Below are positions 1 to 64,000 of a DNA stretch of 64,000 nt, piece by piece. Where the stretch lies: contig NW_003314289.1 of NCBI RefSeq assembly GCF_000143415.4, positions 474,072 to 538,071 on the forward strand. Reading direction: 5' to 3'. This DNA is from Selaginella moellendorffii. Lineage: Eukaryota > Plantae > Lycopodiophyta. The translations under genes and the position numbers were made by a program. Numbering within the stretch: the stretch's first letter is position 1; the number at the start of each line of letters is the position of its first letter. A model generated the notes under the pieces. That model was not told the origin of the DNA. It saw nothing but the letters and a program-made list of their open reading frames with translations, and ran no database searches.

Positions 1-174
1 CAAATGGTTTCTCGGCGATGACCCACGACCTCTGCCGCAGGAGCAGCAAAATCCCAACTTTTTTCTTTGTCTCTTTCCACAATCCACTTCTTTGATTTCG
101 TTCTTGCAAGCTCCACAAAGTTTTCTAGATTTCAATCCGGACTAAATCACTAAATCCTCTCCAATTGCCCTCTC

Positions 175-177
<3 letters not shown>

Positions 178-213
<36 letters not shown>
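178..213. repeat. (CT)n microsatellite; a second tract at about 575-610 in intron 1
   Basis: Direct reading of TC dinucleotide runs. Confidence 0.95.
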
Positions 214-216
<3 letters not shown>

Positions 217-219
<3 letters not shown>

Positions 220-572
220 AACAGTATGATCAACAAAGATGATCCTCCTCCCCTTCCTCTCGATCATCGCGACCCAATTGTCGCCATCCAGTTCGAGCTC
301 AAGCGCTTGCGGCGCTCCAGTGTTAGGCTCCGGCGGGCGCTGCTAGGCCTCAGCGCCGCCTTCCTGGCACTAGCAGTGATCGTGGCCGCCATCGCTGGCT
401 CGCAGGGCACCAAGATCTCGAGCCTGGACGATCGCCAAGGTCTGATTTCCAATCCCAACGTCGCCTTTGCGTCGAGAACTGGAAGGAAGAACTTGAATGG
501 CCTCACCTATGGCGGGAGCTTGTTTCGAGGGAGTGGATTCTGGGCCATGAAACCGAGGTTACCATGTAAGAT

Positions 573-616
<44 letters not shown>

Positions 617-1973
617 AAGAAGATCTCGGACACCATCTCGGCTAGTTGCGATTGTCTTTCTCATTCTCGTTTTTCTACAGATAATTTGGCCGATCACGCA
701 GCTATTGGAGTGGATCCAGACGAGCTCATCTTTATAATTGGAGGATCTCTCATAGATGGAAATGTGACCAGCGATGTTTGGAAGTATGATGCGGTGTTTC
801 GAAACTACACAAAGGTGGCGTCAATGCCTGAGCCTCGTTATCGGTTTGGGGCGGCTTTGCTTGATAGTAAGAGGTGCTCTAAGCTATTGGAGATTAAGTT
901 TGATAGGTGGTGTTTTGCTTTGGTTTTTTTTCATTGTGACATACAGAGAAAATTTACATTGTTGGGGGAAGAAATAGCTCAAGTCCAGAAAATATTGCTC
1001 TGGTGAAATCCACGCTTATTTACGACATCGCTAAGAATGAATGGAGCCGTGGAGCCGATCAGATCGATTTCCATGGAGATACTTGCGCTGCCAGTGTCAA
1101 TGGCAAGGTTTGTATATTGTTCTAAATTTTTATATATTTTCAATATTATTTTAATTCCAATGTCAACGCAGATTTATGTTGCTGGAGGCTATGGATTCGA
1201 TTACAACTTTCTAAACAGCGTGGAAGTTTATGATCCCGCCAAGAACCAATGGTCCAAGGTTCCAAACATGCCAACGCCACGAGGAGATCTTATGTGCGTA
1301 AGTTTCATGAACGAACTCTACGTTCTTGGAGGCTACTATGTAAGTTTGATCAAACCTCTCAAAGTTTTTACTTTCAAGTTTTTTACTTTTGTTCCATCAA
1401 GGATCCCACGAACAAAGGTGGCAATGCGTTTTTAGCCGCAATGGAATCGTTTAATCCTACCACTGGGCAGTGGACAAAACGACCAGACATGTTAACACCC
1501 CGTGGTGACGCAGTACGTTACTATGTCATTTTTACTTGAAAAAGTAACTTTTGCACTAGGCTGCGTTGGTTCTTCCCGGGAACAAACTTATGATCGTTGG
1601 AGGCGAGGGCCATTACCGCGACAAGGATATTTTCAAGTATCCCAAGCACGTAAACGAGGTAACTTTGGAAGTTCTCTACGTTTTCTCGAGCTTGGCTTGG
1701 ATGATCTTTTTCGCTCCCAAGGTGTTCTATGGAGACGATCAAACTTGGGTCCAAAAAGCTATGATCCCAACGCCGAGATTTAGAACTGCTGGAGCTGTCG
1801 CTGGCGGAGTAGCTTTCGTTTTTGGAGGAGCCGACGTTTGTATCGCGGTGGATATCTGTCCCGTACAAAACACCACCGAGACTTTCCTGGACGTGGATCA
1901 TCCTCGCGTCTATCTGTATCTGAAAAACGAGGCATACAACGATAACTTGGAGAGCACTACTTATCCTGTGTGA
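217..1973 (+). CDS. Type II membrane-anchored Kelch-repeat protein (multi-exon)
   Basis: N-terminal basic stretch and hydrophobic helix (ALLGLSAAFLALAVIVAAIAG), then Kelch repeats across GT-AG exons (FIIGG..VWKYD, IYVAGGY..SVEVYDP..W..MPTPR, LYVLGG, LMIVGG, AFVFGG). Stop TGA at 1971-1973. Confidence 0.85.
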
Positions 1974-2079
1974 TGCGACGAAGCTAAGAAAGCTTCTACC
2001 TCTCTCGCTCGCTCGCTAGCTCGTGTAAAAAGTTCTTACCAGAGCGTTGATAAAATAGTTACAGAGCTGACGCTCATTC

Positions 2080-4200
2080 TCACATTTTAGAGGCTTTAGC
2101 AACAGCCAGCCCTGCAAAGAGAGGAGAAAAGGAACGGCTTTGTGAGCTATGGTGGAAGTTACTATCAGACACTTACCCAATGCTTTCGCATTAACAATGC
2201 TCGGGCACGCCANNNNNNNNNNNNNNNNNNNNNNNNNNNNNNNNNNNNNNNNNNNNNNNNNNNNNNNNNNNNNNNNNNNNNNNNNNNNNNNNNNNNNNNN
2301 NNNNNNNNNNNNNNNNNNNNNNNNNNNNNNNNNNNNNNNNNNNNNNNNNNNNNNNNNNNNNNNNNNNNNNNNNNNNNNNNNNNNNNNNNNNNNNNNNNNN
2401 NNNNNNNNNNNNNNNNNNNNNNNNNNNNNNNNNNNNNNNNNNNNNNNNNNNNNNNNNNNNNNNNNNNNNNNNNNNNNNNNNNNNNNNNNGGCACCACAAC
2501 GGCGTTTGGCATCTCTGCTAGGCCGGGCTTCATAAAGGGCTCGTCCTGATAAGTTTTTTTGGTTGATGGTTAGCCACAGTAAAAGTATTCACGGGCTGTC
2601 TACCTCAAAAACATCAAGTCCCGCACGAAACATTGGGTTGGCTTTCAGATGTGCAACCAAGGCCACCTCATCAATCACTGGCCCCCTGCTTGCGTTGATT
2701 AATATGGCATCCTGTAGCAAGCAGTTAAAAATGTTTGCATGAGGTACTTTTCGTGCGTATAATATGTTCACCTTTTTCATGATTGAAAGCCTTTCCGTGT
2801 TCATCAGATGGTATGTTGTTTTGTCAAGTATTGGATGTAGACTCACCTGGACAAGGATCATAAAGCCATTTTATCAGTGTGATGGAATGAAACTGGACAG
2901 ACCACATCCGCCTCTCTAAGAACGTCTTCCACCGTTGCAGCTCTTTTCCAAGTGACCGGAGTCTCTCCTTGGGACTTGAGAAACTCTCCATACGCTGCAT
3001 GAAATGGTTACTGTTTGTTCATTACTGTCGAGTGATGAGATCTGGCATTCTCACCTGTGACAAATTTCTCCAGTCTCGTAGACTGATAGAGATCGTAGTA
3101 AATGACATCCATCTTAAACCCTTCAACCTGCACTCGAAAGCAATAAAAAAATACCGCACAAGCTTTCCGGAAGCAATGATACCATCATTCGTGCATAGGC
3201 CGATCCAATCCTCCCAGCACCGATGATTCCAACAGTTTGTCCCTTGAGCAAGTTCCCAATGAATCTGCAAGCAGGGACGCTCACACATCAGTCAAAACAG
3301 CACCCGGGAGCACAATGTACCTGCAAATTTTCATTTGGATTTTTTTCGGTCGCAGACAAGACTTACAAGAAGGGAAGCCATCCTTTGTATTTCCCAGCTC
3401 GCATAAACGAGTCCGACTCCACAATTCTCCTGGCAACAGCCAGCGTTAACGAAGCGGCAAGCTCAGCTGTCGTCTCGGTGAGAACACCCTGTAAGATCAT
3501 TAAATGATGTTGTTACAAACTCAGAGAGATCTTTAAGAGCTAGAACAAAAGCAAAGAGAGAATGAAGCAACTTAACTGGAGTGTTCCCCACTGAGACTCC
3601 ATTCCGCGTAGCAGCGTCCACATTAACGTTGTTGTAGCCCACTGCCATGTTGCTAAAGGCGTGGCCGCCGGCTTTCTTCAATGCTCCAAAGAGAGCATCG
3701 CCCCAGTCCTCAGTGAGCTATAGTAGAGAAACACTTGGTATTAAAAAGAAATCCAGCAAAGTGGAAAGGAAGCAAAGAACCATAAATTTTGGCTCTCGCG
3801 ATACCTGGCCGATGACGCCGTCGCATTTGCTGCCGATGAGCGCGACAATGTCTTCCACGCTGAGAATGATCTTTTCCTCCGTGCAAACCTTGGAAAATAA
3901 ATGCGCAGAGAATGAATCCAAGGACTCATGAGGGACAAGCGAGCGATCGAAAGCAAAAAGGACTCGAGGACGATTCTTTCTCGTCCGGAAGAGATTAAAG
4001 ACCGAGAAAGCATCCAAGAATGCACGAGAAAGACGAGATTTCACGCAATTTCACGAAAGCTTCCAAAGAAAGGGGAGATCTCTCACCTCTACACGGCATC
4101 CGCCATCGACGAGGAGCTGGATCCATCGCGCTCCAGGCATCGGCTTGGTGCTCACGACGCGATATTTCCCCCATGGATTGTGAACCTCCACCTTGGCCAT
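2080..4200 (-). CDS. HPR: Peroxisomal hydroxypyruvate reductase (glycerate dehydrogenase); partly in a sequence gap
   Basis: Spliced translation gives MAKVEVHNPWGKYRVVSTKPMPG, AFSNMAVGYNNV, GVLTETTAELAASL, SLHPILDKTTYHL, NASRGPVIDE and EPFMKPGLA. It ends ..GLAVAKASKM* (PTS1-like). Confidence 0.95.
2213..2489. other. Assembly gap (N run); second gap at 14080-14179
   Basis: Runs of N. Confidence 0.99.
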
Positions 4201-6738
4201 CGCGGGAGAAATGCCGCTGGCTCAGCCCTAATCCCATCCCAGCCATTGGTTTGCCACCCAACGGCTAGGATCGGGATGGCGCTGCGACACGTGGCGCGCG
4301 CTGGTGAGGGAGCGGCAGAGCCGTCGATGCGTTGTACTTTTTGACGTGGCGAGATCTGGACCCTAGATCCTGTCTTAGGGCAAACAAGGGGTTAAAGGAC
4401 ACCAAAATGACAAACGAATATGCGGACACTGTCTATTACAATTTTTTCGAATCTTTTTTTCCTCCCAATAGTCTGGAAATTTTTTGTTTTTCTTGTTTGT
4501 CTTGTCTTTTTTACTTCCCGAGAAAATTCCAAAAGAAAAGCCACAAAAAATATCATCTTTGGTTGGTTGTGTTGAGAAGACCAAATGCGCAAAGTCCAAA
4601 GGCGAGCAGCCCTCTGACTCGCCCAGTCTGCGACTGCCCGCTGCTCGATAGAATAGAAGCGACCAAAGAAGAAGGTCCACTTCCACTTCCACCGTATAGA
4701 TCTAGACGTCCCAGCTTAGCGATCAAAGCTTATAAGCGCGGCCCTTTGATCGATCTCTGGGAAGAATCGTGTTCTTCCGGGTGATTGATTGGATTGATGT
4801 GCCTCTAGGACTATACAATTCACCACTGATCAACTGCCAGGAGGAAGAACAAGAGCGTGTGTTGTGCATACACATATATAAGAGTTTATTTTCTCTTCCT
4901 TTTTGGCGGTGGATTTGGCCGAGCCTCCATAAACTTTCCTGGCACCGCGAATGCGAGAATACAACGAGGTAAGCAAAGCCTGCCAGTCCATTGCACTGCA
5001 CTTGCATTGCCATTGCATTGCGTTTGCCCCCCCTCCCTTCTCTCTCTCTCTTCCTTTTCATTCCATTGCCGCGTTGTTTTCCCGATTGGATCCCGCATCT
5101 GGGTCGATCTTTCAGATCAATCCGACTTGATGGGTCGATTTCTCTCGTCGCGATCTCTGGTGGGTCAATGCCGGATTCCTGTTGGCTATCGGGATTTGCT
5201 TGTGGGTCGTGTTAGCGCAAATGCCCAGACCGGGCATTTGCTGTAAGATGGTGTGTCCTCCCTTTTTTTCTCGTTGCTTGGGCACAACACGAGAAGTAGG
5301 GAGGAGGACCCCATGTCTGTTATTTCCCCACCCTCTTTCTCGTGTGGCCCTTTTGTGCTTTTGGTCGCATTCGCAATCCCCACCAGGATCTTCTCAAACA
5401 GTCGGAGCATTTAAAACCCACTACTTCTCGCTCTTGTCCATTGCAAGACGAGATTTTTTTCTTTTTTTCCTCCTTCGTTTCGTGCTTTCTTTCTTCTTTA
5501 TGAACCCTCAGCCAAGACGCCAGCCAAGCCGGCAGTAGCAGCAGGAGCAGCAGCGCGGTAGGAATTTTTTTGCGTTTTTTTCTCACAAAAACCATCTTTT
5601 CTTCGTTTTTTTTTCTTTTTTATTTTTGCTCGATCTTTGTTGTTTCTCTTCGTTTTTGTTTGGTGGTCTTATTGTGATCTCCATTATGAGCTTCTTGTTT
5701 CCAGCATTCACTCATCCTTTCATTCAATTCCATTTCTTTCATTCATTCAGTCACTCGCGCAACTCCACTCAGTCACTCGCTCATTCATTCACTCATTCGG
5801 TTTTTTCTCTCTCGTTTTTTTTTTCCATTTCTCTCGTTTTTTTTGCGTGTTTTCTTTCGCATGAATCCATGGATTCATGAATTCCATCCATCTCTTTATC
5901 CCCTCAGGTAGTATAGCAGCAGTATAGAGCTGGAAAGTCGTAATGCATAACTCGCTGGCATACCTGTAGGCATACAGTACAAAAACTTTCACGCAGACAA
6001 GCAAGAACACACTTGTTCTTTCTCTATTCTTTTCTTCTCTTTTCTTCATTCACTCTTTCTCTCTCTTGAGCGTTTTAAACTTTTGCCTCTCGTAAACTCT
6101 CTCTCTCTCGCGGTGAGAGAATGAGAAAGTCGAGTCTCTCGATCGCTCGTATTCATGATTTTTCGTGAGATGTTTCTATACACTAATCCACCGCACGTGT
6201 ACGTGTTTTGTTATCAGGAATGTCAATGGATCTCTTGGAGCTGCTGAGCCCCCATAGCTAGACTCTAGCTAGCTTCCTCCTCCATAGCTCTCGCAGTAAA
6301 GAAGGAGAACTTTAGAATCCATATCCATATCCAGGAACTCAGGAAGAACAACAAAGATGGAACCTCGAAGAAGAAGGGGTCTCGAGAGTGAGTTTTCTTC
6401 TTTGCTTGTTCTTGTGAATCTCTCCTTCTCACTCGTTGTGAATCCAGCGTTTTAATCTCGCGGGAGCCGCCGTGAGAGAGCGTTGAGCCCGTGAAAGGGA
6501 GAGACGGGGAGAGAAAGAAGAGCTCACAACTTCGTAGCCTTTCCTTCTCTCTCTTTCTCTCAAGGAAGACGTGATTCACTCCTTCCTCGCTTACCAAAAT
6601 CATACTTTTCCACGGCGACCATCTCTCTCTCTCTCGCTCAATCTCTTTGAGACATGGGAGAGGTTGAAGCTGCAGTGACCAAGAACTCCAAAAATTCTTC
6701 TCACTGCTACTTCGAGCAGGCTCCTCCCAGTGACAGGA

Positions 6739-7109
6739 ATGGCGACTATCTTCACTAGCGATGCTCACAAGAACCCCGGAGCTTGGACAGGAGGATTTGA
6801 CAACAACACGAACAACTATCTTCCAGGCATGGTGATGATGCCTGTGCCGCTGCTTCATCCACACAAGAACACTTCGGGGCTGTGCCTTGGGCTCGTAAGT
6901 AACTCCTCTTCCTCTTTTGCCATCTCTAGAGCTCCATAGAGTTTCCATAGCTTCTCTTCCAGGAGCTCAGTGTCTAAAATTTGGATTTTCCACTCTTGCC
7001 AGTACTGATGCCTCGAGTTTAGTCGTGATTTAATGCAGCCAAGCGGGCTGGAGGGGTCTGGAAGTGGTGCTGGAGGTGGAAGCAAGCTTCCGGAGGATGA
7101 GAACAAATC

Positions 7110-7141
<32 letters not shown>

Positions 7142-10100
7142 GTGTTGGTGGTAGTGGCAGTGGTGGCGGTGGTGGTGGTGAGCCCGGAATGGAGGGAGCT
7201 TCTAGTGAAGATCAGGAACCGAGTGATCAGCCACCTCGCAAGCGGAGATTTCACCGACACACGCTCCGCCAGATACAAGAGATGGAAATGTAAGTCTTGA
7301 AAGTTTCCTCCTTCCTCGAGAATCTCTTTAAGTTCTAAAGCTTTTGCTCCTCTCTCTTGCTCTTCTCTCCTTTTTCTTGCTGGTTTCATTCACTCATTCA
7401 CTCGTAGGTCCCGATGATGGTTTCTTTCGATTCTTTTAGTTTTTTATTGTCATTGTTACATTGACTCGTATCTTACCGATGTTTGTCTTCGTTTGCATTT
7501 TTTTTTTCTTTCAGGGTCTTCAAAGAATGTCCTCACCCGGACGAGAAGCAACGAATGCAGCTCAGCCGAGAGCTGGGGCTGGAGCCCCGGCAAGTGAAGT
7601 TTTGGTTCCAAAATCGTCGCACACAGATGAAGGTAAGCATCAAAGTCTTCGAGGAGAATGGAGGAAAAAAGAGATTTTTTGGTCATTTTTTCGAGAAAGA
7701 GAGTGCTGGTTCTGGGTGTAATTCGAAAGTTTTAGACAGGCACATCAAGAACGAGCGGAAAACTCCATGCTCAGGGCCGAGAACGAACGCCTCCGCTCCG
7801 AAAACATTGCGATGCGAGAGGCTCTCAAGAACGCAACTTGTCCGCACTGTGGCGGCCCCGCGACGTTGGGAGAGATGTCCTACGACGAGCAGCAGCTGCG
7901 AATCGAAAACGCTCATCTCAAAGACGAAGTAAGCTTTGCTGCAAAGGAAAAAATCGTTTTTTTTTCCTTCAAAAGTTGATGAAACTTTTCTTTCGCTCCA
8001 TGCAGCTCGATCGAGTATCGTCTCTAGCAGCCAAGTACCTCTCCAAACCCGGTGGCGGAGCTCCTCACGGACTTAGCGTCCAGACGAGCTTACCGGGGAC
8101 GTCGCTGGATCCCAGCGCTGCGGCGTTTGGACCACCGTCGAGCAGCGCTCTAGCAGTTACTCCGGGACCATCGATGCTGGAGCTTGCCACTCGTCCGGGG
8201 GGACTTTCACAGGTGGAGAAGCCGCTCGTCGCGGAGCTCGCGATCATTGCAATGGAGGAGCTGCTGGCACTGGCTCAATCGAGAGAGCCACTGTGGATCC
8301 TGGAAGAGAATGGAGCTAAGGAAAGCTTGAATGGCGAGGAATATATGCAGCAGTTTTCCAGAGGATTGGGACCAACTCCTGTAGGACTCAAGTCCGAAGT
8401 TACTCGCGACACTGGTCTCGTGATGATGAATGGAGCTGCCTTGGTTGACACTATCATGGACGCGGTAAAGCTTTTCTTTCCTTTCGTATTTTATACTGAG
8501 AAAAATCTTTTCTGTTTTTTCTTTTCAGGGAAGATGGATGGATATGTTCTCATGTATTATTTCTAGAGCTTTGACCTCCGAAGTTCTCTCCACTGGCGTG
8601 GGTGGTAATTGGAACAATGCATTACAACTTGTGAGTATACGAATCCTTTTTAGTTTCTTGTGAGTTCATAGTTTGCATTTTCTTTCTAGATTGCATTGCT
8701 GGTCTCGAGTTTGCTTCAAGTTCTCCTTGCGAGCTTTCAAGCATAGATTTTCTTTGTTTCTCTTGCAGATGTATGCCGAGTTTCAAGTGTTATCACCGCT
8801 GGTGCCGACGAGAGAGGCTTACTTTTTGCGCTACTGCAAGCAACACGCGGAAGGAGTGTGGGCGATAGTCGATGTTTCGGTGGACGGTCTGCGAGAAAAT
8901 CCACCTCCACAGCTCCGGAACAGGCTTCGTCCCTCGGGGTTTTTGATCCAAGACATGCCAAATGGATACAGCAAAGTAAGCCATGGTTTTTCCTCTCTTT
9001 TTTTCACACCACCTTGCTGTTCCAGGTGACCATTCTTCAGCATATGGAGTACGATGATCGCCAAGTAAACAACATGTACCGCGGACTCGTGAGCAGCGGT
9101 CTAGCATTCGGTGCCAAGCGATGGCTCGCAACCTTGCAACGCCAGTGCGAACGTTTGGCAGTTCTTTTGGCCACCAACATCTCCCCTCGAGATCTAGGCG
9201 GTAAAAAACTCTTCTTTTCTAGCGAAAAAACAGATTTTTCTTTAGTTTCTAGCTATGGTCGTGCTGATCAATTCTTGCTTTTCTTTGCAGTGATTTCCAA
9301 CGCTACCGGACGTCGCAGCATGCTCAAGCTGGCGCAGCGAATGACCAATAACTTCTGCGCGGGTGTGAGCGCATCGACGGTGCACACCTGGACGACTCTC
9401 TCGGGCAGCGGCGAGGATGACGTGCGAGTCATGACGCGTAAGAGCATTGACAATCCTGGGGAGCCGCCAGGAATCGTTCTAAGCGCCGCTACTTCCCTCT
9501 GGATGCCTGTGAGCCCCCAGAGAGTTTTTGAGTTCCTCCGGGATGATCGTCTCAGGAGCGAAGTAAGTTTGCCATCTTTTCTTCTTCGTTTTACTTGGTT
9601 TTGCGCGATCGCTTCACTCACGTATCAATGAATTCGCAGTGGGACATTCTTTCGAACGGTGGCTCCGTCCAAGAGATGGCTCACATCGCAAAGGGTCATG
9701 ATCCAGGCAACGTTATCTCGCTCCTCCGTGTGAACGTAAGATATCTCCCTTTTCTTCTCTAGTTCTTCGTAAATCTAAGCTTTTTTCTTCTTGCTCAGGC
9801 TCTAAACACCTCCCAGAGCAACATGTTGATCCTCCAAGAGAGCAGCACCGACGAGTCCGGCTCTCTCATCGTCTACGCTCCGGTAGACATACCAGCCATG
9901 AACTTAGTGATGCAAGGCGGCGATCCAGCCTACGTTGCTCTACTTCCTTCCGGATTTGCCATACTCCCGGAGGGCCCTCGATCGATCGGCACCACCCCAG
10001 AGACGAGCAGCCGAGCAAGCAGCGGCGAGCCGGGGTGCTTGCTCACGGTAGCTTTCCAGATTCTCGTCAGCAACGTTCCAACCGCGAAGCTCAACTTGGA

Positions 10101-10176
10101 GTCCGTGACAACGGTGAACAGTCTCATCTCGTGCACTGTCCAGCGGATCAAGACGGCTCTCAGCTGCGAGACTTAA
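6739..10176 (+). CDS. Class IV HD-ZIP transcription factor (homeodomain, zipper-loop-zipper, START, SAD), ANL2/HDG1/OCL-like
   Basis: Motifs [53 protein letters not shown] ([14 protein letters not shown]) and SAD ([21 protein letters not shown]). First exon 6739-6894 ends SGLCLGL|gtaagt and splices in frame to 7039. Confidence 0.95.
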
Positions 10177-10352
10177 AGAAACATCGGATTTTACGCAGGA
10201 AAGTCGGAATAAGGTGGGGTTTGTTCGGGAAAGATGGCAGAAGGAACAGGATCGTCGACAGGAAAAAACTGGCAAAAATGGTGGGATTTAGCAGGGGTTT
10301 TAGAGGGACAAACAAATGAAGAACAGCAACCAAGAACACAAAAGGGGGATGG

Positions 10353-10655
10353 AGTCAAGAACGCACCACAGACCAGATTTTAGAATCCTTGCCTCGTGGT
10401 AAAGCATTGGAGACGAAGAAGACATCAACGACGACGAAAAGACGTGGTTTGCTAATTTTTATTCGAGAGGAGAGTGAGAGAAGAGGTTTTTTTTTTTTGG
10501 ATTCCTTCTTCTTCTTCCTTCTTCATGCATACTTTCTAGCGCAGCGGATGGATTGAGAGGCCTTTTTCTGGTTCTTCCTCCTCGATTCTTCCTTGCGCTA
10601 GAAGCTGTGCATGGTGCTTCACCACTCGGCAAGGAGCGTGGTTCGGGTATTGACT
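10353..10655 (+). promoter_or_regulatory. Paired conserved HD-ZIP IV 3'UTR elements (AGTCAAGAACGCACCAC at 10353-10369; GTGGTTCGGGTATTGACT at 10638-10655)
   Basis: Both motifs match the conserved 3'UTR elements known from HD-ZIP IV genes and are partially complementary. Confidence 0.85.
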
Positions 10656-13563
10656 TTGTTTACCAACTTGGTCCTGTTCTTCATTTTTCTGTGTTCTAGT
10701 AGTCTTTTTTTCTTCCATTTTTCATCTTCAATCCTGTTGTAACTTGGTACATTTTAATCTGATTTCATTTTGATCCAAAGTTTCCAAGCTTGAAGTTTCA
10801 AGATCAACTCCAGAGTTTCAAGAGGTTAACTTCATTTTATAAAGTATGATTATAAAGATGAGGCTACAAAAAACCCGAATATCTGGTTTACTGTGCAAAG
10901 CTTGGTATTAGCTATCGTTGCTTGCTGCTCAGCTGGTGCTACGTGCTGCTGCTAGTTGCTTGCTATTGCTAGAGCCCATGAAATTTTTATTGCTAGAGAA
11001 GGAAATGACTGTCCTTAAGCATGTCCGAAATCCCTTGTTGGCTTTGTGCTGTTTAGCATAAAATGTAAGCTAAGCTTTTCTTTTCTTTTCTTTTCCTGCT
11101 CCAAATTCTGGATAAACTTGATGACACACAATAGAAGCCCTTGAAATAGATCCTGTGTATGTTTGTTTGTCTGCCATGAAATAATGACACTTATTATGGA
11201 CATATGCAAAAATTTGGCATGCCATAACCAAGATTACCAATTTTAACTCTTGTGATTCTTTTTCTCAATTTAGTATTCAATTGAGTATTCCCTATCATCC
11301 TCAAATTGATAGCATGGGCACACAACTTGAGTCAATCAAACAAGCTTAGAGGAAAGCATCCAAGTTGAGCTTTGCTTAGCATCCTCATATTTACATATAT
11401 GTTTTAATTTACTTTTGCCATTGTAAAGGGTTGTGCATTTTAGGGTTCTTTTATGATGATCCGGCAGTCACGTCAATATTTAGAACATATATAGTGAAGG
11501 GTTTAAAGATGTATATTATTAATCACTTATAAGAATTCAAAGAATTCTTATACATGAAATGTCACTTATTCTACATGATCGTGATGTTTGTGGAGTCTAT
11601 AATAAAACCTTTCCTTATTCAAAAGAACATCTACCATGTTAACATTCTCAATCCAAGTCCTCATTGTCATTTATACTTTTAGAGGACATTGTATTAAGCT
11701 CCAACTAGATCATGTATTCAAGCTTGAGCACTAAAGCTTTAATAAATTGGCTATGAGATACTAAGACTGAGATTTATAAACCTCTCTTCTGCAAAAATAT
11801 AGAGATCACCACAAGTAAATTCAGCCTCTTGATATTTATAAATAATATAGTCACTCACAACACAATTGTATGATAAAAATGTGGTAGTGGCCAATTAACA
11901 CTAAATGTGGACTTGAGCCTTCTTTTGTGCATTCGATGACAAAACAACAACTCAATCTTATTTTGATTGTGCTTGTAAATTGCTCCCAATTACAACCCAG
12001 AAAACACTATTCAGTATTAAATAGTGTTTTTTAGCTCTCTTGTTTTTGTTCTCTCATTTTGTGTCGGAATATAGGTCAAATGTGAAATCAACACATCACT
12101 TAAAAAATTAGGGTTGGGCCAATATATTTTCAGCTTAAAAGTCTTGTTTTAGCCAAATGGTTTTGCATAGGTGGCATCATTTTGTCTTGTATAGATGGAT
12201 ATCCTACACCCTTAATGCAACTGGATTAAAAAAATGCTTTGATGAAACCAATATGGTGAAGGAAATATTTCCTTTCTGTTAGTTAATAGAAAAATTAAGC
12301 TGTATAATGCACATATATTCTCATGCACCATCCAAATTTGACTTTGCCATAAAAGTAATGTATCTAAAAGAAAATTTGTTGAGAAATGTTACTTGTTATC
12401 AATGTTTTATATTTGATTTTCAAACAAAAAAATGAGACAGAACACTTTGCTCTATTCATATAGAGGGGATTAAAAAGTTGTAGAAGTTGTCTACAAATCT
12501 TAATTTCTACATCAACAATAAAAATTGTGAAATATTCTTTATTACTATTATTACTATTCCTCTTTGTGATAGTTTGGTATATTTATTAAAACTTTGTTCA
12601 ACAAAATAATGAATATTCTAAGAACATATACTGCTGTAAAACTAAATAAACCCTCATTGTTAATTTTTTTTATACATTATAAGCTTGTAGCCAGGGGTAA
12701 GTCATTTATTATTAAATTTCTAAAATAATTATTGGCCTTCAAGTAAAGTCTTAAATGTTACTCTTTATATGAATGAATTCCAACCGGAAACTATAAATTT
12801 TTCAAATAATTAACTGATAATTGATAATTATTTAGTATTCTCAATGCAACACAACATGCAATTGCCACACAAAACAAGCATTACAAACTTTCTAAAATGG
12901 ATTATGATTTATCAGAAACTTTCTTTATTTTCCAGTTAATTTATGGGAAGAGATAAGATATACTTGTTTGAGATAGTTTTATTGTATATATATATATATA
13001 TAATATACTTAAAGGTGATTGTTGATAGTTTAGTTTTTATTTTTAAAATATGACTGATCGTGGGATGCAATTATGAGAGGAACGCTAAAAAAGAAAAATT
13101 TAGACGAAGAATGTGTGCTTCCTTCTCGAGTGTCGTTTTCATGCGCCACGCAAATCATAACAAAGAAAAGTAGACGCTGTATTGTAATGTTTTTTTAGGG
13201 TTTATGAAATGGCGAGAGAGCCCCTGCCGCTGCTGCCGATTCGCGATCCAAATCTGAGGCGCTGTGTCAACGCCGCAGGAAGGAGCCACGTCCTGGTACG
13301 GTTTGTGTCAAGATCTAATCGATTTGTCCGAGATCTTGGAATTCGTGCTCTGTCTTCCATTTTTTCTCGAACGCTTCAACTCTTGGCGTCTTTTCTTGCT
13401 GTTTTCGTTCTTTTCCTGATTTGATTTTCGCGATACTTTGTGGTGTCTGCGCTCCTGAGAATCCCATCGAAAGTTTTCACTTTCTTATGCTCTAAACTTA
13501 ACAGTTTTTCTTTTCTTTTCTTTTCTGGTTTTCCCTTGCAGGAGAAATACTGGCAACGAAACC

Positions 13564-14065
13564 ATGATGCTCAAATCTCGAAGCTATTCCAATCATCTGG
13601 TACTCACCTCACACACACAGGCAGTTGAGGTAAGATCTTTCTCCCAGCTTTTCCTCTACACGCTTTCTTCGTGCTGAAACTTTCAAGTAACTTATCCAGG
13701 TCTCTGTGAAAGCGTACTTCCCGACTCCCCATGGAACACCGGACAGACACTTTCCAAAACCCAGTCCCAGCTCGCGAAATTCGACGCTGCATGGAGATGG
13801 TAGGCCTTCTCCTTCGAAAACGAGCTCCTGGAAGAGCGTGCTTTACTTTTGGAAGCGTCCGAGAGATCATACACCGAGTTCCAAAGAAGAGCACAAGCAC
13901 CAAGTTCCAAGGGTGAGAAAGTCTGTTTCCGGGCCGATCTATCACAACGACGACACAGCCAGTGTGTCTATCCGCTCCTACTCAAATCCGGTTCTCGCTT
14001 GCGGAGGTTTTTCAAGAACGGAGGAGGAAGACGATGGAGCGGCTAATCATCCCTACACGCCTTGA
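13564..14065 (+). CDS. Small uncharacterised plant protein with WKSVLYFW and SGPIY motifs
   Basis: ATG at 13564; exon to 13629, GT-AG intron 13630-13699, then in-frame continuation VSVKAYFP..WKSVLYFWKR..SVSGPIY..PY. The 3' end abuts a gap. Confidence 0.55.
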
Positions 14066-14986
14066 AGAGGAAGCCCCGANNNNNNNNNNNNNNNNNNNNN
14101 NNNNNNNNNNNNNNNNNNNNNNNNNNNNNNNNNNNNNNNNNNNNNNNNNNNNNNNNNNNNNNNNNNNNNNNNNNNNNNNTACGGTTTCCTCGAAATGGTT
14201 TTAGAAGTGTCTTCCAGATCGAGTATAACCATCTTGGATTGGAAGAAGAATGCGAGTGTAAATTCAAGGCAAAGTGCTGCCATGATAAGTTCTCATTTCG
14301 AAGCATAAGAATTGCTTATGATTGCCTAGGATGCATACCATACTGGTTTGTGACGACTTTTTCTTTCGCTTTAAGCTTGATAGTCTTTGAGGAATTCGTT
14401 TCTTTCTTTTTTCTCTAGGTACTTTTGTACGAAATCACTCATAGAAGCAGGCATTCTAATCATCTGGCACTTGACAAGGTACATTTTCTCGTTCCTTTTT
14501 CGTGACTTCTTTGAAGTGTAAGAACGCGACTTGGTAGATGATAATTCTGGAGTAGAAACACTACGGCTTTAAATTCGAAGGTATGTTTCTCTTATATAAA
14601 AACCAATGCGACTTTAGTGCGAACTTGTCTCTATCCCGGAGAACAGCAAACGTGACCTCGTGTTTTCGTGGCTGTCACGACTTAAGAGGAGAGATTCGCA
14701 AAGTGCCAGGTGGAAGTGATAAGCATAAGGTTCTCAAACGCAATAAACAAAAGCAAAAAGGCTCCTTCGTTATGCTGATAGTGATCTCGTTTCATTGTCA
14801 CGCAGACGTGAGTGCTAATCCAAGTGAGATGTCAATGGAGCATCATGGACCGCAATGGCGTGTCTGTCATTGCGAGAACCACGACTTTTGGTAAGTTTGT
14901 TGCAACAGTCTCGCTGGATTCTTTCTTTTTTGTATCCTTCCAACAGGAACACTCCCGTGATTTACAAAAAATCGTAACGAAGAGGC

Positions 14987-16457
14987 TCATGAAACGCAGT
15001 GACACCGCTTAGCCGACGGTAAGCTACCACTTTTCCTATTTCTTCTAAACCTCGCAATGCTCTCCTTGATCATAGGAACTTTGGAATGGATTTTTGACCA
15101 TATCAAGCTCACAGCTCCGTCCGTAAGCGCATTATCATACTCGAAATACCTCTGGACACGCGACAGCGTCTGTCTCATCGTGCTTCTCTCCTCGCTGCCA
15201 ATGCTCCGCAACTTTTGGACAAGCCATCCGGGTTGTGTGGCGTCTCGGGCTGACACGAAGACGCAAAACTCCTCGTAATTCACAAAGCCTTCGAATGGAA
15301 GCTGTATGTCATCGCTGACAATCACTGGAATGCACAGGCTCGCGATGGCGTCGTAAAGCCTGCATGAACTGGGAGTGTCTCCCGCCGGAGTCAAGCAAAA
15401 CTCGGAGCTTCTCATGCCTCGTGTGGCTTCCGCAAGACCGGCATCGTCTGGAAGTCCTTCCTCGAGCAAAACTTCCGGTTCGTTGTCTAAGATTTTCCAG
15501 AGCTTTTCTCTGACAAGCCCGCTCTGCAGGACGAAAGCGAAAGAAAAGCTATCACACTCAAGAACAGGAAAGTTCTGTTACCCTGTGACGATGGCGAGCT
15601 CCTCTGAAGTACAGGAGAACAGTCCGGTGTTGATCGTCCGCGATCTTCAAGGGTGGCAGCAAGTGCGTGTGGGGGATTATCACGTCTTTGATCGGAGAGA
15701 CCTGGGAGTGCTGGATGATGGTGGAGGAATTCAGCTTGTTCTTGGCGTCCTCCAGGTACCATCCTCCAAAGTCGACCACCAGGAACACCGCAGTGGAGAT
15801 TTGCTCGCGGACGTGCCACATAGCCATGGGATCTGGAAGAAGAACAGGAGCTTGGAGAGAGAGAGAGAGCAAAGTTTCGTTTTTACCAGCGAGAACGAAG
15901 ACATGGTCGACTCCATTGCTCCGCCTCCACTCGAGACTGCTGGTGACGAGCTCCACCACTCGCCGCTGGCGATCAAAGTCGGAGTTTTTGGAGCTCCTCT
16001 TGCGAAACTCGCCACGGTGGCCACCTCTGAGCTGGATTTGAGCGCTGAGAGCCGCGAAGAATGGCACGAAGACAACGTCCGCGAGCCGGGAGTCCCACAC
16101 TCGAACAAAGTTTTCCTTCTTCTTGGAGGGGCTGTCGAGCAGATCGCGCAGGAGCCAAAACTCGGCACTGTGCTGCTTGAGCAGAGGATTCGTGGGATAC
16201 TCGCCGGTGGAGCAGCAGTTCTGGGAGCGGCAGTAGCTCTCGAGGAGGCCATGGTGGAATTCGCGAGGAAGATCGGCGACATAAACTCTGAGAAGCTGGG
16301 ATGATTTGGCTTTGGCGATCGAGCAGCTCCTCTGTGTCCAAGCCCTCGGCGAGAAGGAGAAGAGGAAGAATTGGGCGAAGCCGAGCGCGAGCGAAAGCAA
16401 AAAAATTCTGGAGCTCAAGAACCGAGTGAGAAAATCTGGCAGCCTCCTTACCTCCAT
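14987..16457 (-). CDS. Exostosin-family GT47 glycosyltransferase (ARAD-like)
   Basis: Signal anchor, then LRVYVADLP, QHSAEFWL, ADVVFVPFF, WRRSNGVDHVF, LVVDFGGW, KDVIIP, FCLTPAGDTPSSCRLYDAI and CIPVIVSD; short introns. Confidence 0.92.
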
Positions 16458-16570
16458 TCCATTCCAAGAAGAGAGGAGAACACTCCTTGCGGCGGTTACG
16501 AGGTTTAATCTCTGTTCTTTGGCTAGCATAAAAGAATTTTTTAAATTGCTTAGTGGAAATACATCCTTAA

Positions 16571-17527
16571 TCACCAATTTTTATATTGTATGCAAAGGTC
16601 TCCTAGAATAATATATATGACGAAACCTATGATAAACTTCTGGAAAATACTAGTGACTTTTTCTTCTTTGACAATAGGTACTACCTCTTTTTCCTCAATA
16701 TCTTGCGGTTTCACTCTAAAATACATTGATTTTAAAGCTTGTGCCGCTGTAAGCCTTTTATCTGGATCCCAAGCGAGCAAACCCTGTAACAAATTCACTG
16801 CATCCTTATCTTCAATTTTCATAGACCAATCCTTCTCAGGTAGCTTCTTCATCTTGTCCATCACCTTTGCCTCGTCTTCCTCCCAGCTCAAATTGTAATT
16901 TCTATAACCACCAAAAGGCTTCTTTCCCAAGAGTAGCACTGCAAACACCACTCCAGCACCCCACATGTCCACACCTTTCCCAAACTTCTCAATCTCTTTG
17001 GAGATAACTTCGGGAGCCCTGAATCCCAATGATCCAATATGTACGGTTGGTGGAGTTGAGAGCTTCCTCGCACAGCCAAAATCCCCCAATTTCACCACAA
17101 AGTTGTTGCTATTGAGCTCAAATTTGAGACACTCGGGTAGGATGTCCTGATGCACAACTTCTCGCTCATGCAAGCTTGCCAAACCCACTAGGAGCTGCCG
17201 CATGGTTTCCTTAATCCAACCCACTTTGGAGAGCTTGTAACGCAGTCGCTCATCCTTATTGAATTCCCTGATATCCCATAGGTGCTCGAGAACTATGTAA
17301 CCTCCATCTTCTTCCTGGACCATGTCGAGAACTTTCACGACGTTCTCATGCTTGCACTCCCTCATGAGTTCAAACTCTCGGACATAGTCATACAATTCAT
17401 TGTCCACGCTCTTGATTAAAACTTTCTCACCTTCTTGATCACAGGCCACTCTCAGCACACAACCCAGCTTGCCAACCTTTTGCTCGTCATTGCAAAAACT
17501 ATATTTCCCCAGTACCTTCGACTCCAT
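16571..17527 (-). CDS. Intronless atypical CMGC-like protein kinase or pseudokinase with C-terminal hydrophobic segment
   Basis: VLIK, RE, HENVV, HQDILPECL, KLGDFG, FRAPE, DMWGAG and KRLTAAQAL. First ATG at 17527, TATA-like sequence upstream. Confidence 0.8.
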   Translation of the reverse strand: MESKVLGKYSFCNDEQKVGKLGCVLRVACDQEGEKVLIKSVDNELYDYVREFELMRECKHENVVKVLDMVQEEDGGYIVLEHLWDIREFNKDERLRYKLSKVGWIKETMRQLLVGLASLHEREVVHQDILPECLKFELNSNNFVVKLGDFGCARKLSTPPTVHIGSLGFRAPEVISKEIEKFGKGVDMWGAGVVFAVLLLGKKPFGGYRNYNLSWEEDEAKVMDKMKKLPEKDWSMKIEDKDAVNLLQGLLAWDPDKRLTAAQALKSMYFRVKPQDIEEKEVVPIVKEEKVTSIFQKFIIGFVIYIILGDLCIQYKNW

Positions 17528-18667
17528 GACAGAAGCCCTAGCTTGATTCCTAAACACTACTTTATATAGTTTCAACTCAAAAGGTTTTCTATCCTTTTCC
17601 TAATTCAGCTAGCTGAAAATATTTAGAAAATAAAGATTGAGGGTTTAGCTACCCTGACACAAACACACTCAAGGGTGCAAATTCCAATAAGTTATGGTCA
17701 CAAATCCTATCGCTCTTCCCACTTCGCTGGCTTTGATAACAGCTGCGTATCCATTGTAGCATGGGAGAACTTTGGGCTTGATCGATTAAAGTCGCAGTGT
17801 TTCTACTCCAGAATTATCATCGACCAAGTCGCAGTGTTCTTACATTTCAAAGAAGTACCGAAGAAGGAAAGAGAAAATGCACTTTGTCAAGTACCAGATG
17901 ATTAGATTGCCTGCTTCGAACTATCGCTATGTGTGATTTCATTACTTAGACTGCGAGCTTGCACAACTCACAGTCGCTTCTAAGCACCTGGCGCGAGCCA
18001 CAAGAGAAAGAGTTATAGAAACGAAAGAACATCCAAAGAAGACACACCATGAAGAAGCCAAATGTCCGATAACAGCAGTTACTTGTTCTAGCCTTGAAAG
18101 AAGATGGCGACGTAGAGAATCGTTTACGAAGGTTCGCTGTTGAAGAATACACAAAACAGGAGAAAGGAAGTCAGTACCATTTCTTTCTCTTGTCCGGAAT
18201 GCCCCGATGCTTGGAGCCTCTAGCGGCGAGAACCACCAGACTGGATCGAGCTTCTCGACAAGGAAAATCGAGCTATAAGTAGCATGAGTTCTCTAGCAAC
18301 AATGTTTACGTTGAAAGAGAACCTTTTTTATATTTTACCTGTGGATCACGGCCAATACCAGCAGCAGCAGCTACGTGCTCAGAGTGTAAGCTGCTGACTT
18401 CCATGCGCAAGAATCGTTGGTTCATCTCTACGTGATGGACCCTACGTGAGGGTTCTCACTTGAAGCTCATCAAGGCAAAGAGCTCGTGATTCACTGCCGG
18501 GATGTGGCCAACTGGGACACTGAGCCCAAGATACGAATGCTTTTGCGGGAGTTTTAATCACTTATCTATTTTGATGGTTTAATCTTCCTTACATCTGTGC
18601 GAAAGTGTTGCCGCGAGAAGCAATAGTGTTATAACCTCTCAGATAAAAACTCCTATTGTTTCTAACA

Positions 18668-18830
18668 GGTATGACGGTCTCGCTTCCGTGCAAAGCCGCC
18701 AGCGAGCGGCCTTTCTTTACCGCGCAGCAAGCCACGGACGAGCAGGGGAGGTTCTCTCTCAACATTCCATCGCAAATCTCCGTCTCAGGCGATGATTCAA
18801 GCCCTGTGCTGCGAGCGTCGCAGCCGGGCA
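18668..18830 (+). pseudogene. Possible Pollen Ole e 1-like exon fragment
   Basis: After an AG acceptor: GMTVSLPCKAASERPFFTAQQATDEQGRFSLNIP, resembling the G-x-x-V-x-x-x-C..TD-x-x-G-x-F pattern. No intact first exon seen. Confidence 0.35.
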
Positions 18831-18954
18831 TAACAATCATGGAACATTGCCGGATTAAATAGAAATAAAAAGAGTTAAAATAAAGGTTCACTATAAATGG
18901 CAAAAGGTGGCGGAGAAAACGTTGTGAAATATGCATTTGGATCTTGCGAAGCTT

Positions 18955-20410
18955 CTAGCGAATTATTTTCTTCGTCAAGCTCCTGGTCCCATTGTTCGCT
19001 ACTCCCTTGATCCCCAAGATCTGGGTGACCACGTTGTAGATCTCCACATTGACGAACGCTTCCACCTGTTTGCCTCTCGCGAACCTCGGCCCCGCCGCGA
19101 AGAACACCGCCCTCATGGACGCGAGAGTGTTGTCATAGCCGTGCGCGCCACCGCAGTCCGGCCCGCTCGGCCGCTTCACCACCACCTTGTATCCCTCGGC
19201 CACCATCCCGATGATCGGCGAGATCCTGTCACTGCCCGAGTAGTGCAGCCGCGCTGGCAGCTCCTCCCGGACGAACACCTTCAGGAACTTCCCATTCGCG
19301 ACTTTGCCGGAAGCAAGCGCAGCGTTGAGCGCCGCCACAATCCTCTTGAGCTTCTTCGCGGCGAGGCGAGCCGGGGGGCGGATCGCCAGCACCGGGGTGA
19401 CGCTCTCGATCCACTCCGCCGGGAGTTTGGTGTTGGCCGCGGCCGAGAGCTCGTCCAGGGAGATGATCTTGGTGTCGCACGTCCCCACGAAGCCATGGTC
19501 GCTCACCATGATCACGTTCACGTCCTGGAGGATCTTCCGCCGCTCGAGACCGTCGAGCAGCCTTCCAAGCACGGCGTCCACTCTGGTGACGGCGTCGCTG
19601 ATCTCTGGCGAGTCCGGGCCGACAGTGTGAGCTTCCGCGTCGGGGTCCTCGATGTAAACCGCGATCAAGCTCGGCCTCTGTGCTTCCGGTAAATCCACCC
19701 AGCTCAGGACAGTATCGATGCGGGTGGCGAAAGGAACGGACTCGTTGTAGCGGTGACAGTAAGCCGGAGGACACGTCCATTTGCCTTTGGCCACCTCGGA
19801 ACCCGGCCAGAAGTAAGTTGCTGCTTTGAGGCCATGGTTGACAACTGTTTCCCACATAGGCTCGCCGAGCCACCACTTTGGATTTGTATCGTTCTTCATG
19901 AAGAAGGTTTTTCTTGAGGCGTCGGTGGGGTCTCGAAAGGAGTTCAAGATAATACCGTGCCAAGCAGGATAGAGACCTGCCACCATTTAAACAAGGCTGA
20001 GAAGAGAAAATAAAGGCTTTCATACCAGTTGCGATGGAGTAGTGGTTCGGGAATGTAATGCTCGGGTACACTGGCAACATCCCAGGATAGGCCTCGGTTC
20101 CATCTCTCTTCAAACGATCAATGTTGGGAGTTGCAACCTTCCACTGGTAACCCCATCTAAAACCGTCTGCAGAGAGCAGGATCACAAGTGGTTGCTTCAA
20201 AATCTTGAGCGAGTGCGAGACAGTAGAGCGCGAATCAACTCGCATTGCAGATTTGTGGCATGAAGAGAGCGAGACTGAGAGGAGTACGACTGCCACTGCA
20301 AGAACAAGGAAAAGGACTGCGCCAACGTAAATGGTATAACTAGCCTTTATCGAAGTTCTTCCCTGCCGCTCGTTCTTCAAATCCGTCACAGCGCCTCCGT
20401 CATTCTTCAT
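18955..20410 (-). CDS. Nucleotide pyrophosphatase/phosphodiesterase (ENPP/NPP family), copy 1
   Basis: Transmembrane anchor, LSADGFR, PSITFPNHYSIATG|LYPAWHGI (49-nt intron 20025-19977), EDPDAEAH, VSDHG and GAHGYDN. Confidence 0.93.
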
Positions 20411-20702
20411 AGCGGCAAGCTACGAGCGAGAATCACGCCTGTTCGAGGAAAAAAGAACGCAAACAAATAACACAGCAGTAGGCGACAGAAATGAAGACTA
20501 TACCTTCGAGAGGAGAACTCAAGAGGACTCGAAACTCTGTCTGACAAAAAAATCGTGCTTGAAGCACTCGAGAATGAATCTTAAAAGATGTCACTTTACA
20601 AGCACTATTGCCCGTGCACTTATTCACCGTTTACTCTGCAGTGGAAAACATGTTAGCTAGAGATTAGTAGCACAATAGAAGAAACTCACCATGGTTAGAG
20701 GG

Positions 20703-22229
20703 CTACTTAGAGAGGAGGATACTCTGGGGAAAAGCTGTCGTTCCGTTGTTACTGGTCCCGTTGATCCCGAGAATAGTTGCAATCACGTTGTACACCTCCA
20801 CGTTAACGAAAGACGGCACTTTCTTTCCCCTGGCAAACTGCGGCCCATGCCCGATGAAAATCGTCCTCATCGAAACCAAAAGATTGTCGTAGCCGTGAGC
20901 GCCTCCACACTCTGTGTGAGTCTTCCTGGGACGTGTCAACTCGACTTTGTAGCCTTCTTCCACCATCCCAATAATCGGCTGGATCCTCTCACTCGAGGAG
21001 TAGTGCAACCTCGAAGGTAGATCTTCTTTCAAATAAACTTGCAGGAACTCCCCGTTCGCCACACTACCAGAGGCCAGCCCCTGCTTCATCTTCTCCACCA
21101 CGACCTTTGCGTCGACGTCGAGAGGCGGAGTGATTGCGAGCACCGGACTTGTCGAATCCACCCACTCCTTTGGAATTTGGATCCAGCGTTCCAAGTCTTC
21201 CAAGAAGATCAGCTTTTTATCGCAAGTTCCAACCATGCCATGGTCGCCAACCATGATAATCGTCACCTCTTCCAGGATGTTACGTTTCTCAAGGCCTTCC
21301 AGCAGCCTTCCTATCATCGAATCCACCCTGGTGATGGCAGCGCTGATCTGAGGTGCATCCGGTCCTACTTGGTGGCCTTCTTCATCCGGTTCTTCGAAGT
21401 AGAGTCCGATGAAACTTGGCCGCTGTGGAAGATCAAGGTATCCCAGAACAGCGTCCACTCTCACCTCGAATGGAACCGACTTATTGTAGCTCGGACAAAT
21501 CTCGGGACGACAAGGCCACGACTTTCTCACCACCTGTGATCCCGGCCAGAAGTAGACAGCCGCCTCAAGCCCGTTCTTCACGACTGTTTCCCAGATTGGC
21601 TCGCCAATCCACCACTTCGCGTTGAGATTGCCCATGAAGAACGTCTCGTTGCTCGAGCGAACGGGGTCGCGAAAATAGTTCGCGACGATTCCATGCCAAG
21701 CGGGATATAGACCTGGAAGAGCAGCCAAAGTCTATAAGATACTCCCACGAAGAAAACATCTCTAAGAAACGAATGGAAGGAAAGAAAGAAAGAAAAGCTT
21801 ACCAGTAGCTATGGAATAGTGATTCGGGAATGTGACGCTGGGATACACTGGAATCATCCCAGGGAACGCTTCGGTACCATTGGAAATGAGGCGATCGATG
21901 TTTGGAGTCGGGACTTTCCACTGGTATCCCCATCGAAAACCATCCGAGGAGATCAAAATCACCAGCGGCTTGTCGAGAACCCTGAGCGGCCTCGAAATCT
22001 CGGACGAGGAAGCCGATCTGTGCTGCGTGGAGAGGACGACCACGAATGCGAGCACCAGAGCAGCCATGACGCCGAGCGATCCAGCCGCGAAGCAAATGCA
22101 GCGCGCGAACCTGGATCCGAGAGCTTGCAGCTGGAAGTCTGGAGCTACCAGCGGCTCCACCTCGTCGGAATGCGCTCCTCCACCTCCACATTGCTGCGCC
22201 TCCTCGCCCTTGCTCTTGCCGTCCTCCAT
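20703..22229 (-). CDS. Nucleotide pyrophosphatase/phosphodiesterase (ENPP/NPP family), copy 2
   Basis: ISSDGFR, PSVTFPNHYSIATG, EEPDEEGH, VGDHGM and GAHGYDN; same intron position as copy 1. Confidence 0.93.
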
Positions 22230-22834
22230 TGTCGTGAAGACCTAAAATATTCGGGGGCCTTTGGTCGAATATCCTTGTAATGGATATGCCTTATGCTTAT
22301 ATTATTAAATTTATAAAATAGATTTAAGTTTTAGATTTTAAATGCTAACCATAGATGTCTTCTCTAGTTCTTGTAAAAGTTGTTTTTCTTGTTTGTACTA
22401 TGTGATATCTCTTGAATGTTTTTTAGATAATAATTATATATGTGCTCCATCATTCCTTATTTGTGTGTTGTGGTTGCTTGAGAAATGTATATACTAATGT
22501 ATTTTGTCCTTCATGTATCTCATTTATTCATTCATATATTATTTACAAACTCTTGCAGCACCCTCTAAAAGACCGATGGGTTTAAATATGCTGCAATGAC
22601 AATTGTTGTGACTATTTGTTGTCCAATCTCATTGGCATATATGCTTCAAATATATATTCACAGTAGAAGATAGTACTTAATTTGTTTTATATTAAAAACT
22701 AAATTGATGTTTCTGCTATGCTCAGAAGAGTTTAGGGAGGAACCCAAGAAAAGATAGAGAGTGGGGATAGAACTCGAATTGGTTTCACCAATAGTCTAAT
22801 GCCTCCAGACCAAAAACATGTATTATTTGTATCT

Positions 22835-23182
22835 TTAGCCATAAGTACAACAGTAGAGGGTGCCATTAACATTCTTTACTTTCGAGTTAATCTCAACCTC
22901 TTTGTTTTCTCCGTCATAGCAGTAGAATGCGTATTGATGTCCAAGATCAAAATCACATGACTTAATGTTGGAATCACACCACTCTAATGTAACTTGTGAA
23001 GGCACCCTTTCACCCTCCAAATTCTTGCAACCGGCATTGATTACTATAGGATTGTCACCTTGCGTGATAGTAGCACGTATATCACAAGTATCCAGCCAGA
23101 GGCCAGTACAAATTCTGCGCAAGAAACACTCGTGACAAGAAAGAAATGATACCAATACAACAATTAACCATAAGCCTCTCAT
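22835..23182 (-). CDS. Secreted Cys-rich protein, CVNH (cyanovirin-N homologue)-like
   Basis: Signal-peptide-like N-terminus; WLDTC..INAGCKNLEG..SQVTL..INSKVKNVNGTLYC; TATA (TTTATAAA) upstream; intronless. Confidence 0.6.
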   Translation of the reverse strand: MRGLWLIVVLVSFLSCHECFLRRICTGLWLDTCDIRATITQGDNPIVINAGCKNLEGERVPSQVTLEWCDSNIKSCDFDLGHQYAFYCYDGENKEVEINSKVKNVNGTLYCCTYG

Positions 23183-23392
23183 ATTAATAGTGTAGCCTGA
23201 ACTACAGTTGGATTATTGATAGAATAGGATGTAAACTGAGCATTTATAAATCTCTACTTCTACACTGTTTTTACACACCAAAACTGCCATTTGTCAAAAA
23301 CATCTACAACAATGCCTCATGGCGTTTATAACAATAAGAATTATTATAATCCAATCTTCACACACTTGTTATATTTTGACGTTTCGATGGAA

Positions 23393-35439: not shown

Positions 35440-35690
35440 ACCTGGATGCAAACTCGGGATCGTCAGGCAGCGGCGTCTTGAAATCCATCAAGATCTACAA
35501 GAATCTTTGCCATTTCCATCGTTCTTGTGGATGCATCAGCGCGATATCTCACAACAGGGGCAAGAATCTGGCTGATTGGTGGAGTAGTGTACACAGCATG
35601 GCCACACGCCTCTCTTCCAATCAATGCATCAGCGAGCTCTGGTGTGGAATGCCATGATCCAGGGCAGCTCCAACATTGAATCGGCCCAGC
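35440..35690 (+). pseudogene. Third, heavily eroded fragment of the PPR 5' end
   Basis: ctcgggatcgtc..aaatccatcaagatctac..ggaatgccatgatccagggc matches 30990-31335 with many deletions. Confidence 0.8.
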
Positions 35691-36427
35691 AGTGTCCAGA
35701 TAGCATATTGTTGCTAAGAACCACCAAGTAATCTCTATATATAACACCTGGAAGATTGTTGTGACTGAAATGCAATGTCTCAAGCTCACGGCACTCGCCA
35801 ATTGTTGCTAGTATCCTGCCTCAAGATTGTTACCCCAAAGGATGATGTTGAAGCTTTGAAAGTCTGTCCCATATATCCACTGGAGGTGACCCCGTCACAA
35901 AATTGATACGCAGATCGAGCATTTCTAAGTTACCACAGTTCATGGCTAAGTTTAAAACAGGACCACGCAACCTGTTGTATAAAGACTGAAGTCTGGAATT
36001 TGAAAGACGTCTGCGTGAACATGTTGCAGCTCAAGTCTGTAAAACTGTTGTTAGAACCTCTACTTAAAAACTTCAGGTAAACTTTGATTGGCAAATACTA
36101 AGAGAAATTATCTAGATTAGTGCTTGTTTGACAAGTTGAGCACCTTCAAAGCATCACAATCCTTGCAAACAACTGTTCCAGAAATGTTGTTAAGAGAGAC
36201 GTCCAAGTCCTGCAGACTCGTGCAATGCTCAATCCAAAGTTGATAAGAAATTGGACGAAACATCATTGAGAACATTCTCTGTCATATTATTTGAAGCCAC
36301 TGAAAGCTCTAGTAGACTCACAAAACATATCTTGAGGGATGCTTCAACCTCTAAAGCTCCAGCATCTGCATGATCATGAAAGACAAGTCTGACAAGAAGT
36401 AGGACAATAAAAGTAGCATGGATCCAT
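35690..36427 (-). pseudogene. Eroded paralogue of the LRR receptor-like gene at 40364-42608
   Basis: Collinear pieces match 41270-42608 (e.g. gatgttgaagctttgaaagtctg, gcaccttcaaagcatcacaatcctt, and the MDP start). Confidence 0.85.
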
Positions 36428-37408
36428 TAGAATTTAGAATGCAACCGCAAGAATAAATGCTAACAGATTGTTCAAGTCCGTCTGCACTGCAGGGAAGTTC
36501 TTTCGAAAACCAATCATGTCACTGGACTCACGGAAGTGAAGATCTGGAGAATATATGGCACACATGACTTTGACCTGCTGGATCCTTGAAATCGGCAGAG
36601 TGAGTCCTGACAGCACAAGACTTCTTTCTTCCCCTATAGACAGTTTCCTACTTGTCCTTCATTCCCAAATCTTTCAAACCCATGCATGGATTAGGAGGAA
36701 ATCCTCATTTCGGGACCACGAGCTCAGGAGAGTATGGCTACGTGAGTTTGACCAGCTGGATCCAGAGACATTGGGAACCAAGTCATAACTAAATGAAGAA
36801 TTTGAGACCAATTTCAGCTTCTCATTCTGAACAGCAAATCTGGATGTCTCGTCACCGCCAGCTGCAAACTCAAAATGTGAACAGAGAAAAGTCATACTTG
36901 CCTGCCTAGCTTCAATAATGAGAACTAGCATCTGTTACCTCTTTCAATGCTGATTGCATTGAAAGTCTACCAACATGCTTTTCAAGCTTTAAATTAAGAC
37001 AAAATACAGTACATTTACCTTCTGTTTGGCTCTTAATGCGTTCATCGGTCAGCCTTCATTTTGATAAGTAGCAACATCGAAATTCCAAAGGTCAACTTTA
37101 TTTACCTTCCATTGCATTTGGTCCTTGACCTTCAGAATTCCAAGGGAGGTATTTTCCAGTGGAACCCTAAGGGTTTCCCAAGAACCCTAAAACTAGGTGT
37201 TTCTGAATCAGCCACATTTCGCGGAACCAGCTTGCAGAAATAAAAAAGAATCTAGTGACATCCATGATTGGCAAATCCTCAGGGCGATTGGTGGAGCAGG
37301 GTGCTCTCTTTCCCTCCAGCTCCTAGGAAGAAAAATTGTTTTCCCGCCCATGAATTTTAAAAGTAGAGATTATTCTTGCGAAGATGCGTTTAGGGCTCTT
37401 GAGAGGAG

Positions 37409-38718
37409 ATGGGTGCTGTGGAGCACAGGGCATACGCGCGCATTGGCCTGCTGGGGAATCCGAGCGATGGCTACTACGGCCGCACAATTGCGCTCGCGAT
37501 CTCGAATTTCTGGGCGACGGTGTCGCTCCAGCCGTCGGATTTGCTCGCGCTTGTGCCGCATTCCCACCACGATCTCTGCCGCTTCAGCTCCATCCAGGAT
37601 CTGGTGAGTGGGGATCGCGTCTGAGCTCCAATGTCAGGATTGATTGGAAAATATTTCCAGGTAGGGAGAGTCCAGAGCGAGGGATATTACGGTGGTGTCC
37701 GGCTTCTCACCGCCGCTTGCAAGACATTCCATAGCTATTGCTCGTCTCATGGAATTGATCTACACGATGGAAATTTCACTCTTTCCTATGATACCAACAT
37801 TCCTCGTCAGGTGCTAAAATTCTAGAACTTTTTGTTTTTTTTTTTCTTCTCGAGCTCTATCACTTTGTGTTGCTAGGCAGGCTTATCTGGATCTAGTGCT
37901 CTCGTGTGCGCTACCATGAATTGCCTCATGGATTTTTACAACGTCCGCGATCGCATCCCAGTAGAGGACCGACCGAAAATTGTTCTCAGTGCCGAACTCG
38001 AGCTCGGGATCACGGCTGGTTGCAAGACAGAGTAGCACAAGTCTATGGAGGCCTAGTTTATATGGTTCGTGGCTCTCACTTTTTTATCCTCTCTCTTTTG
38101 AAGTTTATAGAGCAACTTTGGTTCAGGACTTTGACGAGGAACACATGCTGAGAACTGGGAATGGGATTTACAAGCGAATGGATCCTCAACTCCTGCCTCC
38201 ACTGTACGTAATCTACGCACAAAACCCGAGCGACTCTGGCAAAGTTCGTTTTTTGGAAACCATCCACGCGGTTGCTAATGATTTTCTTCCGTTGGTGTAG
38301 GTCCATAGCACGGTGAAGCAGCGATGGCTGGATGGCGATCTGACCGTGAGAACAAAGATGAGGGAAGTAGCGGAGCTGGCTCTCCGAGGCAAACAGGCTT
38401 TGCTGGAAGGAAATCACTCGTTACTGGCCGAGCTTATGGATCGCAACTTTGACCTGCGAAGGTAATGAGAATTGTTTCGAGGTGTCAACCAAAGTAACTC
38501 CTTTCACCAGAGAAATGTTTGGGGACGATGCGCTTGGAGCTCTGAATATCCAGATGGTTGAGACGGCACGAAGCGTCGGAGCGGCATGCAAATTCACTGG
38601 CAGCGGCGGAGCAGTAGTGGCGTTTTGTCCTGAAGGATCTGTCCAAGCTCAAAAGCTCCAAGAAGCTTGCAGCGCTTCTGGGCTTTCTATAGAGCTTGTG
38701 CAAGTTGCGGCGAGGTGA
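37409..38718 (+). CDS. GLCAK: Glucuronokinase (GHMP kinase), with an apparent 1-nt frameshift at about 38020
   Basis: [32 protein letters not shown]|[33 protein letters not shown] and [14 protein letters not shown]. Confidence 0.9.
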
Positions 38719-38914
38719 CTCCAGAATGCTGGACTTATTTGAATACAAATGGCAGGAGCTCTTGTGATTTTCAAGTATCCCGTGCAAAGTCTTAACATGC
38801 TCATTGATTAAACTTTATAAACCATAGCGCATGGAAATAGAACGTGCAAGAAGAAGGTTGAAGATTGGAGATGAGTGGAGAGTGAGTGTGAGGGAGAGGC
38901 AAAGTAGATTAGGG

Positions 38915-39170
38915 TCCATTAGATTGCCACTCCATTATCGTCACCTCAATTCTCTTATCAAACAGGAGTGATGCCCAGTAGTATTTCCTCATGAAGGCAC
39001 CACTGTATTCAAAAGGCCAGTTTGCCCAGCTCTCATCTTCTTGTTTGTTACATGACGTGAGACTATACTCTGGGATTGTAAGCTGAGATATGTTCTTCCC
39101 AATGTGGAAGAAAGTACTACCTTCTAGATGAGTTTGGAACATTGGGCATATGTGCCAAGAACATGAATTG
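38915..39170 (-). pseudogene. Fragment of the F-box gene at 47616
   Basis: QEDESWANWPFEYSGAFM..YYWASLLFD matches QEDESWANWSFGYIGAFM..YWASLLFD. Confidence 0.8.
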
Positions 39171-40363
39171 GAATAAGATCAGTGAGAAGATTCATAGGTT
39201 AAATTATCCTTAATCAGATTTGAGGAATAAAGTGAAATTTTTTTCATTCCATATAAAGTGAAAAACTCTTTAAAATGATTACGTTGCATGTATAGCAGTG
39301 TTATTCTTACTTATTAATGCAAAATAAAATTTTATAATTATAAACATGTTTATAATTTATAAACACAAGATTAATCTTATTGTATATGGTAGAATAAAAA
39401 AGAATATACTAGAAAGTGATTAATAAAGTTTATAAATTATAAACATGTTTATAGATTATAAATACAAGATTAATCTAAATGAATAACAAAGAAATCTAAG
39501 CATATTCTATGTATATCCACTACCATCCTCTTATAGGTTTGCTTAAGAAAACCAAAAAGTATGAAAAAAAACTAATACATTAAAATGGATTTACTCAAAA
39601 GGTTAAAATAATTATCTTTGGGTAATTGCTTTATCTGTAATATCACAATTTTGTAAAAGCTAATGTCAAACATTAAGCATGTTCTTGCACAAACTTCCAC
39701 TCATTGGTGACCACTAAAGTCATTGAATCAGTGTGTTCCATAGCATCCCACGAAGCACAAACCTAATGGTCCAAATGGAAGACTACATCACAACCATAGC
39801 TTGCTATAATTCTCTAACTTCATGCAAAAGTTATAATGTGATGATATTTCTGAAGAGCATTAGGATGAATCCTAAGTACAAAAGTAACCTGATTATGTGT
39901 TATAGAGGCAGTGACTAAGCTACTAACACTCCCACTCAGTCTGGGATTGGACTCACTGCTTGGGTGTTGCACAGTCTCCAGTAGCTGGATCTACATATAA
40001 GCTGCATATTTCCACTAGAGTACCTCCATTAGCTGGATAATTGAAAACTCCATTGTCTGGATTTATTTTTTGGGCAAGAGTTAAAGGTTGTTGTGATCAG
40101 CAATAAACTTTTTGGGAGCCAACACCTTTATGGGCAAATCAATTAGCTGCTCATAAGTGGTGCAAAACTGGAGAACAATCATGTATTGTGATATTAATGT
40201 TAAATATGCTTCATCCTACCATGAAACTTAGTCGTCTTGGTCAGAGAAATAGTGGTGATATTACCACAGTAAAGCAGAGTCAGGAAAAGCCAAGGGTAGC
40301 CATACTACCCAAAACATTAAGTCATATTCAAGGTATATCCACTACTATATCAATTACCAATGG

Positions 40364-42608
40364 TTACATAATTTCAAACCGTTTAAGTATTCTCTCCCAT
40401 CTCTTGTTGAAAAAAACTGCACAGCTCCATGCAAGGAATGAAACAACAGCAGCAACAATACCAGCTAACATGCTTACATCTTCATCATCATCCTCGTCAC
40501 CAGAATGATTGTCTAAATTATAATCATTACCATGACATTCTGCAAGCGGGATGCCACATAGTCCTGGATTTCCTTCGTAGCTGCTCGCAGGGAAAGTTGG
40601 AAGCTGCCCACTCTGTGGAATCCCACCAAGAAGCTTGTTGTGTGAGATGTTGAAGTATTTCAGAAAGGTGAGGTTGGTGAGCGAGCCCGGGATGTGTGAT
40701 TCGAGCTGGTTGTATGAGAGATCTAGCCACTCCAGTTCCTTGAGATTGCCAACTGTGGAGGGAACAGCCCCTGTGAGTAAGTTGTGTGCAAGATTCAGCG
40801 AATATAAATTTTGCATAGCACCAAACTCTGCTGGGATTGTTCCTGTGAAGCTGTTGAACGAGAGATCGATACACCAAGGGCTGACTCCCTGAGTATTACT
40901 TGATATTAAATAAATGTTGAAACCGGGAGGTGACAGGAAGTACCAAGTTTGGCATCTGGTTGCAATCGGAAGCTGCTGGAACTCATGGAAACGGATTCCT
41001 TGCAGTATAAACACCTCATTGTAACCTTTGCAGATGGATGGCTGTACGTTGAACAACAGTACCATCAAATAGGGGTACTTTATATCATACTGGTCTTCTT
41101 TAACGGAGCAGCCGATCCAGCTTGGGATTGGTCCCGCCAACTGGTTGTCGTTCACTGCAAGATGAATTAAACTGTTGGTGTTCCTTAACTCGCCTGGTAG
41201 ACCACCTTGAAGCTTGTTATGGCCTAGTAGAAGACCTCGAATGTTCTGCATCTTTGCAAGAGATGCCGGGATTTCTCCAGATAGCATATTGTTGTTAAGA
41301 ACCAGCAAGGACAGATTCTTCAGGCGAGATATCTCCTCCGGTATAACACCTGTAAGATTGTTGTGACTGAGATGCAAGGTCACCAGCTCACTGCACTCGT
41401 CGATTGTCGCTGGTATCCTGCCTTCAAGATTGTTACCCCAAAGGATCAGATGTTGAAGCTTTGAAAGTCTGCTGCATATATTCCCTGGAAGCGACCCTGT
41501 CACAAAATTGATACTCAGATCGAGCATCTTTAAATTGCTACAGTTCATGGCCAAGTTTAAAACCGGACCACGCAACCTGTTGTATACCAACACCAAAGAC
41601 TGAAGTTTAGACTTTGAAAGGCAGATGTTTGTGTTGCTACTACTGAATTTGTTGCAGCTCAAGTCTAGAGCTTCAAGAGTTGGAGGAACTGTAGGTATTT
41701 CACCTGTAAAACTATTGTGGTCGGCTTGAAGAACCTCCAGGGACTTGAAAACCTGAGGTAAACTTCGATTGCCAAATACCGAGAGAAATGGTCCAGAGAA
41801 TTGATTGTCTGACAGGTTGAGCACCTTCAAAGCATCACAATCCTTCCAAAAAACAGTTTCAGAAATATTGTTAAAAGAAACATCCAACTCCTGCAGACTA
41901 GTACACTGCTCAAGCCGAAAGGTTGTTATGAAGTTGGACGAAGCGTTAAGCTTCTGAAGTCTTCTGCAGTTTTTGGACATATTTTCAGGGATCCCTCCAA
42001 CCAGCTGATTGCTCGAGACATCTAGAAACTTCAAGCTCTTGCATGATAAAAAGAAAGAAGAAGGTATTGAACCACTTATTCTGTTGTAGGATAGGTCGAC
42101 AGAAACCATGGAGTTCCCAATCGATAATTTCACTGAAATTTTTCGTAACTTGTTGTGTGAGAGGTTCAAAATCCTGATGCCTTTGCATGTAACCAAACGA
42201 GAAAGAGTGTCGAGAAAATCCCCAGTGAAATGGTTCCCTGACAAGTCAAGGACCTCCAGAGAGCATTCTTGCGAGGAGGATACTTTGATCTCTGTGAAAT
42301 TATTCCCAGAAACAGACAAGTTGCGTAGTTGAGGCAGGGCTTGGATTTGTATAAAACGGAAGAGGGCCTGAAAGTGAGAGATAATTGAGCTGTATACCAG
42401 ATATCTGGCCTGCTTAGGAACAATTGATACCAATCCATTGACAAACGTCTGATTCTCTGTTCCAGCTATTCAGTGACGACAGAGGATCATCCATAGATTT
42501 CTTAAAGCTCAAGAGTGCTTCAGTCTCTAAATCTGCAGCATCTGCATGACCATGAAAAACAAGCCTGATAGCAAGTAGGAAAACAGCAAGTAACCTCCAT
42601 GGATCCAT
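40364..42608 (-). pseudogene. LRR receptor-like protein (island plus four LRRs, acidic juxtamembrane, TM, short tail) with two 5' lesions
   Basis: Signal peptide and LRRNT (EALLSFK..W....C.W.GI.C); TAA at 42416-42414 and a +1 shift near 42355; about 660 open codons of LRRs; GNPGLCG, DEDDDED, TM; no kinase domain. Confidence 0.88.
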
Positions 42609-43689
42609 TCGAATGCAACAGCAGAAATGCTTACAGATGGTTCAAGTCCTTACCATCATATACTGCACGAAATTCCAGCAGGTCAGTCATGGGGCCATAC
42701 TCTCCAGATTTTTATTTCCGCGTGTCTGACGATTGTTCTTTGAAAGCACTTCGCCAAAATGAGTCCTGGCTGTAAACACATATCTTGAGCTTTTTCTTGT
42801 CCTGCTTGACTGCAGGAGTGACTTCATGGGAGAGAATGTGGCCACGGCCACATGACTTTGATCCTGCAGTCAAAGTCAAAGCACTGAAAGAGACAAGGAA
42901 ATTTAGAGATTGCAAAGACCATGACTTGACGATCACGGACTCTGCTTTTCCCAATGAGCTTGTGGAATGCACCTTTATCAATGGTGCCTTGTTAATAATC
43001 ACTTCAATCATAGTTTGCAAAGAGTTCTTGACATTCTTGGTGAAGGTGGCCAAGCCTAAAGCAGAGATGACCGTCCACATGGGCTTTTATACAAATATTC
43101 TCTAAATCTCTTGCTCTCTCTCTAGTGGCTGATGGCTTATAGATGTGGCTTGCATCCCAATGGCTCATGGATATAACTCACATCCCAACAAGTGACCACA
43201 ATGGATCAAGCATGTTTGTCATGTGAAGAGAACCTAGCGGCCTTTAAATGTTTAATGCAATGCCCATGTTAAGAAATTGGAGAAACCAAAATAAAAGAAA
43301 AGGAAGAGGGATAGAGTTTGGAGTTATAATAAAAACCACATAGGGAAAACTATGAGTGCAAACTGAACCCAAGTCCAAAAAGAAAAAGAGGAGAAGACCA
43401 AATAAAATAGCGTGAAAAGTATGAAGTGATCAATGGGAAGAGAAACATAGAGAAGGAATAAGAACTAAAATAAGAGGAACAAATGCTCACTTGGATCACA
43501 GTCTCGTGCGTTCTTGAGCCTTCAGAAAGTTCCTCCAAGTTGCCCAAGCTTACAATGGAAATACAAGAGAGATGTGTGCTCGGAAGTTGTATGAGAGAAA
43601 GCTGTAAATGGTGGGAAAAGGTAGTGGAAGGGACTACAGATGTTAGGACTAACAGTGGTGATGTTGAAATGTTTTGTGCATGTGAACTA

Positions 43690-46100
43690 TTGTTGCAAAT
43701 AATGGTTGCTCCTTTTTGGTGCTAAAGAATGAGATGGCAGGTACACCATCCGTCCACCATGTTTGGGTTCCTGTGTGTGCATCAAATCCAACCGGCTAGG
43801 AAAAATTAGATTTTGAAGTCGAGATTTATTGTGTTTATTCATTTTCGCTGGTCCACTTGGTAATTTAACTTTGGCATGTTTATACATTGTCCTGAATGCC
43901 CAAAGTGCTCTTGTTGCTGGATTCAGCCTACTCATTGGATTGAGGAAAATAGCTGTTGCTACGAACATGTTGAATCTTTAACAGCTAGAAAGAGATCCTC
44001 CACTGTTAGAGATGAGCTCTGTGGGGATGCTGAAGTGACACATGATATGCTCATAGATGAACTTCGTTGTTGTGTACTGATCTACACATCTGAGGGGAAC
44101 GGCCTCAATCCAGTAGTTTGTCACAATGAAGAGGAAGACGTGGGACACTGCTCCTAGGGTTGTGTTGTTGGCATTGTAGACACTATTGTGCATACTCCTT
44201 GGTGTCCTTGAGGATTGTTGGCTAGAAGTAGCCATGTCGAAAGAGTTGTGCTGTCATGCAGCCAGAAAAGTGCCCGACACAAGAACCTGGAGCAAAGCAG
44301 AAATCTCAGTCGCTGTGACACATTGGAGAAGAAGGCCTTGAGCAGTATGATGTGTCAGGGCCTTCTTCTCCATCATACTGCTCTGACACATGGAGGAGGA
44401 GGCATTGAGGACAATAGTCTCGAGTCTGCCACTGCAAAGATTGTTGTTCCAAGTGTGGGAGGTCTGATGGAGAAGTGCTTAACTCCAAATACTTTGCCAT
44501 ATTCTCCAGAGCTGCTGGCACCACAAACGTTGTCACAGCAATTGTGAACTGACTAAGATCGAGTTGGTGCTGAGTTGAAGCTGTTCAAATGCTTACTGCT
44601 ATTTCTCAGTCCACTTATAGGGGGTGTTGTGTTTGAGCAGAGCTACTAGTGGATGAGTGAGAGCAGCAAAATCTAGTATGAACCATGGAAAGAATCCAAT
44701 CTAGCCAAGGTAACTCTGAAGTTGTTTGAGGTTTTCACCTCAAGGATCTGTTTGCACTTGGTGACATGTGCCTTCCAATGAGACATCAAAATTGAGAAGA
44801 CAGCTTTCAGTGACAACGAACTTGCACTTGGCTGGATTCAGTGAAAAATGGTGCTATTGGCAACCTGTAAAGATCTTCTCTAGGTGGTGAAGATGTTCAT
44901 CATAGTTTTTTTAAGAGGTCATCCATGTGTACAGGGAGAGAACTTCCAATCAAGTTGTGGAAGGTGTATGTCATGAAGCGCTGAAAGTTGCCTTGGCATT
45001 GTATAAACCAAACGGTAGGATGTTGTAGGCAAATACTCCATATGGTGTGCAAAAAGCAGTGAGCTTATTGTCTTCTGGATGAATTGGAAGCTGGTTGTAA
45101 CCTGAGAAATCATCCATGAAAGAGTAAAAATGATGTCCTGCCATCTCATCCACAATCCTATCTAAGAAGGGTGTTAGGAAATGATCTCGCATAGTGACAT
45201 TATTGAGAGCCTGGTAGTCAACGTGAAGACAGAGCTTGCTATTGGCTTTACATATTGGGACAACATTGGAAATCCATGTAGAATGTTCCAATGGGTAGAT
45301 GAAATCAGTAGGATGAAACGGTAGGATGTTGTAGGCAAATACTCCGTATGGTGTGCAAAAAGCAGTGAGCTTATTGTCTTCTGGGTGAATTGGAAACTGG
45401 TTGTAGCCTGAGAAATCATCCATAAAAGAGTAAAAATGATGTCCTGCCATCTCATCCACAATCCTATCTAGGAAGGGTGTTGGGAGATGATCTCGCATAG
45501 TGACATTATTGAGAGCCTGGTAGTCAACGTGAAGACAGAGCTTGCTATTGGCTTTACATATTGGGACAACATTGGAAATCCATGTAGAATGTTCCAATGG
45601 GTAGATGAAATCAGTAGGATGAAACGGTAGGATGTTGCAGGCAAATACTCCGTATGGTGTGCAAAAAGCAGTGAGCTTATTGTCTTCTGGGTGAATTGGA
45701 AGCTGGTTGTAGCCTGAGAAATCATCCATAAAAGAGTAAAAATGATGTCCTGCCATCTCATCCACAATCCTATCTAGGAGGGTGTTGGGAGATGATCTCG
45801 CATAGTGACATTATTGAGAGCCTGGTAGTCAACGTGAAGACAGAGCTTGCTATTGGCTTTACATATTGGGACAACATTGGAAATCCATGCAGAGGTAGAT
45901 GAAATCAGCTGCTAGCAGTTTTTGCACTTTGAGTTTAATCGCTGGTAGTAGAGACTTGTTGAGGTGGCGTTGCTTTTGGCATATTGGCTTGGCACCTAGA
46001 ACCAACGTGATTCCATCGGCATGCCTGGAAGTTGTGATAGAAGAACATCTTTGAAACATTGGAGGAGAGACACCAACCTAGCTGCGTCTATGCTCCAAAA
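43690..46100 (-). mobile_element. Degenerate Ty3/gypsy pol (RT, RNase H, integrase)
   Basis: WISNVVP..LHVDYQALN..DHLPTPFLD..SFMDDFSGYNQ..TAFCTPYG..PFGLYNA; integrase remnants TNYWIEAVPL, PTELISN and ALWAFRTMYK. Confidence 0.88.
45010..45908. repeat. About three tandem copies of a 306-bp RT segment
   Basis: Identical landmarks recur 306 nt apart (45311/45617; ORF starts 45155/45461/45767). Confidence 0.95.
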
Positions 46101-47322
46101 CAGGTTGGATCTTTATCTCCCTCGAGGAAGATCTCTTTGCACCTAGGATCTGGTCTTTGTGCTGATTGTTGAGCACTATTTGGTATGTCCAAACTCGTCA
46201 CAAAAATTGATTAGAGATGTGTTTCATGTTGCATGTTAAAACTGGATAGTTTATTGGCCCAAAAATTCTCCACTTATGGGATATAGATGAAATGAATTTC
46301 ATGAAAAGCTTCCCTTAAAGCTATGGTGCCACAAGTCCCTAATGTGTTCTGTGCACACAAGGAGCCTGGGTATGTTTTGAGTTCATGAGCTCACCTAACA
46401 ACTTCTCAAATACTAGAAAAACATTATTTTGTTCTAAACTATGGTTCAACAATTCCATGCATTGAATTACTTTGGCCTATAGATCTAATGGAACCATATA
46501 GAAGTGTTTAAAGAAGTTCTGTATTGACATTTTTTCATCTTTCAAAAAATGATTTAATCTATATTTTATTTTGACTAATAAAAGACAAATATAAATATAG
46601 ATTCGAACATCAAAAGCAATCTAAAAACGATTCTAAAACTTTGGAAGTGTAAAGCTTGTCTAGTGGATGTGATAATCGATCTTAGAATCTTTGTTTAGTT
46701 CCCACATAAAAATAATAGGTGTGCTTACAAGTTAAATATACTTTTCCCCTATTCTCCTTTTGTGTAAAATTTAGATAGGTATAGGAATGTTTTCTATCAC
46801 ACACATGTAGTATACTAGCTTTAAAACAGGTTATACATTTTTTTAAAGATTAATACATCATAAAAATGAATTCTACAAAGCCCAAACAATCATTAACACT
46901 TCAAAAGATTGCACTTTAAATCAGAAGAATTATATATTAATCATAATTACATTTGATTTCAACATAATTTTCTTATTGACTTTAGACAAAGCCTATGCTT
47001 GTTGTTCAAACATCATTACCAATGATTTTGTAGACTGCCAGTTTAGTTATTTACATCATGTTCGTCGATATAAGTACATTGGATCTGTTGAGGATTTCAA
47101 GCAACTTAAGCCAAAAGGTTGAATTAAAGAATGTTTATAAAATTTTTTTGATTGAAGAATATTCATTACACTGCTAAAAACAGGCTTTAAAAATGACTTC
47201 TTTTAACCCTAACCCAAGCCTTGAACATCTCCTATATTATTTAAATTTCTTTGAACAATTTTACAAGATGCTAGTTTGTTTTCTTCTGATAATTCCTCTA
47301 CTTTAACACTACTAATAAATTT

Positions 47323-47565
47323 TGTGATCAGCAGGATAGAGTCTCCACTGGTAAGATGTATGGGAAGCTTAGTGGTAAAAACAAAAGTGTAAATATCAAG
47401 GTGATTGTATGAAAATCAACCAAGCAATGGGATTTGAGGGTGGATGCTGCTACTTGAGCTGAATCACTTAAGAGCCATTGACATTCATTTTACTATCAAG
47501 ATGCAAGAAATTTGATATGTTCTTTATATCAGCTAAATTACAGAATGCTAGTAGTTTTTGCATCA
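47323..47565 (+). pseudogene. 5'-truncated, frameshifted copy of the Cys-rich peptide gene
   Basis: tgtgatcag..ggtaagatgtatgggaagcttagtgg..gagggtggatgctgctacttgagctga and the 3' flank match 30285-30540. Confidence 0.88.
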
Positions 47566-47615
47566 CAGGATCTTTTTAACATTTTTAAGCCATCACTAAT
47601 AAAAAGTTAGGCCTG

Positions 47616-48928
47616 TTAAGGCTTGGCAGACAGGCTGGGTAGCAGCACATAGCTGCACTCAATATCCTCGTTGTCCATGCAACAAGTATACCACTTGGAC
47701 AGAGAAAAGTCGTATGCAACAGGAGGCCACACCCCATGGCTTTCCTTCCTGTAGAAAGCCGAGATGAAGACAGTGTCCTCGACCAACCTCACTGTCATAT
47801 CCTTGTCCCCGACTGACAAGCAACAACTTGGTCCAAACAGGTCCTTCGACAGAACCCGGGACACCAACACCCACGTTGAGTTTTCCTGTTTCATCTCCCA
47901 GATTGCCACTCCAATGTCTTCACCCCACTTCTCTGGATCGAACAGGAGCGATGCCCAGTAGCATTTCCCCTTGTACATGAAGGCGCCGATGTATCCAAAA
48001 GACCAGTTCGCCCAACTCTCGTCTTCCTGTTCTTGTTCGTTACGTGCCGGTGGCGAGATAGCCACGTGAGACCAAGCTCTGGAATGTGGATCGTAAGCCG
48101 GGAATATGTTCTCCCCAGTGTAGAAGAAAGCACAGCCTCGTAGAGGTGATCCCAACGAGTTTGACGCGCTGAAGAACGGGCCTTCATGCCAAGAACATGA
48201 ATCTGTGTCATACTGCAGCGAGAAGATTCGACCATCATCGTCATCTTGTGCCGGGGCTTCCTCAGGAGTGATCTTCTGGTACAGTATCACAATCTGGTAA
48301 GAGCCAGTGACGACATCTGTTTCCATGGCGATGTAGAGATAAGCCGGGCGTGGACGATCCGCGGAAGCAATTGGAGCAGGAGGAAGTGCCTTCCACACAT
48401 TGGTGATTGGATTCCCCACAGCAAAAGTCATCGAGTCGATGTGTTCCATGAGCATCCCACACACGAGCCCGTTTGAAGAACACAAGCCCACGAAGCGCGA
48501 ACCCGATGGGCCTAATGGGAGACTGCATCTCTTACGCTGGAAGCGGTGTGGACGCCATAGCTCGCTGTGATTCTCCAGCTTCATGCCATAGTCAAAATGC
48601 TCCTCATCGTAACGAAGCTCCCTACAGAGACACTTGCTTCCATGATCACGCTGAGAGAACTAAGAGGGACTTACCAGTCGGCAGGGAGACTCGTCCTCAC
48701 CCTGAGCACGGCCCACGGTTCCAGCGGTGGCTTGTACAGCTCAATGAAACGAGGAGAGAGCACAGCATCATACCAGGACTTGCACACAGCCCGCAATGAG
48801 AACAAGTCTGGGAGATCTAGCAAGCTGAAGATGTGGAGCACGAGCGATGGCTCTGTGACGCGCTCGAAATTGCCACAGCGACCTTCGTCCTGATCAAAGG
48901 CGCCCCATCTCCCCATTTTCTCACTCAT
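47616..48928 (-). CDS. F-box protein with C-terminal beta-propeller-like (Kelch/FBA-like) domain
   Basis: F-box (LHIFSLLDLPDLFSLRAVCKSW); 53-nt intron 48674-48622 joins in frame to SSNGLVC..VGNPITNVWKALP. Confidence 0.85.
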
Positions 48929-49135
48929 AGCCAGCGCACTGATAGAGCTTTAAAACACGCCTTATTCTACGTGGAAAAGAGTGGATTCGTTGCTTGCTTA
49001 GGTGGGACAAGGTATCCCAAGAGCTCTAAACGCGCATTTGCAAGACCACTTGTAAGGATCCGTACGGCCTTTCCTCGCAAATTCCACTATCTGGAAACAC
49101 GAGTTTTGATCAACAAAATAGAGATGCATGCTTAT

Positions 49136-51272
49136 TCAGTCTTTAAGCGTCAGTTGCATTTTCACTGGTGACACGTCCGGAACTTGAGACACGATCTCAT
49201 GCTCGATGTCTTTGGCTCTCTGGACAGCATCCCTACATATCCAAGAACAAACTCAGTCACAAAATCAAGCTTTTACTTGCCTGATGAGCATATCGGGTGT
49301 CATGGAGACTTCCACCTGTGCGACCACTCTCCCTTTGAGAAAATGGCAAGTAACATGTTTAAGGGTCACATCCTTCACGATTTATATAAAGGTCAGCGAG
49401 GATAAAAAAGAAAACCAAGTAGCTCCTTACCTGAAACTTGGATGACAAAACATTACGTATGTCTTTCTCCACAGATGGCTGCAAACGTGAGCATTTATCA
49501 TTTGTATCGCTCTCTGCTACCGTCGACGTTTCTTGAGTCGACGCAGCTTCTTCATCTTCAGCTTCATCCACTTTCCAGTCTTTTGCAGGATCTACATAAT
49601 ACGAACTTGTGAGAAATCCTAGCAAAAGCGTATAGAAAATCTTACCAATGTGGACGTAACTCTCTGCGACCTCCGGATGATACTCGTGGATACGACGCCG
49701 CACGGCTTCACCAATGTTGTGTGCTGCACTGACACTTAGCCAAGGGTCTACCTGTTAGTCCGTTTGTCACTCACTAATAGTTTAAGATTTGTATTCAGCT
49801 TACCTCAATGTGAGCATCAATGTAGACATAAGAACCGGCACGTCGCCCTCTTAGATCATGGCAGTTCTGGAACCTCAAGATAGATCTTTGGCTATTTCTT
49901 TCCCAAATGTTTACGTACCTGGACGCCCTCGACTTGCAAAACGCTTTCTCGAATGGGTGCCAGAACTGACTCTGAAACTCCTTTATCCACTAGTTCCTGG
50001 AGACTAGGAAAAAAGAAAATTTATTCAGAAGAATAATTCTTGAAGGGTAATTCTATATTCTATCGTCACCTGTGATATCCAGTTCCGATTCCAGCTTTCA
50101 CGATCATACCGGAGACAACTATCCCGGCAGCAGGATCCAGCCATGGTACTCCAATCATAGTTCCACCTGACATAAACCATACCATCAAGAGACACGTCCT
50201 TAAGAAACTATAGAAATTTACCGACTCCTATGAGAGCAACAATGGACGAGATCGCGTCACTTCGGTGGTGCCAAGCATTGGCTTTTAGAAGTTGACTCCC
50301 TTGAGTCTCGCCAACTCTTTTAGTTGCCCAGTAGAGTCTACAAGAGAAAGCCATCGTTACGAAAAGAAAGACGGAGGGTAGTAGCGAACTAACCCTTCTT
50401 TCACACCGATTGACGTCACAGCAGCACTCAAAGCCAGTTGCAAGTGCTCCGAGTCCAGTCCGTGGTGATGATGGCCAGAGGAACCGTGATCGTCCTCATG
50501 GTGATCGGAAGAATTCTTGCTCAAAAAGTCCAAACCGGTGGTCATATCAGCAGTGGACAGAACAGACTTGACAAGAAAAGAAGAAAGTGTCAAACCTCTA
50601 AACTTATCGATGGAAGAAAGAAAAGAAAAACCTGTATCACTTCGACTGCATGCCAAGCAATGCCACAACCGGTGAGAAGAAGCATCCCAGAGATTCCCAG
50701 CGCACCAAGCGTCTCAAATTTTCCATGACCTGCATGCTGGAGAGTCACGAATAAAGGAGAACAAAGAAGAAGAAAAAAGGAAGAGAAGAAGAACACAAGA
50801 GTATGAAATTCTAAGCACAAGAACGTACCGTAAGGATGCTCCTTGTCTCTGGGAATTCTTCCAGCTTTTATGGACAGTAGCGCGACAGCGCTGAGAACCT
50901 GTTAGAAAACTTTAGAACGATTCTAGAAAAAAACAGGAGATCTATACTAACAATGTCCGAGAAGGAATGCGCGGCATCGGCCACAAGCGCAGTGCTTCCA
51001 GAGAGATATCCAGCGGAGCCCTTGAGCACTGCGAGGGAGGCATCAGCTAACAGGCCAATTCGAGCAATGTGCTCCCCTGCTTTGCTTCTGGCATCGCCCA
51101 CAGCCGCGCCCTTGTGGTGGTGATGATGCGCGTGGCCCATATGCGTCCTCGCGCCAGCCGGAGCAACCGAAATGCCGCCATCAGAATCGTCCCTGTCCGC
51201 CTTGCAGATGAAATCCAGGGGCCGCAACCGCGTGATCGGCAGCCGGAGCTTCCTTCTGCAGAGAGGCGACAT
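49136..51272 (-). CDS. Cation diffusion facilitator / metal tolerance protein, MTP6-like (probably organellar)
   Basis: HMGHAHHHH, SGSTALVADAAHSFSD, HPYGHGKFETLG, ANAWHHRSDA, ELVDKG, LRGRRAGS..DAHIEVDP.LSV.AAH; ends ..QLTLKD*. Last intron is GC-AG. Confidence 0.92.
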
Positions 51273-51310
51273 ACCTAATCCATAAACCCTAATTAGTATA
51301 GATATAAAAC

Positions 51311-51384
51311 TCTCATGTAGCTCAGATGGTAGAGCTCTCGGTTAGCATGCAAGAGGCACTGGGATTGATAGCCCGGCATCTCCA
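51311..51384 (+). pseudogene. tRNA-Ala(AGC) pseudogene
   Basis: ATGTAGCTCAGATGGTAGAGC..TTAGCAT..GGGATTGATA..GCATCTCCA then TTTT; the 5' acceptor strand (TCTCATG) cannot pair with CATCTCC. Confidence 0.8.
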
Positions 51385-51833
51385 AATCTTTTCGAGCTGC
51401 TGTTCCAGGCACCGAAAGGTGGTCTATCTATCCGAGGTTTGCCTCGTCTATAATCTGACTTTCCTGTATCTGCACAGGATTATAAAGATGAAGGCGATGA
51501 AGGGGACTTTCCAAAATTCCTGTCATTGTCACTCTCTCAAAAGGCTGACTACAAGCTCGTTGACATGCCCAAGTTGAGTGTGCCAAAGGCGGATAGGTGA
51601 AGGGTCACAAAAGGCAAGAAGCTGTCTCTCGGTACAACATATTTTAGAAGGTTTACTTTGCTACGATTTACTACTATTCTTTTCTGTCCTATGCTCTTTT
51701 GTAGCGTGACAAACCGGCTCTTATTCCGGTACCAAGCAAGTATATGGTTCTAGAAAAAATGATTGATGAAGCTGTCTGCTAATATTTTGTTTTTGCAGCA
51801 GAATGCAAGTGCCGAGGAATGGTTGATATAGAA

Positions 51834-51958
51834 GTGCTTTGATGATATGTTGTGTGAATTTATATTGTGCTTTTCTGCAAAAGAAACATTCTAGGACTGG
51901 TGCTTTGATGATATGTTGTGTGAATTTATATTGTGCTTTTCTGCAGAAGAAACATTCT
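51834..51958. repeat. Two-copy direct repeat of about 58 bp
   Basis: gtgctttgatgatatgttgtgtgaatttatattgtgcttttctgca.aagaaacattct occurs twice, 66 bp apart. Confidence 0.9.
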
Positions 51959-54324
51959 GTTCAGTCCTAGGACCTTTATTCCAATCTTTCTAGCTACTAG
52001 GCCTTAGTGATTTTCTTAATCAGTACATTAAGTAAATGGGAGTTTTCCAAAGTTTTTTCTTATAGCAACAGCTCATATCCCAACTGTTTTGTAAATTTTT
52101 TCATCACTGGGAAGCTAATATAAAGTACTCAAAACCCTACTTTATAAGGGATTTGAAAATCTCTGACCCCAAACTAATTAAGAAATTTTTATAGGTCAAT
52201 GTTAATTTCAGATGCCCATCCATATATATAGTAATAAGTATTAAATTTAAATCCCATAAGTAGAGGTTGAGGTTAATTCCCACCATGGCCAATAGTGGTG
52301 AATCTACTCATTAGTAATGATAAAGAGATGATAAATACATAACTTTTATGCCAAATATAGTGTAATGTATATGATCATGAGATAAAATTTAAATATATTG
52401 TCATTGTAAATCTTTAGAACTTCAAGGCATAAAAAAATCATTAAAATTTATTTTATCAAGCAATTACCCATTTTTTAGTTGGCTTAACAGGAGAGATATA
52501 AGGTGTGTTACATTTAATATAAGAGAATATGTCTTAACGAGTACTATTCAATGAGATTGAGTAACTAGTTTTATTGCATACATAGAGATGAAAATGATGA
52601 TCTAAGTTGGTACATGTTTGGTCACAATGGCTTCATATGTGTTTCTTGGGTATAAATTTTGACTACCTTTTCATATTAAGTTATATGAGCTTTCACTTAG
52701 GCTTATAGGATGGATATAAGATGTTTCATTTGCACAAGTTTATACTAGAGCTTGTGAGTGAGGAGCGCAAACCATATTTGAGCTCACGAGCTGAAGAGTT
52801 GAACTCACGAGTTGAACTCAATTTTCAATTGTAATTTAATATAAACATTATAAACTTTAAAATTTTAAGGTTATGGTGAACCTAATAATTTTATAACTCT
52901 CTATATATTATATAGATAAAAATGTTTTAAAGAACATTTCTTGTTCTAATAATTTAAATATTTACTACATGCAATGATAGGGACATTTGTTAAAACATAA
53001 AAATAAAATGTTTGCAAAAAGAGTATTCTTATCACTTCTTTAAATTTGTACTCTATGCTTTCTGGCTAGTAAATGTCAGGTTTGTTAGAATTTTAAAATT
53101 ATTAAATTTGAATTAAGATTCTATATAAGGCCATATAACCATTTGAAAGGAAAACAAAAATAACTATGATGGTATATATACTCTCACAACACATTGCAAT
53201 ATCACGCACCTGAAAGACTACAATGAAATATTTTTTGAGATGGTAAAGACAAAAATAGAGACTCACGAATACTATGGGTAGTATTGCGAAAAGAACACTC
53301 ACAAGTATATGAAATGAAAAGTGAAATAATAAAATATTTTTATTAATTATATAAGGTATAATTAGTTTATATTATTGATAGAGAATAAACATTGATAGTG
53401 CTAGAAAATCTAATTAGCTCCAAAAGTTTTCTGCAACTCGGCAATAGTAAGGCTTACTTGGTGTATATGAATATCCACTTTAGGATCCTGGTACAAGATG
53501 TTGATGAAGATGTAATATATATGCTTGCAAGGAGCATATGCCTGTAAACCACAAATTTTTCCTTTCCAATTTGCTAGCTTACCTTGTCTATCCAACCAAC
53601 ACCGCCTTGGCCTTTGTTAAATTCCCTCACCAAGGTTCCCGCTTATTGTACTAGCTCCTACTTGGTTCTACTTGGTTTCAACTACTCATTGCACGAGCAA
53701 TGGAGCGTTAGCCATCAATCCACGGATTCCCAAATCTCCTAATCCCCCTTCCCGTATTAGACTGGACTTAAGGTTCAGCTACACTCCCCGCAAGCACAAG
53801 TAGCCAAGCACACCAAGCCTCCAAGTTCCTAACATCCCTTGGTACAACAAGGCTTGATCATAAGACCCTCTAAATTTCAAGCCTTAGGTGCAACACTTTG
53901 GGATGCTGGGGGGAAACACCGTGCCCTAACGGCTCGGTATGAGTACCTCTACCCCTCCCCTTCCATCCCGATAGAAAGGCCCAAGTCCCTAGGAAGGGCA
54001 AGGACCAATGAGCCACAAGGCACTCAAGTGGGGCACCACTCCACATAAACCAGGAGCACCGTAGTCGGTTTCCCTTCTGGGAGTGGGAGCTGCTCTTGAG
54101 CACTTCCTTGGGTGGCCCATTTAGCACCACCCGAGTCCATGCTTACTCCCACCCAAGGCCACTCAACCCCAATCTCAACCTCTTGTCAGTTTGGAAGCAC
54201 CATTGGAGAGTTCCTTCAAGATTGGTTCCTGGACCTCACTATCCCTACTATACTTTTGAAACCCCCTATAGCCCCCCCCTTGGGAGACACATGCTTTGGG
54301 CTTTCACCCCTCGACCTATATTAG

Positions 54325-54552
54325 TACTTGGCCTCGGTCTCGGACTCGATCTCCAACTCGATCTCGGACCTGACCTCGGACTCGGTCTCGGACTTGATCT
54401 CAGACTCAACCTCGGACCCAATCTCGGAGTAGACCTCAGACTCGGTCTTGGACCCAATCTCGGATCTCGGACTCCGTCTCGAACTCAGTCTCGAACTCGG
54501 TCTTGAACTCGGTCTCGGAGTCGGTCTTGGACTCGATCTCAGACTTGGTCCC
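54325..54552. repeat. Degenerate 6-bp tandem repeat (CTCGGA/CTCGGT) within the retroelement
   Basis: Direct reading; translates as LGLGLDL / SPRPS periodic peptides. Confidence 0.9.
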
Positions 54553-56291
54553 ATCCGATGAACTCTTTATCATTTTGCTCGCGCTTTCGGGGATCCTTTT
54601 AGCCTACGACACCTTGGGGAGTTGGTTCCTTACAACTCCACCACCCATAGAAAAAATTTGATGCCCACATCGAACATCTCTTTTTAATCTTACGACTTGT
54701 TGACCATGTCTCTAGGGGCATCCCCCCACTTAATGGTGTGCATAAGTTAGCCTCCCCAGCCAAGAGCCCATGACAATGGAATATAGGTGTCCCTATACCC
54801 CTCACCTCACCACGCTCTAGTATGGGGTCGGGACTTGAACTCAGCCTTGCTTAACTAGGGGGTTGGGACTTGAACTCAACCTCTATAAAATATGTTTATA
54901 AATTCGACATCCTTGCGGGGAGTTAGGTGTAGTTCCCTACGCCTGGTCGACCTAGCTAACCCATGCTAATTATCTTACCTTCGGCGCACCTTCGGGTCCC
55001 AATATATGCCATTGCTCAACTTTACCAATTGATACTTTTAATTGAACTTTGCATAAGTACATAGAGTTCTGTCTTGTAGAAATTCCTCCACTAGATTTCA
55101 TGCGTTTGCTAGATTTTCCTCCAGTTCCCATGTTGCTTCGCAATGTGAAAATCCTTTCCACTTCACATGGTATTCCCTCACCTCGCATCCTTGTCGCTTG
55201 CTGTTGCACGTATTGAGGATGGCTTCGACTTCGTATTCCTCTTCCCCTTGAATAACCTCAGTTAGAGGTCTCACTTGGTCTTTGCAAAGAGGATCCTCAA
55301 AGTACGGCTTGAGCAAGTTCACATGGAACACTAAGTGCATCTTTCCCATCTCTCAAGGAAGTCAGAGGCGGTAAACCATTTTACTGATTCGTGCCTCAAT
55401 CTCGTAAGGCCCCGCGAACTTGCTTAAGGAACTCAAGATCAGTTCATTTCCAAAAATACATGCATTTTTACCTTTGGGTCAACTTCCGGCTGATCCCACT
55501 TGGTAGCCTTAAGTTCTTGGTGTCCAGCCACACCTTCTCCCCAAGTTTGAACTCTACGTCCTAGTTCACATACTTTGTTTGCCTTTGTTGAGCCCATTCC
55601 AAGGAATCCACACTCAAGTATCGGGGTGAGTCCATGGGAAGTCATCAATGGGCGAGCTATTGAAGGTCCTATGGAACTCAGCGTGACTGAGTATCATGAA
55701 GAGTTACCCGCAGTGGAGGCATTCACGATGGAAAGACTCAACATTTGGAATCTAGTGAGTGGTGAGTTGTTATAGCACATTTCCCCAAGTCCCAAATGAC
55801 TTACCCAATTGGTTTCGTCTCCTGAGACATAGCATCGCAAATAATCCTCCAGCTGTCAATTCACCCTTTCTGTTTGACCGTCTGTCAAGAAGTGTTAGTG
55901 CCATCAAACTTGACTTAATACCCAATACTTGTTTGTAGGTGATAGGCTATGCTGAATTTCATCTTGGTGTGATACTGTTCCAGGAGAGTTCTCTAGAACC
56001 TACTGGTGAAGATATTATCTCGATCTGAGATAATCTCTTTTGGCCTTCCCCACACTTGAACCACTTGTTCAAAAAACAACTTTGCCACACCTTCTGCATC
56101 CACTTCTATTGTGGTGGGTATGAAATGTGCCATTTTTGAAAATCAGTTCACCACTACAAAAATCACATCAAACCCCTCACTTGGGGGGAGTCCCGTGATG
56201 AAGTCTATTGTAAGACATTTCCACGGACGATCTGGAATTGGGATGCTTTGTAACAAGCCCCCACTAGCCTTAGTCACGGCTTTAACCCACT

Positions 56292-56485
56292 TGTAAGCAA
56301 CCAAAGGGAACGACTCGAGAAACGATCCATGGGGTTCAAATATAGAGGGAAAGGGCCCATAAACAAGAGTGCACCCCCTTTTCCAATCGGTTAAGGGTCT
56401 TGGGATATTTGGGGTTAAGTGTCCTTGGGTTTGAATAGTACTAGGCTGGGTGACCTCTCGGGAAGTCCAAACTCAGGAGCTTACA
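56292..56485. mobile_element. 194-bp solo LTR (TRIM-sized) inserted in the integrase
   Basis: TGTAAGC...GCTTACA termini, flanked by CCACT/CCGCT; removal restores CQR|VKA. Confidence 0.85.
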
Positions 56486-59400
56486 CCGCTGACATGTTGA
56501 ACATGTCTTTACATAGTCTTGGATGTCTTTAGCCATATCTGGCCAGTGATACTTCCTCTTGAGTAAGCCCATCGTCTTGGGCACTCCACCATGTCCCGCA
56601 AGAGGTTTGTCATGACACTCTTCTAAGGCTACCTTCCTTAGTTCCCCTTTTGGAACATACACTTTCATTTTTTTATAATAGATAAGTCCATTGTGTTCCG
56701 TATAACTTGTTTTCTCTTCTCATTTGTTTATAATAGATAAGTCCATTGTGTTCTGTATAACTTGTTTTCTCTTCTGTTGGCAATTCACCTCTCTGATGAG
56801 CTTCTCGTGCCTCTTGGTTCCTTAGCAACACTTCTTGTGCTAGACCATCGTTCTCATATGTTGTCCACACATCTTCCCAAAAGGTTGTCACACTAGATAT
56901 CACCAATTTGATACTTGCTTTTTGACTTGGAGCATCTGCCACGATGTTGCTCTTCCCAGGTTTATACAGAATCTTGCAATTAAACTCAGCCAAAGCATTG
57001 GCCCACCGACCTTGTTTCCCTCTTAGGTCGGGTTGTGCCAAGAAGTGTTTTGTTGCCACATTATCTGTGTAAACTTTGAAGTGCCTCCCAAGGTAGTTTT
57101 GCAAATAATTCCTTCTTGTAAGCAAGCCACTTTTGTTGAGCCTTATTCAACTATTTCGAGAAGAACACCATTGGATGGTTGTTTTGCTTTAAAACTGCAC
57201 CTAATGCAAAGTCCGAAGCATATGTTTCTACCTCAAAGTCTTTACTAAAGTTAGGGAGCATATGCCTTCCCATGTTCCTCGTGCTTCGTAATGTCTGGAC
57301 ATGTGCAAAAAGGAAAGTCTTGAATAACAATTGTGTACTCTCCACCTTTTGTTTTGACTGTGTACTCCTTTGCAAGCGTAATGATGTACTTTGTGGAGAG
57401 AATCTCACACTCAAGTGTTTGAGCCAAGTTTAATTTACCTTGCTTTTGCTTGGAGACAGTACTAATAAATTTAACTGCCTTACCTTTTCTCGTTGGCCTC
57501 CTATGCATCTCTGTAGGAACAATCCTGGTTTTATCACTTGTGTCTCCAACTCTCCTTTCAAGATTGAAACCAGAGAGCAACCCATTAGCAACCGGCCATT
57601 CTTTAGGTACTGCATCAGGTTTAGTCACTATAGTGTCTTCAAGCCGCTTTATATGGTTGACATTAGTGTTGGAGCAATATAACCAACACCATCTTGAAAA
57701 TCCTGCTTGCTTTCGTTCCCCATGGAAACATAAGGCTAGAACAAAAGCAGACTTGTTACCACGGATCCAAGCCCAACACTTGCCCCTTGGAAGCATCCCT
57801 ACACACCTTACATTTGATTTTGCTGGCACTTGACGGATTGCCCATTGCTTCGGCTCCACGCTACGATAAGCAATTTCAACCTGCTGTGATGCACTTTCTT
57901 CATCAGCCACTTGAGGTGGCTCGGTTCGGGGGTGATGTCTTGGAGCAGAATGATACTCAACATCAGGCATGTGAGAGCTTTTTGCTCCAAGATCTATGCC
58001 AACATCTTCACCAGCAAAGGAAAAGTGACGCTTTGAGCGGACAGTCTTCATATCACCAATAAAAGCCCAGGGAGTGTACTCTATAGATGTGCCACGAACC
58101 ACTTCCTCCACTGCAGTTGCCACTGTTCATGCTAGTGGAGTCACTTTCTTCTTCATCTGATCGTGTAACATCTCAACCGAAGGTCCTGTTCCCATATATC
58201 TTCCTTCCTTAAATGCCAAGTCTTTTGAAGACTACTCTACAACGTGTATCAAATTTGATAGACATGCTTCATATAGACTCATCTTCCCTTTCCCTACCTC
58301 AGAGGAACGCTAACTTCAATGTTTACTTTTTGAGAGATTCACAGTTGGGGTGTATGCAAGATCCTCAAGTGGTTGATCCTTATAAAAAGATGATATCAAA
58401 AAGCAATAAAAAAGTGGAAAAAAAGAAAAACCAACTTGAAAAGAGTAATGTCCCTATTGGAACATTCTGACTTCCCACCACCCCAACCACGACTCAAGTT
58501 GTGGTAGACAACTTATGTCAGTATGGCCATCTTCATGCCACCACATTCGGATCTTGTTTGCTTTTGCCTCATGCTCTTCTTCAGAAGGTGTAGCTTGCCA
58601 TTGTTTGCACAACTCCTTAAATGTTAATTGGAAATCTGGCTTGATAAGGTGGCAGTGTTGGTTTAGGCTCTGAGCCCAATAGAACTCACAAGTCCTCTCA
58701 CAACCTTCTAGGGGTTGACCATTCCCAAAGACTGCTCGGACACCATTCCAATTAGCCCCAACCCCATCTGCCATGAAATTGTGAAAGTTGGTAGGCTTAC
58801 TAGTCCGTTTTAATACAATGTCGGAGAGGGACTTCCAAAATATTTCTTGAGCCATCTGGTCTTGTACTTTAAACTCTGCTATTGCAATTTTCAAGTTACA
58901 ACGTAATCTGTGAAAAGGGTAATGCTTAAAACCATTTTAAGATAATGAGAAAAAAAACTACCTTGGGTCATACATATGAGCTCCCATGGTTGTCCAACTC
59001 GCCACCCGCTCCATATGGTCAAAATGTACCCATGCATTAGCAAGGTCACTCAACCCAGACATATCCATTTGGGAAACAAGATCCACACCAGAGGCGGGGC
59101 CCATGGTAGACATTTTGAAAACGAAGAGGCGCTCTTGCTCACTAACAACTTGATCTGGAAATAAACTCCCATGAATAAACTCATAGGGACAAGTCCGTTT
59201 TAGTTCAAGGATTGAGTCGATTTTTGATTGGAGTTTCCCCTCTCGAGATTCACATATCCAAGACTTTATCTTTAATAAAATAAAATATAAGAGAGATATT
59301 ATTGAAAAGTATGTAATAATATTTTCATACCTTATGAGGCTAGTTGCAGGTTGCATATGTTGTAGTAACTCCCGCAAGCTAGTCTCATCCAGTTGAGTAT

Positions 59401-64000: not shown

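What the first reader, a model, noticed from the sequence alone, without database searches (positions are those of the whole stretch)
40364..41480. Kinase-less receptor with a BRI1/BRL-like island domain
The island (about 41120-40875) reads CKGYNEVFILQGIRFHEFQQLPIATRC, paralleling BRL1 CRGAGGLVEFEGIRAERLERLPMVHSC as I recall it, including the Cys pair and GIR. It is followed by four LRRs and GQLPTFPASSY..NPGLCGIPL..C. The protein ends as an RLP (acidic juxtamembrane, TM, short tail). Canonical BRI1 is generally considered absent from lycophytes, so this may preserve a link between steroid-receptor ectodomains and immune RLPs.
Basis: partly seen in the sequence, partly recalled or inferred. Interest (0 to 1): 0.75.

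Follow-up and report, generated by a model that had tools for sequence, protein, structure and literature searches.

The report
Kinase-less BRI1-like receptor, broken allele
This Selaginella gene encodes a cell-surface protein whose outer part resembles the plant steroid-hormone receptors (BRI1/BRL) but which has no kinase and lacks their key steroid-contact residues; the copy in this window is a broken allele of a gene that is intact on the sister haplotype.

Summary
The window is Selaginella moellendorffii. On the minus strand, 42608-40364, lies one intronless gene with this layout:
- signal peptide and LRRNT;
- about 18 LRRs;
- an 82-residue island;
- 4 LRRs and a cap;
- a very acidic juxtamembrane stretch, a TM helix and a 14-residue tail.
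No kinase lies downstream.

The ectodomain aligns colinearly, island included, only with BRL3, BRL1, BRL2 and BRI1. Trees place the family as sister to fern and seed-plant BRI1/BRL. The island is very divergent: it falls below the Pfam threshold, and the profile-profile match is moderate. Steroid-pocket residues are replaced, including the essential Trp564. The membrane-proximal part looks like that of immune RLPs.

The window copy carries a nonsense codon (42416-42414) and a 1-bp insertion (42346-42348). The allelic haplotype has an intact 747-codon ORF, and the locus appears transcribed. At least four paralogous loci exist, with dN/dS about 0.32.

Best reading: a lycophyte branch of the BRL family that lost its kinase and works, if at all, as an RLP. 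It is not an ancestral link or a classical steroid sensor. PSKR and EMS1 outgroups were not available.

The scan reached the same reading before on two other pieces of this genome.

The parts
40364..42608 (-). Whole intronless gene for the kinase-less BRL-like receptor-like protein (SELMODRAFT_415673 / XP_024536190.1 locus). In this window it is the null allele.
   Evidence: The allelic locus L004:5488-7731 is one intact 747-codon ORF.
42417..42608 (-). Signal peptide plus LRRNT_2 cap (64 codons), cut off by the nonsense codon.
   Evidence: Pfam LRRNT_2 with E 1.3e-13; hydrophobic N-terminus.
42414..42416 (-). Premature TAA codon; the allele and the two paralogous loci aligned (L001, L002) have TCA (Ser).
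   Evidence: In one search, contigs of runs X3 and X2 carry the Ser allele, while run X1 carries the stop.
42346..42348 (-). A-run holding one extra A, which causes a frameshift.
   Evidence: The extra base is absent from contigs of X1, X3 and part of X2.
40364..42433 (-). The remaining open frame of 689 codons plus stop. It runs from the LRRs to the tail.
41120..42404 (-). About 18 plant-type LRRs before the island (BRI1 has 21).
   Evidence: colinear with BRL3 residues 96-453 and onward.
41162..41164 (-). His codon at the position of BRI1 Trp564. The allele has Gln and the paralogs have Gln, Leu or Met.
   Evidence: Alignment A5. W564H in BRI1 lowers binding about 100-fold (bioRxiv 10.1101/2025.08.08.669299).
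40874..41119 (-). Island domain, 82 residues.
   Evidence: Pfam Island PF20141 scores 12-13 bits, below the cut-off of 23.6. hhalign to BRL islands gives Prob 82%, or 52% for the core only.
40952..41032 (-). Cys-x25-Cys loop with G at +2, GIR at +11 to +13 and P at +21, the same spacing as in BRI1/BRL.
40532..40873 (-). C3 region: four LRRs, the GQLPT (QxxT) loop, the GNPGLCG cap and the capping Cys.
   Evidence: C3-only trees.
40472..40531 (-). Strongly acidic extracellular juxtamembrane stretch.
   Evidence: Net acidic charge is +10 here and +9 as the family median; BRI1/BRL score -3 to 0 and canonical RLPs +2.5.
40409..40471 (-). Transmembrane helix with four small-xxx-small motifs.
40364..40408 (-). 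14-residue basic cytoplasmic tail and stop codon. No kinase follows.
   Evidence: A related short basic tail (12-17 residues) ends the paralogs too.
42654..42690 (-). Alternative upstream 5' exon, spliced to 42541 in a minor form. It replaces the signal peptide.
   Evidence: Joint 42541>42654 with GT..AG on the minus strand in X1; used by RefSeq model XP_024536190.1.
35692..36233 (-). Fragment of a second family member. It covers only the mid-LRR part and is 65-70% identical.
   Evidence: tblastn.

Best explanation
**What it is.** The locus is a Selaginella moellendorffii member of a small, apparently species-restricted family of LRR receptor-like proteins. Their ectodomain descends from the BRI1/BRL lineage: colinear LRRs, an island inserted four LRRs before the membrane, and a conserved Cys loop with GIR.

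**What it carries instead of a kinase.** It has a membrane module typical of immune-type RLPs: a very acidic outer juxtamembrane stretch, a TM helix rich in small-xxx-small motifs, and a 12-17 residue tail.

**What is shown.**
- the architecture and the absence of a kinase;
- BRLs as the nearest sampled relatives;
- replacement of the brassinosteroid-contact residues;
- purifying selection among the paralogs;
- an intact allele on the sister haplotype, probable transcription, and a disabled copy in this window (nonsense codon plus 1-bp insertion).

**What is inferred.**
- The family arose from a BRL-type receptor kinase by loss of the kinase in the lycophyte lineage.
- The intact copies act as surface receptors or co-receptor scaffolds. 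They would bind an unknown ligand at the island/LRR groove, not brassinolide in the BRI1 manner.
- They would signal through partner kinases: a SERK via the last LRRs, and a SOBIR1-like adaptor via the acidic juxtamembrane stretch and TM.
For: **Identity**
- 100% match to SELMODRAFT_415673.
- RefSeq names the locus and its allele 'BRI1-like 3'.

**Relationship to BRL**
- A single HMMER domain spans residues 298-638, island included, only with BRL3, BRL1, BRL2 and BRI1.
- 38-42% identity over 343 colinear residues.
- The Cys loop has identical length and motif spacing.
- hhalign of the island against BRL islands: Prob 82%, E 1e-5; core only: 52%, E 1.4e-4. Against canonical RLP islands: 6%.
- The C3-only tree, which excludes the island, puts the family sister to fern and seed-plant BRI1/BRL at 97/87. 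The 340-column tree gives 100/97.
- Foldseek TM-scores: 0.85-0.89 to BRL3, BRI1 and BRL1; 0.37-0.58 to PSKR1.

**No kinase**
-.
- A short basic tail ends both paralog groups, which are about 65% identical.

**RLP-like membrane module**
-.

**Selection and integrity**
- dN/dS about 0.32, and 0.17-0.35 in the island.
- Intact ORFs at L001 and L004.

**Transcription**
- RNA-like contigs cover only the gene body and carry GT..AG joints on the gene's strand.

**Null allele**
-.
Against: - The island is below Pfam's Island threshold (12-13 bits against 23.6).
- An island-only profile finds nothing in the PDB.
- An exhaustive search of 1.84 billion representatives with the island profile finds only S. 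moellendorffii proteins. No intermediate forms link it to BRLs.
- AU tests do not reject a tree that holds the family together with canonical RLPs (p 0.38 and 0.11).
- PSKR, PSY1R, EMS1, NILR1 and bryophyte BRL sequences could not be obtained, so a closer tie to another Xb clade is not excluded by a tree.
- The island folds with low confidence (pLDDT 58-66 with BRLs in the alignment, about 30 without). The good Foldseek match is therefore partly circular.
- Language-model look-alikes are generic RLP fragments.
- Partner kinases, the ligand and kinase loss itself are inferred, not shown.
- At least two of the copies examined are broken: this one and L002.
Confidence: 0.7

Rival explanations
1. 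Ancestral link. The family would descend from an RLP-type ancestor of the BRI1/BRL ectodomain that predates fusion to the Xb kinase. It would thus preserve an intermediate between immune RLPs and steroid receptors.
For: - In unrooted trees the family sits between canonical RLPs and BRLs, and AU tests cannot reject grouping it with RLPs.
- Its juxtamembrane stretch, TM and tail are RLP-like.
- The last 19 island columns weakly resemble the RLP island end.
- PMC10834447 leaves open whether the common ancestor was an RLP or an RLK.
Against: - The rooted ML position mirrors the species tree: lycophyte sister to ferns plus seed plants.
- According to PMC9223546, BRL kinases occur in some mosses. 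That would make a kinase-bearing ancestor more parsimonious.
- The RLP island motifs Yx8KG and Kx5Y are absent.
- The island type is found in one species only.
Confidence: 0.1
2. Non-canonical steroid sensor or decoy. The intact proteins would still bind a brassinosteroid-like sterol in the island groove. They would then either signal through partner kinases or titrate ligand and SERKs. This could be the missing BR receptor of Selaginella.
For: - Selaginella responds to BR, yet no BRI1 homologue is known there (PMC3862569).
- Pocket positions stay mostly hydrophobic (Met, Leu, Phe, Trp, Tyr).
- The BRI1 pocket tolerates many substitutions.
- The QxxT loop used for SERK contact is kept in group A.
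Against: - The Trp564 position is His, Gln, Leu or Met. W564H in BRI1 lowers binding about 100-fold and behaves as a null.
- Tyr599 and Tyr642 are not kept, and a PP insertion sits in the loop that bonds the C23 hydroxyl.
- Alleles differ most in the island.
- Group B lacks the T/S of the QxxT loop.
Confidence: 0.08
3. Decaying relic. The whole family would be a set of non-functional remnants of a lost BRL gene, transcribed but without a role.
For: - The window copy has a stop codon and a frameshift.
- L002 has a 19-bp deletion.
- Fragments occur in the window and in P0121.
- Minor frameshifting or signal-peptide-skipping splice forms exist.
- Allelic dN/dS is 0.64.
Against: - dN/dS is about 0.32 over dS 0.47-0.65 between paralogs.
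- The tails and Cys loop are conserved.
- Intact ORFs of 747 and 766 codons exist at L004 and L001.
Confidence: 0.08
4. Not BRL-derived. It would be an ordinary ID+4LRR receptor-like protein, or a relative of PSKR, PSY1R or NILR1, whose island resembles BRL islands by chance or convergence.
For: - The Pfam Island match is sub-threshold and seen in one member only.
- The island-only profile finds no BRL.
- Other Xb clades were not sampled in the trees.
- Atlas look-alikes are RLPs.
Against: - The match is colinear across 13 LRRs plus the island only with BRLs.
- PSKR1 aligns only over the last LRRs.
- The Cys-loop geometry is identical.
- The C3 tree excludes the island and still groups the family with BRLs.
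Confidence: 0.04

Closest known systems
BRI1/BRL brassinosteroid receptor kinases (LRR-RLK subfamily Xb; structures 3RGX, 4J0M, 9S80, 9S9C)
   Same: - Signal peptide, LRRNT and a colinear LRR solenoid.
- An island inserted four LRRs before the membrane.
- A Cys-x25-Cys loop with GIR.
- Conserved fold-type residues: the N602, C609, G620-I621-R622, C635 and G644 positions.
- A cap with a GQxxT loop.
- 38-42% identity over 343 residues.
   Different: - No kinase.
- About 22 LRRs rather than 25.
- The island fails the Pfam threshold.
- Steroid-contact residues are replaced (W564, Y597, Y599, K601, Y642, M657, F658).
- A very acidic juxtamembrane stretch and a small-xxx-small TM.
LRR-RLP counterparts inside the BRI1/BRL ectodomain clade (Ngou et al. 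2024, PMC10834447)
   Same: A kinase-less protein with a BRL-type ectodomain and the ID+4LRR layout.
   Different: - The published cases are described as highly similar to BRL1/BRL3 and as keeping the BR-binding residues.
- This family is deeply divergent and lacks those residues.
- It sits in a lycophyte reported to have no BRL at all.
Canonical immune LRR-RLPs (Cf-9, RLP23, EIX2 and RXEG1 type)
   Same: - ID+4LRR layout.
- Acidic outer juxtamembrane stretch.
- TM with GxxxG-like motifs.
- Short tail, small paralog clusters, frequent pseudogenes and allelic variation in the island.
   Different: - The island has no Yx8KG or Kx5Y motif and no profile similarity (Prob 6%).
- The ectodomain groups with BRLs in trees.
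PSKR1 / PSY1R (Xb peptide receptors) and AtRLP3, the RLP twin of PSY1R
   Same: ID+4LRR layout. The RLP3/PSY1R pair is a precedent for an RLP copy of an Xb ectodomain.
   Different: - PSKR1 aligns only over the last four LRRs, not the island.
- Foldseek TM-score is 0.37-0.58.
- These proteins were not sampled in the trees.

Membership tests
BRI1/BRL receptor family | Colinear LRR ectodomain with an island inserted before the last four LRRs | tested here: met
   A single HMMER domain spans 298-638 against BRL3 425-760. Alignment A5 is colinear. The layout is 18 LRRs, an island and 4 LRRs.
BRI1/BRL receptor family | Island matches Pfam PF20141 (brassinosteroid receptor island) above the gathering score | tested here: not met
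   The window scores 12.4-13.3 bits against a cut-off of 23.6, and 1 of 6 family members matches. True BRI1 and BRL1 score about 109 bits.
BRI1/BRL receptor family | Island homologous to BRL islands by profile-profile comparison | tested here: inconclusive
   hhalign gives Prob 82%, E 1e-5 over 64 columns. Core only gives Prob 52%, E 1.4e-4 over 37 columns. The control against RLP islands gives 6%.
BRI1/BRL receptor family | Cytoplasmic Xb-type Ser/Thr kinase domain | tested here: not met
   There is no Pkinase hit. There is no tblastn hit downstream in the window, L001 or L002. The ORF stops 14 codons after the TM.
BRI1/BRL receptor family | Brassinosteroid pocket residues (Trp564, Tyr/Phe597, Tyr/Phe599, Tyr642, Met657, Phe681) | tested here: not met
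   From A5: W564 becomes H (Q/L/M in relatives), Y597 becomes M, Y599 becomes L/F, Y642 becomes L with a PP insertion, M657 becomes W/L, and F681 becomes Y/N.
BRI1/BRL receptor family | Groups with BRI1/BRL rather than with canonical RLPs or XII kinases in trees | tested here: met
   Support is 97/87 on C3 alone and 100/97 on 340 columns. AU tests do not reject the alternative (p 0.38 and 0.11).
BRI1/BRL receptor family | Monophyly with BRI1/BRL to the exclusion of PSKR, PSY1R, EMS1 and NILR1 | not tested
   No sequences of those clades could be obtained through the tools. The only indirect evidence is the PDB ranking and the alignment extents.
LRR receptor-like proteins of the ID+4LRR clade | Signal peptide, LRR ectodomain, single TM and short tail without kinase | tested here: met
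LRR receptor-like proteins of the ID+4LRR clade | Negatively charged outer juxtamembrane stretch and GxxxG-type TM motifs | tested here: met
   Net acidic charge is +4 to +10, and there are 3-4 small-xxx-small motifs. BRLs score -5 to +2 and have 0-2 motifs. The motifs are Ala/Gly/Ser mixes rather than strict GxxxG.
LRR receptor-like proteins of the ID+4LRR clade | Island with Yx8KG or Kx5Y lysine motifs | tested here: not met
   There is no match in the window, L004 or L001 islands.
LRR receptor-like proteins of the ID+4LRR clade | QxxT/S loop in the last LRR (SERK contact) | tested here: met
   GQLPT is present in the window and its allele. Group B has AQLAL, without T/S.
LRR receptor-like proteins of the ID+4LRR clade | Constitutive association with SOBIR1 and ligand-dependent recruitment of a SERK | not testable with these tools
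   This needs co-immunoprecipitation or ectodomain binding assays.

The most novel reading that the evidence does not exclude
The intact members of this family would be the missing brassinosteroid (or related sterol) sensors of Selaginella. A BRL-type ligand-binding ectodomain would be naturally rewired to an RLP-type membrane module. The steroid signal would then enter the cell through SOBIR1- or SERK-type partner kinases instead of a receptor's own kinase.
Probability: 0.06. Interest if true: 0.85.

Novelty: new member of a known kind. Interest (0 to 1): 0.45.

Why it matters
Papers on brassinosteroid receptor evolution state that Selaginella has no BRI1/BRL homologue and no island domain (PMC3862569, PMC9223546, PMC4926431, PMC6744412). 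Those surveys, as far as the methods read here show, selected candidates by similarity to the full-length receptor kinases or by presence of a kinase domain.

This locus and its paralogs suggest that the BRL ectodomain lineage did reach, or survive in, a lycophyte, but without the kinase and with an RLP-like membrane module. This has three consequences:
- It moves the island domain's minimum age back to the ancestor of vascular plants.
- It gives a natural example of the modular swapping between Xb receptors and RLPs proposed by Ngou et al. 2024.
- It offers concrete candidates to test for the unexplained BR responsiveness of Selaginella.

The interest is moderate. The proteins probably do not bind brassinosteroids as BRI1 does, and their function is unknown. 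RefSeq already labels them BRI1-like, and this particular copy is dead.

Tried and rejected
- **Kinase exon downstream.** tblastn found none. The only kinase-like ORF (16571-17575) is a stand-alone Ser/Thr kinase 23 kb away.
- **An intron that could bypass the stop and frameshift.** By eye on the sequence, the only plausible GT..AG pair (63 nt) does not restore the frame. Comparison with paralogs and the allele shows point lesions instead.
- **Island-only searches.** The PDB profile search found nothing. The word-based search of 5.8 billion proteins and the exhaustive search of 1.84 billion representatives found only S. moellendorffii proteins. No bridging or kinase-bearing carriers of this island were found.
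- **Structure prediction without BRLs in the alignment.** The island came out at pLDDT about 30, which is useless.
- **Atlas language-model search.** It returned only generic RLP and LRR fragments and did not discriminate.
- **Fetching the locus of P0002.** It was not on record. The allelic locus was reached through P0147 instead.
- **PSKR, PSY1R, EMS1, NILR1 or bryophyte BRL sequences.** None could be obtained. The last homology search returned fern and seed-plant BRLs only.
- **Gene models.** The published models P0001, P0002, P0147 and P0148 were rejected as guides to the protein. Each departs from the plain ORF by splicing out the lesions, part of the island, the signal peptide or the TM. 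The read data show a mostly unspliced transcript.
Full report
**Organism and gene**

The window is Selaginella moellendorffii. The long minus-strand ORF is 100% identical to SELMODRAFT_415673. The same cluster holds RefSeq XP_024536190.1 for this scaffold and XP_024534188.1 for a second scaffold, both named 'BRI1-like 3'.

ORF listing and the sequence itself show two pieces on the minus strand:
- a 64-codon piece (42608-42417) with a signal peptide and a Pfam LRRNT_2 cap;
- a 689-codon frame (42433-40364).

Pfam finds only LRR families in the long frame and no kinase. The allelic ORF, which has the same layout, is built as follows:
- about 18 LRRs;
- an 82-residue island (41119-40874 in the window);
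- four LRRs with a GQLPT loop and a GNPGLCG cap;
- an acidic stretch and a TM helix;
- a 14-residue tail.

**This copy is broken; the allele is not**

DNA alignment with two paralogous loci (L001, L002) shows two lesions private to the window. One is TAA in place of TCA at 42416-42414. The other is an extra A in the run at 42346-42348. All other indels are multiples of three.

The syntenic locus on scaffold GL377587.1 (L004) has the same GHMP-kinase neighbour. It carries an uninterrupted 747-codon ORF with neither lesion. Apart from the lesions, the two alleles differ at 1.5% of coding positions.

Public contigs laid on the locus give the following:
- Two runs (X3, X2) have the Ser codon and lack the extra base.
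- One RNA-like run (X1) keeps the stop.
- A DNA run holds both forms at the indel.
- The three RNA-like runs cover only 40387-42800 and nothing in 40100-40372, whereas the DNA run covers everything.
- The RNA-like runs contain GT..AG joints on the gene's strand, so the locus is very probably transcribed, mostly unspliced.
- One minor form uses an upstream exon (42690-42654) that replaces the signal peptide.
- Another minor form removes 55 nt inside the island and shifts the frame.

The run kinds are guesses by the tool, and contigs can switch haplotypes.

**No kinase, and that is the family's normal state**

tblastn with the cytoplasmic parts of a BRL1 and a BRI1 orthologue finds nothing downstream in the window, L001 or L002. 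The family has two groups that are about 65% identical. Both end in a short basic tail after the TM, related in sequence.

L001 holds an intact 766-codon ORF, while L002 has a 19-bp deletion. A further fragment lies in the window at 35692-36233. Pairwise dN/dS between paralogs is about 0.32, and 0.17-0.35 in the island, at dS 0.47-0.65. The family therefore evolved under constraint, even though individual copies decay.

**Relationship to BRI1/BRL**

- Against PDB sequences, only BRL3, BRL1, BRL2 and BRI1 give one domain running through the LRRs, the island and the last four LRRs. For BRL3 this is 223.6 bits, query 298-638 against 425-760. GSO1, FLS2 and PSKR1 match LRR blocks only.
- A 36-sequence alignment is colinear, at 38-42% identity to BRLs.
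- The Cys loop is 27 residues in both families, with G at +2, GIR at +11 to +13 and P at +21.
- The island on its own is weak evidence. Pfam Island gives 12-13 bits against a cut-off of 23.6, and only for this member. An island profile finds nothing in the PDB.
- In 1.84 billion representatives the island profile finds only S. moellendorffii proteins.
- Profile-profile comparison with 22 BRL islands gives Prob 82%, E 1e-5.
- Trimmed to the core without LRR edges, it gives Prob 52%, E 1.4e-4.
- The control against canonical RLP islands gives 6%.

Trees were built twice:
- The last four LRRs alone, which exclude the island, put the Selaginella clade sister to a clade of fern BRL2, seed-plant BRL2, BRL1/3 and BRI1. 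Support is 97/87, apart from canonical RLPs and XII kinases.
- A 340-column alignment gives 100/97.

This mirrors the species tree. It also fits the published inference that the BRI1/BRL2 split dates to the euphyllophyte ancestor (bioRxiv 10.1101/2024.10.09.617452).

There are three caveats:
- AU tests do not reject holding the family with RLPs (p 0.38 and 0.11).
- PSKR, PSY1R, EMS1, NILR1 and bryophyte BRLs were not available.
- The Selaginella stem is long.

**Structure**

With BRLs in the alignment, the model has pLDDT 83.6. The LRRs are above 90, but the island is at 58-66 and its last loop is below 50. With Selaginella sequences alone the island is at about 30.

Foldseek ranks BRL3, BRI1 and BRL1 first (TM 0.85-0.89). 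PSKR1 scores 0.37-0.58 and RXEG1 0.66-0.73. This is partly circular.

**Pocket residues**

The residue list comes from the BRI1/BRL3 structural study and from PMC9570414. Mapped through alignment A5:

| BRI1 residue | This family |
|---|---|
| Trp564 | His here; Gln in the allele; Gln, Leu or Met in paralogs |
| Tyr597 | Met |
| Tyr599 | Leu or Phe |
| Lys601 | Phe or Ile |
| Tyr642 | Leu, with a two-proline insertion before the Gly644 position |
| Met657 | Trp or Leu |
| Phe658 | Cys or Ala |
| Phe681 | Tyr or Asn |

In BRI1, W564H lowers brassinolide binding about 100-fold and behaves as a null.

The residues that are kept are those that shape the fold: the two cysteines, GIR, and the N602 and G644 positions. 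The pattern is that of a retained scaffold with a changed binding surface.

**RLP-like membrane module**

| Feature | This family | BRI1 and BRL1/3 | BRL2 and fern BRLs | Canonical RLPs |
|---|---|---|---|---|
| Net acidic charge between cap and TM (median) | +9 (range 4-10) | -3 | 0 | +2.5 |
| Small-xxx-small motifs in the TM | 3-4 | 0-2 | 0-2 | mostly 3-4 |

Ngou et al. 2024 tie the outer juxtamembrane region of RLP23 to BAK1 recruitment, and GxxxG-type TM motifs to SOBIR1 binding. They also report RLP counterparts inside the BRI1/BRL ectodomain clade and a common origin of ID+4LRR RLPs and Xb kinases (PMC10834447). The RLP island lysine motifs are absent here.

**Allelic variation**

Seven of the 15 amino-acid differences between the alleles fall in residues 424-517. 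That stretch holds the Trp564 position and the island. The binomial probability is about 0.003, but the region was chosen after seeing the data.

**Reading**

The best-supported account is a lycophyte branch of the BRL ectodomain lineage that lost its kinase and carries an RLP-type membrane module. It was maintained by selection in some copies and is dead in this one.

Kinase loss rather than ancestral absence is an inference. It rests on the tree position and on the published presence of BRL kinases in some mosses (PMC9223546).

The literature repeatedly states that Selaginella has no BRI1/BRL homologue. These genes probably escaped those surveys because candidates were picked by similarity to full-length receptor kinases; one survey explicitly screened for a kinase domain.

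Two earlier notes of this scan, on other pieces of the same genome, reached the same reading. I saw them only after my own analysis.

Noticed in passing
window 35692-36233 (-): Fragment of a second member of the same receptor family. It covers only residues 174-230 and 272-387 and is 65-70% identical. It lies 4 kb downstream on the same strand, beyond the GHMP-kinase gene.
   Followed up: partly
window 40885-40949: Six allelic nucleotide differences fall within 65 nt of the island's last loop, giving four amino-acid changes. The same stretch holds a minor 55-nt GT..AG joint (40887>40943) that shifts the frame. This could reflect gene conversion or diversifying selection.
   Followed up: partly
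window 42541-42690 (-): A minor transcript form joins an upstream exon (ATG at 42690) to 42541. It replaces the signal peptide with 12 other residues. RefSeq builds its protein model for this locus on that form.
   Followed up: partly
window 40167-40477 (-); P0001, P0147: The JGI model for this locus and the RefSeq model for its allele splice out the TM helix (donor after the acidic stretch) and add 28 unrelated residues. No such joint was seen in the four runs laid.
   Followed up: partly
window 37906-38718 (+); L004:9400-10710: A GHMP-kinase (glucuronokinase-like) gene lies next to the receptor gene, on the opposite strand. The L004 haplotype has a GHMP-kinase gene in the same position, which shows that the two loci are allelic.
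   Followed up: partly
window 44971-45765 (-): A retrotransposon reverse-transcriptase ORF in which the same segment of about 95 residues is repeated three times in tandem.
   Followed up: no
window 16571-17575 (-): Stand-alone Ser/Thr protein-kinase ORF of 334 codons. It is unrelated to the receptor gene and has only 25% identity to the BRL1 kinase.
   Followed up: no
window about 14080-14180: An assembly gap (run of N) lies inside an ORF listing.
   Followed up: no
L001 (GL377573.1) and scaffold of P0003/P0007/P0009/P0024: Group-B paralogs cluster on two scaffolds. Several annotated models are chimeras or fragments: P0121 is fused to a C2 domain, and P0007 is a tandem fusion of two copies.
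   Followed up: no
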